This document shows, piece by piece, positions 1-64,000 of a DNA stretch of 64,000 nucleotides. Within the stretch, counting starts at the first letter, position 1; each line of letters starts with the position of its first letter. A program made the translations under genes and the position numbers. Below the pieces are notes generated by a model. The model made no database searches. It was not told the DNA's origin and saw only the letters and a list, made by a program, of their open reading frames with translations. The stretch comes from Candidatus Roizmanbacteria bacterium (lineage in GTDB: Bacteria > Patescibacteriota > Microgenomatia > UBA1406). The stretch covers positions 224,626 through 288,625 of the forward strand of contig JANLHL010000016.1 in NCBI GenBank assembly GCA_024654535.1. Reading direction: 5' to 3'.

Positions 1-53
1 TGTTAAGGTAGTGCCTCGTTTCGTTACTATAAAAGTGATATAATTTTATTATA

Positions 54-897
54 ATGTGGTCGATATTTGCTATAGTATCAGGATTATTTTACACCCTTCA
101 AGGTCTTATTACTCGACATATACTCAAAGGAAATAAGAAAGATGCATGGGCTTTTTCTTTTTATTTTTCCGCAGTCGGGGTCTTCATTAGCTTGCCTTTC
201 TTTCTTACAAACATCAGAGTCGCTCACACTTGGCCCTATTGGATAATGATGTTAGTTGTTGGATTATTAGTCGTGTTACAAAACTTACTTAATTTTAAAT
301 CGGCAAATCATCTCCCTGCTTCAATCAGTGGAGCAATGACAAAATTCAGATTAGTGTGGGTTTTTATTTTAGGAGTAATTATTTTAAAAGAGGCGTTAAC
401 TTGGCAAAAGACTTTCGGAACAGCGTTAGCCGTATTGGCGGGAATTATCATATTAAATAAAGCTAAAAAAAATCGGATCTATCAAAGGATTACTATTGGT
501 TTTTTCGTCAACGATTTTTTATGCAATAGTTATTATTCTATACAAGTATCTTTTTCAAACCTTTAATTCTCAAAGTCTAACTTTCTTTATTTTTCTTTTT
601 CCAATGTTAATCAATCTTTTAGTCATGCCTAATTCTATTAACAGAATAGTCACTTTAGCGAAAACTGATGGAAAATTTGTTTTTATAGCATGTGCTTTAG
701 GTGGTTTTGCTAATTTAGCGATGAATTATGCTTTATCAATTGGTGAGGTTAGTCGAGTTCTTGTAATTATAGAGTCATTTTTGATAGTTACTTTAGTAGG
801 TGAACATTTGGTACTCAAAGAGAAGAAAAATTTGGCAATAAAATTAGTGGCGGTGATTTTAGCTATAATGGGCGCTGTTTTAATTAGAATAGGGTAG
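54..897 (+). pseudogene. DMT/EamA-family permease with one frame break (track ORFs 54..566 and 496..897)
   Basis: Two consecutive polytopic halves typical of the duplicated EamA fold. The frame switch falls in an A8 run (465-472). With A7 the translation reads ...IILNKAKKIGSIKGLLLVFSSTIFYAIV... straight into the second ORF. Confidence 0.6.
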
Positions 898-1078
898 CCG
901 CATAGCTACTAATAGTAGCATCTTGTACACAAGTTACAAACTCAGAGTAATCGTAGACAGGACAAAATAACAATCGAAGTGCTCATTTACTATTAGGCCA
1001 GAAATATTTGTAAAACGTAGCGAAGTACGTATCTCCACAACAGGGGTGAATTATACCGATCAATGTTATACTATCCCC

Positions 1079-2155
1079 ATGAACCTAAAAATCGGCATCG
1101 TGGGGTTGCCAAACGCAGGTAAATCTACCCTGTTTAATGCGCTCCTGAAGAAGAATACGGCTATGGCAGAAAATTACCCTTTCTGCACTATAGAGCCCAA
1201 TACTGGCATAGTAAATGTGCCCGATGCACGGCTCAGCGTGTTGGCAAAGATAGTGAATACTACCCGCATTGTCCCCGCAACAGTAGAATTTGTCGATATA
1301 GCAGGACTTGTAAAAGGCGCTCACAAAGGTGAGGGGCTTGGGAACAAGTTTCTGTCGCACATAAGAGAGGTTAGCGCTATTTGCTATGTACTGCGATTTT
1401 TCGAAGATGATAATGTAGTACACGTGGCCAATCGCATCGATCCCGCAGACGATCTTGCCATCCTCGAAGATGAGCTCATGTTGGCTGACTTAGCAACACT
1501 TGAAAAATACAAGGCACCAAAAGGGAAACCTTCGAAAGAAGATACAATTCGTGCTGAGGCGGTACAGAAGCTCAAAAACGCGCTCAAAAAAGCTATTCCT
1601 GCTCGCCGCGTTACCCTAACGGAGGAAGAAGCCGCTCAAGCCAAGCAGCTTATGCTCCTTACTTTAAAACCTACCCTGTGCGTGGCAAATATGTCTGAAG
1701 CACAGTTTGGCAATAAAGAAACGCTCCTGCGAGAACTTACCACAAAGACAAATGCCCAGCCCATAGCCCTGAACGCACGCTTAGAAGCTGAGCTTATAGA
1801 TGCGAGTACCGAGGAAAGAATAGAACTTTTGGCGTCGGTCGGTATAGAAAGCCCCGCACTGGAAAGCTTAAGCGCACAGGCGTACAAAACCCTCAATCTT
1901 ATGTCATTTCTTACCGCAGGCGAGCTTGAAGCACGCGCATGGACTATACTACAAGGAACGTTTGCCCCTCAGGCAGCGGGTGTCATTCATTCTGATTTTG
2001 AACAGAAATTTATAAAAGCAGATATCGTGCAGTACACAGATTTTGTAAAGGAAAATGGGTGGTTGGGAAGCCGTCAAAAAGGATTAGTACACAGTATGGG
2101 GAAAGACTATATTATGCATGAAGGAGATGTTGTAGAATTCAAGATAGGCGTGTAA
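1079..2155 (+). CDS. ychF: Ribosome-binding ATPase YchF (Obg-like family)
   Basis: MNLKIGIVGLPNAGKSTLFNAL P-loop and a conserved YchF C-terminus (GDVVEFKIGV). Start moved from GTG 1046 to ATG 1079, which lies 6 nt after TATACT (1067-1072). Confidence 0.9.
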   Translation: MNLKIGIVGLPNAGKSTLFNALLKKNTAMAENYPFCTIEPNTGIVNVPDARLSVLAKIVNTTRIVPATVEFVDIAGLVKGAHKGEGLGNKFLSHIREVSAICYVLRFFEDDNVVHVANRIDPADDLAILEDELMLADLATLEKYKAPKGKPSKEDTIRAEAVQKLKNALKKAIPARRVTLTEEEAAQAKQLMLLTLKPTLCVANMSEAQFGNKETLLRELTTKTNAQPIALNARLEAELIDASTEERIELLASVGIESPALESLSAQAYKTLNLMSFLTAGELEARAWTILQGTFAPQAAGVIHSDFEQKFIKADIVQYTDFVKENGWLGSRQKGLVHSMGKDYIMHEGDVVEFKIGV

Positions 2156-2168
2156 GATTAGATAAGAC

Positions 2169-3194
2169 ATGTCTTTTCATAAAGCCCCATCATCTCTAAA
2201 AAAACAGCACTTTTTGCTCATTGCACTGGTGTTCGTTTTGCTCGGTAGTATTATCATCGGTCTTCTTACCCTTAAGGAACGACTCAATGTTTCTCCGCGC
2301 GCAGAAGCAAACGGCATAGGTATAGCTTTCAACAACACTATCCCTGGTAGTGGTTCCATTTCCGATGGACAAACATGGAAGTGGACAACGGATGTTGCCT
2401 ATAATAATTCGTGTACAAATACTACTCCGATACCAACACAAAATGGGGGAGGAAGTGGTGGAAATAATTCTTGTACCACTGGATCTGTAACGGCCGATTA
2501 CGGCGTTTATTGGTGTTCGGGAAGCTCTGGCACAAAAGGGCAAGGTGTGCACCTTGTAGACAATAAATGGGCTTGTGATGGAAGCTCAAGCGACTTCAAA
2601 CAAAAAATTGTGGAAGAGCAAAAAACCATAAGTACTGTACCGGGTGCAACAATGACACTTGAACATTCTGGCGTTACTTGTGGTCGTGTACAAATAGATC
2701 TTGGTTCAACGCAACAGGGAGCCGGAGTATACGGTGGCGATACGTACGACACAGGCGTCAGCTGTGCAGAAACGCCAACAAATACTCCCGCACCGACAAA
2801 TACACCCGGTCCAGACGCTACCAATACACCAGTTCCCGATGCGACAAACACTCCTGTGCCTGAAGCTACGAACACACCCACGCCAGAAGAACCTACTGAG
2901 ACGCCAGAACCTACCAACACGCCAGTACCTACGGCAACGCCAACACGTATTCCCACCGCAACACCCACGCTCATTCCCACAGCTACTCTTACACCGATAC
3001 CACCAACCGCAACACCCGTACCACCCACACAAGGGCAGGGGAGTGAACCAGCAACACCAACTCAAACAGTTCTTGCGCAAGTAATTGCCACAAATACGCC
3101 AGGGATACCACGAACAGGGAATGTGCAAATAGGGGTAATAACAGGGGGAATAGTACTCTTGATAGCTGGAATTTTAGGAATGCTTATTTTGTAA
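2169..3194 (+). CDS. Secreted Cys-rich surface protein with Pro/Thr linker and C-terminal PGIPRTG + hydrophobic anchor
   Basis: N-terminal signal/anchor (LLIALVFVLLGSIIIGLL), a Cys/Gly/Asn-rich globular part, a TNTP-type repeat linker, and the tail TNTPGIPRTGNVQIGVITGGIVLLIAGILGMLIL. Confidence 0.7.
   Translation: MSFHKAPSSLKKQHFLLIALVFVLLGSIIIGLLTLKERLNVSPRAEANGIGIAFNNTIPGSGSISDGQTWKWTTDVAYNNSCTNTTPIPTQNGGGSGGNNSCTTGSVTADYGVYWCSGSSGTKGQGVHLVDNKWACDGSSSDFKQKIVEEQKTISTVPGATMTLEHSGVTCGRVQIDLGSTQQGAGVYGGDTYDTGVSCAETPTNTPAPTNTPGPDATNTPVPDATNTPVPEATNTPTPEEPTETPEPTNTPVPTATPTRIPTATPTLIPTATLTPIPPTATPVPPTQGQGSEPATPTQTVLAQVIATNTPGIPRTGNVQIGVITGGIVLLIAGILGMLIL
2769..3030 (+). repeat. In-frame degenerate tandem repeat encoding (T/A)NTP(x)P(x)(x) / TATPT Pro-Thr linker
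   Basis: Translation: PTNTPAPTNTPGPDATNTPVPDATNTPVPEATNTPTPEEPTETPEPTNTPVPTATPTRIPTATPTLIPTATLTPIPPTATPVPPT. It produces several shadow ORFs in other frames. Confidence 0.8.
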
Positions 3195-3229
3195 CCAATT
3201 CTTAGCCATCTGTTTTAAACGAATAAATA

Positions 3230-5224
3230 TTATCTTTGGACTAGAGGAAGAAAAATAAGATTATCCAAAGCAGAAAAGTTTAACCCGTATTCTGGTTGTA
3301 TATTCCCAAGAAAAGTATGACTCGAAATAACAACATGCGTTGCCCCGTCTGGTATTGCCTTACTTATTGTTTCACCTGGGTGAAGTATAAGACTACCTAT
3401 AGAATAGGTATTAATATTTAAGAAAGATACATTATACGAAACTTCCGTGCTTTGAGATTCTTGCATTGAGAATTTTATTGTATTCGTTCCTTCTGGGATC
3501 GTATAATAGTCCTTATCAGCCGTTTCACTTATTCTTCCACCATACTCTGTACCAGCGTCTAGCGGAGTTGCGTTAGCATCAATTATCGTATCATTGTTGT
3601 CTCCTGATGATATGAATTCATTTCCATACACGACGTTTCCATCGCCATCAACTACTTGGACAAATCCCTCAAAACCAGAATATACTCTGTCTAATTTAGG
3701 TTTAAAAATAAATTCAGATCGAGTAGCATCGTCAGGATTTAATACTTCTCGTGCTTTAACGATAACGTCTTTACCCTGATATAACCAAGCGGTATAGCTT
3801 TTATCACCTTTGTTCGGAAAGACTACTGGAATAACTAATTCATACGGTTTTCCATATAAGTATGTATGATGAATTGGATCTTGAGGATTCATCGTTACTG
3901 CTGGTTCAGATGCATCTATCCACCGCGAATCATAATCAAGTTCAAATTTACCCTCAGAACCTTCAAGCTCCAAAGTTGCTGTATACGTCCCGCTCGTATT
4001 CAGTGTCGGCAATGTCACCGTAACGGTTCCGGCACTCTCTGGTGAGACTATAATATGTTGACTCAGAGCATCCGCAGCGATATTTGGCGATGTATCTGCG
4101 CTAATAGCAACATCAAAACCATCTTGCGCAAAATTTTGTACACGGATAGGTAATTGTGCTAAACCATTTTCTACTAAAATATTGCCAGCTGTTACTATAT
4201 GAGCTGCATCATTGCTAACGGTATGTATTCTTGTGGTAGGAGCTATAGTACCGCCTATATTTATCGGGTGCTGGTCGAGCTGAGCCATGGGTATCTCATC
4301 GGATACACTTATAAAGTGTGGCAAAATATTCTGAAATGTTCCTCCTGTAGCGATAGCATTTGCAACAGATTCATTAAAGGTCAACTGTTCACCTTGTGTA
4401 TTAAACCCTGGAAGTGTTGGAGTGAAAATTTCTAATGTAAAAAGACCTTGTGGATTTGCAACGCCTTTTTCTTCCAATGCTCTAACAATTTCATAATAGA
4501 GTGTCGTTTCACCTTTATCGGTATAGGGTGTTTCTTCTTTTGGTCCGGGAACCATTATAGATCCTGATTGGCACGACTCTATAATCATTGTGATAAGTGG
4601 CTTATCTATTGAGCCGGCGTGTAAATTATGCCACGCTAGTAGACCGTCTGCTATAGCCTTTCCAAAGTCAGCTATTTGCATTTTACTTTCTGATGTCAAT
4701 GAAAATTGCCAATCTCCCGCTCCTTCTCCGTGGCCTATCGGATTTATTATGACATATCCTCCTGACTCTGCTATCAACTGTGTAATAAAGTCAGATGTTT
4801 TCCCAAAAGGGTCATCTCCAAATGGTTCTATACGTATGCCGTCTGTAGGAATTGATCCGACACCAATTTGGGTAACGTTTTGTGGTTGAAGCCCATCAGC
4901 AATAACTGCATCTGCGACCAATGCACCTAAGTGAGTAATCTGATTTTGATCTGGTCGACTACTTTGGCCTGTTGTAATTATAAGTTGAGGACTACCGGAT
5001 AGGGGAGTCTCTGGCCCAATTATCAATGAAGCGGTGCTCAGCGGGTTTGCTGTTTCGGGTGATGATCCGGCTTGTGCGACCACACCACTTCCTGTAACTA
5101 AACTATTTAACAGCAAAGCCTGCACTAGCAGTTTTGATAGTGTTCGTCGTATCTTGCCATCTTTTCTTCTATGCCCAGCATGTGCTGATTCAATAGGTTT
5201 TGAATAGAATTCTGTCGTTGTCAT
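3230..5224 (-). CDS. Secreted multidomain protein, putative clan CD (legumain/clostripain/caspase-fold) cysteine peptidase with C-terminal PPC-like domain
   Basis: N-terminal RR-containing signal-like region (HRRKDGKIRRTLSKLLVQALLLNSLV...AQA). His/Cys dyad context YVIINPIGHGEGAG ... PLITMIIESCQSGSIM resembles the legumain H-G / (E/D)xCxSGS blocks. The C-terminus has a DKDYYTI-type pre-peptidase C-terminal domain pattern. Confidence 0.45.
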   Translation of the reverse strand: MTTTEFYSKPIESAHAGHRRKDGKIRRTLSKLLVQALLLNSLVTGSGVVAQAGSSPETANPLSTASLIIGPETPLSGSPQLIITTGQSSRPDQNQITHLGALVADAVIADGLQPQNVTQIGVGSIPTDGIRIEPFGDDPFGKTSDFITQLIAESGGYVIINPIGHGEGAGDWQFSLTSESKMQIADFGKAIADGLLAWHNLHAGSIDKPLITMIIESCQSGSIMVPGPKEETPYTDKGETTLYYEIVRALEEKGVANPQGLFTLEIFTPTLPGFNTQGEQLTFNESVANAIATGGTFQNILPHFISVSDEIPMAQLDQHPINIGGTIAPTTRIHTVSNDAAHIVTAGNILVENGLAQLPIRVQNFAQDGFDVAISADTSPNIAADALSQHIIVSPESAGTVTVTLPTLNTSGTYTATLELEGSEGKFELDYDSRWIDASEPAVTMNPQDPIHHTYLYGKPYELVIPVVFPNKGDKSYTAWLYQGKDVIVKAREVLNPDDATRSEFIFKPKLDRVYSGFEGFVQVVDGDGNVVYGNEFISSGDNNDTIIDANATPLDAGTEYGGRISETADKDYYTIPEGTNTIKFSMQESQSTEVSYNVSFLNINTYSIGSLILHPGETISKAIPDGATHVVISSHTFLGNIQPEYGLNFSALDNLIFLPLVQR

Positions 5225-5244
5225 TTATTACATTAACTTACAGT

Positions 5245-5288
5245 AATTATACCGAAATCGTACAGTAAAGTCAATTACTATAGGATAT
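5245..5288 (-). promoter_or_regulatory. Sigma-70-type promoter of the peptidase gene plus shared upstream element
   Basis: Minus strand reads ATATCCTAATAGTAA-TTGACT-N17-TATAAT. The -35 is at 5268-5273 and the -10 at 5245-5250, followed by a 20-nt leader to ATG 5224. Confidence 0.6.
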
Positions 5289-5302
5289 ATAGTATCCACT
5301 AT

Positions 5303-5446
5303 ATGCGTATAAAAAAGTTGTTGATTACCACACAAGTAACCGCTACAAACACGCCAGGTATACCACGAACAGGAAATGTACAGACGGGAGTAATAAGAGG
5401 AATAGTACTGGTGATAGCAGGAATTTTGGGACTTTTAATATCATAG
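5303..5446 (+). pseudogene. Orphan 47-codon ORF consisting only of a PGIPRTG sorting-signal tail (paralogous to 3078..3194)
   Basis: MRIKKLLITTQVTATNTPGIPRTGNVQTGVIRGIVLVIAGILGLLIS*. Nucleotides 5333-5446 align to 3078-3194 at roughly 80% identity with one 3-nt gap. It is below the ORF-track length cutoff. Confidence 0.55.
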
Positions 5447-5600
5447 TAAACTTCAAAAATAATACGTTTGTTAGCTATAGAATATTGTGTCAGTCTGTTT
5501 AACCCTGGGGGTTGAACAGAAGGTTAGGCTATATTGTAAAATCGAGAAAAAAAGATTGAAAAAGAAGATTTATGAAGCACATAATACAAGAAGGCAACCC

Positions 5601-5674
5601 ATAAAAAGAGTTAAGGCCAAGGACAATACCGAGTCTAGGAAATATGTTTCAACCATTGTCCCCAACCTTAACTC
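5601..5674 (-). terminator. Rho-independent terminator of the 5681..6433 gene
   Basis: Interrupted stem GAGTTAAGG-ccaa-GGACAAT (5608-5627) pairs with ATTGTCC-ccaa-CCTTAACTC (5655-5674). On the minus strand it is followed by TTTTTAT (5601-5607). It starts 7 nt after the stop codon. Confidence 0.65.
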
Positions 5675-5680
5675 TTCTTC

Positions 5681-6433
5681 CTATCGAGCTACGCTCGGGA
5701 GAAAAATCATAAAGTCGCGTTCGACCATCAATCCCTTTGGATAGGCACGTTCGTGCCATCTGTCTGGAATGACAACAATATCATAGCTTTTGGTCTTCGC
5801 ATAGTTAAATTGCAAGGCAGATGCCGTTGTAGACTTCTCTTCAGACAGAATCGCCTGACTGCAGATCCCGACTTTCTCCCAATCTGGGTACCACTGCCAA
5901 GCCATCGTAGCCAGACGAGGTCCAATGACCTCTATTTTCGGATCTTCCACCCAAATGTAACTGGGCGGAGTACCTCCGACGTTCTCTGGGCAAAACAGAA
6001 CGTTAATACCTTGAGGAATCACCTGGACCAGGATGATTCCAGGAACCCATTCTCTCAGTACAAGCTGGTGATAAAAATTCATCCACTGACTAGTAGGCCC
6101 TTCCTCGGGAGAAGGCACGGCATCAATATCAAACTTTACATATTGTGTTAATCCCATAGGTATTCTGGCCGCCCACCCGCACAAAGTGCGGTCCCAGACC
6201 ATCTGGAACGTTGTCGGGCTAAGCCCGTCCATCAGTAATTCCGGTTCATAGGCGACAATTTCTCCTTGAGGTTGCCCATCACCATCATAGCTGAAAACAT
6301 AGTAATATCCACTTATCCTAAATCCATACCCTGCATCGCCGCAAAGCGGCTCCGCATAGGCGTTCTGGCTTGTGAACAGAAACTGACCGAGCATAACCAG
6401 AATGAGCAGAGAAACTGACAACTTCTTGGACAT
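5681..6433 (-). CDS. Secreted hypothetical protein (GC-richer cassette)
   Basis: Signal peptide MSKKLSVSLLILVMLGQFLFTSQNAYA/EP and a Trp/Pro-rich mature part with no motif I recognise. Hand-counted blocks are 43-53% G+C against about 30-40% nearby. An SD-like AAGGA lies 7 nt before the ATG. Confidence 0.6.
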   Translation of the reverse strand: MSKKLSVSLLILVMLGQFLFTSQNAYAEPLCGDAGYGFRISGYYYVFSYDGDGQPQGEIVAYEPELLMDGLSPTTFQMVWDRTLCGWAARIPMGLTQYVKFDIDAVPSPEEGPTSQWMNFYHQLVLREWVPGIILVQVIPQGINVLFCPENVGGTPPSYIWVEDPKIEVIGPRLATMAWQWYPDWEKVGICSQAILSEEKSTTASALQFNYAKTKSYDIVVIPDRWHERAYPKGLMVERDFMIFLPSVAR

Positions 6434-6535
6434 GGTTTTTCCTTTCTGTGATGTATGTCCTTGGCCTTTTAACGAACGATGTGTCTCTTTTCGCCAGCTA
6501 GCAGTTAGCGCTAGCCTTTAAATTGAGACATACTA

Positions 6536-6578
6536 ATTGTACATATTAAATACGTATATGTCAAGTACTATAGGATAT
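6536..6578 (-). promoter_or_regulatory. Sigma-70-type promoter of the 5681..6433 cassette plus shared upstream element
   Basis: Minus strand reads ATATCCTATAGTAC-TTGACA-N17-TACAAT. The -35 is at 6559-6564 and the -10 at 6536-6541, followed by a leader of about 100 nt containing a GCTAGC...GCTAGC hairpin. Confidence 0.6.
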
Positions 6579-6667
6579 GAGAGTTCGTGGAAAGTTAAAA
6601 AAGAAAAGTATAAATTACAGATTAAAGCTTTAAATTCTAGTCAAATATAAGCTCTGTTCTATCTTTT

Positions 6668-7600
6668 TTATTTTTGCTCTTTTAATTTTATACTCTCTAT
6701 GAGTTTTCTATTATAGGCTACAAGATCGGCTACAAAACCAAGTACCAGTACATTTAACCCAACACCAATTAAAATAGAGGAGATCACGAGCGATTGTATA
6801 TGACCCTCTGATTTTCCCAGTAAAAGCGCAAAGTACAAATACCTACCCAACAACACAAGACCTATGATCGTTATAAACCCACCGAGTTTCGTAAGAAGCG
6901 CAAATGCACGATACAAGAGTACACTTCGAATTATCGTCGCTGCCGATTTGCCTATATGCGAACCAACACCTTTTATGAGCTTTGAAGTGCCGTGTGGCCG
7001 TTTCTTAAACGTCACCGGTACATTTATTACTGTTAAGCCTTTAAAATGTGCATCTATGAGCGTCTCGTGTGTGTAGGTATGGAGCGAAACAACGTTCAGC
7101 ATGCTCGCACACTCGCGGCTGTGCGCGCGGAAACCCGAAGAGGCATCTTGTACCTTCATGCCGGTAAGCGCGCGTATCACAAAGCTTCCAGCTATATTGC
7201 CATACTTTTTGGCAAATGTCATATGTGCTAATTTCTCAACCTGCCTGTTACCAATAACTAAATCTGCTTTTCTCGCTAGAATAGGGGATATAAGACGCGG
7301 GATTTCTGCTTGGTCATACTGATTATCAGCATCGGTATTTACCAATATGTCTGCACCCAAAGAGAGCGCTTTCTCAAGTGCGTCACGAAACGTTACCGCT
7401 AAGCCTTTATTTACTGTGTGCGAAAATACATACTCTGCCCCAGCCCGTTTGGCCGCATTCGCTGTTCCATCGGTAGAACCGTCATCATAGACGAGTACTT
7501 CAACTTTGGAAATACCCGGTATTTTGCGCGGTATGCTCTTGACTACTTCAACAATAGATTTCTCTTCGTTATACGCAGGTATGGTAACAATAAGTTTCAT
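6668..7600 (-). CDS. Family 2 glycosyltransferase, polyprenol-phosphate sugar synthase type (Dpm1/GtrB-like) with C-terminal TM helices
   Basis: IPAYNEEKSI, VYDDGSTDGT and NTDADNQY (DxD) motifs, plus two C-terminal TM helices. Confidence 0.8.
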   Translation of the reverse strand: MKLIVTIPAYNEEKSIVEVVKSIPRKIPGISKVEVLVYDDGSTDGTANAAKRAGAEYVFSHTVNKGLAVTFRDALEKALSLGADILVNTDADNQYDQAEIPRLISPILARKADLVIGNRQVEKLAHMTFAKKYGNIAGSFVIRALTGMKVQDASSGFRAHSRECASMLNVVSLHTYTHETLIDAHFKGLTVINVPVTFKKRPHGTSKLIKGVGSHIGKSAATIIRSVLLYRAFALLTKLGGFITIIGLVLLGRYLYFALLLGKSEGHIQSLVISSILIGVGLNVLVLGFVADLVAYNRKLIESIKLKEQK

Positions 7601-7659
7601 AAGTATAGTGTAATTATAGCACGTAGCTAAATCTCGGTGCTATTTGCCAATGAGGGTAT

Positions 7660-8056
7660 AAGGATGTCCAAGTTCAAATACCCAATATTTAGAAATGTCA
7701 AATGACCAAGTTCAAATGACAAATAAATGTCAAAATCCCAATATCAAAAATAGTCATCATTGCGAAGGAGAAACGACCGAAACAATCCTGTTTGAGAGAT
7801 TGCTTCATACGTTCGTGAGAACTGAACGTATTCGCAATGACAAAATATTAATCTCGAGATGCAACCATTCTCCTATTGGACATTGGGATTTGGAACTTTA
7901 TTTGAACTTTGACATTTGTCATTGGAATTTTATTGGATATTTGTCATTGGAGCTTTGACATTTTTTGGATATTGGCTTTGCCCGTCGTAGCTTTAGCAAA
8001 ACCCGCTTTCTCTCTACGGGATTCAGCGAGGCGAAGGCGGGATATTGGGGTTTCTA
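7660..8056. repeat. Composite palindromic intergenic element, copy R1
   Basis: Left arm modules are ccaatat / gttcaaatgac / atgtcaaa. The right arm mirrors them (tttgaactttgacatttgtcattgg, ttggatatt). The central nested hairpin is at 7757-7840 (TCATTGCGAA...TTCGCAATGA). A GC-richer tail lies at 7978-8045. The element ends at the stop codon of the upstream minus-strand gene. Confidence 0.8.
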
Positions 8057-9691
8057 TTAGTATCCGTACGGACAATAGTACATTGTATCGCTCTTATCAA
8101 ACGTAAATTCTTCCTCACATTGCCATGAAAGCTTCGGTACGTTTGGCGTACTCATGAGTATATTCTTCGGTTTTTGATTGGACGAAAACGATTGACACGT
8201 ATGTATATATTGGTATGGCTGTAAAAAACTATAGATATAGTACACTTCGGCGCTCGCATTGCTATCATACCGGCACAATGGGGTGTACCGCGAGTTGTTT
8301 TCAAAATAACGTTGCCACTGCGCTATTTGATTTTCATAGCGGGGAATAACATATTTCGGCACTGCAACCGCAGAAGAAACGCTCATGTACCACTGCCATG
8401 AAAAAAACAAAATAAATGCCACAATTATCCATTGGCGCTTTTGCATACGAAAGAATATATATAGTATGCATAGGAAAACAATGAGTGGCACTATGTACCC
8501 AATACCGATTGTGTCTTTCTTGTCAGCTAGAAAGAAAATACCCATGGTATTGCCAAATTTATACGACTCCATATATAAGTATTTCCACACATAGAATACA
8601 AACAAAAAGAGAGGGAGTATCCAAACAAAAAGCGCATGTTTTTTTTCTCGCAAAAATGTAAGACCATCTTTCAATCCGTACACAAACATGAGTACCACTG
8701 CGGGGTCGAGGTATCGGGTGAAGATCCAGTACTGTTTATCATGTTGAGCTGTCTTGAGCATATGAAGCAGCGTTAGTGCAAATGAAGATAAAAATACAAA
8801 CCACACAAATGTGCGAGCTATTATTTCAGACGTATCTTTTTTTTTGTACGCACGGTATGATCCCCATAAAAATACGAGGCCCAATACGCCGTATAGCTCT
8901 ATCATAACTGCAGTGAACTGATTCAAGATTAATTTCAAACTCAATGGAGTAAATACACGCTTCAAGGAGCTTACATAGCCTTCTGTCTCATACAATGTTG
9001 TATGCAAAAACGTTCTCGATAAAAATGAGAAAAGCGCATAGGCAATAACTGCCGCAACCGCAAAATAACCATATTTTTTGATCCACTCACGCGGTTTTTT
9101 ATAGTGAAGCGCGTATATACTTGCCATAGAGAGTACAAACGCAGGAAACAGTGTACGGCCAAAACTACGAATTTCCTGCAAAAAAACTATGAGTGCTGCC
9201 ACAACAACACCAGAAAGAATCGCATTTTTAACTGTTTTTAAATCTTCTTTTATAAAGATTCGCAAACAAAATAATAAAAAAAACAGAAACAGAGTATACA
9301 CCGTTTCAGACATGATGCTTCCCGAGTATAAAAAAAGGGGAGGGAAGAGGGAAGTGAGCACACCTATTGTACTGCTCGCAGTAAAAAGATATGCGAGTAC
9401 TCCAATCAATGAAGACAGCGCCATAACAAGCAACAGAGCAGCACGATACTGTAGAAACGGATCATGAAACATGCCCACAACCGGCGCCAGTACAAACGAC
9501 CATCCAGGTGGATATGCCTGGTCGCGGTACAAATGTGACATAACATCTCCTCGCAGTATTTGACGAGCGCCATCTAAATATATGTATTCGTCGTAAATTA
9601 TCCAGGGGATACGAACAAAATGAAAAACTACCCACCGCGCAAGCATACCAAAGAGAAAAATGCCCAGTGCAATATACACGGTTCGCTTCAT
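8057..9691 (-). CDS. GT-C fold glycosyltransferase (PMT/ArnT-like, GT39/GT83-type)
   Basis: 544 aa with more than 10 TM helices. The first extracytoplasmic loop has a DEYIY motif analogous to the DE/DxD motif of PMT/ArnT enzymes. TATACT lies 7 nt upstream of the ATG. Confidence 0.6.
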
Positions 9692-9790
9692 ATCTACAAG
9701 TATAACAGACTGTATATTTCAAATCCGCTCCAGGAAGGGCGGTTTGGATATTGGACACCGTATATTCAACTCTTCCTGTATACTAAATTC

Positions 9791-10720
9791 ATGCCGGTAA
9801 AAGATGCAATTCAGCAATTTCTCGACTATTGTGAACTCGATCGCAATTTATCACAAAAAACTATTCGCATGTACTCGTACTATCTCGAATTTTTTCACAC
9901 GTGGCTTTCAAGCAACTTTGAAGATATAACCAAAGACATTGAACAACTCACCGATACACACGTGCGTAAATTTCGACTTTTTCTTGCACAACAATATAAA
10001 AATCCCTACAAAGGTATGCTGAAGCGTCAGTCTCAAAATTATTTTCTCATAGCGCTACGATCTATGCTTCGATATCTTGTCCGTGAAGAAATGAGTGTGC
10101 TTTCACCCGACAAAATTTTACTGGGTAAAGTACGCGATCGCGAGATAAAATTCCTCTCTCCTCAAGATCTTGAAAAATTGTGTACAACGCCAAATATTAA
10201 AACACAAACTGGTCTTCGAGATAAGGCAATAATAGAGGTTTTATTTTCAACAGGTCTTCGTGTAGCAGAGCTTGCAGGGCTTAATCGTGACCGGATAAAT
10301 CTTGAAACACGTGAGTTTAACGTGATTGGTAAAGGGGGTCGGGCACGTGTGGTATTTCTATCCAAACGCGCAGCACTCTGGCTGGGCAATTATATTGCCA
10401 AACGCAAAGATGAAGCACCGGCAGTATTCATCCGATACAAAGGAAAAAAAGTAAAAACGCTTGAAGACATGCGCCTCTCCCCGCGCCACATAGAACGCAT
10501 GGTAGAAAAATACCGGAGAGCTGCCGGCATCACGACTAGAATAACTCCCCATGTCCTTCGCCATTCGTTTGCCACCGATCTTCTTATGCATGGCGCTGAT
10601 ATAAGAAGTGTCCAAGAAATGTTAGGCCACAAAAATATTGCAACTACACAAATCTATACCCACGTCACCAACCCACACCTGCGCGATATCCACGAAAAAT
10701 TCCATAGTGGAAACGAATAG
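9791..10720 (+). CDS. Tyrosine recombinase, XerC/XerD family
   Basis: The SAM-like N-domain is followed by a catalytic domain: [11 protein letters not shown]...[39 protein letters not shown] (R..HxxR..Y). Start moved to ATG 9791, 6 nt after TATACT. Confidence 0.85.
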
Positions 10721-10858
10721 TAGAAGTAGTAGCGTCTCATGCCAAACGTAATTTATGAGTGATCGCTACTCTCAGTTCGCGGATAATCCTAAGTTGGTTC
10801 GAACGCGAATTCATTATATTTAGCTTAAAAAAATTAAGCTCGATATGCATGACTACAG

Positions 10859-10942
10859 TATCCAAATGTATTTAGAGCGATCATTACTCTTTATCCCGAT
10901 TACTTTCGGGATGGTTTGATCGCGACTAAATGCGTTTGGATA
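10859..10942. repeat. 84-nt imperfect inverted repeat (long nested hairpin)
   Basis: TATCCAAATGTATTTAGAGCGATCA ... TGATCGCGACTAAATGCGTTTGGATA encloses an ATCCCG-attacttt-CGGGAT hairpin. Confidence 0.6.
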
Positions 10943-10987
10943 CGAATGGATAATGAAATAAAAGTTTTTATATTATGTAAAGTAGAC

Positions 10988-11016
10988 TTGACATTTTTTT
11001 TATTCCTCTGTAGTAT
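10988..11016 (+). promoter_or_regulatory. Promoter of the XRE regulator gene
   Basis: TTGACA (10988-10993)-N17-TAGTAT (11011-11016). The GTG start at 11026 is only 9 nt downstream. Confidence 0.55.
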
Positions 11017-11025
11017 GCACATACT

Positions 11026-11250
11026 GTGATAGCCGAAAAAATTAATACATCCAACGTGCAAAAAATACGTAAACAAAATAAATTGACTCAAGAGGAGCTT
11101 GCACAAAATATTGGTGTAACAAGACAAACTATAATTGCAATAGAGAAAGGCAATTACATGCCGAGCGTACTATTAGCACTTAAGATTGCACACTTTTTCA
11201 AAAAACCTGTTGATTACCTATTTGAATATACGACACATGCACAACAATAA
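11026..11250 (+). CDS. XRE/Cro-CI family helix-turn-helix transcriptional regulator
   Basis: IRKQNKLTQEELAQNIGVTRQTIIAIEKGNYMPSVLLALKIAHFF is a canonical HTH_3 pattern. Confidence 0.85.
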   Translation: MIAEKINTSNVQKIRKQNKLTQEELAQNIGVTRQTIIAIEKGNYMPSVLLALKIAHFFKKPVDYLFEYTTHAQQ

Positions 11251-11599
11251 AACAGAAATACTTTTAGCAAGCACCGTACTTGCATTACTTTTTTTGCTTA
11301 CTGATCCATTTATGCTTTTTATGCCAAACACACTTCACATGATCATACTTGTCATTCTCGTTCTATTGTTCGGACTCTTTTCAATCTACATTTGGAAAGA
11401 AAAAGCTCGAGATGAACGTGAAGAGCTACATAGAAACATAGCTGGACGTTTTGCGTATTTGGCTGGAGCAGCAATACTACTTGTTGCAATAGTAGTGCAA
11501 AGTTTTCAGCATAGGCTTGATCCATGGCTCCTTGGAGCGCTTTCTGGCATGATCAGCGCAAAAATAATTGGAATCTTATATAGCAAGTATGCGCATTAA
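11237..11599 (+). CDS. Small membrane protein paired with the XRE regulator
   Basis: Four predicted TM segments. The ATG overlaps the regulator's 3' end by 14 nt. No known motif. Confidence 0.5.
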   Translation: MHNNKTEILLASTVLALLFLLTDPFMLFMPNTLHMIILVILVLLFGLFSIYIWKEKARDEREELHRNIAGRFAYLAGAAILLVAIVVQSFQHRLDPWLLGALSGMISAKIIGILYSKYAH

Positions 11600-11613
11600 T
11601 AATTAATAAACAA

Positions 11614-12255
11614 ATGATGAAAAAATATATAGTGTACGGGTTATTGGTCGTAAGCGTTATAGCAGTAGGTATTTTTATAGTTCTTAACAACGCCAAGACT
11701 ACCGCAATGAATAAAGATGCGGTTATGGAAAAACCGACAAGTGCGATTGCAAAAGATGAAAAAACAGCGTCTTCAGAAGCAATGATGGAAATAGGTACAG
11801 AAACGATGATGGATGACACAAAAGACACCTCAATGGAAAAGACCGATGACACAACGATGAAGAACGATGTAGAGGATATACAATATTCAGGTAAAATCTT
11901 AGCAGGTACAACAACGCCCTATATCGTCTTTAATCAGCCTGACTATACAAAGGCGAAGAAAGAAGGCAAAACTATACTGCTGAGTTTTTATGCAAATTGG
12001 TGCCCAATATGCCGAGCCGAAGCCCCAGAGCTAAATAAGGGTTTCGACATGCTTACGGCAGAAAATGTCGTCGCCTTTCGAGTCAACTTTAAAGATAGCG
12101 ACACAGATAAAACTGAAGAATCACTAGCGAAGGAATTTAAAATTCCATACCAACATACCAAGGTAATAATTAAGAATGGTACTGTTGTATTAAAAGATGG
12201 AAACCAGTGGGATAGTACAACGCTTGTTGAAAATGTAACTGCGGCGCTACGATGA
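11614..12255 (+). CDS. Membrane-anchored thioredoxin-like thiol:disulfide oxidoreductase (TlpA/ResA-like)
   Basis: N-terminal anchor, an acidic Met-rich linker, and a thioredoxin fold with FYANWCPICRAEAPEL (CxxC). Confidence 0.75.
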   Translation: MMKKYIVYGLLVVSVIAVGIFIVLNNAKTTAMNKDAVMEKPTSAIAKDEKTASSEAMMEIGTETMMDDTKDTSMEKTDDTTMKNDVEDIQYSGKILAGTTTPYIVFNQPDYTKAKKEGKTILLSFYANWCPICRAEAPELNKGFDMLTAENVVAFRVNFKDSDTDKTEESLAKEFKIPYQHTKVIIKNGTVVLKDGNQWDSTTLVENVTAALR

Positions 12256-13988
12256 CGCTTTTATTTTTTGCATTCCTTTCAGGACTCGTCACTATCCTTG
12301 CCCCATGCATTTGGCCCATTCTACCGGTCGTACTCTCTTCTTCTGCAACGGGAGGTAAACGAACACCTCTGGGTATTACACTGGGTATCATTGTGAGCTT
12401 TGGTGTACTTACCATTTCGCTTTCATACTTAGTATCTATACTCTCATTCGACCCAGATGTCCTGCGATACGGAGCGGTAATCATAATCTTTATAATGGGA
12501 TTATCGCTTCTCATGCCGCCACTGTCTGCCTTACTTGAATCAACAGTTAGTAAAATAAGTGGAAAATTTCTAAGTCAAAAAAGCACACCAGCTCACGGAT
12601 TTGGTAAAGGCTTCATAACAGGATTATCGTTGGGTGTCGTATGGACACCGTGTGCAGGCCCTATACTAGCCACTATAGCTGCGCTTGCCTCAACCCAGAC
12701 ATTCAGTGCTCAACTTTTTTTGGTAACTTTTTTCTACGTTATCGGCCTGGGCATACCGCTCTTTCTGTTTGCACTCGCAGGAAGAAGCATTCTCAAAATA
12801 ACGGTAAAATTAAACCGATTTACCGGACGTGTGCAACAAGTGTTTGGTGCGATTATGATCATTACTGCGTTCCTCATACTTACTGGCTTCGATCGCGTAC
12901 TACAGGCAAAGCTGCTCGACATATTTCCATCGTATTCAACTGCACTCACAAAACTCGAAAATAATTCCTCAGTACAAAAAGGACTTAACGAACTAAAACA
13001 AGACGATACCTCATCGCAGCGGTTCTCATTTGGTACACAGCAAAAATTAAAAGACTATGGTGAAGCTCCTGAATTTACCGGAATCACAAACTGGCTGAAT
13101 GCCGACGGTAAGCCACTGACAATGAGTCAGTTGAAAGGAAAAGTTGTGCTTGTCGACTTCTGGACGTACACCTGTATAAATTGTATTCGTACACTACCAC
13201 AGGTAAAGGAATGGTACGACAAATACCACGATAAGGGCCTTGTGATAGTCGGCGTGCATACACCTGAGTTCGAATTTGAAAAAAAGACCGAAAACGTAGA
13301 GAAAGCACTCGAACAATTTAAAATACAGTATCCGGTTGCCCAAGACAATAATTACACAACATGGAACGCGTACAACAATCTCTACTGGCCGGCAAAATAT
13401 TTAATTGATGCAAAAGGACACATCCGTTACACGCACTTTGGAGAAGGGGAATATGATACAACAGAACAGGCTATTCGAACACTCCTTGAAGAAAAGGGGA
13501 CCACTACCCTACCGCAACCCAAAAAAAGCGCCCCCGACGATACCCCACAAAATGCTCTCACACCAGAAACATATTTGGGAACGGCACGTTTGGAACGTTT
13601 TACTTCACATGAAAGCGCCATAGATGGCTCCAGAACATACACAAACACAGAAGCGATTCCCCTACATTCATTTGCCTATAGAGGACAATGGAAACTTTCT
13701 CCTGAATATGCTCAACCACAAAAAACAGCCTTACTCACGCTCCATTTCCGAGCGCAAAAGGTGTTTCTCGTTATGACTCCCCTCACTTCGAACCAAAAAA
13801 TACGCGTTTTGCTCGATGGAAAGACTATCACTGCTGTAGATTCGGGACAAGACGTACACGACGGATATATACTCCTTGATACATCACGCCTCTACGAACT
13901 CGTGAAACTAAACGACGTACAGGAACATAGACTACAACTAGAATTTATAACATCAGACGTAGAAGTATTTGCATTTACGTTTGGCTAG
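12252..13988 (+). CDS. DipZ-like fusion: CcdA/DsbD-type membrane electron transporter + thioredoxin-like domain + C-terminal beta domain
   Basis: TM-embedded cysteines (LAPCIWP, WTPCAGP), then VLVDFWTYTCINCIRTLP (CxxC) and YWPAKYLIDAKGHIRY. The start overlaps the upstream gene by 4 nt. Confidence 0.75.
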   Translation: MTLLFFAFLSGLVTILAPCIWPILPVVLSSSATGGKRTPLGITLGIIVSFGVLTISLSYLVSILSFDPDVLRYGAVIIIFIMGLSLLMPPLSALLESTVSKISGKFLSQKSTPAHGFGKGFITGLSLGVVWTPCAGPILATIAALASTQTFSAQLFLVTFFYVIGLGIPLFLFALAGRSILKITVKLNRFTGRVQQVFGAIMIITAFLILTGFDRVLQAKLLDIFPSYSTALTKLENNSSVQKGLNELKQDDTSSQRFSFGTQQKLKDYGEAPEFTGITNWLNADGKPLTMSQLKGKVVLVDFWTYTCINCIRTLPQVKEWYDKYHDKGLVIVGVHTPEFEFEKKTENVEKALEQFKIQYPVAQDNNYTTWNAYNNLYWPAKYLIDAKGHIRYTHFGEGEYDTTEQAIRTLLEEKGTTTLPQPKKSAPDDTPQNALTPETYLGTARLERFTSHESAIDGSRTYTNTEAIPLHSFAYRGQWKLSPEYAQPQKTALLTLHFRAQKVFLVMTPLTSNQKIRVLLDGKTITAVDSGQDVHDGYILLDTSRLYELVKLNDVQEHRLQLEFITSDVEVFAFTFG

Positions 13989-14773
13989 AATTGTAATTAT
14001 TGCTTATAGATCTCCCTTCGGTATTTCATTGCGGGCTCTTATCCCCATTACACGTGCCTCTGTATGTATCGCATAGACATATGAGGGCTAAATTACACCA
14101 GATACATATAGAAACACGTGGAGAATAGGGAATTCGTGCTTATGATTGGATAGTTTAGCCTGTCGTGATAGGCCATAGTACTATTTTTTATAGAAAAGTT
14201 GTTTAGAAATGTCATTTAAGGGCACTTATGTCATGGATAGAGGAATATGAACAAAATAAAAACGGATATGGCGCGAAATAATTGCGGAAAATACAAAGAA
14301 ATAGTTCAGAACAAATACACATAGCCTCCTCCGCTACGTAGGCTATACGTCGTTAAAGATACATTTTACGACGTATGGTAGACTTCTCTTTTTGCGGGAA
14401 TTTATAGCAAAATCACTTCTTTTGACTACAGATCTTTTAGGAGAATATATCATTACTCTTTCTATGATATAGGTACACAATTCCATGGGATATATTCAAA
14501 ATTATGTAGAAATAATCGTAAAATAGACACTCCTCCGTATGGAGAGGTGTGGTAGTGCTTTACGGTCTCTAGCAAGCTTATGCGTTGTGTGCAAACATAT
14601 TCTCTACACATCTGTTTTTCGTCCAGTTATCCACACTCTTATTTTCGTACGATCGTGAATATTATAGGATACTGCTATATTTACTATAGGACATTGTTCA
14701 CGTCCGTGTACTTTCCCCTCTTCCCTCCTTCGTGCATTGGTCTATACGAGTTGTTCTAACAGTCTTTTTTTCT

Positions 14774-15571
14774 TTAAAATTGCATTGATAAAACTATAAA
14801 TGCAATAAGAATACCGTACACAACGATATATTCTTTAATACGATTTAAATATACCGTGTCTTGTATAATCTCCTGAGCGACACCAATAAGGAAATAGGCC
14901 ATTGCAACGTTCAAAATGGCGTATATAGTGGTTTTAAGGGGCAAGAAGCTCGCAAATATAATGCCAAACCCCAAAAGCACTGAAAGCAGCGTACTCATCT
15001 TGTACACTCTCTCCTCAAGTACAGACATTGGGTTTGCTATCCATAGGCTATGAAAAAAGAGTGGAAACGAAGCTAACATACCTATAAAAGATGCAAGTAG
15101 ATAGTTCAAGCCAAATGAAAAAAGAATAGTAAACATGAGGAGTAGTATGAGGAGGATAATAAAGTTAGTTACTGAGTATGCGGCTCTGTAAAGAGCAAGC
15201 GTCTTCTCTACTCCCACGTTAAAGATGTTCTCGGAGAGAAGTATGGCATATAACATAATGCCGTACAGAACGACGAAAGGTATACGCGTTAACAATCGGA
15301 CGGGTAAAAGATAGTAAAACAAGAGGGCAATAGCTGTAAGACTGAGGGGCAATATAAAAAGCTGTATCCACTCTATACCCTCTATATTCTCAAGTATGCC
15401 AATATATGTTACAAAATAAGCCAATAGCAAGAGAGGCAATATGTGAAATAGCGCCATGTGATAAGGTAGGTACGTTATCGCAAACAAATATATAGACAGG
15501 ATTGCACACGATAGTGCAAAACGTTTTCGCTTCCCTATTTCTATAAGTATATTTCTGAACTTGTGTATCAT
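14774..15571 (-). CDS. Polytopic membrane protein, unknown function
   Basis: About 8 TM helices. The start overlaps the yebC-like stop (ATGA), which suggests co-translation. Confidence 0.5.
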   Translation of the reverse strand: MIHKFRNILIEIGKRKRFALSCAILSIYLFAITYLPYHMALFHILPLLLLAYFVTYIGILENIEGIEWIQLFILPLSLTAIALLFYYLLPVRLLTRIPFVVLYGIMLYAILLSENIFNVGVEKTLALYRAAYSVTNFIILLILLLMFTILFSFGLNYLLASFIGMLASFPLFFHSLWIANPMSVLEERVYKMSTLLSVLLGFGIIFASFLPLKTTIYAILNVAMAYFLIGVAQEIIQDTVYLNRIKEYIVVYGILIAFIVLSMQF

Positions 15572-16284
15572 TCGTGGAAAGTAAAATTCACAAATACATC
15601 TTGAACATCATCAAGCTCTTCTAGACTTTCGAGAATTCCACAGGCACGCTCGTAGTCATTTTCAGTAAGTGTTAATGGGCTCAAGGGTCTATATTCTACA
15701 GCAACAGATACTGGAATTTTCAATTCATCGGCGCTCCGTAGAGCCTCAGACATAGCTTCATACGCTATGACTAGTTCATATCCATCCTCCACTTTTTCTA
15801 TATCGCTTGCAGTAACTACATCTGCTAAACGAAACGCACCATTCTCATCTACTGTACGAGCTGTAGTGAGAACTCCACATTTATTAAATAAGTACGAAAT
15901 TGCCCCCTTCTCTCCTAGTTTTGATTGAGCTTTTGTAAATACAAGTCTCACTTCTCCCAACGTACGGTTTGTATTATCAGTTGCAACATGTATCAAAAAA
16001 GCACTTCCGCCTGGCCCAATTCCTTCATATATCGCCTCAATTAAAGACTCTTTTTGTGTGGATTTATCCAAAATTCTTTGTATATTTTCCTTGGGCAAAT
16101 TAAATGCTTTAGCCTTTTCTATAGCTGTTCTCAAGTATGCGTTTAAATTTGGATCGACTACATTCCCACCCTCTTTAATGGCAAAAAGTATATCTTTGCT
16201 CGCGCGAGCAAACGCTTTCCCTTTTTGTTGATCAACCGATTCTTTTTTTCTTTTTATTGTTGCCCAGTGCGAATGTCCTGACAT
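15568..16284 (-). CDS. YebC/PmpR family DNA-binding regulator
   Basis: MSGHSHWATIKRKKESVDQQKGKAFA is the canonical family N-terminus; 238 aa. Confidence 0.9.
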   Translation of the reverse strand: MSGHSHWATIKRKKESVDQQKGKAFARASKDILFAIKEGGNVVDPNLNAYLRTAIEKAKAFNLPKENIQRILDKSTQKESLIEAIYEGIGPGGSAFLIHVATDNTNRTLGEVRLVFTKAQSKLGEKGAISYLFNKCGVLTTARTVDENGAFRLADVVTASDIEKVEDGYELVIAYEAMSEALRSADELKIPVSVAVEYRPLSPLTLTENDYERACGILESLEELDDVQDVFVNFTFHE

Positions 16285-16380
16285 GAATTACAGTATACCA
16301 CGAAAACATAAATCTCATTTATAAGCTTCATTATTAAGAATAGATTGACTTTTTTCTTGTTACCTTTATACTAGGCAGGT

Positions 16381-17202
16381 ATGAATGACATTGCAACAGA
16401 AAAAGAAAAAGAGAAAGCAGTAGAACTCAGCCTAAACGGTAAGTTTGATGAAGCATCTATTATCCTCAGAAATGTATTGGAAAGAACCCCTGAAGATACC
16501 GATGCACTGCTTCAACTTGCACACTGCAATATGCAGAGCGGCAATTTAAAAGAAGCACAAAAACTTTATAAACTCGTAGTAAGACTAGAGCCCAATAACC
16601 TTCTCGCTCAAAAAAAATTATTAGTCATTACTTCCCTTCTTCAAAAGAATCTTCAAAAAGTAAAACGAAATTGTGGAAGGATCATACCGATAACATATCT
16701 TATTGAAGAGCCTGGCAAGGCCAAAATAGTACGGCTTTCTACAATTGGCAAAACAGAAGATATTTCTCGCCTGAACATAGGAGAAGAAGTTTTCCTTAAA
16801 ATTAGAAAAAGAAAGATAGAAGTACGCGATGCAGACAGCAATTTTGTAGGCTACCTACCTGATGATATTTCAAAACGTCTAACGGAACTAATGAACGGTG
16901 AATGCAAATATGAAGCGTTCATATTTGTCGTCGATAAAAATGAATGCAAAATATTTGTCCGAGAAATTAAAAAAGCGCATGCTTTCTCCTCAGTCTCAAG
17001 CTTCCCTCTCGACGTTTCTTTACTTCACGAGGAAGAGGAAGAAGAAGAGGAAGAGGAAGATTCATTAGATCTAGATTCTGAAGACACTATTATTCATACC
17101 GAAGAAGATCTTACGAGCTCAGACAGAACAAAGAGAAAAAAAACAGAAGAGGAAGAGGAAGAAGAGGAAGAAGAAGCAGACTACAATGAATACGAAGAAT
17201 AG
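16381..17202 (+). CDS. TPR + HIRAN-like domain protein with poly-Glu tail
   Basis: The N-terminus has TPR-like helices (ALLQLAHCNMQSGNLKEAQKLYKLVVRLEPNN). The central part LNIGEEVFLKIRKRKIEVRDADSNFVGYLPDDISKRLTELM fits the HIRAN pattern. Two E8-E10 runs sit at the C-terminus. Confidence 0.45.
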   Translation: MNDIATEKEKEKAVELSLNGKFDEASIILRNVLERTPEDTDALLQLAHCNMQSGNLKEAQKLYKLVVRLEPNNLLAQKKLLVITSLLQKNLQKVKRNCGRIIPITYLIEEPGKAKIVRLSTIGKTEDISRLNIGEEVFLKIRKRKIEVRDADSNFVGYLPDDISKRLTELMNGECKYEAFIFVVDKNECKIFVREIKKAHAFSSVSSFPLDVSLLHEEEEEEEEEEDSLDLDSEDTIIHTEEDLTSSDRTKRKKTEEEEEEEEEEADYNEYEE

Positions 17203-17363
17203 TGCGTCGATTTTTTCCCTTTATGGAAAATGATTGAGCCTTTTACCGAATCACGCCTTAGTGCTTTGTGAATATTGCCCACACCACGTTCTCCATTATA
17301 ATCTCTCAATGACCAAGCGGCTAAGATAATAGACGTAATAAAAATAACCCCAATAATAAACAT
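17181..17363 (-). CDS. Small membrane protein (60 aa), possibly translationally coupled
   Basis: The start overlaps the upstream stop as TAATG. It has an N-terminal TM helix (FIIGVIFITSIILAAW) and a basic tail. Confidence 0.35.
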   Translation of the reverse strand: MFIIGVIFITSIILAAWSLRDYNGERGVGNIHKALRRDSVKGSIIFHKGKKSTHYSSYSL

Positions 17364-18277
17364 TATCTATATATTGTACCAATTTTAGTATCGATATAAA
17401 AATCTATGATACCTCGAGAGTATGGGTCTGATTCATTCAGCTTTATAGAACAACCAAAATATCTCGCAAGAGAGCTAAATGTATTTTTGTGCTGAGATGC
17501 TCCAATGAGTATGCATGTATCGGGAGTGTGCTCGACCGTCTCTACATCTAATACCTTCATGCCTGCGCCCTCAATTATTCTCCCTATACGCGTACCTGCA
17601 CTATAGAGTTCTTGAGTTGTGTAGACATTCACCGCACCGTCGCTAGATGGATATGTCCAATACAAAAAACCTTTCACTGTTAAATCTAGTTTTTCTGCAC
17701 TGTAGCGCATCCCATTTTTTTTTGTCTGAACTAAACCAGTCGATCCATCAACAAATACTAATTTATCTTTCCGTGTCGCAAGGATGGAACGAAAAAAATA
17801 CCAATCTATCAAATTCCTTGTCGAAATTTTGTATTGTCTTGATAATGGTGCCAAAAACGAACGCCTCTTTGTTAGAAACCACTCTATAAATGGATCTGAT
17901 GATTCATCGATAATATCTGAATGAGTTGGCATAATTACGGCGTCAATGGGTGCTCCGACAAGCTCTTCAAAGGTATGACGAGCTATTACAAATCCTTTAT
18001 GTTCAATTTCTTCCAAGAGTGGCACACTATTTAAACTATACCACCCATACCCTCCTGGTACCGTCACTTGAGCACTGGTATTGAAGTAGATAACATTCGC
18101 GATGCTTGTTTTTTTGTCATAGGAAAGGACAAAAGCATGTGGTGCAAGCACCGCAATACTTATTCGGTTACGAGAAGAGAAAAATAACGATTGTCGTACT
18201 GTTTGAATAACGCCTAGCAATAAGACAAAGGCTAAAATTAAAAATAGAGGTACATAAGAAAACTTCGAACTTCGCAT
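17363..18277 (-). CDS. Membrane-anchored extracytoplasmic protein, divergent LytR-CpsA-Psr (LCP)-like
   Basis: N-terminal anchor and a weak LCP-like pattern (VTVPGGYGWYSLNS...ELVGAPIDAVIM). TATAAT lies 6 nt before the ATG. Confidence 0.3.
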   Translation of the reverse strand: MRSSKFSYVPLFLILAFVLLLGVIQTVRQSLFFSSRNRISIAVLAPHAFVLSYDKKTSIANVIYFNTSAQVTVPGGYGWYSLNSVPLLEEIEHKGFVIARHTFEELVGAPIDAVIMPTHSDIIDESSDPFIEWFLTKRRSFLAPLSRQYKISTRNLIDWYFFRSILATRKDKLVFVDGSTGLVQTKKNGMRYSAEKLDLTVKGFLYWTYPSSDGAVNVYTTQELYSAGTRIGRIIEGAGMKVLDVETVEHTPDTCILIGASQHKNTFSSLARYFGCSIKLNESDPYSRGIIDFYIDTKIGTIYR

Positions 18278-18317
18278 ATATTTATTATAGCCTATATGCG
18301 CCTAAAACCCGAGCTCT

Positions 18318-18680
18318 TCACTTACTTGCGCATTCTATACAGTACAGAGCAAAGGGATTGGATGAGAGTCTATCAGTATTGATTAATTGGTCACATTTTT
18401 TGCACATGCCATATTTTCCTTCATCTACTCGCTCAAGTGCCATATCGATTTCTTTTATTTTTCTCTCAAGTGCGCTTTTATTTGCCGTTGCGTGTTCATG
18501 TAAAATATCTTCGGTAGCATCAACAGTAACATCTGCGCTATTTGTCGTCGATTCTCTATCATGGTATGGATCTTCCTCGCTTATTTGCGAGAGTCTTTTT
18601 TCAGCATTTTTTTTCTCACTCAAAAAAAATGCTTTTATATCAGTTAACAATTCCTTTGGATACTGTTGTGTCTTCGCCAT
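18318..18680 (-). CDS. DksA/TraR family C4 zinc-finger protein
   Basis: Coiled-coil region, then CKKCDQLINTDRLSSNPFALYCIECA. Start moved to ATG 18680 (MAKTQQ). Confidence 0.75.
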   Translation of the reverse strand: MAKTQQYPKELLTDIKAFFLSEKKNAEKRLSQISEEDPYHDRESTTNSADVTVDATEDILHEHATANKSALERKIKEIDMALERVDEGKYGMCKKCDQLINTDRLSSNPFALYCIECASK

Positions 18681-18712
18681 GAATTTTAAGTATATCAAAT
18701 AAATTTATAATA

Positions 18713-19414
18713 TCACTGTTTTTTCTTCATAAAGCAGAAGACAAGCTTTATTGAACTCAATACACATACAAACAGAAAAAACCATACTTCTACAGACGAA
18801 AAGATAATACGCAAACCAGGTCCTACCGATAAATTTGTAGTAAATTCTATAGCGCTAAACAGCACTAGCAATAGCGTAATTGTGCAACGGTGTGTAAGCT
18901 TATTCAACTGTTCTTTTTGGCGTATGTAGGGCAAAAAAAACAAGACGGTAACAAAGAGCAACAAACGTACAAACTCTTGCCAAAACGGATTATGGAGCAT
19001 ATTTAAAAACGAATAGACGGTAAAAAAAGTAAAAAAAGGTACAAAAAACAAATGGAGGACTTCAATAAAATTTTCTTTATATTTCTTTGTCAGAAGATAC
19101 ATACAGAGGAAAAATCCAAAAACTGTACCAAATAATGAAAATCCAGGGAAAATATAGACAATGAAAAAATTAAGTGGATTCAGAGCAAACGCAGGGTTTT
19201 CAGTAAAAAAGAATGTCAGTCGCCCCAAGGCCAAACCTGCACATAAAGATAAAAACAACATATCAAAAAATCTCTCTTCCTTAAATGAGCTTCTATGCAA
19301 TTCTCTCCATAAAAAGAAAAGTGCAACAACAAACGAAATAGCAAGTAATATACCGTAGCCAAAAGTGTTAAGGAGAGGAAACGCCTTGGGAAAAAATTTA
19401 GATAATTGATTCAT
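18713..19414 (-). CDS. Divergent Lgt-like (prolipoprotein diacylglyceryl transferase-like) membrane protein
   Basis: Topology and N-terminal pattern (FGYGILLAISFVVALFFLWRE...GLALGRLTFFF) resemble Lgt. The protein is short (233 aa) and the conserved GGxSxHG and GRxGN blocks are degenerate. Confidence 0.3.
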   Translation of the reverse strand: MNQLSKFFPKAFPLLNTFGYGILLAISFVVALFFLWRELHRSSFKEERFFDMLFLSLCAGLALGRLTFFFTENPAFALNPLNFFIVYIFPGFSLFGTVFGFFLCMYLLTKKYKENFIEVLHLFFVPFFTFFTVYSFLNMLHNPFWQEFVRLLLFVTVLFFLPYIRQKEQLNKLTHRCTITLLLVLFSAIEFTTNLSVGPGLRIIFSSVEVWFFLFVCVLSSIKLVFCFMKKKQ

Positions 19415-19522
19415 CTGTACCTATTGTATACTGCTTTGCACAAAATTTAAATGCTAGATTCAGTTTGTGTGTTAAAATGTGTTGACTGACAGCTGATAGC
19501 CAATAGCTAAAGGCTAATGTAT

Positions 19523-19606
19523 GCCAGAGTGGCGGAACTGGTAGACGCGCACGGTTTAGGGCCGTGTGTCTTTATTGACGTGTGGGTTCAAGTCCCACCT
19601 CTGGCA
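19523..19606 (+). tRNA. tRNA-Leu (anticodon UAG), type II with long variable arm
   Basis: Acceptor GCCAGAG/CTCTGGC, anticodon stem CACGG/CCGTG with loop TT-TAG-GG, T arm GTGGG-TTCAAGT-CCCAC, discriminator A. CCA is not encoded. Confidence 0.9.
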
Positions 19607-19648
19607 CAAGTCAAAATTAAGAGTTAAACGTGTACAATTGAGGACTAC

Positions 19649-20176
19649 ATGATGTATATACTTCTGTTCTTATTTTTTATCTCACTACTTTTCTTTGTTT
19701 TACCTTCGCTGTCGCCAGTCCCCTATTTTCCATCGAATCATAAAGATGCAAAACATATCATGGATTCTCTGGAAAGTACAAAGACAGACGTTGTGGTAGA
19801 CCTTGGTGCTGGAGATGGCTGGGTAGTGTTTGCAGCTGCTGCACAGTCAAGAATACACACATCATATACTCGTTTTATCGCAGTAGAAATAAATCCCCTC
19901 TTATGTGCAGTGCTCTTCATACGTAGACTTTTTCACCCAAATAGAAAAAACATACAAATAGTACGAGCAGATCTATTTACTTTTCAGCTCAGTCAATACG
20001 TTTCAAAAAAAGAAAGCGTATGCATATATGTCTATATATCTCCTTGGATGCTGAAGCGGGCAATACAAAATATTCGCGTTCACATGCCCAAAGCACATAT
20101 CGTGAGCTACATGTACCCGTTGCATGAAAAAGCAAAACGAGTATTGAACGGTGTTCATAAAACCTATACCTACTGA
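19649..20176 (+). CDS. Class I SAM-dependent methyltransferase with N-terminal anchor
   Basis: Motif I VVDLGAGDGWVVFAAA. Confidence 0.6.
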   Translation: MMYILLFLFFISLLFFVLPSLSPVPYFPSNHKDAKHIMDSLESTKTDVVVDLGAGDGWVVFAAAAQSRIHTSYTRFIAVEINPLLCAVLFIRRLFHPNRKNIQIVRADLFTFQLSQYVSKKESVCIYVYISPWMLKRAIQNIRVHMPKAHIVSYMYPLHEKAKRVLNGVHKTYTY

Positions 20177-20203
20177 TGACCCAAAATTCTATATACTAGC
20201 TAT

Positions 20204-20749
20204 ATGGTAGCTTTTGATATGTCTATATCTCAGTTAATTACGAGTGCTATGCCGCATAACACATTTATGGATATGTTTTTCAGCCTCTTTGCACTACGTG
20301 GCGCGCTTGCTTACCTTTGGGCACTGCCTGTCTTGTTTGTATTTACCTATGAAGAAGTACACCATCATATGTTTATAGTGCGCATGAGTATAGTGACTGT
20401 GACAAATTATGCACTATTTACACTACTTAAAATACTTATCGCTCGGCCGCGCCCCTTTCTTCAAGCAGGCACCGTTCTCTTTAATAAGCAACTTTCGCTA
20501 GCATGCCCAACCGATTTTTCATTTCCATCCGGCCACGCTACGATAGCTGTGGGAGTTGCGGTAGTTATGGCACAAACCGACAAAAAAAGACGCATGCTGT
20601 ATTACGTATTGGCATTTCTTATATGTCTTTCACGGATATATCTGCAGTGTCACTATGTGGGTGACGTTATATCTGGAGCAATACTGGGGTATGTCGTAGC
20701 TATAATAGTATGCAAGTACGTACGTGTGCCGAAGAAAAAGAAAGTCTGA
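20204..20749 (+). CDS. PAP2-family phosphatase (undecaprenyl-diphosphate phosphatase type)
   Basis: KILIARPRP, PSGH and SRIYLQCHYVGDV motifs. TATACT lies 6 nt before the ATG. Confidence 0.8.
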   Translation: MVAFDMSISQLITSAMPHNTFMDMFFSLFALRGALAYLWALPVLFVFTYEEVHHHMFIVRMSIVTVTNYALFTLLKILIARPRPFLQAGTVLFNKQLSLACPTDFSFPSGHATIAVGVAVVMAQTDKKRRMLYYVLAFLICLSRIYLQCHYVGDVISGAILGYVVAIIVCKYVRVPKKKKV

Positions 20750-20750
20750 T

Positions 20751-21950
20751 TTAGACAGTAAATTTTCCGTCTTTATATATTGTTTTTGTTGTCCCATTTC
20801 CGAGCGTTGCTGTGACCTCTCTGTTATGTGTTGCCATGATATCGCAGTGCTCTGGTGACTCATTATACCCAAGTTCGTGCAATTTCTTCGCCGTTAGAGT
20901 CTTAGGGTCCTTTGTATAGGTATCATGATATGACGTTCCCACTGCCAAGTGAGTATTTCCCCACTTGCCACCAAAGTTTTCATCGAACAGAGTATTTGCC
21001 ATAAAATGATTTATACGAGAAAAGCGTATATCGGTCAGTGAGTACTCACCTATTTTATCGGCATTCTTCTGCGCTATAAGCGCTTTCAATAGAGATTCAT
21101 TTTTAGACGCACGAGCTTTAATAACTCTCCCCTTTTCAAACGTTAAGTGAATGTCGCGGATAATATTGCCATAACGGTAGAGTGGATAATCAAAATAAAT
21201 ATGCCCCGTTGTACCGCGCCAATCTGGAGAAGTAAAGATTTCAAAACTTGGAATATTCCTACCGCCACCGCCCAACCATTTGCGGTCTTTACCCATCGTA
21301 ATCCATAGATCGGTATCTTGCGCTACTATGTGTAATTTTTGAATATTCATATCGCTCAATGTTGTCCGTATTTTCTCTAAACCCTTAAAGACAGTGCGCC
21401 ACTTCGCGAGTGGGTCTTCTGCATCGAGGAAACATGCTGATATTATTTGTTCCCAGTATTTTTCTAAGGAAATACCTGCCTGTTCTGCCATTCCTGGAGT
21501 GCCAAACAGCGCGAGTGTCCAAGTCATCTGACCTCTATCTTCTTTGTCAAACAGCCATTTGCGAACCAAGCTCGTATTTTTGTTTGATAACATTATTTTT
21601 TTAGGGTCAACATCTTTTAAGTAGAGAGGATCCCGTTCGGCTAAAAGTGCTATACGATGATCTACCGTATCAACAAATGATCGTATATATTTTTTTGGAA
21701 AAAACAGCAACTGCTCATTTGAACCATGTGTATACAGTTCTTTTGAAAATATATCGTCGGACATACGAACTATTGGGAAACCTCCACTTGAGAGTATCTG
21801 TGCATAGACTACATGTGCTAGTGGTAATGCAACGGTATCAAACTGCAGAGATACCACTTCACCTTTGTTTATACCTTTGCCACTGTTCAGAGCAAAATCA
21901 ACAAGAACTTTTGCATAGTTTTTTAGGATTCGTTTATCCGGAATATACAT
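20751..21950 (-). CDS. M29 family aminopeptidase (AmpS/PepS-like)
   Basis: 399 aa with a family-typical N-terminus (LKNYAKVLVDFALNSGKGINKGEVV) and C-terminal HLAVGTSY/EHCDIM blocks. Confidence 0.7.
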   Translation of the reverse strand: MYIPDKRILKNYAKVLVDFALNSGKGINKGEVVSLQFDTVALPLAHVVYAQILSSGGFPIVRMSDDIFSKELYTHGSNEQLLFFPKKYIRSFVDTVDHRIALLAERDPLYLKDVDPKKIMLSNKNTSLVRKWLFDKEDRGQMTWTLALFGTPGMAEQAGISLEKYWEQIISACFLDAEDPLAKWRTVFKGLEKIRTTLSDMNIQKLHIVAQDTDLWITMGKDRKWLGGGGRNIPSFEIFTSPDWRGTTGHIYFDYPLYRYGNIIRDIHLTFEKGRVIKARASKNESLLKALIAQKNADKIGEYSLTDIRFSRINHFMANTLFDENFGGKWGNTHLAVGTSYHDTYTKDPKTLTAKKLHELGYNESPEHCDIMATHNREVTATLGNGTTKTIYKDGKFTV

Positions 21951-21976
21951 GTGGAGAGTATACTAAAGTCAAGCAG

Positions 21977-22044
21977 AAATCCCAAGTTCAAATGACAGGA
22001 AAAAAGAAAGGATGATTTAAAGTTAGATATTGGATATTTGAGTT
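21977..22044. repeat. Palindromic intergenic element family, short copy R2
   Basis: aaatcccaagttcaaatgac ... gatattggatatttgagttt ends at the stop codon of the PHP gene. The last 20 nt are nearly identical to the end of copy R4. Confidence 0.7.
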
Positions 22045-22740
22045 TTATCGGGTATTACTCTTATAGCTTCCCTCTTTAACCCTTCTGACAAGTGCCCGCA
22101 AAAATCCTATTCCTGTACCGCCAACAGATATATCATTCGTCACTATTGCCTTTTTAAACGTCGCCATATCTCGTACCCATGAGGGGAACAATGTATACAC
22201 AAGGCCTATTTCGTCTAAAAAATGGGCATCACTGCCAGCAACTTCTGGTTTGTGCGCACGTAAACGATTTGCAATCCTAGTAGTCACATTGCCGATAGCA
22301 TATGCGTGATATGCCTCGACAGCATCAAAGTCTTCTGTCCATATGGCATACGTACAGCCCATAGGCAGTTGGAAGGGGTGTGGCGCTATTGCAACACCGC
22401 CCTGTTTATGCGTACTTCGAAGTACCTCGCGAATAGATACGCCTTTTTTAAACGGCTTCGATATTCCATACGCCAATACGTCTCCACCCGTAGTTGAAAC
22501 TTCGCAACCAGGAATAAATACCAAATCTAATTTACGAGCCCAAAAACGCGCCTCTTTTTGTGAATCGGTATTGTCGTGATCGGTAATAGAAAATATACGA
22601 ATATTTTTTGCTTTACAGGTACGAACAATATTTTCTACCGTTCCGTTCGTACCTAGAAATATATCTTTCTCAGCTGAATGCAATGAATGCATATGAAGCT
22701 CTGCTTTATAGTGTCTCGTCACTTCGTTCATCAGTTTCAT
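22045..22740 (-). CDS. PHP-domain metal-dependent phosphoesterase
   Basis: ELHMHSLHS and FSITDHDN motifs plus downstream His residues. Confidence 0.7.
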   Translation of the reverse strand: MKLMNEVTRHYKAELHMHSLHSAEKDIFLGTNGTVENIVRTCKAKNIRIFSITDHDNTDSQKEARFWARKLDLVFIPGCEVSTTGGDVLAYGISKPFKKGVSIREVLRSTHKQGGVAIAPHPFQLPMGCTYAIWTEDFDAVEAYHAYAIGNVTTRIANRLRAHKPEVAGSDAHFLDEIGLVYTLFPSWVRDMATFKKAIVTNDISVGGTGIGFLRALVRRVKEGSYKSNTR

Positions 22741-24052
22741 AAAATCTTAATTGTTCGCCTTGAAAAATAAAGTTTAATTCTCCTGTTGGACCATTACGAT
22801 GTTTTGCTATATACAGCTTTATCGCTTTTTTACCATCTGGTAACATATCGTCGTCTTCATCTGCGCGGTACAAAAACATAACCACATCTGCATCTTGCTC
22901 AATAGAACCTGAATCTCGCAAATCAGACAGTTGTGGCCGCCCATCCCCTCCACGTTGCTCAACAGCACGCGAGAGCTGGGAAAGTGTGATAACGGGTATC
23001 TTCAGTTCACGTGCAATATTTTTCATCGCTTGCGACACAATAGATACTTCTTGTACACGTGAATCTATATTTCTACCTGGAACTGCAAGTTGCAAATAGT
23101 CGACAATAAGTATATCGATTTTGTGTTCCATGTGGATTTTACGTGCTTTTGTGCGCATTTCATTTACTGATAACGCAGGAGTATCGTCTATGAAGATTTG
23201 GGCTTCGGCTAAACGTCCCATGGCAGAGGTCAGTCTGTTCATTTCATCGCTGTCTAGCCTACCCGTTCGCAGCTTCCACGAATCAAGCTGCGCTTCCATA
23301 ACCAACAACCTATCGACCAACTCTTCTTTACTCATTTCGAGTGAAAAAAAACCTACTTTCTTTTTTTCTTTCACCGCCAAATAATTGGCAATATTTAAGG
23401 CAAATGTCGTTTTTCCTATACTTGGACGTGCAGCAATAACTATCATATTAGAAGGGTTCATACCAGCCAGTTTGTTATCAAGTGCATGAAAACCTGTAGC
23501 AACACCACGCATGCCCTGTCCTCCCTTTACGACTTGCTCGAGCCGTTCAAAGCTCTCGGTAAGAATGTCGCGCAACGCTTGGAAATCACGTCTCGTATGT
23601 GATTGCGATAGTGCAAATAATTGCGCTTCAGCCTCATTTAAAAGTTCATTTACATCACCACCTTCATCAAATGCACTCTGTACCATACGCGAGCCCATAG
23701 AGATGATCTCACGCTTTATAGCAGCTGAGCGCACTATGAGTGCATAGTGCTCTATGTTCGCAGAGGTTGGTACCAAATCGATAAGACCAGTAATATATTC
23801 TTTACCACCTGCATCAGTAAACTGTTTTTGCTTTTTGAGCTGATCCTCAAGGGTAACTACATCGATCGGTTTTGCCTTATCAAATAAGCTCAGCATCGCT
23901 TCAAACACAAGTCTATTTTTCAAATCATAAAAATGTGCAGATTTAAGGATCTCTGAAACGAGGGAAATAGAAGAAGGATCTATAAGTACCGCGCCGAGAA
24001 CTGATTGCTCAGATTCAATACTGTGCGGAGGAAGTTTATTGCTCCCATCCAT
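22706..24052 (-). CDS. dnaB: Replicative DNA helicase DnaB
   Basis: PPHSIESEQSVLGAVL N-domain, Walker A ARPSIGKTTFALN, and RecA-like C-domain blocks. Confidence 0.95.
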   Translation of the reverse strand: MDGSNKLPPHSIESEQSVLGAVLIDPSSISLVSEILKSAHFYDLKNRLVFEAMLSLFDKAKPIDVVTLEDQLKKQKQFTDAGGKEYITGLIDLVPTSANIEHYALIVRSAAIKREIISMGSRMVQSAFDEGGDVNELLNEAEAQLFALSQSHTRRDFQALRDILTESFERLEQVVKGGQGMRGVATGFHALDNKLAGMNPSNMIVIAARPSIGKTTFALNIANYLAVKEKKKVGFFSLEMSKEELVDRLLVMEAQLDSWKLRTGRLDSDEMNRLTSAMGRLAEAQIFIDDTPALSVNEMRTKARKIHMEHKIDILIVDYLQLAVPGRNIDSRVQEVSIVSQAMKNIARELKIPVITLSQLSRAVEQRGGDGRPQLSDLRDSGSIEQDADVVMFLYRADEDDDMLPDGKKAIKLYIAKHRNGPTGELNFIFQGEQLRFYETDERSDETL

Positions 24053-24055
24053 ATC

Positions 24056-24697
24056 TTAAATAAAGGTCACAACTTCACGTTCTTCTGGTATAGCCTCAGC
24101 AGCTAAAGTCAATACTTTTTCTGACTTGCGGTTCACCACGTCGGTTTGCTTCATAAATTCATCGAGTCCCATGACGGCACCAAATACTTTTGGATCATGC
24201 TTTTCGGTTTTGTAATGCATCGGTATGATTATCTCCGCACCTATGGCTTTGGACAATTTCTGTGCCTGATGTGCATCGATAGTATATACGCCTCCCACCG
24301 GGATCATGAGTACGTTCGTATCTTTCACAAGTTCCAAATCGTTATCTGATAGCTCGTGTCCAAGGTCACCGCAGTGCAATATCACCACACCGTCTATAAC
24401 AAATTTAAACATTGTGTTTCTGCCTCGTTCACTTCCTTTTGCGTCATCATGAAAAGTTGAGTATCCATATATACGAACACCTTTCCGCTCATATTCACCA
24501 GGAACATCAAATACGATGGGGCTTCCCGAAACGCCTATAACAGCATCATGATCGGAATGATGGTGAGAGATAGTAACTGTATCGGCAGTAACTTTTGGAA
24601 AAGGAAAACCAACGCTTGCATCAAACGGGTCGACAACGACACTGGTTTTTGCATTTGAGAGAATAAAAGAAGAGTGGCCAAGATATTGGATTTTCAT
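24056..24697 (-). CDS. Metallo-beta-lactamase-fold hydrolase (UPF0173-like)
   Basis: MKIQYLGHSSF...ISHHHSDHD. The track ORF's N-terminal extension to 24841 runs over tRNA-Gly, so the start was moved to ATG 24697. Confidence 0.7.
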   Translation of the reverse strand: MKIQYLGHSSFILSNAKTSVVVDPFDASVGFPFPKVTADTVTISHHHSDHDAVIGVSGSPIVFDVPGEYERKGVRIYGYSTFHDDAKGSERGRNTMFKFVIDGVVILHCGDLGHELSDNDLELVKDTNVLMIPVGGVYTIDAHQAQKLSKAIGAEIIIPMHYKTEKHDPKVFGAVMGLDEFMKQTDVVNRKSEKVLTLAAEAIPEEREVVTFI

Positions 24698-24792
24698 AAG
24701 TAACTGAAGTCTACCTTTTTTCTTCAGAAAAATCAATCGAGAGTGAATTGTAAAGCGGAGCGAGGTTCGCTCAAATTTTGGAACAAAATTTG

Positions 24793-24863
24793 AGCGGGTG
24801 AAGGGAATCGAACCCTCTTCTACTCCTTGGAAGGGAGTCATTCTACCGGTGAACTACACCCGC
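24793..24863 (-). tRNA. tRNA-Gly (anticodon UCC)
   Basis: Minus strand GCGGGTG-TA-GTTC...; anticodon stem ACTCC/GGAGT with loop CT-TCC-AA; T arm GAGGG-TTCGATT-CCCTT; acceptor CACCCGC. CCA is not encoded. Confidence 0.9.
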
Positions 24864-24934
24864 GCTTGTAAGTTATTAGTTTTCGACTATTATCGCAAAA
24901 CTATAAACTACACAAATGAAATTGTATCATATAA

Positions 24935-25546
24935 TTACCGTTTGAAAGGTTCTATCCCTAGAAATTGTTTTTTTGAAAGAGCGTAGTGAGCTGAAACATA
25001 AAAAAACACGTGTATAGATAGCGCAATCAAAAAACCTACCATTCCTATAGATTGTAAATGTGCAAATATAACACCACCAATAAGTGAAGAGGAGGTGGTA
25101 AATAATGCAAATTTTTTTCTTATAAAAAGAAAGAACGGTACGTGTACGGCAAAAAATGCGAGACCAAAAATAGTAGGAGCAAGCCCACAGGTTAATAAAC
25201 CACCCAGAAAGCACACTTGTTGGAAGAGAATCTCAAAAAACTTTGGCAGTTGGTACCCTTGCCTTTCATGCTTGGTATAGTAATCGTTTTGATAGGTAAT
25301 TGGTACAAGAATCCATAGTAAAAATAAAACTAAAACAACCGATATATAGGATAAAGACAGATTGTTAAAATATACCGAAAAGTGCTGTTGATACACAACA
25401 TACAACAATATTAGTAGAAAGACGTAAAAAAGGGTGTGTTGCCAAGGATATTTATAAAAAGTAATTTTGTATTTCTCATACAGGTAAATGGGCAAACCCA
25501 TTCCCCCAAACCAAAAAGCGAGCCACGTTATTATCCAGAAAACCAT
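24935..25546 (-). CDS. Polytopic membrane protein, possibly CPBP/Abi-like
   Basis: 6-7 TM helices. The resemblance to CPBP motifs is weak (FEILFQQ, FFAVH, SIHVFFY). Confidence 0.3.
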   Translation of the reverse strand: MVFWIITWLAFWFGGMGLPIYLYEKYKITFYKYPWQHTLFYVFLLILLYVVYQQHFSVYFNNLSLSYISVVLVLFLLWILVPITYQNDYYTKHERQGYQLPKFFEILFQQVCFLGGLLTCGLAPTIFGLAFFAVHVPFFLFIRKKFALFTTSSSLIGGVIFAHLQSIGMVGFLIALSIHVFFYVSAHYALSKKQFLGIEPFKR

Positions 25547-25557
25547 ACGTCATGATA

Positions 25558-26229
25558 TCATTTTACGGCAAAAACCTGTACCCTACCCCCAACTTCAGCA
25601 AAGCCAGTAGTAGATGATTTTGCATAAATTATTGACCCTTTACCATGGTGAATGATCAAGTTTTTTCCTAAATGCGCAGCCAGCTTCATTGAGCCAGACC
25701 CATTAGCTTCATCTTCCGGAATGCCCCAATCGTTCGCAAAGGTTCGCGCATGGATTGTACCTTCGTTTTTATCTATCCAAGACCATACCATAGTATGCTT
25801 TTTTAGCAACGCTTGTTCACGTGAAATTGTGTCGACTAATGTAGAGTTGGCAAGCTCTTCATAATTCCATGGCGGAAGTATAGATAAATCCCCCCTTACC
25901 CATGTTAGCTCGCTTTCTGATTTCACTACTATAATATTATTCATACTGACCATATGAGTTACTGGTAGCACGTATTCTTTGTGTAAAAAATGTGCCACCC
26001 CTACCAATGCATGACCGGCAAATGGTATCTGCCTCTTCGGAGAGAAAATGCTTATATTTCGCGCTTTTATATTGTTAATAAATACTACTTCACTAAATCC
26101 ACTTTCCGATGCCATCCGTTGGCGCTCATCATTATTAAATACCCGAGTTTCATCAACAATTATTCCTACAGGATTACCATAACCACCAGATTCATTGGTA
26201 AAAACGTGCGCTATTTTCATGCTACTCAT
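25558..26229 (-). CDS. PhzF-family isomerase-like protein
   Basis: HVFTNESGGYGNPVGIIVDE and FSEVVFI are typical of PhzF/YddE. The protein is shorter than usual (223 aa). Confidence 0.55.
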   Translation of the reverse strand: MSSMKIAHVFTNESGGYGNPVGIIVDETRVFNNDERQRMASESGFSEVVFINNIKARNISIFSPKRQIPFAGHALVGVAHFLHKEYVLPVTHMVSMNNIIVVKSESELTWVRGDLSILPPWNYEELANSTLVDTISREQALLKKHTMVWSWIDKNEGTIHARTFANDWGIPEDEANGSGSMKLAAHLGKNLIIHHGKGSIIYAKSSTTGFAEVGGRVQVFAVK

Positions 26230-26335
26230 ATCTCTATGGTAACAATATTTAGCTTAATGTTCACGATTGCCAAAAAAATTGTAGAATCGTACTAGACTAA
26301 CAAAATTCCAATGTGTAGTAATTTATACAAATAAT

Positions 26336-26815
26336 ATGAATACACAGCTACGCAAACTATATGAAGACGATATTGCTGACAGAAATAGTAAAATAGCAGA
26401 CGAAATATTGAACGAAAACGATAGGCAAAGAATCGTTCAAGTAGAGAATATTCTCAGCCACGAGCACGATTTATCGGCTCTAGACTATCATCATGCCGCT
26501 CTCATTTTCCAACATGGCGAAAAACTTGCGCATTACAAACAAGCTCACATACTTGCTATAAAAGCTGTTGAATTAGGAGATGATTCTGCACGTTGGCTTG
26601 CTGCAGCATCATTAGACAGATCGCTTTTGATGGAAGGTAAAGCCCAAAAGTATGGGACTCAGTTTAAACTCAATGATCAAAACGAATGGGAGCTAGCTCA
26701 ACCGATAGACCCTAACGTTACTGACAAAGAAAGAGCAAAATGGAACGTCCCGCCCTTAAAAAATGCTCTGAAAGTGTACAGGCAAAAATATACTATTAGA
26801 GTATGCTTAAAGTAA
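26336..26815 (+). CDS. Hypothetical helical protein
   Basis: ORF only; no motif recognised. Confidence 0.4.
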   Translation: MNTQLRKLYEDDIADRNSKIADEILNENDRQRIVQVENILSHEHDLSALDYHHAALIFQHGEKLAHYKQAHILAIKAVELGDDSARWLAAASLDRSLLMEGKAQKYGTQFKLNDQNEWELAQPIDPNVTDKERAKWNVPPLKNALKVYRQKYTIRVCLK

Positions 26816-27585
26816 TTACTTTATTAGTTTTATTCTTTGTACTTATGACAACACCAACAAAAATTATTGCAAAAGAAAAAACGATCCTCTTTATTCACCA
26901 CTCAACTGGTGGCAACCTAATTAAAGAAGGTAAGCTTCGTTCAGAAATAAAAAAAATAGATCCGTCTTTACAACTTTGGGACCATAATTATAATCTCTCA
27001 CCCATCTTTACAAAACTACTTGCACACAACACACATTTGCGAGGTTTGTCAGATAATAACGGCACAGTTACAGGAAAAGATTATACTATCGTTCTGAGCA
27101 ACAATAGCCCAAAAGAATACGCTGATATTTTTTCTCGAAATCCGAAAGATCCCACACTCAAAGCCATTCTTAATTATGATGTTATTGCTTTCAAAAATTG
27201 CTATCCAACAACTAAAATCGTGTCTGATAAACAACTAGCCGAAGATAAGCGCTTCTATATATCGATAAGAAATAGCCTGAAAAAATACCCAAAAAAACAA
27301 TTTATTCTCTTTACTCCACCCCCAGTACGTAAAGAGGTAACGAATACACAAAACGCCAAGAGAGCAAAACTGTTGGTACACTGGCTACGGTCTAAAGAGT
27401 TTGCTCAAAATGTGCCAAATATTCACATATTCGACTTCTTTAGTCTACTTGCAAATAATAACGGTTTCTTAAAACAGGAATATACCCGTTTGCTTCCGTG
27501 GGACTCTCATCCAAATGTACATGCCAATAAAACAGTGGCTCCCCTATTGGCTACATATCTTTTTTCAGTAGCGAGCAGTAAATAA
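26803..27585 (+). CDS. Secreted protein, possible SGNH/GDSL-like hydrolase
   Basis: Signal peptide and a C-terminal WDSHPNVHANKTVAPLL that resembles SGNH block V (DxxH). Block I is atypical (FIHHSTGGN). Confidence 0.3.
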   Translation: MLKVITLLVLFFVLMTTPTKIIAKEKTILFIHHSTGGNLIKEGKLRSEIKKIDPSLQLWDHNYNLSPIFTKLLAHNTHLRGLSDNNGTVTGKDYTIVLSNNSPKEYADIFSRNPKDPTLKAILNYDVIAFKNCYPTTKIVSDKQLAEDKRFYISIRNSLKKYPKKQFILFTPPPVRKEVTNTQNAKRAKLLVHWLRSKEFAQNVPNIHIFDFFSLLANNNGFLKQEYTRLLPWDSHPNVHANKTVAPLLATYLFSVASSK

Positions 27586-27640
27586 TAATCTTCAAGAACC
27601 ACTCTAAACATCTGAGCGCTTTTATAGCTATAATGGATCA

Positions 27641-28288
27641 ATGGAAAAGAGAAAAAAATTGCTGAACACATTTGGCATTATTTTGCTGTTTCTTCTCCCT
27701 GCATTTCTCTTCCAGTGGGCCTATCAATCTGAAATACTCTCGGATATTGTGAAAGCAGTTCAGTCACACATAGCTCTCTACTTATTTATACTCACTCTAC
27801 TCAAAGGCTTTAGCATAGTCTATCCGCCAATGCCGGGAGTGGTTTTTACCATTGCGTCAATACCGCTTGTTGGCTGGAAACTCGCCTACAGTGCAGATAT
27901 TTTGGGTAGCTACTTTGGCGCTACCGTATCTTATTTTTTAGGAAAAAAGTACGGCTACACAATTCTTGAAAAAGTTATTGGGAGCGCGCTTGCAGATAAA
28001 ATAATTTCTATAAAATTAAAGCAAAAAAACCAAGTAGAAGCGGCTATATTTTTGCGCTTTGCAGCAGGTGGGCTTATATCAGACGGCCTTGCATGGGGAG
28101 CAAGCTTGATAGGGTTCAAATACATGTCATTTATTACAGGGTATCTCGTATCCCACATCCTTACTACTCTACCTGTCTTTTATCTCATATCTATTTCTAT
28201 ATCGTACCAGTCATGGGCTATCGGAGGTGTTGGTGTGGTTTTCGCTTGGCTGATTTTGTATAGATTTAAAGGTAGGTATTTCGAATAA
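27641..28288 (+). CDS. DedA/VTT-domain (SNARE-associated) membrane protein
   Basis: GSYFGATVSYFLGKKYGYTILEKV is the family signature. TATAAT lies 6 nt before the ATG. Confidence 0.6.
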   Translation: MEKRKKLLNTFGIILLFLLPAFLFQWAYQSEILSDIVKAVQSHIALYLFILTLLKGFSIVYPPMPGVVFTIASIPLVGWKLAYSADILGSYFGATVSYFLGKKYGYTILEKVIGSALADKIISIKLKQKNQVEAAIFLRFAAGGLISDGLAWGASLIGFKYMSFITGYLVSHILTTLPVFYLISISISYQSWAIGGVGVVFAWLILYRFKGRYFE

Positions 28289-28346
28289 AACTATTTAAAA
28301 CGCTTCGGTAAAGCCTATTATTAGCCTCATTTTGATAGATTGCAGT

Positions 28347-28742
28347 TTAATTAAACTGCACTTGAAAGTTATACATGCCCATCGAACAAAGTGCCTGTAG
28401 CGTTGATCCTTTTTTCTGAGCAGGTACTTTTATTTTTGTTTCCCCTGTTGGAGGAAGGATTGTTCGATAACCCAAACTGGGTATAGTGAGAGAAGCTGAA
28501 CAGTCAAAAGTGCCCTCTGTACTTACTAGCAAAATTGTATCTATATTTGCTTTTGCGCTGGTAATACTTGGCGAATATCCACCTTTTGCACGTATCTCTA
28601 CCACTTGTTTACCTTTTTCCATTCTCACATTATTTTTTGCTTGAGTGACGACACTCTTTTCGCTAGGATTTTTACTAACTACAGCAGCTAGTATCAAAAT
28701 AACTACACCAAAAGCGATAGCTGGTATTATAAATGTCTTCAT
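28347..28742 (-). CDS. Membrane-anchored cupredoxin-like (EfeO/Cupredoxin_1-type) protein
   Basis: N-terminal anchor and a beta-sandwich part with C...C...M residues (FDCSASLTIPSLGY...ALCSMGMYNFQVQF). Last gene of the copper operon. Confidence 0.5.
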   Translation of the reverse strand: MKTFIIPAIAFGVVILILAAVVSKNPSEKSVVTQAKNNVRMEKGKQVVEIRAKGGYSPSITSAKANIDTILLVSTEGTFDCSASLTIPSLGYRTILPPTGETKIKVPAQKKGSTLQALCSMGMYNFQVQFN

Positions 28743-29762
28743 TTAAAAATTTAAAATTGGTTTTATGATGCCTGCTGCGACAAGCGCATTTAATAAGTTG
28801 AGAATACCAAAAAATATCACTATTATTCCAGCTGTTTTAGTAAAAACACTAGACTGTGCTTTTTTATGAACTGTTAAAGAGCTGAAACTAAGTAACAGCA
28901 GTACTGGTAACGTACCCAGTGCAAAGGTTAGCATTATCCACGCCCCTGTCCAAAAGCTTCCAACACTTAGAGCGTACACTTGCATAGACTGTGTGAATCC
29001 ACACGGCAAAAAAAACGTTGCAGCACCTATCACTATTGGCATAAAGGTATGCTGGACACTTTTTAAACCATGTATTTTTTTGCCAAAAAAAAGTGGAATT
29101 GTCGGTTGCAACTTTTTCGACCAAGAGAATATATCTAGTAAATTAAGCCCTAATATGAGAAGCGTAAACGCAACAATAATGTTCAATATAAAAGTTGCTG
29201 TAATACCTAATTGAAACCTCGCTCCTAAGGCACCAATCACTCCACCAAGTAGAAAGAATGAGATGAGTCTTCCTACATGAAAAAGGAGTTGAGGCCGTAT
29301 TCGTTCCCCTCCTTTTGCATAATTTGCAGATAGTGATAAAACCAAACCACCTACCACTGCCATGCATGTAGAAACTGAAGCTATTACACCAATCAGAAAA
29401 GCCGTCGTAAAGTTAACGGTTGAAGAGGTAATCACATTTACTATTCCAAGCTTTTGTACAAGAATATACCCTCCAATAAATAACCCAGCAAATAATAATG
29501 CATAAGTGAAATCTGACCATTTAATTTCAGTTTTTTGTTTTTCAAGTGACAGTGAGTATCCGTGTGGTTTTAAAACATTGTCAAGCTCATTCATGATATC
29601 AATCACCGTTTTATTTTCAAAATCCCCTACTACCTGTATGGTGCGTTCTGTCAAAGACGCCGTTGCCTCTGATATATATGGAATATCTTTTAACTCACTC
29701 TCGGTTAATAATATACATGCATTACAATGCATTCCTTTTATATGAAACGTAAGTTTTTTCAT
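28743..29762 (-). CDS. HMA-domain + DsbD_2/TauE-like membrane protein
   Basis: N-terminal FHIKGMHCNACILLTE (MxCxxC) followed by about 7 TM helices. Abuts copA and the cupredoxin gene with 0-2 nt gaps. Confidence 0.6.
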   Translation of the reverse strand: MKKLTFHIKGMHCNACILLTESELKDIPYISEATASLTERTIQVVGDFENKTVIDIMNELDNVLKPHGYSLSLEKQKTEIKWSDFTYALLFAGLFIGGYILVQKLGIVNVITSSTVNFTTAFLIGVIASVSTCMAVVGGLVLSLSANYAKGGERIRPQLLFHVGRLISFFLLGGVIGALGARFQLGITATFILNIIVAFTLLILGLNLLDIFSWSKKLQPTIPLFFGKKIHGLKSVQHTFMPIVIGAATFFLPCGFTQSMQVYALSVGSFWTGAWIMLTFALGTLPVLLLLSFSSLTVHKKAQSSVFTKTAGIIVIFFGILNLLNALVAAGIIKPILNF

Positions 29763-29764
29763 TG

Positions 29765-32044
29765 TTATAAGTTAATAGTTTTGAGCCGTAATGAATTTGC
29801 AACAACTGAAACACTGGAGAAAGCCATGGCAAAACCCGCAAATACAGGATTTAGGAGCCATCCAAATAGTGGATAAAACAAACCAGCGGCTAGCGGAATA
29901 CCAACAATATTGTAAATAAATGCCCAAAACAAGTTCTGCTTTATACCACGCATCGTGAGCTTAGATAAGTGCACCGCCTTGACGACCTTTGAGATATCGC
30001 CATGCAAAAGCGTGATTCCTGCTGTTTCTATAGCAACGTCTGTGCCAGTCCCCATAGCTATCCCTACATCTGCCTGTGCTAAAGCAGGCGCATCATTTAT
30101 GCCATCTCCTGCCATGGCAACAACTGCTCCCATACTTTGTAGCTCTCTTACTTTTTTTAATTTATCACTCGGTAACGCATTCGCCACCACCTCTTTAATT
30201 CCTGCCTCATGCGCAATAAACTGGGCTGTATTATTATTATCTCCTGTAAGCATCACTACTTTTATACCAAGCTTATTGAGATCATAAACTGCCTTCTTTG
30301 CTTCGGGTTTAATAGTGTCCGCAACTAAAATATAACCCAAAACCTTTTTTTGATTGGCAATAATAATAGGTGTTTTTCCCAGTAAAGTATGTGCGTTTAT
30401 TTTTTTAGAATCGAACTGCAATTTTAAATCTTTTATAAGGAGACTGTTACCCACAAAATAACGAATATCTGCAACCGTACCTTTCAAACCCTTTCCTTTT
30501 ATAACCTCAAATCCCTCTACATGCGTGGTTTCGATTTTTCTCTCTTTTGCATAATGAGAAATTGCATACGCTATAGGATGCTCAGATTTGCTTTCAAGAG
30601 AAAACACGATGGATAGTAATTTTTTATCGCTCATATCTGACATGTTTTCAATATGCACAAGCTCTGGTTTACCTCTGGTAATTGTTCCTGTCTTATCAAC
30701 GACTATGACACTAGCTTTGTGCAACGTTTCTAGTGCAGAGGCGTCTTTTATTAAAATTCCTTCTGTTGCACCTTTGCCTACCCCAACAATAATCGCGGTA
30801 GGAGTAGCCAGTCCAAGCGCACAAGGACAAGCTATGACTAATACACCCACAAACGAAGTTAACCCGTAAGAAAGTGCCGTTGAAAAACCAAGGAATGATG
30901 TGCCTACCAAGAGCCATGTGCCAAGCGTAACGAACGCTAATACCAAAACTACAGGCACAAAAACGCTAGAAATAGAGTCTGCTAAGCTCTGAATTGGTGC
31001 ACGAGTACCTTGAGCTTCTTCAACCATTCTAATTATCTGTGAGAGCAGTGTCTCTGATCCAATTTTAGTTGCTTTAAAGATAAAATGACCCGTTGTATTA
31101 ATAGTACCTGCAACAACAGTGTCTTCCTTTTTTTTCTCAACAGGCATAGATTCCCCTGTTACTAAAGATTCGTCAACATAGGAAGCGCCTTCTACAACTA
31201 TTCCATCAACAGGAATGCAAGATCCAGGCTTTACCACAATCATATCGCCATGAACCAGTTCGCCTATTGCTACTTCTTTCTCAGCCCCGTTTCTGACAAC
31301 GAGTGCCGTTTTTGCTCGAAGATTGAGCAACTTACTTATAGCATCGGCTGTTTTTTCCTTTGCCTTAATCTCTAGGTATTTGCCAAGTGTAATAAAAGTT
31401 ATGACTATTATAGTGACATCGTAGTAGGTAGATCCAATAGTTATGTACTGCTTGACCACTTCTTCAAACGCCGTAACAACAAAGCTATACAGGAATGCAA
31501 CTGACGTACCAATACCTATGAGCGTATCCATATTTGCTTTTCCATATCGTAAAAATCTATATAAACCTTTCAGATAGGGCTTGCCAACAACAAAAAGCAT
31601 GTATGTGGCGAAAAGCGGTAAAAGGTGATGGAAAAACTCCATTGTTACTTTCGACTGTTCTGGAACAATATGCATACTGGCCAAAACATCCCATCCCATA
31701 ACAAATACACTAAACAGTGCAAGCGGTACTGAAATAAGTACTTTATCTCTCAAATCTGCAATGTGGCTTTTCTTATCCTTTTTCGACTGGCTCATATGGG
31801 AGTTATTATCAGAAGGCAACGCGTTCTCTTCTGGTGGAATAACGAGAGAGTAGCCAAGAGGCGCTATAACATCTGACATTTTTCTCGGACTTACTATAGA
31901 TGGGTCAAAATCTATCTTCACCTTTTCTGTCGCATAGTTCACGTCTAGTTTGTTAACACCATCAACTTTTCTTAACGTCTTTTGAATAATAGACGAACAA
32001 GAAGCACAATGCATACCGTTTACTTCAAACGTCTGTGTCTTCAT
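29765..32044 (-). CDS. copA: Copper-translocating P1B-type ATPase
   Basis: HMA motif GMHCASCS, TGESMP, CPC motif (IACPCALGLATP), DKTGT, GDGINDAP. Confidence 0.95.
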   Translation of the reverse strand: MKTQTFEVNGMHCASCSSIIQKTLRKVDGVNKLDVNYATEKVKIDFDPSIVSPRKMSDVIAPLGYSLVIPPEENALPSDNNSHMSQSKKDKKSHIADLRDKVLISVPLALFSVFVMGWDVLASMHIVPEQSKVTMEFFHHLLPLFATYMLFVVGKPYLKGLYRFLRYGKANMDTLIGIGTSVAFLYSFVVTAFEEVVKQYITIGSTYYDVTIIVITFITLGKYLEIKAKEKTADAISKLLNLRAKTALVVRNGAEKEVAIGELVHGDMIVVKPGSCIPVDGIVVEGASYVDESLVTGESMPVEKKKEDTVVAGTINTTGHFIFKATKIGSETLLSQIIRMVEEAQGTRAPIQSLADSISSVFVPVVLVLAFVTLGTWLLVGTSFLGFSTALSYGLTSFVGVLVIACPCALGLATPTAIIVGVGKGATEGILIKDASALETLHKASVIVVDKTGTITRGKPELVHIENMSDMSDKKLLSIVFSLESKSEHPIAYAISHYAKERKIETTHVEGFEVIKGKGLKGTVADIRYFVGNSLLIKDLKLQFDSKKINAHTLLGKTPIIIANQKKVLGYILVADTIKPEAKKAVYDLNKLGIKVVMLTGDNNNTAQFIAHEAGIKEVVANALPSDKLKKVRELQSMGAVVAMAGDGINDAPALAQADVGIAMGTGTDVAIETAGITLLHGDISKVVKAVHLSKLTMRGIKQNLFWAFIYNIVGIPLAAGLFYPLFGWLLNPVFAGFAMAFSSVSVVANSLRLKTINL

Positions 32045-32320
32045 CTATTTTCTTTTTAATTTGTAGACTTTAAGAATCTCTTGTTTTGCCTTATCTATTT
32101 GACCTGCATGCACCTGTTTTAAAATACAACCGCCTAAGTGATTTTCCAATAATAGGTCCTCAACATTAGAAAGTCCTTGCTTCACTGCTGATGTTTGAGT
32201 GATGACGTCTATACAATAGGTATCGTTAACAACCATATTCTCAAGCGCAGCTATCTGACCTTTTAAAATTTTAAACCTCTGTATAATTTTCTTCTTCGTT
32301 ATATCTTCCATGTATTTCAT
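32045..32320 (-). CDS. csoR: CsoR-family metal-sensing repressor
   Basis: RFKILKGQIAALENMV...YCIDVITQTSAV...ENHLGGCI fits the C-H-C ligand pattern. The start was chosen as ATG 32320, 6 nt after the -10 box. Confidence 0.8.
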   Translation of the reverse strand: MKYMEDITKKKIIQRFKILKGQIAALENMVVNDTYCIDVITQTSAVKQGLSNVEDLLLENHLGGCILKQVHAGQIDKAKQEILKVYKLKRK

Positions 32321-32326
32321 ATACAC

Positions 32327-32355
32327 ATACTATACCCCCAGGGGGGTATTGTCAA
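32327..32355 (-). promoter_or_regulatory. cop operon promoter with embedded CsoR-type operator
   Basis: Minus strand reads TTGACA-ATACCCCCCTGGGGGTA-TAGTAT. The G/C-tract pseudo-palindrome ATACCCCCC-T-GGGGGTAT (32332-32349) fills the 17-nt spacer. Confidence 0.7.
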
Positions 32356-32376
32356 TACACTATTTCAATCTCCTAT

Positions 32377-33045
32377 TTACTGGTTAGCGATAGCTTGTGA
32401 AAAAAGCTGTTTGATTAGTGCGAACGCCCTCTCTACTTGCTTCTCGGGCAACACAATAGTTATTTCCGTATACGTAGATACTACTTCGGTTATCGCAATT
32501 GTATTGAGTGCAAGTACTTTCAAAATCATATAGTACACACCGGGAGCATCAAGTATATCAACATGAAATCGTACTGTTATAGATGACAAATTACCAACTC
32601 TCATTATTACATCAGACGGCGAAAATAACTCATCTAAAATAGGCTTATTTTGTTTGGCAGTAATAATGGTTGTTTCAAAAACTCCTTGAGTAATAGTAAT
32701 AAATTCTCTGTTGTCATTGCTGCATTTTTCGAATAATTCTCCCCTCGCCTGGGCAACTTTTTTTGAATTTTTCAGTGTAAGTTCAATTAAACTTGATCGA
32801 ACAATTAAATCTGGAGATTGTGTCAATATTGAACTCAACGCAGAAGTGCGTACTTCATTTAGATCTAACCGTTTGAGTGCCATGACTATAGAACCCAACT
32901 CAACACGCTTCATCGTATTTTCTTCTACTTCGTGACGTATTTCTCGTGCATATGCAGAATGGTTTACTATTCCCCTTTTGAGAAGTTCACCTACATATGG
33001 TGACCGAATGACTATCGCCTGGACTACCTGTGGCACTGTTATCAT
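32377..33045 (-). CDS. ACT-domain protein, divergent from the lysW operon
   Basis: C-terminal ACT-like beta-alpha-beta-beta-alpha-beta region (ITVRFHVDILDAPGVYYMILKVLALNTIAITEVVSTYTEITIVL). The N-terminal domain is unknown. Confidence 0.4.
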   Translation of the reverse strand: MITVPQVVQAIVIRSPYVGELLKRGIVNHSAYAREIRHEVEENTMKRVELGSIVMALKRLDLNEVRTSALSSILTQSPDLIVRSSLIELTLKNSKKVAQARGELFEKCSNDNREFITITQGVFETTIITAKQNKPILDELFSPSDVIMRVGNLSSITVRFHVDILDAPGVYYMILKVLALNTIAITEVVSTYTEITIVLPEKQVERAFALIKQLFSQAIANQ

Positions 33046-33094
33046 GTTAAAATTTTAACATTTTATTCAGAAAAATACAATTTTACTGTTTTTT

Positions 33095-33123
33095 TTGACT
33101 TGCCTGTTCGTACCCTTTACACT
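33095..33123 (+). promoter_or_regulatory. Candidate promoter of the lysW operon
   Basis: TTGACT (33095-33100)-N17-TACACT (33118-33123), with a 28-nt leader to ATG 33152. Confidence 0.45.
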
Positions 33124-33151
33124 CCACCTATTATTAGTTCATAAAAGACAT

Positions 33152-33325
33152 ATGAACACAAAATGCCCAGTATGCGACGGAGAAGTTACCGTAGAGCCAG
33201 GTACTATTGAAAGCGAAATTATACAGTGCCCAGACTGCTCAGCACGTTTAGTAGTTGAGAAAATTGAGGGTTCACACGTGTCAGTATCTGAAGCGCCAAA
33301 AGTTGAAGAAGATTGGGGCGAGTAA
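33152..33325 (+). CDS. lysW: Amino-group carrier protein LysW/ArgW
   Basis: 57 aa: MNTKCPVCDGEV...QCPDCSARL zinc ribbon and the acidic C-terminus APKVEEDWGE (EDWGE hallmark). The track ORF's 19-codon N-terminal extension was rejected. Confidence 0.85.
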   Translation: MNTKCPVCDGEVTVEPGTIESEIIQCPDCSARLVVEKIEGSHVSVSEAPKVEEDWGE

Positions 33326-34177
33326 ATGATTACCATAGGATTACTTCACTCTACTATTCGTGGAGACGAAAAACTTATTTTAGAGGCAGCAAAAAAGAGA
33401 AATGTTACCGTTAAGCTGATAGACATACGGCGCTCAATATACTGCGAAGAAAATCCATTGAATCATATAGATGTGGCTCTCGAACGCTCTGTCTCGACGG
33501 TGAAAGGTATGTATGCAGCATATTATTATGAAAGTAAAAATATTCCAGTCGTTAATTCGACTGCTGTCGCTGCCATCTGTGAAGATAAATTTCTTACATC
33601 GTTAGCACTTATGAAGGCACGTGTTCCCACCATTCCCTTTGGAATGGCTTTTTCAGTGGTAGAGCTGGAATCTTTAATAGCGTCTATCGGTGGGTACCCC
33701 GTTGTCATAAAACCACCTGAAGGCTCATGGGGCAGACTTTTGGCAAAAATTAACGACAAGGATGCACTTGAAGCTGTCATAGAACATAAAGATGTTCTTG
33801 GAACTCCAAGCCACAAAGCGTTTTATGTACAAAAGTACATTCAGAAAAAACAAGGCCGTGACATTCGTGCATTTGTTATAGATGGACATACAATTTGTGC
33901 TATATACAGACATTCTCCACACTGGATTACCAATACTGCGCGGGGCGGTGTAGCAAGCAATTGTACTGTGGATAGCGAGCTTGCAACCATCTGCAAAAAT
34001 GCTTCGATAGCGGTTGATGGTGGAATACTTGCTATGGATGTTGTTGAAACAAAAGACGGCTACATAATAAATGAAATCAATCACACCATGGAATTTAAAA
34101 ATTCTGAGATGCCGACAAAGACAAGTATTTCAGGTTATATTGTAGATTATTGTCTACAAATAGCACAGACCCAATGA
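33326..34177 (+). CDS. lysX: LysX-type ATP-grasp ligase (RimK family; substrate--LysW ligase)
   Basis: 283 aa, starting directly after the lysW stop. ATP-grasp blocks: GYPVVIKPPEGSWGR, RAFVIDG, MDVVETKDGYIINEINHTMEF. Confidence 0.8.
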   Translation: MITIGLLHSTIRGDEKLILEAAKKRNVTVKLIDIRRSIYCEENPLNHIDVALERSVSTVKGMYAAYYYESKNIPVVNSTAVAAICEDKFLTSLALMKARVPTIPFGMAFSVVELESLIASIGGYPVVIKPPEGSWGRLLAKINDKDALEAVIEHKDVLGTPSHKAFYVQKYIQKKQGRDIRAFVIDGHTICAIYRHSPHWITNTARGGVASNCTVDSELATICKNASIAVDGGILAMDVVETKDGYIINEINHTMEFKNSEMPTKTSISGYIVDYCLQIAQTQ

Positions 34178-35223
34178 AAAAAATATCTGTCGCAATTTTA
34201 GGAGGATCTGGATACGCAGGAGGTGAGCTCATACGCTTACTTTTAAACCATCCGAACGTATCACTCGAAGCGGTAACATCACGCGCATATAAGGGAAAAT
34301 TTGTATACAGCGCTCACCCAAATTTGCGTGGACGGACACGGCTCCAATTCATAGACCCACATGAACTTTCTAAATATGATCTTCTTTTTGTGGCACTTCC
34401 CAACGGTGTTTCTATGAACACGATGAGCGACTTAATGAAGAAGGCTTCCAAGATTATTGATCTTGGTGCAGATTTTCGCTTAAACAGTGCTCAGGCATTT
34501 ACCGATTGGTATCATATGCCACACACTGCGCCAAAACTTATGAAGGAGTTTATATATGGTGTTATTGAACTCCATAGATCGGAAATTGCAAAGAGTAACT
34601 ACGTAGCTTGCGGTGGTTGCGAAGCAACCGTAAGCATACTTTCACTCTATCCACTCATCAAACATAGTCTTATCGAGACTAAAATTATTATAGATGCCAA
34701 GATGAGCAGTTCACAAGCAGGGCTTGTTCCTACGCTCTCATCGCATCATCCAGAACGCTCTGGAGTTGTGCGCTCGTACATGCCAACTGGCCACCGACAC
34801 ACGGCAGAAATAATAACAGAAATGACACCGTATACCAGCGAGCCGCTTGATGTAGCAATATCAGCAACGAGTCTCGACATGGTACGAGGTATCTTAGTTA
34901 CTATTCATACTACCCCACGCACAGGTGTTTCGGAAAAAGATATTTGGCGAGCGTATAGAGAAGAATACGAGAACGAACCATTTATCCGAATAGTAAAAGA
35001 ACGCAGTGGATTATACCGCTATCCAGAACCAAAAATTCTCGCTGGGACCAATTTTTGTGATATTGGTTTTGAGATGGATACTCGATCAAAAAGACTTGTT
35101 GTCATTGGCGCAATAGATAACCTTGTGAAAGGTACCGCAGGACAGGCAATGCAGGATATGAACTGTATGTTTGGGTTCGAAGAAACGACAGGATTAGAAT
35201 TTTTAGGGCTCCATCCTATTTAA
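34174..35223 (+). CDS. lysY: LysY/ArgC-type [carrier]-acyl-phosphate reductase
   Basis: MKKISVAILGGSGYAGGELIRLL Rossmann fold and a catalytic Cys context (YVACGGCEAT). ATGA overlap with lysX. Confidence 0.8.
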   Translation: MKKISVAILGGSGYAGGELIRLLLNHPNVSLEAVTSRAYKGKFVYSAHPNLRGRTRLQFIDPHELSKYDLLFVALPNGVSMNTMSDLMKKASKIIDLGADFRLNSAQAFTDWYHMPHTAPKLMKEFIYGVIELHRSEIAKSNYVACGGCEATVSILSLYPLIKHSLIETKIIIDAKMSSSQAGLVPTLSSHHPERSGVVRSYMPTGHRHTAEIITEMTPYTSEPLDVAISATSLDMVRGILVTIHTTPRTGVSEKDIWRAYREEYENEPFIRIVKERSGLYRYPEPKILAGTNFCDIGFEMDTRSKRLVVIGAIDNLVKGTAGQAMQDMNCMFGFEETTGLEFLGLHPI

Positions 35224-35225
35224 CA

Positions 35226-36446
35226 ATGACAAAAGAACACAACTTCAAGGGGGTCATAGACACAACGCTCCGTGATGGCCAACAATCACCTCTCATGTTC
35301 GATACCTTTACGTATCGATTCGGACTTGACGATAAAATAAAAATTGTTGACGGCTTATTAGCGCTCGGTGTACAAAATATTGAATTCTTTTCTCCGGTTG
35401 TCAGTGAAACTGAAGGCAAAGATTTTGCTGTACTGAGACAGAGAATAAAATCAAATAATCCCAATGTACAGCTTCTCGCTCACTGTCGCACACACCCAAC
35501 AGATATAGAAAAAGCTCTTAATGCGGGGTTTGATGGTCTAAATTTATACATGGGTGTTTCACAAGAAGCACAACACCATAGTCATGGGTTAGCCATATCG
35601 GACATTGCACAGCGAGTACGAGATACTATCGAACCTCTGCGAAGGGCTAACCCAAACTTATATATTCGATTCAGCGGTGAAGATTGCTTTCGGACTGAAT
35701 TGAAAGATATATACAAAGTCTACGATGGTGTTTCAGATTTGGTCAATACATTCGGTATGCCAGACACTGTTGGAATTGCAACACCAGAACTTGTACGCAA
35801 AAGAGTCAACGCCCTTAGGAAAAGATACCCTGATATAGCTTTGGAATGCCATTTTCACAATGACCGTGGATATTCCCTGATGAATGCCGTTACTGCAGTA
35901 TTGTGTGGGGCGTCATATATCGACACATCAGTTTGGGGCTTGGCTGAACGATCTGGAATAACGTCAGTAACCGGCTTACTGTTTAATCTTTTCCAAGAAG
36001 ATCCAACACTTTGTGATGGATACAATATTGAAGTATGTTATCCGCTGAATGCGTTAATGGCAACCATGCTCGGTATGCAGGTACCATACACTGAACCGGT
36101 ATCATTAACCAATCGCACACATACGGCAGGGGTCCATACAAAAGCTGTATTAAATAGCGCAGGAACGTATGAAGCGATGGACTTAGCTCGATTTGGGGTA
36201 ACAACAAACCAATTACTACTTGGACCACTAAGTGGCTGGAATCTCATTTACTACTACCTTCGAGAAATCAAAGGATATGAACTCAGTAAAGAAGAAGCTC
36301 AGCAAATCTCAAGTGATTTTAAGAACCAAGCGGGAAGAATTGACAGAAGTCGCAGTCCTGAATTGGTATTAATGGACGTCATTGCCCCTTATCAGTTATC
36401 GAAAATCCCTACGCAAGATATGACGGGAAGAATTGAAAATCTATGA
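35226..36446 (+). CDS. DRE-TIM metallolyase, homocitrate/2-isopropylmalate synthase family
   Basis: IDTTLRDGQQSP, ECHFHNDRGYSLMN and the TSVWGLAERSG catalytic/metal blocks. No LeuA-type regulatory domain. Confidence 0.7.
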   Translation: MTKEHNFKGVIDTTLRDGQQSPLMFDTFTYRFGLDDKIKIVDGLLALGVQNIEFFSPVVSETEGKDFAVLRQRIKSNNPNVQLLAHCRTHPTDIEKALNAGFDGLNLYMGVSQEAQHHSHGLAISDIAQRVRDTIEPLRRANPNLYIRFSGEDCFRTELKDIYKVYDGVSDLVNTFGMPDTVGIATPELVRKRVNALRKRYPDIALECHFHNDRGYSLMNAVTAVLCGASYIDTSVWGLAERSGITSVTGLLFNLFQEDPTLCDGYNIEVCYPLNALMATMLGMQVPYTEPVSLTNRTHTAGVHTKAVLNSAGTYEAMDLARFGVTTNQLLLGPLSGWNLIYYYLREIKGYELSKEEAQQISSDFKNQAGRIDRSRSPELVLMDVIAPYQLSKIPTQDMTGRIENL

Positions 36447-37243
36447 TCATAATTAAAATTGGCGGCGGCAAAGACATCCGATGGGACTATATTGCCAAAA
36501 ATTTAAAAACATTTATAAAAAAACATACCTGTGTAATCATTCACGGTGCCAGCACACTGAGGGATTCTATTGGTCAAAAGATGAATGTGCCGACACAGAC
36601 AGTAATATCCCCTTCTGGTATAAGCAGCGTTATCACCGACGAGAGAGCACTCGAAGTATTTCTTATGGCATACGCAGGCGTTGCAAATAAAACGATTGTT
36701 GCACAACTTCTAAAACACTCTATTCCTGCAATTGGCATGACTGGAGTGGATGGTATGCTGTGGACTGCTCGAGCAAAGCCAAATCTGTTTGTAAAAGAAG
36801 GGGAAAAAACACGATTAGTACGAAATAATCTTACCGGGAGAGTTGAGAAAGTAAACACAGTTCTCCTCAATATCTTACTTAAAGGTGGATACATACCAGT
36901 AATAACCGCACCTGCAATCACCGAGTCTGGAACGATAGTAAATACAGACAACGATTGGGCAACGGCTATAACCGCAGCTGCACTAAAGGCAACATCTATT
37001 ATCTATCTTTTTGAAGCACCAGGACTACTGAAGGACTTTAATGATCCTTCCAGTATTATTCCACGCATACGTAAAAATGAATTACAGAGTTTCTTACCGA
37101 ATGCACAAGGTAGAATGAAAAAAAAACTTATTGGAGCTATGGAAGCTCTAAACAGAGGGGTTGAACACATATATTTTGGTGACGGGCGGATAGAAAATCC
37201 ATTAGATAGTGCCATCTTGGGGAATGGCACCGTTATTGCGTAA
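36443..37243 (+). CDS. lysZ: LysZ/ArgB-type amino-acid kinase
   Basis: MIIIKIGGG and HGAS are AAK family motifs. ATGA overlap with the upstream gene. Confidence 0.8.
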   Translation: MIIIKIGGGKDIRWDYIAKNLKTFIKKHTCVIIHGASTLRDSIGQKMNVPTQTVISPSGISSVITDERALEVFLMAYAGVANKTIVAQLLKHSIPAIGMTGVDGMLWTARAKPNLFVKEGEKTRLVRNNLTGRVEKVNTVLLNILLKGGYIPVITAPAITESGTIVNTDNDWATAITAAALKATSIIYLFEAPGLLKDFNDPSSIIPRIRKNELQSFLPNAQGRMKKKLIGAMEALNRGVEHIYFGDGRIENPLDSAILGNGTVIA

Positions 37244-37247
37244 CCAC

Positions 37248-38453
37248 ATGAACTACAAAACAATACAAGATAATTTTATAGCACAAACATATCCAAATCG
37301 GGGTGTTACTTTTGTACGAGGAAAGGGTTCATATCTCTTTGATGAAAATGGAGAAAAATACATCGATATGCTCGGTGGTAGCTATGGTGTGGGAGTTTTA
37401 GGATATGGAATTGGTTCAATTACGAAGGCACTACAGTCCCAAATAAATACTCTTTTTGTGTTGCATTCGTCATTTTCAAATGACAAACGTTCGCTTGCAA
37501 GTTTCAAACTTATACAGAATGTATCGAAAGCTGGTTTCACCAATTTAAAACGTGTTTTTTGGTCTAATTCTGGTGCAGAAAGCATTGAGGCTGCACTCAA
37601 GTTTGCAATGCTGTATACAAAAAAGTATAGGCTCATTGCAGCAATAAATAGCTATCATGGCAAAACACTTGGAGCACTGTCGATAAATAACTCAGGCAAC
37701 GGTAAATATCAAACACCATTTAAAAACGTACTACTGCCGGTTGATTGGATACGCTTCGGGGATATCCATTCATTAGAACAGGTCATTTCAACACATCATG
37801 CAGCAGTCATTCTGGAGCCAATTCAGGGTGAAGGAGGTGTTATTACTCCCCCACCAGACTACTTCCCAAAAGTCTATACGTTATGCAAAAAATACAATGT
37901 GCCACTTATTATCGATGAAATTCAAACCGGTTTAGGCAGAACCGGTACTATGTACAATAGTCAACGATACATACAAAATGGCTTTACTTGCGATATGCTC
38001 TGCCTCGGAAAAGGCCTTGCCTATGGTATTCCTGTAGGAGCAACGGTTATTTCAGATCGCATAAACAGTGCCCTTTCAAAAGGTATTCATACCAGCACGT
38101 TTGGAGCAAATCCTCTTGCAATGACTGGAGTTTACGAAGTACTGTCGTACTTAGAGACTCATCCGCGTCTTGTGACAAACGCCACCGCAAAAGGCGCCTA
38201 TATTCGTAATAATCTTGAGACTCTCAAAAAAAGATATCCCACCATTACCGATATTTCTGGAACAGGCTTGATGATTGGCATTGGGCTTTCTATAGATCCG
38301 ATAATAGTACTTAAAAAACTACAAGAACAACACATTATAGCTGCACCGACCAGTACAAACCGCATTCGTTTCTTACCGGCGCTCACCATTCAAAAAAAAG
38401 ATATAGATAGTACACTTGATGCATTTTCAATAGTACTCAGTTCGTACAAATAA
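37248..38453 (+). CDS. lysJ: LysJ/ArgD-type class III PLP aminotransferase
   Basis: SGAESIEAALK and DEIQTGLGRTG, with a CLGKGL PLP-lysine context. Confidence 0.8.
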   Translation: MNYKTIQDNFIAQTYPNRGVTFVRGKGSYLFDENGEKYIDMLGGSYGVGVLGYGIGSITKALQSQINTLFVLHSSFSNDKRSLASFKLIQNVSKAGFTNLKRVFWSNSGAESIEAALKFAMLYTKKYRLIAAINSYHGKTLGALSINNSGNGKYQTPFKNVLLPVDWIRFGDIHSLEQVISTHHAAVILEPIQGEGGVITPPPDYFPKVYTLCKKYNVPLIIDEIQTGLGRTGTMYNSQRYIQNGFTCDMLCLGKGLAYGIPVGATVISDRINSALSKGIHTSTFGANPLAMTGVYEVLSYLETHPRLVTNATAKGAYIRNNLETLKKRYPTITDISGTGLMIGIGLSIDPIIVLKKLQEQHIIAAPTSTNRIRFLPALTIQKKDIDSTLDAFSIVLSSYK

Positions 38454-38454
38454 C

Positions 38455-39117
38455 ATGTGCCGATTTCTCATAGCAAAATCAAGAGAGAATTTTAAGCCTC
38501 AAGAAATACTCACATCTTTTTCTCGTATGGCTCAAAAGAGTCGCGCCTTTGATGGAGACCGACAAGAAGACGGTTGGGGTATGAGTTGGTGGGGTAACGG
38601 AACATGGGAACAGTATGTATCAATAAAACCAATATGGTACGACACACACATGTTCTCCTATGCGCCTCAAACAAAATATTTTGCAGTACATGCACGCAGC
38701 GCCTCGTTTACTAATCACAAAAATACAATTGCATATAATCAACCGTTTATCTATCAAAAGTATGCATTTGTTTTTAATGGACTTTTAAAGGGTGTTACAC
38801 TGCCCTACCCACTCGAAGGTACCATTGGTTCACAAAAAATATTCTCGCTACTGCGCACGTTTTTAAGTAAAATGCCGCCTAAAAAGGCGTTGGTAGAAAC
38901 AGTAAAGATCATAACTACGCACACACGCCATGTACAAGCGCTCAATATGGGTTTGTGTGATGGATCAAAAATATATGCCTATACACACTACTCCAAGTAT
39001 CCTCAGTATTACCATCTACAACATGCGTATGCCGGAAAAATACATATAGTATCTTCCGAGGCTATAGAACATTTTGATTTCTCTTTGTTACCGAAAGAGT
39101 CTGTATATGTTAGGTAA
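38455..39117 (+). CDS. Class II glutamine amidotransferase-like Ntn hydrolase (YafJ/EgtC type)
   Basis: MCRFLIAKS (Cys2 nucleophile), DGWGMSW, VHARSAS, YNQPF, FVFNG. Starts 1 nt after the lysJ stop. No synthase domain is attached. Confidence 0.65.
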   Translation: MCRFLIAKSRENFKPQEILTSFSRMAQKSRAFDGDRQEDGWGMSWWGNGTWEQYVSIKPIWYDTHMFSYAPQTKYFAVHARSASFTNHKNTIAYNQPFIYQKYAFVFNGLLKGVTLPYPLEGTIGSQKIFSLLRTFLSKMPPKKALVETVKIITTHTRHVQALNMGLCDGSKIYAYTHYSKYPQYYHLQHAYAGKIHIVSSEAIEHFDFSLLPKESVYVR

Positions 39118-39688
39118 AAAGAAGTTTTTTAATTTCCCCAAGCGTTCCTTGCTCTTTTGCTTTTAAAAAGGCAAGTGTCAACTCTCGGTCGCGATAATTA
39201 TCATCGAGGATGATCTTTAAATATTCATCGAATGTTACCATTTTGAGAGAGATTTTTTCACCACTATCAAGATTCTGAGGCTTCACAACGCGACACTTCT
39301 TGGCTATAAACGTAAAGATAGCCCAATCCATAACACTTGATGGTTGTACACTCATCCAGAATTGCCACGTATCAGACACCATACCTGCTTCTTCCAACAA
39401 CTCCCGCTTTGCAGCCTCCAAAGGGTTTTCTTCAAGGTCTAAACGTCCTCCGATGCTTCCTATAAATGGATCTATACCAGGCTGTTCTTGGTGAGTAATG
39501 ACAATTTTTTGATCATTGGTAATGGGTAACACATTGACCGTATCGACGCGCTTTATTTTCTCAAATATTGCCGTAGTACCATCAAACATTTTCTGCTCCC
39601 AATGGTATACATCAAGCATTTTTCCTTTGAAAACACGAGTAGCATGCGGAGGGATATTCAGTTTAGACCGCGCTCTGGTAATCTCCAT
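39110..39688 (-). CDS. NUDIX hydrolase
   Basis: Nudix box GGRLDLEENPLEAAKRELLEEAG. Start chosen at ATG 39688, 6 nt after TATAAT. Confidence 0.8.
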   Translation of the reverse strand: MEITRARSKLNIPPHATRVFKGKMLDVYHWEQKMFDGTTAIFEKIKRVDTVNVLPITNDQKIVITHQEQPGIDPFIGSIGGRLDLEENPLEAAKRELLEEAGMVSDTWQFWMSVQPSSVMDWAIFTFIAKKCRVVKPQNLDSGEKISLKMVTFDEYLKIILDDNYRDRELTLAFLKAKEQGTLGEIKKLLFT

Positions 39689-39712
39689 GTCGAAATTATA
39701 GCACAAAGGAAG

Positions 39713-40462
39713 TTAGTATAGAAAATCAGCCTTTTCCTCCAAAGTAACAATACTTTTCATAGTCTCTTTCGCTCTGTATAGTCGAGCTTTAATAGCTGGT
39801 ACATTGGTTTCTTCGAGAGCAGCAATTTCATCTAGTGATAACCCATCAATATAGTATAAGACTATCATACGCCGTGGCAAATCCTTAAGCTTGGATAAAT
39901 ACTTCCGAAGTAGTTCACTATTGTATAGCGCATCCAAAGTGTCCAGCATAGGATCAATATCAGCTGATGAAGAAAGTATCTGATCAATATCAAAAGTGTC
40001 ACTGTCTATAACCGTCCCTCTCCATCTCTTTATACTTGCTTCCTTTCTAAGTACATCTAAACAAGCAAACTTTGCTGTTCTTGATACCCAACCCATTAAA
40101 TTTATAGTTGGATGCTTTTTATTATCAATCGCGTTTGTTATTTTGAGAAACACCGTAGCTGTTATATCATCTACCCAATAGGCGGGAGCATTCTTTTTTA
40201 CGTAGTCCTGTACCCATTTCATAAATGGCACAAGTTGTACGCTCTGATGAGATCTGGCGCTTTCAATTGGGCTGCCTCGAGTTACAGCAACATCTGCACT
40301 CATTAGATATCCGACTGCAACATTTTGATCTTCACAAGAATATAGATCCCTCAATTGCTCAAATAAGACATGATTATACGCATCCGCTTCTCTACTTGCT
40401 GCAGTTGAGATAAAAGGACGTTTCTTACCATGTTCCATACCTTGTCCTTTCCCTTGTTCCAT
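39713..40462 (-). CDS. Sigma-70 family (ECF-like) RNA polymerase sigma factor with N-terminal extension
   Basis: Region 2-like GWVSRTAKFACLDVLRKE and region 4 LPRRMIVLYYIDGLSLDEIAALEETNVPAIKARLYRAKETM. Confidence 0.7.
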   Translation of the reverse strand: MEQGKGQGMEHGKKRPFISTAASREADAYNHVLFEQLRDLYSCEDQNVAVGYLMSADVAVTRGSPIESARSHQSVQLVPFMKWVQDYVKKNAPAYWVDDITATVFLKITNAIDNKKHPTINLMGWVSRTAKFACLDVLRKEASIKRWRGTVIDSDTFDIDQILSSSADIDPMLDTLDALYNSELLRKYLSKLKDLPRRMIVLYYIDGLSLDEIAALEETNVPAIKARLYRAKETMKSIVTLEEKADFLY

Positions 40463-40529
40463 ATCTTATAGTATACTTTATTACGACTAAGTTTGTATGA
40501 TATTATTACCTACTTACATGCATATTCTG

Positions 40530-40558
40530 TTGCGCATATGCAATACGTGCGTTATAAT
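40530..40558 (+). promoter_or_regulatory. Promoter of the stand-alone 5S rRNA gene
   Basis: TTGCGC (40530-40535)-N17-TATAAT (40553-40558). The predicted start is about 7 nt downstream, at the 5S 5' end. Confidence 0.55.
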
Positions 40559-40565
40559 GACACTT

Positions 40566-40680
40566 GTCTCGGTTATTTGAGCGATCAGGAACCACATCTT
40601 CCCATTCCGAACAGAACCGTGAAACTGATCAGCGCCTACGATACTATCCTTCGGGATGGGACAATAAGTCATAGCCGGGG
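40566..40680 (+). rRNA. rrf: 5S ribosomal RNA
   Basis: CCCATTCCGAACAGAACCGTGAAACTGATCAGCGCCTACGATACT matches the universal loop C/helix III-II core (CCGAAC..GTGAAAC..AGCGCC). Helix I pairs CTCGGTTAT with ATAGCCGGG. A T7 run follows. Confidence 0.85.
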
Positions 40681-40710
40681 CTTTTTTTATATATGGAAAT
40701 ATAAAAAAAG

Positions 40711-40906
40711 AAACCCAAATAACCAATATCCAATGTCAAATAAAGTGCCAAATCCCAATGACAAAAAGTAGGAATTACTCACATATAAAGAAAATACTTA
40801 CTTTACAGTTCTATTTTGTCATTTGAACTTTGACATTTGCCATTTACCTGCCTCGCCGGCAGGCAGGTTAGGTATTGGATATTCTACAGTAGCTACGCTA
40901 CTGTAG
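40711..40906. repeat. Composite palindromic intergenic element, copy R3
   Basis: Left arm aaccaatatccaatgtcaaataaagtgccaaatcccaatgacaaaa mirrors right arm ttttgtcatttgaactttgacatttgcc...ggtattggatatt. It includes the GC hairpin ACCTGCC...GGCAGGT (40846-40868). A perfect 10-bp hairpin CTACAGTAGC-tac-GCTACTGTAG (40884-40906) touches the rnj stop codon. Confidence 0.8.
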
Positions 40907-42538
40907 TTACACTATCACTGGTATGATGAGTGGGCTTCGTGCGTGCTGCGCACTAATAAAACCACCTATTTCCTGAACTATTCTATTCTCAAGCTTTTGC
41001 TTATCCGTTGTTTGTTTCAACATCGATTCTACCTTTGGTATGATGTCTCCAAAAAGTTTTCTGTCATTAAACATGAAACCTTTTGAGTCCAAGCTCACTT
41101 TTCCGTTGCTTACCAGTACTACCAAAATGCCTTCTTTACCCAAACTTTCCCGCTCTTCCAATATCCTATCACCGACATCTCCTACAGAAGAACCGTCGAC
41201 AAGAATTTCTTTCAATATAATTTTTTCTTCCATACTGATGCCTGCATGTGTTACTGCAATAGGTTGACCACTATGTAACATATGCAACTGACTATCTTGA
41301 TAACCTAGTTTTTTCATAAGATTCATATACGCCTTACTATGTTTTATCGTTGTACCGATTGGCATAAGATTCTTTGCGCCTACCAAACGTGCCAGCAATT
41401 TCAAATCTCCCTGCGATCCATGTCCAGATGTATGTAGCGCGTCTCGTATAGCAGTGTATATGACGTCAGCACCTTGTTCTATTAAGTTCTCTATTACATC
41501 TTGTATGTGCATCTCGTTGCCCGGTATGGGGTCTGATGAGAAAAATATACGATCACCCTTCTGCACTTTTATAAAACGGTTTCTCCCAGTCGATACTTTA
41601 TCGAGTGCAGATCCAAATTCGCCCTGAGAACCAGTCAGTATGACACAGACAGCATTTGGTCTCATTTTTTTCAAATCTTGCTCGGGAATAAGATGATCTT
41701 TCTTCAGTGGCAAATACCCTTCTTCTATTGCAATAGCTGTGTTTCGCTTCATAGAACTACCAACAAAACAAATTTTTCTATTAAATTCAAGCGCGCTTGT
41801 GACACACTGACGTATACGCGAAATATTAGATGCAAAGGTCGTCATGAAAAATCTGCCTTTTGTTTCGAGCATTTCCCTTCGAAAGGTTGTTCCTACTATC
41901 TGTTCTGACAATGTGTATCCTTCACGTTCCGAACCGAGTCCATCAGATAACAAAAGATCAATCCCTTGCCCTCCTGCTCGTACAATTTCTGCAAAATCCG
42001 GTGGATCAGCGTTCACTGGCGTTAGATCCATTTTAAAATCAGAGCCATGGTAAACACGTGCTGAAGGGGTATCAATCACTATATGTGTTGTATCAGGTAT
42101 AGAATGTGTCATGTGAATATATCTGGCCTTAATAGAGCCAAAAATATAATCGTATCGGTGTTTAATAAACACAATTTTTGCAGAAGTGATATTCTCTTGT
42201 TCTAGTTTTTCTTTTATAAGAAGCCCAGCTAATTTTGGCGCAAATATAGGAGGAAATCCCAATTTTTCAATGACATAAGGAATAGCTCCGATATGATCTT
42301 CATGACCATGCGTAATAAGAAGAGCTCTAATAAGGTGTTTTTTATCGAGTAAATAGGATACATCAGGGATTGCCGAATCGACACCGAGCGATTCTAGATG
42401 AGACAAGAACCCAACGCCACAATCGATAATTACAATATCTGCAATGACCCCATTTTTCCAGTACTCGTACACATACATATTCTTCGTAACATCTTCGAGC
42501 CCACCTAATGGAACGATTCTTAATTTATCAGTATTCAT
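40907..42538 (-). CDS. rnj: Ribonuclease J (beta-CASP metallo-beta-lactamase)
   Basis: LITHGHEDHIGAIPY with beta-CASP and C-terminal domains; 543 aa. Confidence 0.9.
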   Translation of the reverse strand: MNTDKLRIVPLGGLEDVTKNMYVYEYWKNGVIADIVIIDCGVGFLSHLESLGVDSAIPDVSYLLDKKHLIRALLITHGHEDHIGAIPYVIEKLGFPPIFAPKLAGLLIKEKLEQENITSAKIVFIKHRYDYIFGSIKARYIHMTHSIPDTTHIVIDTPSARVYHGSDFKMDLTPVNADPPDFAEIVRAGGQGIDLLLSDGLGSEREGYTLSEQIVGTTFRREMLETKGRFFMTTFASNISRIRQCVTSALEFNRKICFVGSSMKRNTAIAIEEGYLPLKKDHLIPEQDLKKMRPNAVCVILTGSQGEFGSALDKVSTGRNRFIKVQKGDRIFFSSDPIPGNEMHIQDVIENLIEQGADVIYTAIRDALHTSGHGSQGDLKLLARLVGAKNLMPIGTTIKHSKAYMNLMKKLGYQDSQLHMLHSGQPIAVTHAGISMEEKIILKEILVDGSSVGDVGDRILEERESLGKEGILVVLVSNGKVSLDSKGFMFNDRKLFGDIIPKVESMLKQTTDKQKLENRIVQEIGGFISAQHARSPLIIPVIV

Positions 42539-42545
42539 ATATATA

Positions 42546-43241
42546 CTATACTATTTTTTCCATTGCTTTCGCAATTTTATCAAAATCACCCATAATTACC
42601 TTTTCTATATTATGAAAGCTCTTATTTACTCTGTGGTCTGTAATACGGTCTTGCGGAAAATTATAGGTACGAATTTTTTCAGCACGCATGCCACCGCCCG
42701 CTTGATCCATAAAAAACGATTCAATACCTCGCTTCTTATCGTCATCAAGTTGTTTAAGCCTCCCTGCTAATAGCGCTAATGCAATTTGCCTATTTTGAAG
42801 CTGCTGACGCTCTTGAGAGGCTGTCACAACAAGCCCTGTTGGCTTATGAGTAAGTCGAACAGCCGTCGAGACTTTGTTGACATTCTGACCTCCATGACCG
42901 CCACTTCTAAAAAACTGCCATTCCAAATCTGAAGGACTTACATGAATCTCTTGTTGTGGAATTTCAGGAGTCACTAAAACGGTAGCAATAGATGTATGAA
43001 TGCGGCCATAACGCTCAGTATTGGGAACCCGTTGTACTCTATGCGCACCCGTTTCATTTTTCAAAATAGTATAGGCACGAGGACCTCGGATTCTGAGAAC
43101 ACCAGCATCAATGTTTTGTACGCGCCACTGAATCTTTTGTGCAAATTTTGCATACATACCCAATAAATTTTCGGCCCATATTTTCGCTTCATCCCCACCA
43201 ACCCCAGCGCGTACTTCTAAGTAACAAATATCTGAATTCAT
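42546..43241 (-). CDS. prfA: Peptide chain release factor, RF1-like, lacking domain 1
   Basis: GGQ motif ([13 protein letters not shown]) and a codon-reading loop [18 protein letters not shown] (PxT type). The protein is 231 aa and begins at the position equivalent to E. coli RF1 residue ~105 ([13 protein letters not shown]). Confidence 0.8.
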
Positions 43242-43250
43242 ACGTATTTT

Positions 43251-43538
43251 TTATGCTTCTGCAAGAAGATCTTTGAGTGTTCTAGTCCGCTCTCTTGACT
43301 TCTGCACATGCTCTTTCTTCTTCACAGACATAGACACTGCTTTCTTCTGGCGAGTCTTAAACTTTTCTACCTGACCTTTTGTATCAATAAGTCTATCTTC
43401 ACCAGTATAGAGCGGATGACATTTGAAACATATCTCAACATGAATTTCCTTTTTCGTTGAGCCGACTGTGAATACATTACCACAGCCACACGTAACTTTC
43501 GCATCACTGAAATACTGTGGATGAATTTTCGCTTTCAT
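43251..43538 (-). CDS. rpmE: Ribosomal protein L31 with C-terminal basic extension
   Basis: MKAKIHPQY...CGCGN...CFKCHPLYTG. TATAAT lies 6 nt before the ATG. Confidence 0.9.
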   Translation of the reverse strand: MKAKIHPQYFSDAKVTCGCGNVFTVGSTKKEIHVEICFKCHPLYTGEDRLIDTKGQVEKFKTRQKKAVSMSVKKKEHVQKSRERTRTLKDLLAEA

Positions 43539-43608
43539 TGCACTATTATAGTAAAAATGTTACTGAATAGCAATGGAGATTCCGTCTACCAAATCCATAT
43601 ACCATTCA

Positions 43609-44760
43609 TTATCCTGTCGCTTTTTTTAGTTTTATTTGTATTTTCTGGACTTTCTTATCACGAAATACAGACAAAGTCAGTGTATCTCCAACTTTATGTG
43701 AAGCTACCATTTTAGCTATATCGTCTTCTTTAGTCACTGCTATTCCATCGATTTCTGTAATAATATCTCCAACAATGATATGCGCATCATCTGCACCACT
43801 TCCCTTCACTATGTCACGAACTAATGCACCTGCTGGAACTTTATTGAGCAAAGCGGTATCTCGATCAATGATACTGTATTGAACACCCAAATAAGGTCGC
43901 GAGATAGTACCACCCGACGCTATATAATTGCTTAATAATTCACGAATTACATTTGAGGGAATTGCAAAGCCAATATTCTGCCCTTGTTGAGATACGGCCG
44001 TATTTATGCCAATAACCAAGCCACTCGAATTTAAAAGTGGCCCACCAGAATTACCTGGACTTATAGCTGCGTCTGTCTGTATAACATTATCTAAACGCTC
44101 TACATAACCTTCATATGCAGATCCTGCTGTAATACCTCTCCCTAATCCCGATACGATACCTGAAGTCACTGTATTTTTGAATTCACCTAACGGCGTTCCA
44201 ATAGCGATAGCCAATTGACCAAGTTTCAATGCCCCTGAATCAGCGAGCTGCAATGGGTCGAGCGGCTCTTTTGGTGTGATTTTTATAATCGCAAGATCAT
44301 TGAGCGGATCTCGTAATATTTTATCGACAACATACGTTTTGTTTGCGTTTGTAATAATAGTATATGTAGCCTCTGTATCTGCCACTACGTGTTTATTCGT
44401 TATAATCACTCCATTTTTATCGATGACAAATCCACTACCAATATTGCCCTCGACTTTTTGCTGTTGTGGTTGCACATTTGGCTGAGCAAACGGATTAAAC
44501 GGATCAATACTGTATATATTCTGTGTCACTGTTTTTTTTATAGCAACGGTGACTACTGATGGTAATGCATGATCGACTGCTTTGACTATTGCAGATTCTT
44601 CAGATGTTACTATGACTTTTCCCTCCGGAACATTCTGCTGTTCATTGCTTATCTGTGGAATATGAAAATTGGTGAGTATAGAAGCAGGAATGAAACCCTT
44701 ATTCAATGCGTAGACCACGAGCAAAAAAATGAATGACAATAATACTACTAATCGTTTCAT
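43609..44760 (-). CDS. htrA: HtrA/DegP-family serine protease with PDZ domain
   Basis: TNKHVV (His), DLAIIK (Asp), GNSGGPLL (Ser), and a C-terminal PDZ domain. Confidence 0.9.
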   Translation of the reverse strand: MKRLVVLLSFIFLLVVYALNKGFIPASILTNFHIPQISNEQQNVPEGKVIVTSEESAIVKAVDHALPSVVTVAIKKTVTQNIYSIDPFNPFAQPNVQPQQQKVEGNIGSGFVIDKNGVIITNKHVVADTEATYTIITNANKTYVVDKILRDPLNDLAIIKITPKEPLDPLQLADSGALKLGQLAIAIGTPLGEFKNTVTSGIVSGLGRGITAGSAYEGYVERLDNVIQTDAAISPGNSGGPLLNSSGLVIGINTAVSQQGQNIGFAIPSNVIRELLSNYIASGGTISRPYLGVQYSIIDRDTALLNKVPAGALVRDIVKGSGADDAHIIVGDIITEIDGIAVTKEDDIAKMVASHKVGDTLTLSVFRDKKVQKIQIKLKKATG

Positions 44761-44776
44761 GATCTATTTTTCATAC

Positions 44777-46036
44777 TTATGAACCTATGACCGTCTCAAT
44801 TGCTTTTTGTAGCTGATTGTCTGTAACGTCTGTTAACGTATCTGTTCCAGTAGTGCTATTATCCACCTTAATGTCTGGCACAATACCAGTTCCATTGATC
44901 CAAGCACCTTTTGGCAAAACCCATTTTGCTACTGTCACATGCAAGCCTGTACCTTGGTTTAAGTCCATAGCTTCTTGCACTGAACCTTTCCCAAACGTTT
45001 TTTCTCCAACCAGTTGTGCTTTTCCATAGTCTTTTAATGCGCCCGCTAGTATCTCTGCTGCCGACGCAGAACCCTGATCGACAAGTACAGCAACCGGGAT
45101 ATCATATAAAAAACCAGATCGTGTCACCTTGTATTCTTTAGAACGACTTTTAGAATATACCTGTTTAACAACCACCGAGTTCGGTTTTAAAAAATCTGAA
45201 GCTAAATAGACAGCACTTTCCAAGTATCCTCCTGGGTTCCCACGTACATCAAGTACTAGCCCACGGATACTTTGTGCACTCCACTTCTGTGCCACTTCTG
45301 AAACGACTTTATCCCATTTTTCATTCGTTTGGTCACCAAACTGTACTATACGAATATAGGCTACTTGTGGACAGTTTTCACTGAGACAATCCTTCGATGT
45401 TTTATACGAAAGCTCTACTGGGTCAATAACTATGCTTTCTCTTTTAATTTTTAGGTCAATCGTTCCACTTTCTCTGCCAAGAGTTAACAACACTTCAGTC
45501 CCCCGTTTACCCCGAATTTCATTCACTGCCTTACCAATTGTCCACCCTTTTGTACTCTTATTATTTACTGCTAATATAGCATCTCCAGAGAGCACGCCAC
45601 TCGCTTCTGCAGGTGAACCTTTGAGCGGAGATACTATAATAATAGCATCGTCTTTCTTCCCTAATTGTGCACCGATACCTTCATACAGCCCCCCCAAATC
45701 ATCTTTCGATTCTTTATTTTCTGTTGGTGTCATAAAGTAAGTATATGGATCATTTAATGACGCTACCATACCCTTAATAGCTCCGAAAACCATTTTTTCT
45801 TTGTTCAGCTTTGTCTCATTTACATACTTTTCCTCAAGAATATTCCAAACATTCCAGAATAGTGACATATCTGTGGTAACTCCAGTCTTGGAAATCCCCG
45901 TTGAGGCACTTACATTCTGCTGCGACCTGTATTGTCCAAGTCTGTAGCCAGACCCAAACAAGAATAAGATCGCTGAGAAAATCAGCAGTGCATTTGCAAT
46001 TTTATTTATGGTTGTGAGCTTATTTTTTTGATTCAT
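44777..46036 (-). CDS. S41 carboxy-terminal processing peptidase with PDZ domain
   Basis: DQGSASAAEILAGAL (Ser) and TFGKGSVQ (Lys). Start chosen at MNQKNK, before the TM anchor. Confidence 0.85.
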   Translation of the reverse strand: MNQKNKLTTINKIANALLIFSAILFLFGSGYRLGQYRSQQNVSASTGISKTGVTTDMSLFWNVWNILEEKYVNETKLNKEKMVFGAIKGMVASLNDPYTYFMTPTENKESKDDLGGLYEGIGAQLGKKDDAIIIVSPLKGSPAEASGVLSGDAILAVNNKSTKGWTIGKAVNEIRGKRGTEVLLTLGRESGTIDLKIKRESIVIDPVELSYKTSKDCLSENCPQVAYIRIVQFGDQTNEKWDKVVSEVAQKWSAQSIRGLVLDVRGNPGGYLESAVYLASDFLKPNSVVVKQVYSKSRSKEYKVTRSGFLYDIPVAVLVDQGSASAAEILAGALKDYGKAQLVGEKTFGKGSVQEAMDLNQGTGLHVTVAKWVLPKGAWINGTGIVPDIKVDNSTTGTDTLTDVTDNQLQKAIETVIGS

Positions 46037-46754
46037 CTTCTGTAGCATACCAGTATAACACCTTGTCATTGGCAAAATAAATACATTTTGGAAAAGTATG
46101 TCTCATAGCTTCTTTTAAAGCATCTGAATGCAGCTTTACCAATGGTACCGCCGATGAATAATAGACCACAGTACCCGTTACAAGCGCGACTGGATCCATA
46201 GAAACTATTTTTGCTATTTCTATCGAAGAATCAGTTTCTGTCACAACTATTCTATCTTTGCACATCTCCAACCCAACAGATGGATCATCGTGTACATATG
46301 AAACAGGTCCAGCAAACGTTCTATTGACAGCAAAGTCCACTCCACTTACGAGCCCATCTTTTACCTTGAGTAATATTTCTCCATGCTCTTTGCCTTCAAA
46401 TACTCCTTCGAGCAAAAAGGCGTCTTTCTGCATAAGTGAACGCATCAGTGTCACCGTACCTTGCGTATGATCTATACTGCGTACTTCAGCTTTCAAGGGA
46501 GATTGTAGCCGTGTAGTGTGAAATAATCCTTTTTTCTGTGCGATTACTGTGCCTTCTTCTAACATATCGCCGAGCGTTACCGTTAGATACTTAAAAATAT
46601 CTTTTGCTGGTATAGATAGTTCTTGAGCGACGTCTACTGTCACAGAATCCTTTGATTGTGTAGCATAACTATCTTGGATTTTTATTTTGTCGCCTTTTTT
46701 ATACGAACTACTTTCGGGAATATGCGTCTGTGGAACTCGAATAGTAAAACTCAT
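46020..46754 (-). CDS. Hypothetical protein
   Basis: ORF in an operon between radA and ctp. It may contain a barrel-sandwich segment (GDMLEEGTVIAQKKG). No firm motif. Confidence 0.4.
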   Translation of the reverse strand: MSFTIRVPQTHIPESSSYKKGDKIKIQDSYATQSKDSVTVDVAQELSIPAKDIFKYLTVTLGDMLEEGTVIAQKKGLFHTTRLQSPLKAEVRSIDHTQGTVTLMRSLMQKDAFLLEGVFEGKEHGEILLKVKDGLVSGVDFAVNRTFAGPVSYVHDDPSVGLEMCKDRIVVTETDSSIEIAKIVSMDPVALVTGTVVYYSSAVPLVKLHSDALKEAMRHTFPKCIYFANDKVLYWYATEDESKK

Positions 46755-46799
46755 GCAAACAGTATACATAAAATGAGGCAAAAAGTGTGAATGTGTGTA

Positions 46800-47813
46800 T
46801 TAGTTTGGTATCAAAACATAAGACGTTGCCGTATAGATGTCTTTGTTTTTTGAAGCAAGTATGAAAAGCTGTTCACCTATCTGCAGTTTTGAAAAACCAT
46901 ACTTTTCGACCTTACCAGACTCTTTATTAAATGCTTGCTGATTCGTCGTATTCTCAACATCCACTAAAAGCTTACTCTGTTCAAGATCAAATACCGTCAA
47001 TCGAAATGCGAGAGTATCAATATCTGCAATTTTACCTGCAATGACAGAAGGTAAACTATCTATATATACCGTATAACTTTTCTCCTCATCAGGAAGTTTA
47101 CTTATGAAAACGGTTACCTCATCGCCGATGGTAACATCTTTCGCCTCTTTGTCTATTAGATCAACACCGTCTACCTCGTAAAATCTTGTAACTTCGGGTT
47201 CAAGCTTTATTGATACTGTCTTACTATCTGTATTTATCTGAATTGCACTATCCGAAATATTCTTTACCGTGCCATGTATCGCCTTCTTTGCCTCATATCT
47301 CAATTGGAGAACTTTCTTTTCGAGCTTATCCTTTAAGACTTCTGCTTCAGACGTAGCTTTCGGGGTTTCATCGGTCGGTGTCAATTGATCTTTTTGAACC
47401 GGTAAATAGAAGAAATCGAACATACTATTTTGAGTATTATTTTTTCCAACGGCAGAAAACAATAGATGATTAAAGCCAGGTTTCAATGTGATTTTCTGAG
47501 TAAATGTCTTGTCATGACGCGAGCTTGCAATGGTAAGTGCGGTTTGAAATACAAATATTGAGCCATTGGGGTCTTCGATTTTCACCGAAACAGTATCATC
47601 GTTGACGACTGACATAGCCGCAGGAATACCACTATATTTTGCATTTTGAACAACCTTTGGGCTTGGTAACACACTAATCTCTGCAATCTGTTTATCTCCA
47701 CTGACAGATGTCCTAGACGTATGAGATTGGGTATTAATATATAGGGCTCCACCTACACCGAGCGCAATACCTATAAAAATAGCAATGAGAACTTCCTTAT
47801 TCATCCGAATCAT
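46800..47813 (-). CDS. Membrane-anchored extracytoplasmic hypothetical protein
   Basis: N-terminal TM helix (VLIAIFIGIALGVGGALYI) and a beta-rich remainder. The start is set 4 nt downstream of the radA stop. Confidence 0.4.
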   Translation of the reverse strand: MIRMNKEVLIAIFIGIALGVGGALYINTQSHTSRTSVSGDKQIAEISVLPSPKVVQNAKYSGIPAAMSVVNDDTVSVKIEDPNGSIFVFQTALTIASSRHDKTFTQKITLKPGFNHLLFSAVGKNNTQNSMFDFFYLPVQKDQLTPTDETPKATSEAEVLKDKLEKKVLQLRYEAKKAIHGTVKNISDSAIQINTDSKTVSIKLEPEVTRFYEVDGVDLIDKEAKDVTIGDEVTVFISKLPDEEKSYTVYIDSLPSVIAGKIADIDTLAFRLTVFDLEQSKLLVDVENTTNQQAFNKESGKVEKYGFSKLQIGEQLFILASKNKDIYTATSYVLIPN

Positions 47814-47817
47814 TATA

Positions 47818-49137
47818 TCATTTTTCGTGCCGCTTCTGCAATGCAAGTACCGTAGGCGTATTCCGATCTGTATAGAATTGGGTAAAACCGAGACGTTGGG
47901 CTTCTTTTGTAATGCGAGTAATATTGCGTGAGCTTCGAACCTGCCCGAGTAAACCAACCTCTCCTACAAAAAGAGCATGTGACGAAAAAACCGTGTTGGT
48001 CATAGTAGAGTATATCGCTGCCATAATACCTAGATCTGCTATAGGATCAAATAGCTGTAAACCACCTGACACGCTGACATAAACATCATACTTATCAACG
48101 GGTAGTTTGAGATACTTCTTCAATATCGCTAATAATAGCTCTAGACGCTTCGCATCTATACCTTTTGCTACTCTTTTTGGAAATGCCATCGAAGTTGCAA
48201 CAACAAGTGCTTCTACAGAGGCAAAAACTATACGCTCTCCTTCTCGTATACCAACAGCCGTTTTGCCAACAACCGACGTATTCATATCGAGAAAAAACTT
48301 ACTAGGATTTCCAACCTCTTTCATACCCGAATTTACCATTTCTAAAAAGCCCACTTCTTCAACACTACCGTACCTATTTTTGAGACTTCTCAAAATTCTT
48401 AAACCTCCACCTTTTTCACCTTCGAGAAAAAGGACGCAGTCCACCATATGCTCTAAAAACTTTGGGCCAGCAATCTCTCCATCCTTCGTAATATGACCAA
48501 TAACAATAGATACGACACCGTACTTTTTCGAAAATTCTACAATACTCATGAGAATCTCTTTTGCCTGAGCTACTGAGCCAGGAAGCGATTCTGACGACTG
48601 CGAATAGAGTGTCTGCAAAGAATCGAATACGACAAGTGCCGGCTTATTTTTTTGACTAGAAAGTGCCTGCAGTAGACTATGAATGTTGGATTCATCTGAA
48701 AAAAGAATTGTATCCGTTTTCAGTCCCATGCGTTTTGCTCGCAGTGCTATTTGACTCTCTTCTTCTTCTGCGGAACAGTACGCAACTGTCTGTTTGCTGT
48801 TCTTTGCGAGAGCTCCGACGATGGACAGAAGAAGTGTCGATTTTCCAACGCCAGGCTCACCAGAAAGCATGACAACTTCTGAACGCGAAAATCCACCTCC
48901 GAGAACCCTATCGACTTCAGTTATGCCAGACGGTATACGCTCCGTATGGGAAACTTGTGCTGCAGCGAGTGGTGCAAAATGAGCTGGTACAGCATTACTC
49001 CTGCTTTCTTTTGGATCGTCTTGAGTAGTAAAACGTTTCAGAGCTTCCCATTCACCACATTCCGGACATTTACCGTACCAGCTTGCAAATGATGCTCCGC
49101 AATTGGAACACACATATGATGTTTGATTCTTTGCCAC
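47818..49137 (-). CDS. radA: DNA repair protein RadA/Sms
   Basis: CSNCGASFASWYGKCPECGEW zinc finger, Walker A GEPGVGKSTLLL, KNRYG motif, and a Lon-like C-domain. GTG 49137 lies 6 nt after TACTAT. Confidence 0.9.
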   Translation of the reverse strand: MAKNQTSYVCSNCGASFASWYGKCPECGEWEALKRFTTQDDPKESRSNAVPAHFAPLAAAQVSHTERIPSGITEVDRVLGGGFSRSEVVMLSGEPGVGKSTLLLSIVGALAKNSKQTVAYCSAEEEESQIALRAKRMGLKTDTILFSDESNIHSLLQALSSQKNKPALVVFDSLQTLYSQSSESLPGSVAQAKEILMSIVEFSKKYGVVSIVIGHITKDGEIAGPKFLEHMVDCVLFLEGEKGGGLRILRSLKNRYGSVEEVGFLEMVNSGMKEVGNPSKFFLDMNTSVVGKTAVGIREGERIVFASVEALVVATSMAFPKRVAKGIDAKRLELLLAILKKYLKLPVDKYDVYVSVSGGLQLFDPIADLGIMAAIYSTMTNTVFSSHALFVGEVGLLGQVRSSRNITRITKEAQRLGFTQFYTDRNTPTVLALQKRHEK

Positions 49138-49207
49138 GAGGCTATAGTAGCACAATATGAGAGTTAATCCAATAGTGCAGTTCAAGCCTCATGTGATATA
49201 CTATCGA

Positions 49208-49615
49208 ATGGCAGAAAATAAATCTATTTATATATTCGGTGGTCAAGCAGTAGGGATAACGACGTTTGTTGGTTACGAAGTAGACTTTCTTAACGATACT
49301 CTTCATGATTCAGGTATTGTAGCTATTGGTCTTACGGGAACGGTTGATGAGTTATTGGCACATCTAAATAAACCTGAGGTGGTTGACACTTCTCCACTTG
49401 CCGCCGTAGTACATAGAGTTGACACTGGAGGCTTTCGTACATCTGATACAAAAAATGTTGTGGATAGATTTAGACAAGTATTTCCAGGAACACCGGTCAT
49501 AGGTATGTCTTCAGCACCTTTGCCTAAGAGCGATACGTGGGGAGATGTTCACTTCATAAATCCAGATATAGAAACCACTCTAGTAGGACACATTCGGCAA
49601 CTTAATCAAGAATAG
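49208..49615 (+). CDS. Hypothetical protein
   Basis: ORF only. TATACT lies 5 nt before ATG 49208. Confidence 0.4.
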   Translation: MAENKSIYIFGGQAVGITTFVGYEVDFLNDTLHDSGIVAIGLTGTVDELLAHLNKPEVVDTSPLAAVVHRVDTGGFRTSDTKNVVDRFRQVFPGTPVIGMSSAPLPKSDTWGDVHFINPDIETTLVGHIRQLNQE

Positions 49616-49618
49616 CCG

Positions 49619-50449
49619 TTAATTTTTGATAAAAAATCGTAACAGATCACTCGTGGTTATTATATTGAGCGGTTCAAGTTTATTTTTCATAACAATCACA
49701 CTCCCTATTTGTTTATCCAAGAGTGCATCCAGAACATCCCCAATGGTAGCGTTTTCCTCTACGGTTACCACATTGCGTATCATATATTCTTGAACACGAT
49801 GACTATTGTAGCTATACCCGTCACCTTTGCGATCAAATACATTCTCTTTTACCCGAGGTTCCCTATATATGGGCAATATGTCAAATATGCTTAGCATACC
49901 TTGTATATTATTATGTTCATTTACAACGACTAATTTTGATAGTTTTGTCCGTATGAAAAATCGGATCGCTTCATCGAGCTTACTATTGATGTTTATCGTC
50001 ATAAGATAGTCTTTGTCGACCAGCATCTCACGGACAGGGATATTAACGAGTTCTGTTTTTTTTAACAGCATAAGTGCGCGCCGAGCAGTCACAATACCCA
50101 AACACATTCCTGCCTCATCTATAACGGGCAAATCGTGTATTTTAGTCTCAAGAAAATAATGCGCAATCTTATCAATAGGCGTATCAAGTTGTATTTTTGG
50201 GGAATGAAAGAGACAACGTTTTATTTTCGTTGCTGGAGGGTAGTGACGTTTTATGGCCGTATAGTACGGACTAACAATACCTAATAATTTGTGCTCTGAA
50301 TCAACGACGACAACCGAATCGTGACTTGAAGAAAATTTGCTTTCTGCTGAGGCAAGGGTGTCATCTTCTGATACATACCATACTCTCTTTATTTTCAGGA
50401 TATCTTTTGCCGTTGGAAGGCTTTTTATCTTATTCTTCATATACCACAT
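49619..50449 (-). CDS. Protein with two CBS-domain pairs
   Basis: Four CBS-like repeats (e.g. HKLLGIVSPYY, MCLGIVTARRAL, NIQGMLSIFDI, EPLNIITTSDLL). Confidence 0.65.
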   Translation of the reverse strand: MWYMKNKIKSLPTAKDILKIKRVWYVSEDDTLASAESKFSSSHDSVVVVDSEHKLLGIVSPYYTAIKRHYPPATKIKRCLFHSPKIQLDTPIDKIAHYFLETKIHDLPVIDEAGMCLGIVTARRALMLLKKTELVNIPVREMLVDKDYLMTININSKLDEAIRFFIRTKLSKLVVVNEHNNIQGMLSIFDILPIYREPRVKENVFDRKGDGYSYNSHRVQEYMIRNVVTVEENATIGDVLDALLDKQIGSVIVMKNKLEPLNIITTSDLLRFFIKN

Positions 50450-50672
50450 ACGGTAGAAGCGCTAGTTCACGAGCTCGGCGTATCTCACGAGAGAGCTTGC
50501 GCTGGTGCGTTGCGCAAATACCTGTTTTATCTGATGACAAAATAGTACCACGAAAAGACATAAACTGCCTCATAGCTTCGTAGTTCTTATAGTCTGGCTC
50601 TGTCTTCTTTTTGCAAAAAGAACACTTAGCCGTCGATTTAAAATGGAATTTCTTCGTCGTCGATGTCCTCAT
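50430..50672 (-). CDS. rpsR: Ribosomal protein S18
   Basis: CSFCKKKTEPDYKNYEAMRQFMSFRGTILSSDKTGICATHQRKLSREIRRARELALLPY. Confidence 0.9.
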   Translation of the reverse strand: MRTSTTKKFHFKSTAKCSFCKKKTEPDYKNYEAMRQFMSFRGTILSSDKTGICATHQRKLSREIRRARELALLPYVVYEE

Positions 50673-51126
50673 TTGTTTTATTCTCCTCTACTTCTGCTGA
50701 CTCCTCAGCTTTTTTACCTTTTAATTCATTCTCCGATTTTCCGTCTTCAGTTTGACTCTCATTAGGTTCACCACTCTGTCCTGAAGTAGACTTGGGGGTG
50801 AGCACTATCATATTGTCCATCACTATTTCAGTAATATTCTTTTGTGTGCCGTCTTTCCCTTCGAACTGACGATAGACTATTCGACCTTCTACAAAAACTT
50901 TGCTTCCTTTGGACAAGAGTTGAGAACATAATTCGGCTAATTTACTCCAAGCAATTATTCTATGATATTGTACTTCTTCTTTCTTTTCACCGTTTGCAGT
51001 AACCCAATCTCTATTAGTGGCTAAACCAAACTGTGCGACTGCAGTGCCCTGCGGGGTATAGCGAAGCTCTGGATCTCGCGTTAAATTACCGATTAGTGTT
51101 ACTTTATTCAGTGATCGTGATGACAT
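50638..51126 (-). CDS. ssb: Single-stranded DNA-binding protein
   Basis: OB fold (LNKVTLIGNLTRDPELRYTPQGTAVAQFGLATN) and an acidic tip DDEEIPF. Confidence 0.95.
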   Translation of the reverse strand: MSSRSLNKVTLIGNLTRDPELRYTPQGTAVAQFGLATNRDWVTANGEKKEEVQYHRIIAWSKLAELCSQLLSKGSKVFVEGRIVYRQFEGKDGTQKNITEIVMDNMIVLTPKSTSGQSGEPNESQTEDGKSENELKGKKAEESAEVEENKTNEDIDDEEIPF

Positions 51127-51128
51127 AG

Positions 51129-51434
51129 TTATTCGGTGGCGGCTTTCTTTTTTGCCGAAACTTCTAATAACATATACCTCATTAATTTTTGCTCAAAATT
51201 AAGAAGTCTTCGTATTTCTTTGATGTTACTTGTTGGAATTCCAACATTCCATATAAAATAATGGCCTTTTCGCTCGTTGTGTATTGGGTAAGCTAAACGC
51301 TTTTCCCCCCAATCTTTTTCTTCAAGAATAGGAGCTTTATTTTGCTTAAAAACAGCACGGACACGATCTATCGTCTCCTGCTTCTGTTCTGGTTCGGATG
51401 GCACTACAAAAACAAATTCATAATGGGATGTCAT
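51129..51434 (-). CDS. rpsF: Ribosomal protein S6
   Basis: YEFVFVV...WGEKRLAYPI pattern and the rpsF-ssb-rpsR gene order. Confidence 0.9.
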   Translation of the reverse strand: MTSHYEFVFVVPSEPEQKQETIDRVRAVFKQNKAPILEEKDWGEKRLAYPIHNERKGHYFIWNVGIPTSNIKEIRRLLNFEQKLMRYMLLEVSAKKKAATE

Positions 51435-51488
51435 ACTGCAAAACTATAACAAATCATCTGCGCATTTGCAACAGAGACTATAGAAATA

Positions 51489-51698
51489 GAATATCCAATA
51501 TTATCCCAAATTTAAATATCACCTAACTCTAAATTCCAATGGAAATAACGATCGTCATTGCGAGGGAGGAACGACCGAAGCGATCTAACTAAGAAAGAGA
51601 TTGCTTCACTACGTTCGCAATGACAGATAATTTACTTTTTGGTATTTGAACTTTGTCATTTATTGGATATTTGATATTGGATATTTGAGTTTCTCATA
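51489..51698. repeat. Composite palindromic intergenic element, copy R4
   Basis: gaatatccaatatta ... nested core hairpin 51554-51624 (GTCATTGCGA...TCGCAATGAC, inner GAAGCGATCT/AGATTGCTTC) ... tatttgaactttgtcatttattggatatttgatattggatatttgagttt. The element ends at the stop codon of the upstream minus-strand gene. Confidence 0.8.
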
Positions 51699-52667
51699 CT
51701 ATATATACGTTTCAGCCAGGAAAAAAAGAATATAAATACCTAGTAAAACAACTGCTTCCCACTTTTCAAAGCGACGTTTTGTAAATGAAAAGATAAAAAA
51801 AAGAGAAAAAGTGATAATGAGCGCAGCGATTGACAATGAATAATGACTAAAAATTGATATGCGAATTGGTCTTATGAGCGCTGTTAAACCAACGACAAGA
51901 TTTGCGTTCGCAACAAGAGAACCATAAATATCACCATAAAGTACGTCAATTTCTTTTCTACGAATAGCTACCATTGCGACAAATAACTCTGGCAAACTTG
52001 TGCCTGGAGCAACGATAAAAAGTGCAACAAGAAATGGTTGAATACCCAGTAACTGTGCGAGGAGGAGCGAGCTTTTGAGCAAAAAATGTGCTGCACATAT
52101 CATAAGTATTGTTGACCCAACCGCAATGATAGTAGCCTTCAAAATGTTTTTATCTTCAAAGCTCATTACAATACGAGAAAGGACATTTCTAAACCCATAG
52201 ACACCAGTTGGTCGCTTGTTGAAAATATAGACTGCGTACACAAAAAAAAGAAACAACAGAAAAAAACCGTCAAAACGAGAAATAATACCATCAGCGCCAA
52301 GTAAAAATGGGAATAGTGACGCACTCAATAAGATTAAAATAGTCTGGCGAGAAAAATGAGCCTTTCTAATATTTAATACCATGCCAGAAACCAATATTGC
52401 TATAGGCATAATGAGTGCAATATTTGCAATGTTGGATCCGATAGCATTACCAAAACCAAATTCTGAATTCTTCTCTACTGCAGATATTATCCCAACAAAT
52501 AGCTCAGGAATCGAAGTCGCCACGCCGGTAAATATACTGGCGAGAAAAAAAACTGAGAATATGGTTCTCCCAGAAAGATCATGTATAGCTTTCACCAAAT
52601 AATCAGAGGATTTGTAGAGTATAAACGACAAAGCAAGAATTGCAGCAATGAGAATACCAACAGTCAT
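51699..52667 (-). CDS. Ca2+/cation antiporter (CaCA, YrbG-like)
   Basis: Alpha-repeat signatures GVATSIPELFVG and APGTSLPELFVA, plus GNAIGSNIANIAL. Confidence 0.85.
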   Translation of the reverse strand: MTVGILIAAILALSFILYKSSDYLVKAIHDLSGRTIFSVFFLASIFTGVATSIPELFVGIISAVEKNSEFGFGNAIGSNIANIALIMPIAILVSGMVLNIRKAHFSRQTILILLSASLFPFLLGADGIISRFDGFFLLFLFFVYAVYIFNKRPTGVYGFRNVLSRIVMSFEDKNILKATIIAVGSTILMICAAHFLLKSSLLLAQLLGIQPFLVALFIVAPGTSLPELFVAMVAIRRKEIDVLYGDIYGSLVANANLVVGLTALIRPIRISIFSHYSLSIAALIITFSLFFIFSFTKRRFEKWEAVVLLGIYILFFLAETYI

Positions 52668-52717
52668 ACATAAAGACTATCGATTTTCAAAAAATATGCA
52701 ATAGTTCTTTAAAATAA

Positions 52718-54151
52718 TTACGGGGTAAGTAAGTCTAAAGGATTTTGTGCAACAACAAAGCTACCAAATTCTGTATCCTCGACTTTATATCCCTCACGCT
52801 CGATTTTTAAACGTGCAGCATCCGCCTCATCAAATTTAGATTCTTTTCGAAAATTACTTCGCGAGTCTGCCATATCGAAGATTTTTTGTGGAACTTTATA
52901 TTTTAGTATATCCCGAAGCCTCAAACCAAGGACTTCATCAAAACTAAGTATAGTTGCCAATTTATCTGATCCTGCTTCATCACTGTTTATTACTTCCCAT
53001 AAAATAGCAAGTGCTTTTGGTATATTCACGTCGTCTTCTATAGCTTGTATAAACTTTTTTTGTTGTACTTCTATGATAGTCCCCTGTTTGACGTTTGTTT
53101 GAGCAAGTAACATTACGGTAGATAATATACTGTTAAGTGCACTTGTAGACGCCTGCAAAGCCTCAAACGTGAAGTTTTGGCGAGAACGATAGTGTGCTTG
53201 CAAAAAAAAGTATCGTAGAGCCAATGGGTGATATCCTTTTTGTTGTAAATCATCAATGCTATACACATTACCTAGTGATTTCGACATTTTTTCTCCGTTG
53301 ACCAATAAATGCTCGTAATGCATCCAGTAACGTACAAACGTTTTCCCCGTTGCAGCTTCGCTCTGGGCTATTTCATTCGTATGGTGAACCGGTATATGCT
53401 CAACACCACCCATATGAATATCTAATGTTTCGCCCAAATTTTTCATACTCATTGCAGAACATTCTATGTGCCAGCCGGGAAATCCTTCACCATTTTCAAC
53501 AAGTCGAGATCGAAACGGTGATGGCCAATACTGCAGTACATGCGCATGTGTCCCCGCTTTAAAAAACCACAAAGCAAAGTCTGCTGGATTTTTTTTATTA
53601 CTATCCTCTACCGTTCCTTTTCCAGCTCCGACAACAAGCGCTTCTCTGTTTTGACGCGAAAGCGTATCATAGGCTGGAAATGTTTCCGTATCAAAATATA
53701 CAGCCAAATCAGTAGAATATGCATGTTTACTATCAAGTAGTTTTTGAGTCAGCTGTATAATCTCAGAAATATATTCTGTTGCTCTACACAAAATGGTCGG
53801 TTTTTGCGTGTGTAGTAGATGACAATCTTTTTCGAAAATTGCAATGTATTTTTCGGCTATTTGTTTTGGACTCATTCCTTCGCGCTTTGCTCCTTTTTCC
53901 ATTTTATCTTCACCGGTGTCACTGTCTGACGTTAGGTGACCAACGTCGGTATAGTTCCGAACAAAATTGACACCATAACCTACAAAATTAAGCGTGCGAA
54001 CAACCAAATCGGTCATAACGACCGCTCGCAAGTTTCCTATATGTTGGATCCAATAGACAGTAGGGCCACATTGATATAACGAAGCCTTTCCAATTCGTAG
54101 GGGGTTAAATTCATGCTTTTTCCGAGTGAGTGTGTCGTAGATTTGTAGCAT
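52718..54151 (-). CDS. cysS: Cysteinyl-tRNA synthetase
   Basis: HIGN and KMSKSLGN class I signatures. Start moved to ATG 54151 (MLQIYDTLTRKK), 6 nt after TATACT. Confidence 0.9.
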   Translation of the reverse strand: MLQIYDTLTRKKHEFNPLRIGKASLYQCGPTVYWIQHIGNLRAVVMTDLVVRTLNFVGYGVNFVRNYTDVGHLTSDSDTGEDKMEKGAKREGMSPKQIAEKYIAIFEKDCHLLHTQKPTILCRATEYISEIIQLTQKLLDSKHAYSTDLAVYFDTETFPAYDTLSRQNREALVVGAGKGTVEDSNKKNPADFALWFFKAGTHAHVLQYWPSPFRSRLVENGEGFPGWHIECSAMSMKNLGETLDIHMGGVEHIPVHHTNEIAQSEAATGKTFVRYWMHYEHLLVNGEKMSKSLGNVYSIDDLQQKGYHPLALRYFFLQAHYRSRQNFTFEALQASTSALNSILSTVMLLAQTNVKQGTIIEVQQKKFIQAIEDDVNIPKALAILWEVINSDEAGSDKLATILSFDEVLGLRLRDILKYKVPQKIFDMADSRSNFRKESKFDEADAARLKIEREGYKVEDTEFGSFVVAQNPLDLLTP

Positions 54152-54207
54152 AGTATCAGTATACCACAGCACAAGTTTGAATTTTTAACTCTTAATTTTA
54201 GACTCTT

Positions 54208-54774
54208 TTATCCCTGACTCTTCCCCGCCTTGTATTCAGTCCTATTCAAATCTTGTGGTGATGATTTACGTTTTTTAGTTGCAAACAAACTCCCTCGTTG
54301 TTTCTTGCCACTCACCGGAATATGCAGTTCCAAGGGAGCATGCGCTTGATCTCTCTCACTCAGCTGCTTCATGCTACGGTCGTACGCACTCTCTTGAGGC
54401 TGATTCGTCGCGTTAAATTGACCCCGTAGTGCAGCTCCAAGCGTTTGTTTCGCCTGCGCTTGTTTTTTTGCATCATTCTTGGCAAAAAGCTCTTGTATAT
54501 TAAGAGCGCTATGCGCTCCTTCCTTCGCACTTATCGGCGGCTTACCTACTCTCTCTTCACCTTTCAGCCAATCTTTTGCCCATGAATTACCATCCTCATG
54601 CGTTACACTTCCAAATAGAGCAGTCTTGATAAGATCGACAGGGAGCATAGTGACTCCCTTTACAATCTCTTTTCCCATTTCACCAAATTGAGCTCCGACC
54701 TCATGTGACACGTCGTAAAAAAACGAACCGATACTTTGTCTTAGTCCACTTTTATTTTTATTTCGTAGTATCAT
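54208..54774 (-). CDS. Hypothetical protein (Lys/Gln/Ala-rich, likely disordered C-half)
   Basis: ORF only. Confidence 0.35.
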   Translation of the reverse strand: MILRNKNKSGLRQSIGSFFYDVSHEVGAQFGEMGKEIVKGVTMLPVDLIKTALFGSVTHEDGNSWAKDWLKGEERVGKPPISAKEGAHSALNIQELFAKNDAKKQAQAKQTLGAALRGQFNATNQPQESAYDRSMKQLSERDQAHAPLELHIPVSGKKQRGSLFATKKRKSSPQDLNRTEYKAGKSQG

Positions 54775-54802
54775 TTTTTATGATTACTTTTCATTTTTAA
54801 CC

Positions 54803-55117
54803 CTAGACAATTCCTAGTTTTACCCTTGCGTCATCACTGAGCATTTCCATAGACCACGGAGGATCAAATACTAAGTTTGGTAATACTTTTTTTACCCATG
54901 ACAACTCTTGTACTTTTTCAATAATTTGCTGCTCAATAAGAGAATAAAGCGGACACCCTATGGTGGTAAGCGTCATCGTTACGTTCACACTGCCGTTCTT
55001 TTCTGAAACACTGTAGATGAGCCCCATGTCGGTAAGCGGGATATAGAGTTCAGGATCAAGGATTTCTGCCAACTTCCTCCACACTTCTTTTTCTCGAGGC
55101 GTTTTCACTTTTTCCAT
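54803..55117 (-). CDS. DUF59/MIP18-family (SufT/PaaD-like) Fe-S assembly protein
   Basis: LDPELYIPLTDMGLIYSV...TLTTIGCPL. Confidence 0.75.
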   Translation of the reverse strand: MEKVKTPREKEVWRKLAEILDPELYIPLTDMGLIYSVSEKNGSVNVTMTLTTIGCPLYSLIEQQIIEKVQELSWVKKVLPNLVFDPPWSMEMLSDDARVKLGIV

Positions 55118-55184
55118 GAGAACATTATATCAGCTCTCAGCTTAAAACTAGGCATCTAAACGTGCCCATCCAAGCGAGCCAAGC

Positions 55185-55691
55185 TCATACACTCCTAAAG
55201 GGGGTTTGAGTACGAGATCGGATTTCCCTTTTTACGATATATGTTACTGCCAGGATGACAATCGGGACCACATATGAGGCAACTGCAAAAACAGGATCTG
55301 TCCAACTAAAGAGTCCACGAATAGAATAATGAGATAGAGGGTATAAAAATGGCGTTTGAAAATGTGTATGGCCTGGCAAATCCATAAGTATGTGCATGAG
55401 TGGCCACGCAAGCATTTCAAATGGAAATTTCCTTTTCAAAATATAAACAACCCCTATGATTGAAAAGCTTATGATAAAACTGTGTGTCGATGCATAGAGG
55501 TGATACATCCAAAGCGGCCCATTTGAATAGTCAGTCGGAACTGCACTTTTCGTTAAAATAAGATATATGGCTAAGGGAATTGCCCACACAAAATCTGGAA
55601 ATATAGCCCACCACACAGCCTTCTTCCAATTCAAACGTGGAATAGGTTTGTATACTGCATAGGCTAGTAGAGCATGTGCTGGAATGGTCAT
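55185..55691 (-). CDS. Membrane-bound metal-dependent hydrolase-like protein (YdjM/DUF457-like)
   Basis: 4-5 TM helices with His-rich loops (MHILMDLPGHTH). ATGA overlap with trmD. Confidence 0.4.
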   Translation of the reverse strand: MTIPAHALLAYAVYKPIPRLNWKKAVWWAIFPDFVWAIPLAIYLILTKSAVPTDYSNGPLWMYHLYASTHSFIISFSIIGVVYILKRKFPFEMLAWPLMHILMDLPGHTHFQTPFLYPLSHYSIRGLFSWTDPVFAVASYVVPIVILAVTYIVKREIRSRTQTPFRSV

Positions 55692-56446
55692 AATAAATCA
55701 GGTCTTCTTTTTTTTGTAATAACCCATGCTTGCTTGAGCCGCCACGCAGCAATTTTTTTATGATCGCCCGATAAAAGTATAGCGGGAACTTCCTGCTTGT
55801 CAAATTCCTGTGGACGCGTATATTGAGGATACTCAAGCAAACGCACTTTTTGTATACCTTTTCGCTCTAGTTTTTCAATCAATACATCGTTTATACCTGC
55901 TCGCTTTATTTCATCGAGTAACACTTCTTGAAATGTTTCTTCTGTGGTAGCTGTTTCCTTTTCAAGTACACCTGGTAACAAACGGACAACGCTATCTATG
56001 AGCATAGCTGCCGGAAGTTCTCCACCAGTTAAAACAAAATCGCCAATTGAAATCTCTTCGTCTACGTGTTGCATTATTCGCTCATCAACTCCCTCGTAAT
56101 GCCCCGCTATGATCAGTAGATGTTCGAGTTTTGCATATCTCTTTGCGTGTTTTTGTGTGTACGTTTCTCCTCGTGCAGAGGTAAGGACTATATGGGTGTT
56201 TTCCCCGTGATGCTTCTTTTGAGTAAGTGAAGAAATAGCCTTACTCAAAACATCAACCCTCATAAGCATGCCTGCTCCCCCTCCATACACATGGTCATCC
56301 ACTGTCCCATATGCATCAATGGCAAAATCGCGTATGTTTATAACATCAATACTAACTGCCTTTTTCGCTTGTGCTCTCTTCACTATGCTTTCGTTTAGAA
56401 AACCACTCAGCATATCTGGAAACAGAGTTAATATAGTAATATGCAT
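55688..56446 (-). CDS. trmD: tRNA (guanine37-N1)-methyltransferase TrmD
   Basis: ILTLFPDM, IIAGHYEGVDERI, SIGDFVLTGGELPA. Start moved to ATG 56446. Confidence 0.9.
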   Translation of the reverse strand: MHITILTLFPDMLSGFLNESIVKRAQAKKAVSIDVINIRDFAIDAYGTVDDHVYGGGAGMLMRVDVLSKAISSLTQKKHHGENTHIVLTSARGETYTQKHAKRYAKLEHLLIIAGHYEGVDERIMQHVDEEISIGDFVLTGGELPAAMLIDSVVRLLPGVLEKETATTEETFQEVLLDEIKRAGINDVLIEKLERKGIQKVRLLEYPQYTRPQEFDKQEVPAILLSGDHKKIAAWRLKQAWVITKKRRPDLL

Positions 56447-56506
56447 TATAGCTAGTATATCACGTACGGACTGGTAGTTTCCTCTCTTATACGGTATACT
56501 GTGTGT

Positions 56507-57484
56507 ATGCTTATCGATACTGCACACATCACCGTCAAGGCTGGAGATGGTGGTGATGGGCGGGTATCATTTCGTAGAGAAAAATATATTCCAAAAGGAG
56601 GTCCAGATGGAGGTAATGGTGGAAAAGGTGGCAATGTTTATATTCAAGGTAGAAACGATATACGTCTCTTAAAAAAATACCGCGCAAAAACTAGAATAGA
56701 CGCAGATGACGGAGATAATGGACAAGAAAATAAAAAAACCGGTAAGAATGGTCGCGACACTACCCTACTCGTACCTTTAGGTACTCGAGTGATAATACAC
56801 CCATACAATATAGTACTGGATATCGTAGAAGAAGAAAAACCGTATCGTATTGCGAGTGGTGGAAAGGGTGGAAAGGGAAACTGGGAATTTAGATCAGCCA
56901 CGAATCAAACCCCTCGTGAAGCCGAGAAAGGCCGTCTCGGTGAGACGGTTCAGCTCGTTTTTGAACTTCGTCTTATTGCAGATATTGGCTTAATGGGTTT
57001 GCCAAATGTTGGCAAGTCAAGTCTGCTGAATGTCCTTACTCAAGCACATGCACGTGTTGCAGACTATCACTTTACAACACTGGAACCAAACTTAGGTACA
57101 TTTCAAAAGTATATTATTGCGGATATTCCTGGGCTTATAGAGGGTGCATCAAATGGAAAAGGTCTTGGTTTTCAATTCTTGAAACATATATCGAGAACTC
57201 GTCTGTTAGTGCATTGTATAGCGTGCGATTCTCCCGATCCTAAGCGTGACTACGATACGGTGCAAAGAGAGCTACAAACATACGATATAGATCTTCTTGA
57301 GCGTCCTCAAATTATTCTGTGCACCAAAAGCGATTTACTACCGGAAATGTCAAACGCCCAAAAGAAACAGTTTATGAAGAAAATTCGCTCGCTTGCTTCC
57401 GATGTCTTATTTGTTTCTATTCTCGACGATGAATCGATAGATACGCTTACTCAAACTTTGATCGAAAAACTCAACAGTAAATAA
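56507..57484 (+). CDS. obg: GTPase Obg/CgtA (no OCT domain)
   Basis: MLIDTAHITVKAGDGGDGRVSFRREKYIPKGGPDGGNGGKGGNV Obg fold and G1 GLPNVGKSSLL. ATG 56507 lies 6 nt after TATACT. Confidence 0.9.
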   Translation: MLIDTAHITVKAGDGGDGRVSFRREKYIPKGGPDGGNGGKGGNVYIQGRNDIRLLKKYRAKTRIDADDGDNGQENKKTGKNGRDTTLLVPLGTRVIIHPYNIVLDIVEEEKPYRIASGGKGGKGNWEFRSATNQTPREAEKGRLGETVQLVFELRLIADIGLMGLPNVGKSSLLNVLTQAHARVADYHFTTLEPNLGTFQKYIIADIPGLIEGASNGKGLGFQFLKHISRTRLLVHCIACDSPDPKRDYDTVQRELQTYDIDLLERPQIILCTKSDLLPEMSNAQKKQFMKKIRSLASDVLFVSILDDESIDTLTQTLIEKLNSK

Positions 57485-57486
57485 AT

Positions 57487-57515
57487 TTGAACTTTTGGCA
57501 TCGAGCAGGTAGAGT
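57487..57515 (+). promoter_or_regulatory. Promoter of the MFS transporter gene (leaderless type)
   Basis: TTGAAC (57487-57492)-N17-TAGAGT (57510-57515)-N6-ATG 57522. Confidence 0.5.
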
Positions 57516-57521
57516 TAGCAT

Positions 57522-58751
57522 ATGATAGGAGCACCATTTCTTCATGAAGATACCAATAGGTTTGATACTTTCTTGTTTTCAATTCTAACTGCCCTATTTT
57601 CATTAGCAACAGGAGCAGTTTTATATCTACTTCCTCTCTACCTTTTAGGACTTGTTGGATCCGCTGCGCTTGTTGGACTTATTATTGGTGGCACATACCT
57701 ATGGAATATAGCAGTTGACTTACTACTCACAAAGCTTGGGAAAAAGAGTAGATACTCACTGATTATTAAAGTTTCATTTCTGATACTTTTACTGTTTGCC
57801 TCAGTAAATACCATTCACGTTGATATTCGATTTGTCATACTATCACTCCTTATGCTTGGGACTGCACAAGAGTTATTTCAATTTGGCACATATCAATATA
57901 TAGCACAGAAAGGCAATGACAAAACGTACTCACGTCTCTTTTCTGTATTTTCATTTTTCAGTGCGCTTGGTATGTCGCTCGGTCCGATAGTAAGCTCATT
58001 CGTTCTCACTATTCATTATCGATTTATGTTCGATATTATTGGATATATTGCACTAATTTGTGTAGGCATTTCTCTCACTTGGCTCGATCGACAAAACCAG
58101 AACCAGCAATTAGAACTGGTGAAGCCACTTGCACGATGGTCATTGGTAAAGGAATGGCACGTATGGAAACACTTATTGAGGGGGGACGTAACGTTATTTT
58201 TTGCTTTTTTGCTTTTTGGCGTCTTTTGGGGGATGGTCTGGTTTGTCGGACCACTGTTGTCGTTAGATACGCTTCACCTTGGCGCATGGGCTGGCGTACT
58301 TATGGGTGCATTCTCACTGCCAAGAATGTTACCACGTTCATGGTTCAAAACCTTGCACATTATTTCTCCACCCTATCAAATTGCCCTTTCTTTTCTCTGT
58401 ACTGGCTTCTCACTTCTTCTATTTACTATCGTCACTAACCCAATTCTCATTCTACTGTGTGCATTTGTTGCAGTAGCTGTTTTGCAGATAGCATATCCAA
58501 CAGTCGCAACACTACTTGAAGAAAAAGCTAAGCAATCTCAAGATCAATCCCAATACGAGGGCGGTAGCCTATTATTTAGGAACGTAGGTTATATCTTAGG
58601 TTCGCTTATTGCAGGCGCACTCGTAGCTCAATCCTATAGCCTCACCTACCCATTTTTAGTTCTGTCACTCTTGTTCTTTATTGCTGCACTGCTGTTTGTC
58701 TATCACGCAAAAACAACGTCTATAGTCGAGTGGCTGAGTAGAAAAATATAG
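57522..58751 (+). CDS. Major facilitator superfamily transporter
   Basis: About 12 TM helices in a 6+6 arrangement. Confidence 0.65.
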   Translation: MIGAPFLHEDTNRFDTFLFSILTALFSLATGAVLYLLPLYLLGLVGSAALVGLIIGGTYLWNIAVDLLLTKLGKKSRYSLIIKVSFLILLLFASVNTIHVDIRFVILSLLMLGTAQELFQFGTYQYIAQKGNDKTYSRLFSVFSFFSALGMSLGPIVSSFVLTIHYRFMFDIIGYIALICVGISLTWLDRQNQNQQLELVKPLARWSLVKEWHVWKHLLRGDVTLFFAFLLFGVFWGMVWFVGPLLSLDTLHLGAWAGVLMGAFSLPRMLPRSWFKTLHIISPPYQIALSFLCTGFSLLLFTIVTNPILILLCAFVAVAVLQIAYPTVATLLEEKAKQSQDQSQYEGGSLLFRNVGYILGSLIAGALVAQSYSLTYPFLVLSLLFFIAALLFVYHAKTTSIVEWLSRKI

Positions 58752-58766
58752 CATTTCAAACATATA

Positions 58767-61700
58767 TCAGGCACCGTATTCATCCCATGCATTAATACTC
58801 AGTTGCTCCAGTGTGTAATCAGAACAAGCCTTAATAAATGCCATCGCTTTTTTACTGTCAGTAATTAAATAGACATTACTATCGATCGTTGCTCGACGAA
58901 TGATGTAGTCGTCACGAACATCTTTCTTATAACTTGAATCGACGATATTAATGACGATGTCTATTTTCTTTTTATGCAAAAAGTCTATGACATTTGGTTT
59001 CATTCTTTCATGTATCTTATAGAGTTTTCGGGCATAAATTTTATTCTTTCTCAAAAATCTTGCCGTCTTATCAGTCGCGTAAATAGGTAATCCTAACTTG
59101 CTCATCCGGTATGCAGTACGCAAAAAGCGGATTTTATTCTCGTCCCCACCAAGCGATAAAAAGATACCTTTCGAAGGTATTTTTCCACCAACGCTGAGCT
59201 CAGCTTTTAGCAATGCCTCTTCAAACGTATGCCCAAAACAACCCACTTCCCCAGTCGAGGCCATCTCGACTCGCAAGGTCGGATCTGCTCCCTCAAGCCG
59301 CGCAAAGGAAAACTGAGGAGCTTTCACGACTACATAATCGCAATATCCCAATGTATGTTTTTTTCCTTTTCCAAAAAAGCTATCTGCTATATATCGCGTG
59401 AAGTTTACGTTGGATGCTTTCGATATAAATGGCAATGTTCTTGATGCGCGAAGATTTAGTTCAATAACATAGACAATGTTGTTTCTCGCTAAAAATTGAA
59501 TATTGAACGGACCAGTTATAGAAAATTTCTTTGCGAGTTTATGAGCAATATTTTGAATCTGGCTCTCTGTCTTCAAATATACCTTTTGAGCTGGATACGC
59601 AATGGTCGCATCTCCAGAGTGAACACCGGCACTTTCTACATGTTCTGAAATCGCCTGTATAAGAATCTCTCCATACTGCGCTACACCATCATATTCTATC
59701 TCCCGTGCACCCTCAACAAACTTTGATACAGTCACGGGATATTTTTTATTAATATACCCAACTGTTCCCATATACTCTTCGAGGTCTTTCTTTGTATAGC
59801 ACACCATCATCGCATCACCCGAGAGAACAAATGATGGACGTATCAACACTGGATACCCTACGTTCTCAGCAAAAGAAACGGCTTTATCAACTGAAGTAAG
59901 TTGTGACCATGACGGTTGCTTTATGTCGAGTGTGTCGAGCGTGTCAGAAAATGTATTTCTGTTCTCTGCTTTCCTTATTTCCAATGGATCAGTCCCTAAG
60001 ATGTGTGCGCCGTTTTTGGCGAGAGGTAAAGCCAAGTTGTTTGGAATTTGTCCGCCAACTGACACTATTACACCATATGGATTTTCAAAAGAATAGATAT
60101 CGAGTATCCTCTCCAGTGTTAATTCCTCAAAATACAAACGATCAGACATGTCATAATCTGTAGAAACAGTTTCTGGATTGCAGTTTATAATTATCGACTT
60201 CTTCTTATGCTTATGCAAATACTGTGCCGTATTGACACAAGCCCAATCGAATTCAACTGATGAACCAATTCTATACGGCCCAGAACCTAGTACAATAATT
60301 GCTCTGTGCATGAGTGGACGAATATCATGATGCGAACCTATATAGGTTGCGTAGAGATAGTTAGTTTTTGCTGGCACCTCACCGGCCAATGTGTCTATTT
60401 GGAAAAATGAGGGGGTTATAGCATTTGCAATACGTATCTTTCGTACATCCTCCTCTTTCTTTTTTGTCAGTTGTGCTATACAACTATCAGAATATCCACT
60501 TTGCTTTGCTTCTGTTAATACTTGTATTGATAACGTGTGGGCCTCATGTTTTAGCTTCTTTTCTATCGAAACTATTTTAGAAATCCCGTACAAAAACCAA
60601 GGATCTATACCAGTCATCTCGTGAATATCTGGAATCGTAAAACCTCTTCTTAAAGCCTCATACAAGTGAAAAATTCGCTTCGGTGTAGGATTTTCTAACA
60701 ATGTGCGTATGTCTGTATCTTTCATACTTACATACGTATCACTAACTATACCATCTTCTCCAATATCAAGCATGCGTATAGCCTTTTGAAGTGTCTCTTC
60801 AAAATTTCTACCTATAGCCATTACTTCACCAACCGATTTCATACTGCTACCAATTTGCTGATGAACATCCTTAAATTTATCCAGATCCCACCGTGGCATC
60901 TTAACGACTATATAATCAAGTGCAGGTTCAAAAAACGCAGAAGTCGTGTGTGTTACTGTATTTTTAAGCTCAAATAATCCTCTACCTAAAGCTAATTTTG
61001 CTGCAACATAGGCTAGTGGATAACCGGTCGCTTTTGATGCCAAAGCGGATGAACGAGAAAGACGAGCATTCACTTCGATAACTGCGTAGTCAATATCTTG
61101 CTTTTTAGGATGTGGATTGAGTGCAAACTGTACATTGCACTCCCCAACTATTTTCAACGATTGTACTATGTCAATTGCCTTTTCTCGCAAAAAATGATAT
61201 TCATGGTTTGAAAGTGTTTGGCTCGGTGCAACAACAATAGATTCCCCAGTGTGAATGCCAAGCGGATCCATATTTTCCATATTACAGACAGTGACACAAT
61301 TACCAAATCGGTCACGAACAACCTCGTACTCAATTTCCTTATAGTGATGCAGGTATTGTTCGACTAAGACTTGTGATGAGAATGAAAAGGCATCTGTGAC
61401 GCGTTGATGTAACTGCTTCTCATTGTACGCAGGACCAGATTTTTGACCTCCTAATGCATATGCTGCTCTTACCATAACTGGGTATCCGAGCCTTTTTGCA
61501 GCTAGTTTAGATTGTGCAACGGTTGTAGTAGCTATACTTTTTGGAGTATTTATCTGAATCTTCTTAAGGTGATGAGCAAATTTATCCCTATCTTCCGTTT
61601 TGATTATTGAACTCACATGGGTACCATAGACCGTTATGTTATGTTTTTGTAAAATCTTCTTTCTATAAAGTTCAACGCCGCAATTGAGAGCTGTTTGGCC

Positions 61701-61973
61701 TCCGAAAGAAAGAAAGATACCATCTGGCTTCTCTTTTTCTATTATCCTCTCTACAAAATATGGCGTAATGGCCAAAAAATATACTTTATCAGCAAGCATA
61801 TCCGAAGTTTGGATAGTCGCAATGTTTGGATTCACCAGCACTGTATATATCCCCTCTTCTTTCAATGCTTTTATTGCCTGAGAGCCGGAATAATCGAATT
61901 CTCCTGCTTCACCTATTTTAAGCGCTCCAGAACCCAATACTAACATCTTTTGCACTTTTATTTTCAAGCTCAT
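58767..61973 (-). CDS. carB: Carbamoyl-phosphate synthase large subunit
   Basis: 1068 aa with two ATP-grasp halves. N-terminus VLGSGALKIGEAGEFDYSGSQA; MGS-like C-terminus. Confidence 0.95.
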   Translation of the reverse strand: MSLKIKVQKMLVLGSGALKIGEAGEFDYSGSQAIKALKEEGIYTVLVNPNIATIQTSDMLADKVYFLAITPYFVERIIEKEKPDGIFLSFGGQTALNCGVELYRKKILQKHNITVYGTHVSSIIKTEDRDKFAHHLKKIQINTPKSIATTTVAQSKLAAKRLGYPVMVRAAYALGGQKSGPAYNEKQLHQRVTDAFSFSSQVLVEQYLHHYKEIEYEVVRDRFGNCVTVCNMENMDPLGIHTGESIVVAPSQTLSNHEYHFLREKAIDIVQSLKIVGECNVQFALNPHPKKQDIDYAVIEVNARLSRSSALASKATGYPLAYVAAKLALGRGLFELKNTVTHTTSAFFEPALDYIVVKMPRWDLDKFKDVHQQIGSSMKSVGEVMAIGRNFEETLQKAIRMLDIGEDGIVSDTYVSMKDTDIRTLLENPTPKRIFHLYEALRRGFTIPDIHEMTGIDPWFLYGISKIVSIEKKLKHEAHTLSIQVLTEAKQSGYSDSCIAQLTKKKEEDVRKIRIANAITPSFFQIDTLAGEVPAKTNYLYATYIGSHHDIRPLMHRAIIVLGSGPYRIGSSVEFDWACVNTAQYLHKHKKKSIIINCNPETVSTDYDMSDRLYFEELTLERILDIYSFENPYGVIVSVGGQIPNNLALPLAKNGAHILGTDPLEIRKAENRNTFSDTLDTLDIKQPSWSQLTSVDKAVSFAENVGYPVLIRPSFVLSGDAMMVCYTKKDLEEYMGTVGYINKKYPVTVSKFVEGAREIEYDGVAQYGEILIQAISEHVESAGVHSGDATIAYPAQKVYLKTESQIQNIAHKLAKKFSITGPFNIQFLARNNIVYVIELNLRASRTLPFISKASNVNFTRYIADSFFGKGKKHTLGYCDYVVVKAPQFSFARLEGADPTLRVEMASTGEVGCFGHTFEEALLKAELSVGGKIPSKGIFLSLGGDENKIRFLRTAYRMSKLGLPIYATDKTARFLRKNKIYARKLYKIHERMKPNVIDFLHKKKIDIVINIVDSSYKKDVRDDYIIRRATIDSNVYLITDSKKAMAFIKACSDYTLEQLSINAWDEYGA

Positions 61974-63010
61974 AGACAGGAAATAAATTTATCAAATATC
62001 CACTGTGTATCCACTGGTCCTGGACATGCCTCCGGATGAAATTGCACCGAAAAAAAAGGTTTTGACGTATGGATAATCCCCTCATTTGTTTTATCGTTCA
62101 AATTTTCAAACCACGGTTTAAATCCACGTGGGATTTTACCGACTGCATATCCATGGTTTTGAGTTGTCAGAAAACAACGAGATGTTCCAATTTCCCTACA
62201 TGGCTGATTTTGTCCTCTGTGACCAAATTTAAGTTTATAGGTATCACCTCCAGCAGCGAGCGCTAAAAGCTGATTCCCTAAACATATCCCAAGTAGTGGC
62301 TTATTTTTCGTAAGTGCGTACGTTATTGCGTTAATAGTTTCGTTGCACATTTTTGGATCTCCAGGGCCATTCGATACTACGATCCCGTCGTACACGAGTG
62401 AACTCGCAGCCAGATCGTAATTCCAAGGAACTTTAATAACTTTTACTTTTCTTTTTATGAGTGAACGTAGTATGTTTCTCTTTACGCCACAATCGATAAG
62501 TACTACTACTTTTTTTCCTTTGCCATACGTTTGCACACTCTTGCATGATACGGCAGACACGAGGTTCACTTTATTTGGATCAGAAAATTTAATATCTGGA
62601 CCTATAATAATCTTTCCTAACATAGCTCCATTCGTCCTTATTTTTTGAACAAGAAAGCGCGTATCTTCAACAATGAGAGCGGGAATCTTTTGTTTAATGA
62701 GCCATGCACTAAGAGTCATTGTGCTCTGCCAATGTGACGGTGTATCAACGTATTGCGCAACAACAAGCCCAGAAACATGTATGCGGCTGGATTCCCAAAA
62801 ATCCTGAGAAGGAACGCCATAGTTCCCAATGAGTGGATACGAGAGTACTAAAAGTTGACCGCTATACGATGGATCAGTGAGACTTTCTGGATAACCCACC
62901 ATACCAGTTGAGAAAGCGAGCTCTCCCGAAATAGATTGTTGGTATCCAAATGACGTTGCCTCAATGCGTGATCCGTCTTGCAGTTCTAAGTATGACGGCT
63001 GATTAATCAT
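61970..63010 (-). CDS. carA: Carbamoyl-phosphate synthase small (glutaminase) subunit
   Basis: LGICLGNQLL nucleophile elbow and VQFHPEA. ATGA overlap with carB. Start set at MINQPSY, after the pyrB stop. Confidence 0.9.
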   Translation of the reverse strand: MINQPSYLELQDGSRIEATSFGYQQSISGELAFSTGMVGYPESLTDPSYSGQLLVLSYPLIGNYGVPSQDFWESSRIHVSGLVVAQYVDTPSHWQSTMTLSAWLIKQKIPALIVEDTRFLVQKIRTNGAMLGKIIIGPDIKFSDPNKVNLVSAVSCKSVQTYGKGKKVVVLIDCGVKRNILRSLIKRKVKVIKVPWNYDLAASSLVYDGIVVSNGPGDPKMCNETINAITYALTKNKPLLGICLGNQLLALAAGGDTYKLKFGHRGQNQPCREIGTSRCFLTTQNHGYAVGKIPRGFKPWFENLNDKTNEGIIHTSKPFFSVQFHPEACPGPVDTQWIFDKFISCL

Positions 63011-63014
63011 GCAT

Positions 63015-63965
63015 TTATCCAAGTACAAGTTTGAGTAATGCCATACGAACATACATACCGTTCTTTACCTGTGTCGACAAATAAAGTGCTCTTGGATCTT
63101 TATCAATTTTTATATCAATCTCACCAATGCGAGGTAATGGATGCATAATGACCATGTTTGCATTCCCTTTTTGTTTCAGCAAACTCGGAGTAATAACAAA
63201 ACTTTTTTTGAGCTTTTCGTATTCTTCAGGATCAGAAAATCGTTCTTTTTGAACGCGTGTCCAGTACCAAAAATTGCAGTCTTTGGGAATGCTTTTCTCA
63301 TCTTTTATGTACTCAATCTTTATTTTCATTTTCTTTATTTCCTTTTCAACATATGGAGGCAATTTTAGTCGTTCTGGTGCAAGTAAATAGAGCGTATTAC
63401 CTTGATACTTGCCTAAACCTTTGATGAGCGAGTGTACTGTTCTCCCGTATAGTAAATCTCCCGCAATAAGACCTTTCAAGTTATGCAAACGTCCGAAGCG
63501 CCTATGCAATGTAAACATATCAAGAAGGGCTTGTGTCGGATGTTCACCTGATCCATCCCCTGCATTTATCATAGGAATATCGATCATTCTTGAAAGTTTT
63601 TTAACTATTCCTGTTGTAAAATGCCGCATCACTATACAGTCACTGTAGTTTGCAAAAACCCGTATCGTATCTTCCATCGTCTCCCCTTTTACGTATGAAG
63701 ATGTTGTCGTTGGGTTCTGATACTCAACAGTTTGTGCACCCATTCTTTTCGCTGCAGAAGAAAAAGAACTAAACGTACGCGATGATGGTTCATAAAAAAG
63801 AAGTGTTACTATTTTGCCATTCAATTCATGGTGAATCACACCCCTTTCATGTTCGTTGATAAGAGCGCTCGCCTCATTGAATACGCGGTTAAAGGAATCC
63901 GGAGTAAACTGATCGATAGATAGGATGCTTCTATTTGAGAATTGATCTTTTTTTATTTTTTGCAT
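63015..63965 (-). CDS. pyrB: Aspartate carbamoyltransferase catalytic subunit
   Basis: EPSSRTFSSF (S-x-R-T), HPTQALLD, MHPLPR. Confidence 0.9.
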   Translation of the reverse strand: MQKIKKDQFSNRSILSIDQFTPDSFNRVFNEASALINEHERGVIHHELNGKIVTLLFYEPSSRTFSSFSSAAKRMGAQTVEYQNPTTTSSYVKGETMEDTIRVFANYSDCIVMRHFTTGIVKKLSRMIDIPMINAGDGSGEHPTQALLDMFTLHRRFGRLHNLKGLIAGDLLYGRTVHSLIKGLGKYQGNTLYLLAPERLKLPPYVEKEIKKMKIKIEYIKDEKSIPKDCNFWYWTRVQKERFSDPEEYEKLKKSFVITPSLLKQKGNANMVIMHPLPRIGEIDIKIDKDPRALYLSTQVKNGMYVRMALLKLVLG

Positions 63966-64000
63966 ACATATATAAACTGTATCCTGAGTGATACTACCAC

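What the first reader, a model, noticed from the sequence alone, without database searches (positions are those of the whole stretch)
33046..39117. LysW-type amino-group carrier protein operon ending in an Ntn (class-II amidotransferase-like) hydrolase where LysK is expected
Seen: seven co-directional genes are packed with 0-4 nt gaps or ATGA overlaps. The first encodes a 57-aa zinc-ribbon protein ending ...APKVEEDWGE, the hallmark tail of LysW/ArgW carrier proteins. Then follow a RimK/ATP-grasp LysX-like ligase, an ArgC/LysY-like reductase, a DRE-TIM homocitrate/isopropylmalate-synthase-family enzyme, an ArgB/LysZ-like kinase and an ArgD/LysJ-like aminotransferase. Established: in the Thermus/Sulfolobus/Thermococcus pathways the product is tethered to the gamma-carboxyl of the LysW C-terminal Glu. 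It is released by the M20 metallopeptidase LysK. Here no M20 gene is present. The terminal gene, which starts 1 nt after the lysJ stop, encodes a 220-aa stand-alone protein beginning MCRF with DGWG / HxRxAS / NxxPF / FNG blocks of YafJ/EgtC-type Ntn hydrolases. The chemistry of that family is gamma-glutamyl amide cleavage. Inference: an Ntn amidohydrolase may have replaced LysK, giving an undescribed variant of the carrier-protein pathway. Alternatively the operon makes a non-proteinogenic amino acid, as AmCP clusters in Streptomyces do. Homoaconitase, homoisocitrate dehydrogenase and the aminoadipate aminotransferase are not in the window, so the substrate (aminoadipate vs glutamate) is open. 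A full carrier-protein pathway would also be unexpected in what otherwise looks like a streamlined genome.
Basis: partly seen in the sequence, partly recalled or inferred. Interest (0 to 1): 0.72.

Follow-up and report, generated by a model that had tools for sequence, protein, structure and literature searches.

The report
Cysteine hydrolase replaces LysK in LysW pathway
A candidate-phylum bacterium carries a carrier-protein (LysW) amino-acid pathway whose usual metal-dependent release enzyme is missing. A conserved N-terminal-cysteine hydrolase sits in its place, and comparison of about 200 loci suggests this is a widespread, undescribed version of the pathway.

Summary
Window 33152-39117 (+) holds lysW, lysX, lysY, a homocitrate-synthase-like gene, lysZ, lysJ and a 220-aa Ntn (class-II amidotransferase-fold) protein, with gaps of 0-4 nt or ATGA overlaps. 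The genome is a Candidatus Roizmanbacteria MAG.

- The Ntn gene is fixed in LysW operons in about 80 loci from several phyla, in two different gene orders.
- In an unbiased metagenome sample of LysW loci, Ntn and true M20 LysK never co-occur (12 Ntn-only, 19 LysK-only, 0 both; p=4.5e-5).
- A LysX+Y+Z tree separates all Ntn-type clusters from all LysK-type clusters.
- The model (pLDDT 96.5) best matches EgtC, a gamma-glutamyl amidohydrolase. It keeps Cys2, Arg81 and Asn108-Gly109 but has an invariant Gly where relatives have the Asp that binds the free alpha-amino group. That fits a peptide-bound C-terminal Glu.
- About 18% of Ntn-linked LysW genes (13/72) end in Gln instead of Glu, against 0/24 LysK-linked ones. 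A Gln terminus would need deamidation.

A divergent HTH-plus-tandem-ACT gene and a GTTAA-N4-TTAAC palindrome also belong to the system.

No biochemistry exists, and the cargo (lysine vs ornithine) in this genome remains open.

The parts
32377..33045 (-). Divergent 222-aa regulator candidate. It has an N-terminal four-helix domain (residues 4-58) and a tandem ACT domain resembling the aspartate-kinase beta subunit (residues 79-215).
   Evidence: Pfam ACT_7 hit is weak. The AF2 model has pLDDT 88.7. Foldseek best hits are aspartate-kinase regulatory subunits 3ab4_B, 2zho and 2dt9, E about 3e-8, TM(target) 0.64-0.75. The gene is conserved divergently upstream of most Ntn-type clusters and was not detected in any LysK-type locus of the metagenome sample.
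33046..33059 (.). 14-bp perfect palindrome GTTAAAATTTTAAC abutting the regulator's start codon; a candidate operator.
   Evidence: It is the only exact GTTAA-N4-TTAAC in the 64-kb window. The same motif sits at the same position in 21 of 45 independent loci exactly and in 38 of 45 with 2 or fewer mismatches. Background is 0.03% and 1.4% per 36-nt window.
33095..33123 (+). Promoter-like site TTGACT-17-TACACT upstream of lysW.
   Evidence: Consensus scan (not enriched by itself). An ...AAATTGAC element lies at the equivalent position in most related intergenic regions.
33152..33325 (+). lysW: 57-aa zinc-ribbon amino-group carrier protein ending EEDWGE.
   Evidence: PF21344, E 5e-10; NF041070 at 57 bits, below its cutoff. 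Two CxxC pairs and the EDWGE tail are read directly.
33326..34177 (+). lysX: RimK-type ATP-grasp ligase that loads the amino acid onto the LysW C-terminal gamma-carboxyl.
   Evidence: TIGR02144 LysX_arch at 286 bits, above the 275.6 cutoff; PF22626 plus PF08443.
34174..35223 (+). lysY: ArgC-family semialdehyde-forming reductase.
   Evidence: TIGR01850 at 380 bits, above the 233.6 cutoff. ATGA overlap with lysX.
35226..36446 (+). Homocitrate-synthase-like DRE-TIM enzyme.
   Evidence: PF00682 plus PF22617 HCS_D2. The best NCBIfam model is TIGR02146 at 221 bits, below its 413 cutoff. It is 55-67% identical to in-cluster orthologues that are followed by homoaconitase and HICDH genes.
36443..37243 (+). 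lysZ: [LysW]-aminoadipate/glutamate kinase.
   Evidence: NF010659 at 263 bits, above the 223 cutoff.
37248..38453 (+). lysJ: class-III aminotransferase.
   Evidence: PF00202, E 5e-86. LysJ and ArgD models score 270-336 bits, below their equivalog cutoffs.
38455..39117 (+). 220-aa stand-alone Cys-Ntn hydrolase (MCRF...). Proposed LysW gamma-glutamyl amidohydrolase, functionally replacing LysK.
   Evidence: AF2 pLDDT 96.5. Best PDB fold match is EgtC 4zfl, E 1.7e-12, TM 0.77. Invariant C2, R81, N108-G109, G125. Fixed synteny with lysW operons. Mutually exclusive with LysK.

Best explanation
The operon encodes a LysW (amino-group carrier protein) pathway.

Steps that follow established LysW biochemistry:
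1. LysX ligates the alpha-amino group of alpha-aminoadipate (or glutamate) to the gamma-carboxyl of the LysW C-terminal Glu.
2. LysZ phosphorylates the tethered substrate.
3. LysY reduces it to the semialdehyde.
4. LysJ transaminates it.

The inferred step: the terminal 220-aa protein releases the product. Removal of Met1 exposes Cys2 as the N-terminal nucleophile. Cys2 attacks the gamma-glutamyl isopeptide carbonyl, with Asn108-Gly109 forming the oxyanion hole. Arg81 holds the free alpha-carboxylate of the terminal Glu. Lysine (or ornithine) leaves, and hydrolysis of the thioester regenerates LysW-Glu. The enzyme therefore does the job of M20 LysK with unrelated chemistry.

Because the same reaction would deamidate a C-terminal Gln, lineages with this enzyme can encode LysW ending in Gln and mature it to Glu.

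The divergent HTH-ACT protein probably senses an amino acid (lysine is the guess) and binds the GTTAA-N4-TTAAC palindrome to control both transcription units.

Shown here: gene content, synteny, mutual exclusivity with LysK, fold, and the residue pattern.
Inferred: the substrate, the chemistry on LysW, Gln maturation, and the regulator's ligand and DNA site.
For: 1. Synteny. Most of the 84 genome-derived loci chosen through the Ntn protein (about 45 with the full gene set; more are cut by contig ends) show lysW-X-Y-(HCS)-(homoaconitase/HICDH)-Z-J-Ntn, with Ntn directly after lysJ. They come from Microgenomates, Aminicenantes/Acidobacteriota, Fischerbacteria and others. A second Ntn clade, 30-36% identical, always sits between lysY and lysZ. 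That clade has about 3000 members, many from marine Gammaproteobacteria MAGs.

2. Exclusivity. LysW loci were sampled from metagenomes by the LysW tail only. Among loci with lysX, Y, Z and J, 12 have Ntn only, 19 have LysK only, 8 have neither and 0 have both; Fisher p=4.5e-5. The LysK queries are true equivalogs. Only 1 of 84 genome loci has any M20 nearby, and it is a generic DapE/ArgE type.

3. Phylogeny. A neighbour-joining tree of concatenated LysX+Y+Z (71 taxa) splits all Ntn-type clusters from all LysK-type and unclassified clusters.

4. Fold. The AF2 model has pLDDT 96.5. The top PDB matches are EgtC, a stand-alone gamma-glutamyl amidohydrolase, followed by other class-II amidotransferase domains.

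5. Active site. Cys2, Arg81 (HARSA) and Asn108-Gly109 are invariant in 66 of 66 sequences across both clades. The position where EgtC (TVDS) and 3mdn (TDSE) carry Asp is an invariant Gly125 in the motif I-G-[AS]-[QE]-K. In class-II amidotransferases that Asp binds the free alpha-amino group of glutamine (GlmS D123, PurF D127; from general knowledge). Its loss fits a glutamyl residue whose alpha-amine is in a peptide bond.

6. LysW-Gln. 10 of 58 genome-derived and 3 of 14 metagenome Ntn-linked LysW end ...EDWGQ, as does the abundant gammaproteobacterial type (L205). None of 24 LysK-linked LysW does; p=0.034.

7. No synthase-domain partner is fused to the Ntn protein or conserved next to it.
Against: - There is no biochemical or genetic test.
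- The rest of this genome could not be searched, so a distant LysK cannot be excluded.
- One Ntn-type locus (L017) has a generic M20 gene next to the operon.
- Four Ntn homologues (L074, L079, L082, L084) lie away from any lys gene within 10 kb.
- The Gln-terminus statistic is modest (p about 0.03), and related loci are not independent samples.
- The residue roles are transferred from alignments at about 20% identity.
- Homoaconitase and HICDH are missing from the 64-kb window, so what is loaded on LysW in this organism is not established.
Confidence: 0.7

Rival explanations
1. The Ntn protein is only a maturation enzyme that deamidates LysW-Gln to LysW-Glu, or an editing enzyme that strips mis-loaded amino acids. 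Product release is done by another hydrolase encoded elsewhere.
For: LysW-Gln termini occur only in Ntn-type clusters. The rest of the genomes could not be searched.
Against: About 82% of Ntn-linked LysW, including the one in this window, already end in Glu, yet the Ntn gene is retained in nearly every complete cluster. An accessory enzyme should co-exist with LysK, but the two never co-occur: 0 of 38 loci carrying either gene. LysK-type clusters carry LysK in the operon in 19 of 27 cases, whereas Ntn-type clusters show no other conserved hydrolase.
Confidence: 0.12
2. The Ntn protein is a true glutamine amidotransferase subunit. It hydrolyses free glutamine to supply ammonia to a pathway enzyme.
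For: It is assigned to Pfam GATase_4 just above threshold and is annotated 'class II glutamine amidotransferase' in databases. The catalytic Cys, Arg and Asn-Gly are retained.
Against: No synthase or acceptor domain is fused or conserved beside it. A transaminase (LysJ) already provides the amino group. The Asp that binds the alpha-amino group of free glutamine is replaced by an invariant Gly. The closest solved structure is a hydrolase, not a transferase. This reading does not explain the exclusivity with LysK.
Confidence: 0.05
3. The operon in this window is a decaying or repurposed remnant. For example, it may make a non-proteinogenic amino acid on LysW, with the Ntn enzyme acting on a product other than lysine or ornithine.
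For: Homoaconitase and HICDH are absent from the 64-kb window. CPR genomes usually lack amino-acid biosynthesis. Variant clusters L059 and L066 carry ThrC-like and threonine-transaldolase-like genes instead of HCS.
Against: All seven ORFs are intact and tightly coupled. The same HCS-containing arrangement without homoaconitase/HICDH recurs in several genomes, such as L005, L006, L018, L060 and L160. Orthologous clusters with 55-67% identical HCS carry the full aminoadipate module. Release of a different LysW-bound product would still be the same gamma-glutamyl cleavage.
Confidence: 0.13

Closest known systems
LysW/AmCP-mediated lysine (alpha-aminoadipate) and ornithine biosynthesis of Thermus, Sulfolobus and Thermococcus (LysW, LysX, LysZ, LysY, LysJ, LysK)
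   Same: The carrier protein has the same zinc ribbon and EDWGE tail. LysX, LysZ, LysY and LysJ are homologous, with LysX, LysZ and ArgC-family models above their curated cutoffs. The operon logic is the same, and relatives carry the HCS, homoaconitase and HICDH module.
   Different: The M20 metallohydrolase LysK is absent and is never found together with the Ntn gene. A Cys-Ntn hydrolase occupies its place. Some carriers end in Gln rather than Glu. A dedicated HTH-ACT regulator and operator accompany the cluster. The LysX/Y/Z proteins form a separate clade from the LysK-type systems.
EgtC, the ergothioneine-pathway Ntn amidohydrolase (PDB 4ZFJ/4ZFK/4ZFL)
   Same: It is the best structural match (E 1.7e-12, TM 0.77). 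Both are stand-alone class-II amidotransferase folds with an N-terminal Cys nucleophile, a conserved Arg and an Asn-Gly oxyanion hole. EgtC's chemistry is cleavage of a gamma-glutamyl amide.
   Different: Identity is only about 20%. The EgtC equivalog model scores 49.8 bits against a 218 cutoff. The Asp that binds the free alpha-amino group of the glutamyl moiety is Gly here. The genomic context is lysW rather than egtABDE. The proposed substrate is a protein C-terminus.
LysK, the [LysW]-lysine hydrolase (M20, ArgE/DapE family; NF003367)
   Same: The proposed reaction is the same: hydrolysis of LysW-gamma-Lys or LysW-gamma-Orn. The operon position is also the same, after lysJ, in the clade that includes this window.
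   Different: There is no sequence or fold relationship. LysK is a metal-dependent M20 peptidase, whereas this protein is a cysteine Ntn hydrolase. This is a candidate non-homologous replacement.
Aspartate kinase regulatory (beta) subunits with tandem ACT domains
   Same: The C-terminal 140 residues or so of the divergent gene product match these subunits (TM to target 0.64-0.75). In aspartate kinase they bind lysine or threonine.
   Different: The protein has no kinase domain. It carries an extra N-terminal four-helix domain and is paired with a conserved DNA palindrome, which suggests a transcription factor rather than an enzyme subunit.

Membership tests
LysW/AmCP carrier-protein pathway | Small zinc-ribbon carrier with a C-terminal EDWGE tail | tested here: met
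   PF21344, E 5e-10. Two CxxC pairs and ...EEDWGE were read from the sequence. The NCBIfam LysW models score below their cutoffs.
LysW/AmCP carrier-protein pathway | LysX ATP-grasp ligase and LysZ kinase specific for LysW conjugates | tested here: met
   TIGR02144 at 286 bits (cutoff 275.6). NF010659 at 263 bits (cutoff 223).
LysW/AmCP carrier-protein pathway | LysY reductase and LysJ aminotransferase | tested here: inconclusive
   The ArgC model is above its cutoff at 380 bits. The LysJ and ArgD models score 270-336 bits, below their equivalog or subfamily cutoffs. The family assignment is clear, but specificity was not shown.
LysW/AmCP carrier-protein pathway | Release by M20 LysK ([LysW]-lysine hydrolase) | tested here: not met
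   The window has no M20 hit. There were 0 LysK hits in 14 metagenome Ntn-type loci (one weak opposite-strand generic M20 hit in L170), and a single generic M20 in 84 genome loci. The rest of the genome was not searchable.
LysW/AmCP carrier-protein pathway | Upstream aminoadipate module (HCS, homoaconitase, HICDH, aminoadipate aminotransferase) | tested here: inconclusive
   An HCS-like gene is present, at 221 bits against a 413 cutoff. Homoaconitase and HICDH are absent from the window but present inside 12-13 orthologous clusters.
Class-II (Ntn) glutamine amidotransferase domain | N-terminal Cys nucleophile directly after Met1 | tested here: met
   MCRF...; Cys2 is invariant in 66 of 66 sequences.
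Class-II (Ntn) glutamine amidotransferase domain | Ntn alpha-beta-beta-alpha fold | tested here: met
   AF2 pLDDT 96.5. Foldseek hits include EgtC, 3mdn, 1te5, GlmS and PurF, at E 1e-12 to 1e-5.
Class-II (Ntn) glutamine amidotransferase domain | Arg that binds the substrate alpha-carboxylate, and an Asn-Gly oxyanion hole | tested here: met
   R81 and N108-G109 are invariant and align to the corresponding EgtC and 3mdn motifs.
Class-II (Ntn) glutamine amidotransferase domain | Asp that binds the free alpha-amino group of glutamine (T-D-S-E motif) | tested here: not met
   It is replaced by an invariant Gly125 in I-G-[AS]-[QE]-K. EgtC has TVDS and 3mdn has TDSE at the aligned position.
Class-II (Ntn) glutamine amidotransferase domain | Fused or adjacent synthase (acceptor) domain | tested here: not met
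   The protein is a stand-alone 205-235 aa chain in nearly all family members examined. No conserved synthase neighbour was seen.
EgtC (ergothioneine amidohydrolase, TIGR03442) | Equivalog-level sequence match and egt gene context | tested here: not met
   49.8 bits against a 218.65 cutoff. The context is lysW, not egt.
Aspartate-kinase-beta-like ACT regulator (divergent gene) | Tandem ACT fold | tested here: met
   Foldseek hits to aspartate-kinase regulatory subunits, E about 3e-8 and TM(target) up to 0.75.
Aspartate-kinase-beta-like ACT regulator (divergent gene) | DNA binding to the GTTAA-N4-TTAAC palindrome, and an amino-acid ligand | not testable with these tools
   Only the positional conservation of the palindrome and the helical N-terminal domain are available.

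The most novel reading that the evidence does not exclude
[quoted passage not shown] In it, a cysteine Ntn hydrolase has taken over product release from the M20 enzyme LysK. The same enzyme also allows a genome-encoded 'pro-carrier', LysW-Gln, which must be deamidated before first use. The system comes with its own HTH-ACT regulator and operator. It would also give some CPR bacteria a complete lysine pathway.
Probability: 0.6. Interest if true: 0.78.

Novelty: new variant of a known kind. Interest (0 to 1): 0.7.

Why it matters
The LysW pathway is a textbook case for the shared origin of lysine and arginine biosynthesis. Its last step has only ever been assigned to the ArgE-like enzyme LysK.

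- A non-homologous cysteine hydrolase at that step would fill a gap that automated annotation now reports as a missing LysK in thousands of MAGs.
- It would change auxotrophy predictions for CPR bacteria, Aminicenantes and marine Gammaproteobacteria.
- It would add a protein-C-terminus-directed member to the class-II amidotransferase superfamily.
- It would explain why some carrier proteins are encoded with a terminal Gln.
- It would give an enzyme that cleaves gamma-glutamyl isopeptides on a protein tail, and a compact regulator-operator pair.

Tried and rejected
- Co-folding the Ntn protein with LysW.
- Foldseek against AFDB50 was unavailable.
- Exact look-up of the window's Ntn protein in the contig index found nothing, so the remainder of the 356-kb contig could not be read. 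LysK, homoaconitase and HICDH elsewhere in this genome remain unchecked.
- A lysine riboswitch or other known RNA element as regulator: the Rfam gathering scan found only two tRNAs and a 5S rRNA in the window.
- Literature searches on LysW combined with amidotransferase, Ntn, CPR, metagenome and Gammaproteobacteria, plus the GapMind 2026 preprint, returned no description of an alternative to LysK. The primary EgtC structure paper is not in the library, so the residue roles for class-II amidotransferases rest on general knowledge.
- The M20 gene in L017 as a hidden LysK was rejected. It scores 72 bits against the 363-bit LysK cutoff and best fits generic DapE/ArgE.
- The four Ntn homologues without lys neighbours (L074, L079, L082, L084) gave no alternative functional context, and one of them is truncated.

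Full report
**1. What is in the sequence**

The stretch holds seven co-directional ORFs (sequence):

| Gene | Coordinates | Junction with previous gene |
|---|---|---|
| lysW (57 aa, ends ...APKVEEDWGE) | 33152-33325 | - |
| lysX | 33326-34177 | gap 0 |
| lysY | 34174-35223 | ATGA overlap |
| HCS-like | 35226-36446 | gap 2 |
| lysZ | 36443-37243 | ATGA overlap |
| lysJ | 37248-38453 | gap 4 |
| Ntn (220 aa, begins MCRF) | 38455-39117 | gap 1 |

Profile searches confirm each assignment:
- LysW: PF21344.
- LysX: TIGR02144, 286 bits, above cutoff.
- LysY: ArgC TIGR01850, 380 bits.
- HCS-like: HMGL-like plus HCS_D2. The best model is homocitrate synthase TIGR02146, but below its cutoff.
- LysZ: NF010659 [LysW]-aminoadipate kinase, 263 bits, above cutoff.
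- LysJ: Aminotran_3.
- Ntn: GATase_4 just above threshold. The EgtC model TIGR03442 scores 49.8 bits against a 218-bit cutoff.

The window has no M20 peptidase, homoaconitase or homoisocitrate dehydrogenase (tblastn). The organism is a Candidatus Roizmanbacteria MAG. Proteins 100% identical to the Ntn and ACT products lie on a 356-kb NCBI contig. The neighbouring genes are housekeeping.

**2. The Ntn protein**

The family is tightly conserved. Cys2, Arg3, His79, Arg81, Ser82, Pro97, Phe107-Asn108-Gly109, Gly122, Gly125, Asn164, Tyr185 and Ser201 are invariant in 66 sequences spanning two clades. Lys128 is present in 64 of 66.

The AlphaFold model is confident (pLDDT 96.5). Its best solved-structure matches are the EgtC entries 4ZFL, 4ZFJ and 4ZFK (E 1.7e-12, TM 0.77, about 20% identity). 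Next come other stand-alone class-II amidotransferase-fold proteins and the glutaminase domains of GlmS and PurF. EgtC is a hydrolase that removes a gamma-glutamyl group.

HMMER alignments to EgtC and 3mdn place the Ntn motif T-I-G-S-Q-K opposite T-V-D-S and T-D-S-E. From general knowledge of class-II amidotransferases (GlmS D123, PurF D127), this Asp binds the free alpha-ammonium of glutamine. Here it is an invariant Gly, while the carboxylate-binding Arg and the oxyanion Asn-Gly are kept. That pattern is what one expects if the glutamyl moiety has a free alpha-carboxylate but an acylated alpha-amine. The C-terminal Glu of LysW fits that description. This last step is inference.

**3. Comparative genomics**

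A scan of one genome per species returned 80 loci encoding relatives. Mapping the window's proteins onto them shows lysW-X-Y-(HCS)-Z-J-Ntn in most loci long enough to judge. Ntn lies directly after lysJ in every one. The taxa are Microgenomates (Roizman-, Levy-, Gottesman-, Davies-, Shapiro- and Pacebacteria), Aminicenantes/Acidobacteriota, Fischerbacteria and a few others. Independent look-ups agree.

In 12-13 loci, homoaconitase large and small subunits and a homoisocitrate/isopropylmalate dehydrogenase sit between HCS and lysZ. The orthologous cluster can therefore encode the whole alpha-aminoadipate route.

Only one locus, L017, has an M20 gene nearby. It is a generic DapE/ArgE type, scoring 72 bits on the LysK model against a 363-bit cutoff.

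**4. An unbiased test**

I scanned metagenome contigs for the LysW tail alone (AP-x3-EDWG[E/Q]-stop). Of the 120 loci returned, 119 are genuine LysW genes. True LysK sequences recovered from these loci reach the [LysW]-lysine hydrolase equivalog cutoff, and I used them as queries.

Among loci with lysX, Y, Z and J present:

| Class | Loci |
|---|---|
| LysK only | 19 |
| Ntn only | 12 |
| neither (mostly truncated) | 8 |
| both | 0 |

Fisher p=4.5e-5. Over all loci the counts are 24 LysK and 14 Ntn, and the two never occur together.

Twelve of the Ntn loci show a different gene order, lysW-X-Y-Ntn-Z-J, with an Ntn protein only 30-36% identical to the window's. That clade has about 3000 members at 90% clustering. 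Many come from marine Gammaproteobacteria MAGs, where it forms a tight six-gene operon.

A neighbour-joining tree of concatenated LysX+Y+Z (71 taxa, 873 columns) places all Ntn-type clusters on one side of the midpoint root. All LysK-type and unclassified clusters fall on the other side. The Ntn-type system is thus one lineage of the carrier-protein pathway, not a scattering of accidents.

**5. LysW ending in Gln**

Ten of 58 Ntn-linked LysW in the genome set and 3 of 14 in the metagenome set end ...EDWGQ instead of ...EDWGE. So does the abundant gammaproteobacterial type. None of the 24 LysK-linked carriers does (p=0.034).

LysX is an ATP-grasp ligase and needs a carboxylate, so a terminal Gln would have to be deamidated first. 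Class-II amidotransferase chemistry does exactly that. This independently ties the Ntn enzyme to the gamma-position of the LysW terminus. The window's own LysW ends in Glu.

**6. Regulator and operator**

The divergent 222-aa gene (32377-33045) is conserved upstream of most Ntn-type clusters. It was not detected in any LysK-type locus in the sample. Its model (pLDDT 88.7) has a four-helix N-terminal domain and a tandem ACT domain. The best matches are aspartate-kinase regulatory subunits.

A 14-bp palindrome GTTAA-N4-TTAAC abuts its start codon. In the window it is GTTAAAATTTTAAC at 33046-33059, the only exact copy in 64 kb. It is exact in 21 of 45 loci and within two mismatches in 38 of 45, against backgrounds of 0.03% and 1.4%. 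I read this pair as an amino-acid-sensing transcription factor and its operator. The ligand and the binding are inferred.

**7. Most likely mechanism**

LysX loads aminoadipate (or glutamate) on LysW. LysZ, LysY and LysJ convert the side chain. The Ntn enzyme, using Cys2 exposed by Met removal, cleaves the gamma-glutamyl isopeptide through a thioester intermediate, releasing lysine (or ornithine) and regenerating LysW-Glu. I put this at about 0.7.

The rivals are weaker:
- A pure maturation or editing enzyme should co-exist with LysK, and it should not be universally kept where LysW already ends in Glu.
- A free-glutamine amidotransferase lacks a partner, lacks the alpha-amino-binding Asp, and is redundant with LysJ.
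- A decaying or repurposed operon is not supported by the intact, recurrent arrangement, although the cargo in this genome is unproven.

**8. What is known**

The library holds no report of an Ntn or cysteine hydrolase in LysW clusters. A 2025 study of the Thermus pathway and the GapMind 2026 preprint still list only LysK. Databases call the protein 'class II glutamine amidotransferase' or 'hypothetical'.

I class the finding as a new variant of a known kind: the known carrier-protein pathway with a non-homologous release enzyme, optional Gln-terminated carriers and its own regulator.

**9. Limits**

- No experiment supports the proposal.
- Residue roles rest on low-identity alignments.
- Four homologues lie away from lys genes.
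- Related loci are not statistically independent.

Noticed in passing
window 32377-33059 (gene on - strand; palindrome 33046-33059): A divergent HTH-plus-tandem-ACT gene resembling the aspartate-kinase beta subunit, with a GTTAA-N4-TTAAC palindrome abutting its start codon. Both are conserved with Ntn-type LysW clusters across phyla and were not detected at LysK-type clusters.
   Followed up: yes
L010, L017, L029, L031, L037, L038, L054, L055, L057, L070, L099, L157, L158; L205 7981-8145: LysW carrier genes that end in ...EDWGQ (Gln) instead of ...EDWGE. They were seen only in clusters that carry the Ntn gene, including the abundant marine gammaproteobacterial type.
   Followed up: yes
L098, L099, L101, L124, L138, L145, L152, L157, L158, L170, L185, L200; L205/L206 7981-12575: A second, much larger Ntn clade (about 3000 cluster representatives) placed between lysY and lysZ. 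It includes six-gene operons in marine Gammaproteobacteria MAGs with no HCS. The cargo, ornithine/arginine or lysine, is unknown.
   Followed up: partly
L059 3555-6303; L066 3830-8031: Variant Microgenomates clusters without HCS. Between lysY and lysZ they carry a ThrC-like PLP enzyme with an N-terminal zinc ribbon and a threonine-transaldolase/SHMT-like enzyme; L066 also has an acetolactate-synthase-like enzyme. This may be a carrier-protein route to a beta-hydroxy diamino acid.
   Followed up: no
L175 4610-7265; L183 3485-6109: Gene fusions in LysK-type clusters. L175 has a 617-aa LysZ-LysK fusion followed by a transketolase-N-like gene, which resembles DADH-type secondary-metabolite clusters. 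L183 has an 874-aa LysJ-LysK fusion.
   Followed up: no
L017 3463-5611: The only M20 gene seen beside an Ntn-type cluster. It is a generic DapE/ArgE-family deacylase preceded by an unannotated 350-aa protein, and it lies between the regulator and lysW.
   Followed up: partly
window 40568-40680 (+): A lone 5S rRNA gene. No 16S or 23S rRNA reached Rfam's gathering threshold anywhere in the 64-kb window.
   Followed up: no
window 28743-32326 (-): A copper-handling block directly upstream of the regulator: an HMA-DsbD_2 membrane protein, a 759-aa P-type Cu ATPase and a CsoR-type metal-sensing repressor.
   Followed up: no
window 39110-39117: The Ntn gene's 3' end overlaps by 8 nt the 3' end of a convergent NUDIX hydrolase gene (39110-39706, - strand). 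This leaves no room for a terminator between them.
   Followed up: no
L074 10001-10666; L079 6936-7706; L082 6562-7206; L084 2232-2756: Ntn homologues from Caldilineaceae, Anaerolineae and Peregrinibacteria MAGs and one mislabelled MAG (L084, titled 'Clostridia') that have no lys genes within 10 kb. The L084 copy is truncated. Whether their genomes hold a dispersed LysW pathway is unknown.
   Followed up: partly

Follow-up and report, generated by a model that had tools for sequence, protein, structure and literature searches.

Introduction

To our knowledge, domain 1 is carried by all characterised housekeeping RF1 and RF2 proteins of bacteria and organelles, and the role of this domain, i.e., the contact with uL11 and the RF3-driven recycling, has so far been probed by laboratory deletions only. 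The synthesis of release factors can be autoregulated, as in prfB, where a +1 frameshift takes place at UGA-C, and a hemA-UAG-prfA reinitiation model was reportedly proposed for Salmonella by Elliott in 1989.

Helices α2/α3 of domain 1 touch the N-terminal domain (NTD) of uL11 and domain 3 of RF3 (PMC3677378). PMC1586002, in its summary of Mora et al. (2003), describes domain 1 as dispensable for codon-specific release and required for RF3 action and recycling, reports that a truncated RF1 is functional in vivo, and presents prfC as a non-essential gene that had not been identified in small genomes. The N-truncated E. coli RF1 and RF2 engineered by Mora et al. have the same architecture as the protein reported here. 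Those deletions, however, were made in the laboratory in a RF3-containing host, with slow growth reported, whereas the protein reported here is natural, fixed and under purifying selection clade-wide. A second related case is PrfH (RFH, TIGR03072), which, as described in PMC1586002 and PMC6514570, is devoid of domain 1 and has retained a domain-2-like module and the GGQ motif, as the short RF1 has. The "anticodon" region of PrfH is altered, and PrfH is sporadic and always paired with RtcB, whereas the short RF1 keeps the RF1 signature and has no adjacent RtcB.

Here we describe a short RF1 encoded in a 64-kb stretch of DNA (hereafter the window, i.e., the whole stretch analysed) from a member of the Microgenomates (CPR/Patescibacteria). 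In the literature searched, including PMC6514570, PMC9297842 and PMC11665869, we found no mention of a CPR RF1 without domain 1. Since 2015 such sequences have been publicly available, annotated as "peptide chain release factor 1" or as "PCRF domain-containing protein", and the relatives of the window protein are given only the latter name by NCBI.

A release factor of 231 residues that opens at domain 2

The prfA gene of the window (positions 42546-43241, minus strand) starts with ATG, ends with TAG (42546-42548) and encodes a protein of 231 aa that comprises domains 2, 3 and 4 only. A first-pass annotation had singled it out as the only release-factor ORF of the window, with a GGQ motif and a PxT-type loop, and the sequence and a tblastn search, which revealed no other RF-like sequence across the 64-kb window, agree with this description. 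The Pfam RF-1 profile (PF00472) was covered from position 3 to 116 of 116, with 117.2 bits, and the match to Pfam PCRF was confined to profile positions 101-194 of 194, i.e., a complete PCRF region that includes the N-terminal domain 1 was not found. The alignment to the NCBIfam prfA models begins at model position 106/112, and the protein does not reach the RF1 equivalog cut-off (NF001859, 276.6 bits vs a cut-off of 400; TIGR00019, 269.4 bits vs a cut-off of 423.25) because domain 1 is missing. When the protein was aligned to solved structures, residues 6-224 corresponded to residues 111-341 of E. coli RF1, and residues 3-225 to residues 85-318 of T. maritima RF1, so that the absence of domain 1, as proposed in the first-pass annotation, was confirmed.

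The AlphaFold2 model of the protein (pLDDT 81.4, pTM 0.77) opens at the first β-strand of domain 2, and its best full-fold match in Foldseek was free RF1 (1rq0_A, TM 0.80, rmsd 3.5 Å), which shows, for the predicted structure, that the fold of domains 2-4 is retained. Canonical RF1 (prfA; TIGR00019/NF001859; T. maritima 1RQ0, E. coli 2B3T/5J30) therefore has in common with the short RF1 domains 2, 3 and 4, the PxT and GGQ loops and, to judge from that match, the compact free-state fold, but it has in addition domain 1, a three-helix bundle of ~105 aa that contacts uL11/RF3. The short RF1 also differs from it by a 10-residue deletion in domain 2, which is common to most CPR RF1s whatever their length.

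An in-frame stop codon is located 9 nt 5′ of the RF1 start, and therefore there is no room for domain 1 in front of the gene. In addition, an HMM of the CPR N-terminal domain found no ORF resembling domain 1, either in the window or in any of the short-RF loci, which agrees with the earlier claim that no upstream ORF could supply the domain. A split gene for domain 1 was considered as a candidate and rejected, since the matches of this HMM were the N-termini of long RF1 genes only.

The residues expected of a RF1 are in place. The PNT tripeptide, which corresponds to the PxT stop-codon "anticodon", is encoded at 43017-43025 (minus strand, residues 73-75) and the catalytic GGQ motif at 42885-42893 (minus strand, residues 117-119). 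P-x-T is accompanied by the flanking recognition residues of RF1 (RVQRVPxTE..GRIHTS), and the GGQ motif lies in a RF-1 domain. Among 46 short homologues, P73, T75, E76, G79, R80, H82, T83 and S84 were invariant, as were G117, G118, Q119 and the GGQ loop. In the wider set of 81 CPR release factors examined, P-x-T was present in all (one as P-x-S), SPF in none, and GHGGQNVN in 80.

On this basis, domains 2/4 would recognise UAA and UAG in the decoding centre via the PNT loop and the conserved residues Q70 and I81-H82-T83 of the pocket, and domain 3 would set the GGQ motif in the peptidyl-transferase centre. Neither the uL11 NTD nor RF3 would be contacted in the way of domain 1, so that the release of RF1 from the ribosome would be spontaneous or brought about by other factors, i.e., termination would be RF3-independent. 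We infer that the short RF1 terminates translation at UAA and UAG while touching neither uL11 nor RF3.

Relation to RF2, PrfH and ArfB

The protein carries PNT instead of the SPF of RF2, and its score with the RF2 model (TIGR00020) was 196.2 vs a cut-off of 370. The PrfH model (TIGR03072) matched residues 96-170 only and gave 67.7, below the cut-off of 166.65, and the neighbours of the prfA locus are bL31, HtrA, CtpA and RNase J, with no RtcB among them; the separation from PrfH made in the first-pass annotation is therefore well founded. It is not an ArfB/ICT1 protein either: domains 2/4 are present, and the ArfB model covers residues 97-132 only. As judged from its sequence, the 231-aa protein was thus shown to have every determinant of RF1 and none of RF2 or PrfH. 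Furthermore, the short form nests among the longer CPR RF1s in a neighbour-joining (NJ) tree, and its linkage to rpmE is as in other CPR, as expected of an orthologue.

The window ORFs (n = 63) end with TAA in 39 cases, TGA in 14 and TAG in 10. The TGA-ended ORFs (22%) include full-length CarB and LysX homologues, and TGA ends 20% of the ORFs in the short-RF loci. Since UGA ends 22% of the window genes, it is used as a stop codon, and RF2 must be encoded elsewhere. No RF2 was found in the 64-kb window or in 80 CPR genome loci. A metagenome scan with a SPFD..RRHTSF DNA pattern retrieved 120 RF2 loci; in all 105 with an intact 5′ side, at least 181 codons precede SPF, and therefore domain 1 is present in those RF2s. 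These loci were also considered as candidates for CPR RF2, but none was shown to be of CPR origin (L115 is gammaproteobacterium-like and L145 Bacteroidota-like), and a synthetic RF2-motif query returned fragments of 87-133 aa only.

Distribution of the short form and stepwise reduction of domain 1

A genome scan with one genome per species returned the 80 best loci. As many as 37 of these species-representative loci had a release-factor ORF of 227-256 aa with an in-frame stop few codons upstream, and one further locus (L028) is probably short too. RF1 was 288-326 aa long in ~40 loci and 342-352 aa in three. The closest named genome was a Roizmanbacteria MAG, with 71% identity in the release factor. 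All relatives are metagenome-assembled. Closer relatives of the window locus were also recovered: a 94%-identical RF1 was present on four contigs from different samples, in the gene order CtpA, HtrA, bL31, RF1, RNase J, and five more metagenome relatives (66-91% identity) had a short RF1 and the same arrangement. The same truncation thus recurs in 37 other genomes at species level and on independent contigs from metagenomes, and a gene of normal length at this locus, which the first-pass annotation had named as an outcome that would speak against a minimal RF1, was seen in none of the five further relatives.

The length differences reside in the region ahead of domain 2. Approximately 105-110 residues precede domain 2 in three RF1s (L021 and L074, of Patescibacteria type, and L072, labelled WOR-3), ~60 residues do so in most CPR, forming a two-helix remnant (PCRF 45-194 in L059), and none in the clade of the window. 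The coverage of PCRF follows protein length, with positions 16-194 in the 342-aa protein of L021, 45-194 in a 296-aa protein and 101-194 in the 231-aa protein. These results showed that the loss of domain 1 is the end of a stepwise reduction in CPR, from ~345 to ~300 and then to ~230 aa. In the NJ tree, which is based on domains 2-4, the short forms group in one large clade, and extra independent truncations (230 aa and ~255 aa) occur in a sister clade, beside forms of 298-342 aa.

A HMMER search over 1.84 billion representatives yielded 16,864 RF-family proteins. Among the best 150 of them, the named complete short forms were all labelled Patescibacteria or Amesbacteria, with UniRef A0A0G1SLA7 (256 aa) and a 269-aa "PCRF domain-containing protein" as examples. 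Other short hits among these 150 were discarded as fragments, because their clusters also contain a 347-359-aa member. The two best hits (P0121 and P0126, 477 and 481 aa) carry internal tandem duplications and are probably assembly artefacts. The uniform length of the homologues from a word-indexed search (218-239 aa) is not independent evidence, since this type of search apparently favours targets of query length; the statement that the short form is widespread is based on the genome-locus scan and on the exhaustive HMMER search.

When the RF1 gene of the window was compared with its 94% relative, pS was 0.70, pN 0.042 and dN/dS 0.022. The short RF1 is under strong purifying selection.

Two rival explanations were considered. 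In one of them, an assembly error, a frameshift or the formation of a pseudogene would have removed ~330 nt of prfA artificially or recently. Beyond the unusual length nothing speaks for such an event, which is practically discounted by the identical architecture in dozens of independent assemblies and samples, by the dN/dS value and by the fact that the upstream space is occupied by bL31; the assembly error that the first-pass annotation had foreseen as a possible objection is contradicted by the same data. In the other, the short protein would be a specialised rescue or quality-control paralogue like PrfH, and the real, full-length RF1 would be encoded elsewhere in the genome. Paralogues without domain 1 do exist (PrfH, as described in PMC1586002), the score of the window protein is under the NCBIfam prfA cut-off, and our view is limited to 64 kb of the genome. 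Against this, all the RF1 codon-recognition residues are invariant, unlike in PrfH, the PrfH model scores far below its cut-off and RtcB is absent from the neighbourhood. Moreover, the gene occupies the rpmE-linked site at which other CPR hold a RF1 of 300-345 aa, and it is phylogenetically nested in those. None of the 37 short-RF1 assemblies is represented by a second RF1 locus among the 80 best genome hits, a list that extends to a canonical WOR-3 RF1 at 50% identity; this negative result covers only RF1s with one of six 8-residue query peptides, in practice HGGQNVNK. We therefore consider a PrfH-like paralogue improbable. The proposal of a naturally minimal RF1 is upheld by the recurrent truncation, by the dN/dS value, by the rpmE-linked prfA site and by the position among longer CPR RF1s. 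With a probability of roughly 80%, the gene encodes the housekeeping RF1 (the prfA orthologue) of a Microgenomates bacterium, has lost domain 1, and is translated as the second cistron of a leaderless mRNA that carries rpmE-prfA(-rnj).

Organisation of the rpmE-prfA-rnj locus

The first cistron, rpmE (43251-43538, minus strand), encodes a Zn-ribbon-type bL31 of 95 aa and ends with TAA (43251-43253). Pfam L31 covers residues 1-63, and the NCBIfam L31 model was matched above its cut-off. Residues 64-95 (43254-43349, minus strand) form a CPR-type basic C-terminal extension, with a conserved end T/S-L-K/R-D/E-L/M-L in the tails aligned across CPR loci. The first-pass annotation had considered this extension unusual; the ~32 extra residues are real, but they are not peculiar to this locus, since bL31 is 95-115 aa long in nearly all the CPR loci examined (median 99), and the tail is equally present in CPR that retain domain 1. 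A larger bL31 in CPR has already been reported (PMC9297842). The idea that the tail is a former piece of RF1 domain 1 was discarded, because it coexists with a full-length RF1 in L021.

The gene that follows prfA, rnj (40907-42538, minus strand), begins 7 nt past the RF1 stop and encodes RNase J (Pfam RNase_J_b_CASP and RNase_J_C). The RF1-rnj order is the same in relatives, with gaps of 1-9 nt or a short overlap. A promoter-like sequence, TTGCGA-18-TATAGT (42545-42574, minus strand, 9 of 12 matches), lies within the 3′ end of prfA, at a distance of 6 nt from the RNase J ATG, and this consensus match makes a separate leaderless start of rnj possible.

The spacer between the bL31 stop and the RF1 start, AAAATACGT (43242-43250, minus strand), is 9 nt long, A-rich and in frame, and contains neither a stop codon nor a Shine-Dalgarno (SD) sequence. 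The distance from the bL31 start to the RF1 start is 297 nt, and the coordinates confirm that the bL31 TAA and the RF1 ATG lie in one frame, 9 nt apart, as had been pointed out. Of 200 shuffled versions of the junction RNA, 196 are more structured than the RNA itself (z = +1.82), and no known RNA element was found at the rpmE-prfA junction in Rfam. SD pairing at the RF1 start is -0.7 kcal/mol, and no promoter-like site for RF1 itself was found upstream of its start. The best promoter-like sequence of the strand, TTGCTA-17-TATAAT (43545-43573, minus strand, 10 of 12 matches), is located in front of rpmE, with its -10 element ending 6 nt before the bL31 ATG, and every one of the eight members of the subclade of the window has a -10-like hexamer 6-7 nt before this ATG. 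Such a short distance implies a leaderless rpmE-prfA mRNA.

These features are ordinary in this genome. SD-like pairing (at least as strong as -4.5 kcal/mol vs the anti-SD) was observed in only ~8% of 47 window genes, so that its absence is not special to RF1, and a -10-like hexamer lies 5-9 nt ahead of the start in 17 of 46 window genes (~37%) vs 4.9% of background ATGs. Internal cistrons of the window mostly overlap or sit few nt apart. RF1 would thus appear to be an ordinary, tightly coupled internal cistron of the leaderless bL31 mRNA. Its initiation would take place on the unstructured A-rich region 9 nt past the bL31 stop, most likely by ribosomes fresh from termination on bL31; such reinitiation is a plausible mechanism, which would be generic in this genome. 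Hence, the earlier statement that RF1 lacks both a promoter and a SD of its own is correct, and the coupled synthesis deduced from it is plausible, but both reflect a general habit of the genome rather than a property of this gene. The coupling to bL31 is deduced solely from the spacing and the missing signals, and a sister subclade places the short RF1 behind hisS.

The junction itself, which the first-pass annotation had proposed to look for in relatives as rpmE-TAA-N9-ATG, is variable. In the eight-member subclade the spacers are 9, 12, 9, 7, 6, 3, 3 and 6 nt long, and seven members end bL31 with TAA and one with TGA, the latter being out of frame as well. Other short-RF lineages show overlaps (-8, -11 and -17) or out-of-frame gaps, and in the Woesebacteria-type sister subclade the gene order is hisS-prfA-rpmE-rplJ.

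Is RF1 synthesis linked to the bL31 stop codon?

In the first-pass annotation it was proposed that RF1 autoregulates its own synthesis in the window, because reinitiation would require RF1 to terminate translation at the bL31 UAA. Both the 9-nt coupling and the lack of an own promoter or SD are in line with this proposal, and loci of other CPR offer some encouragement. Of 38 such loci with a RF1 of ~300 aa, 29 end bL31 with the RF1-specific UAG (vs 22% for other genes), and this UAG is followed by C in 19 of the 29 (vs 19 of 90 in the background), both counts being uncorrected for shared ancestry. In addition, among the 23 loci with long spacers (40-130 nt), 15 keep the bL31 frame open until at most 20 nt before the RF1 start, whereas the other two frames are open that far in 9 and 7 loci and shuffles gave 7.7 (P ~5e-4, also uncorrected for shared ancestry). 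The factor-read stop codon just upstream of, or inside, the factor's own gene is the logic of the prfB frameshift and hemA-prfA devices, which the UAG-C enrichment at CPR rpmE resembles. In the window, however, bL31 ends with UAA-A, a stop that is not specific to RF1. UAA is read by RF2 as well as by RF1; TAA is the bL31 stop in 13 of 17 short-RF loci, and in one close relative the stop is UGA and the two genes lie in different frames. Moreover, dependence on termination would mean positive rather than homeostatic feedback, and tight coupling is normal for the internal cistrons of a SD-poor genome. Since UAA can be read by RF2, one relative has UGA and the sister subclade has the prfA-rpmE order, RF1-specific feedback is not supported in the lineage of the window, and we regard the autoregulatory loop as unlikely.

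Even less credit is given to the view that the function of domain 1 is provided by a separate polypeptide, from a split gene, or by a bL31-RF1 readthrough fusion in which the basic helical tail of bL31 would substitute for it. The split gene finds no support in the profile search described above, which covered the window and every short-RF locus. A fusion would be compatible with the same frame and the lack of an intervening stop in the window and in seven of the eight subclade members, even though spacer length varies there (3, 6, 9 and 12 nt), and with the 18 of 29 tight junctions that are open in frame (19 of 29 when one with an intervening stop is included; nominal binomial P ~5e-4), a statistic that is uncorrected for shared ancestry and partly dependent on the choice of start codon. 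It is at odds with the exceptions in frame (7, 16, 10 and 4 nt, and the overlaps of -8, -11 and -17), with the location of prfA upstream of rpmE in one subclade and with a bL31 tail that is no less common where domain 1 is kept. Taken together, the UAG excess, the UAG-C context, the open bL31 frame and the in-frame junctions hint at a RF1-sensing readthrough device in other CPR lineages: a weak, RF1-specific UAG-C ends bL31 in many CPR, with a frame that runs on without a stop to the RF1 start or beyond it, and when RF1 is scarce readthrough ribosomes may reach prfA or make a bL31-RF1 fusion. The in-frame 3n spacers of the window's subclade may be a remnant or a variant of such a device. The broader scenario, in which a stepwise loss of domain 1 in CPR was completed in a Microgenomates clade within a reshaped, RF3-free termination system and the rpmE-prfA junction acts as a RF1 sensor, is put forward as a speculation that has some chance of being right but is more probably wrong. 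The preferred reading is still that of a housekeeping RF1 without domain 1, translated as an internal cistron behind bL31.

Significance of a natural RF1 without domain 1

The absence of prfA is a usual cue for UAG reassignment. With scores under the RF1 threshold and the name "PCRF domain-containing protein", the short genes could lead surveys to wrongly call prfA missing. A clade that lives with a RF1 devoid of domain 1, together with the natural intermediates, is a natural test of this domain. It shows which parts of the termination machinery are dispensable and what must co-vary with them, i.e., RF3, the uL11 NTD, bL12 and PrmC. The 231-aa RF1 also represents a compact scaffold for structural and synthetic-biology work. 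In at least 37 related species and in the organism of the window, a protein that is otherwise full-length in bacteria is thus found in a natural minimal form.

Reading frame and stop codon at the rpmE-prfA junction

The non-coding spacer between rpmE (43251-43538, minus strand) and prfA (42546-43241, minus strand) was compared among close relatives, i.e., the window (43242-43250), the metagenome loci L081 and L205-L209, and the genome locus L001. The spacers measured 3, 6, 9 or 12 nt, so that their length changes in steps of three and a single frame is kept for both genes; the sole exception was a 7-nt spacer, which was found with a TGA stop. We then analyzed the 23 CPR loci in which rpmE and prfA are separated by 40-130 nt (L045, L050, L067 and L071 are examples). 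In 15 of them, the bL31 frame met no stop codon until it was 20 nt or less from the RF1 start, or had passed this start, whereas 7.7 were expected from shuffled sequences, and the other two frames were equally open in 9 and 7 of the 23 loci. The openness of this frame suggests, for the long-spacer CPR loci, that readthrough extends bL31 as far as the prfA start.

The stop codon of the bL31 gene directly upstream of prfA was also biased. Among the 38 CPR loci with a ~300-aa RF1 (from the range L023-L080), this stop was TAG, which is RF1-specific, in 29 cases, against a background of 22%, and a C followed the TAG in 19 of these 29 stops, compared with 19 of 90 other TAG stops; neither comparison takes kinship into account. 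TGA was not observed as the bL31 stop in any of the 55 genome loci.

Features of the CPR bL31 and RF1 proteins

The larger size of CPR bL31 has been reported (PMC9297842), but the motif at its C-terminal end was not discussed there. In the bL31 genes of the window and of L001-L080, the C-terminal extension (window 43254-43349) is rich in lysine and arginine, and its end is marked by the conserved motif (P)x(S/T)L(K/R)(D/E)(L/M)L. In RF1, a deletion of ~10 residues in domain 2 is common to most CPR proteins, with or without domain 1; it maps to residues ~43-47 (window ~43100-43115), between an α-helix and the next strands. The gene order also varies: in a Woesebacteria-type subclade (L004:3494-7855) it is HtrA, HisRS, short RF1, bL31 and uL10, so that RF1 lies upstream of rpmE, near the gene of a stalk protein.

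P0121 and P0126, two 'RF1' representatives of 477-481 aa, both carry an exact internal tandem duplication of ~120-130 residues; most likely, these public entries are artefacts of assembly. In the word-indexed protein search, targets near the query length seem to be favored (for a 76-aa query, all matches were fragments of 87-133 aa), and therefore the uniform lengths of its matches should not be taken as biology.

Gene content and translation starts in the window

Amino-acid biosynthesis is usually absent from CPR genomes, so it is unexpected that the window contains, at 33326-38453, a gene cluster of the LysW/LysX type (amino-group carrier protein) for the biosynthesis of lysine or arginine. 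Its members, with Pfam assignments taken from the syntenic locus L081, are RimK/LysX, a semialdehyde dehydrogenase, a homocitrate-synthase-like protein, an amino-acid kinase and an aminotransferase.

Anti-SD pairing was found in ~8% of the 47 window genes, i.e., the genome is SD-poor, and a TATAAT-like hexamer was located 5-9 nt before the ATG in 17 of 46 window starts, compared with 4.9% of background ATGs. The genome thus shows a strong leaderless signature, with examples at 43545-43573, 17363-18277, 27641-28288 and 54803-55117. A -35/-10-like pair (42545-42574) is embedded in the 3′ end of prfA, with its end 6 nt upstream of the ATG of RNase J, so that RNase J, too, may have its own leaderless start.
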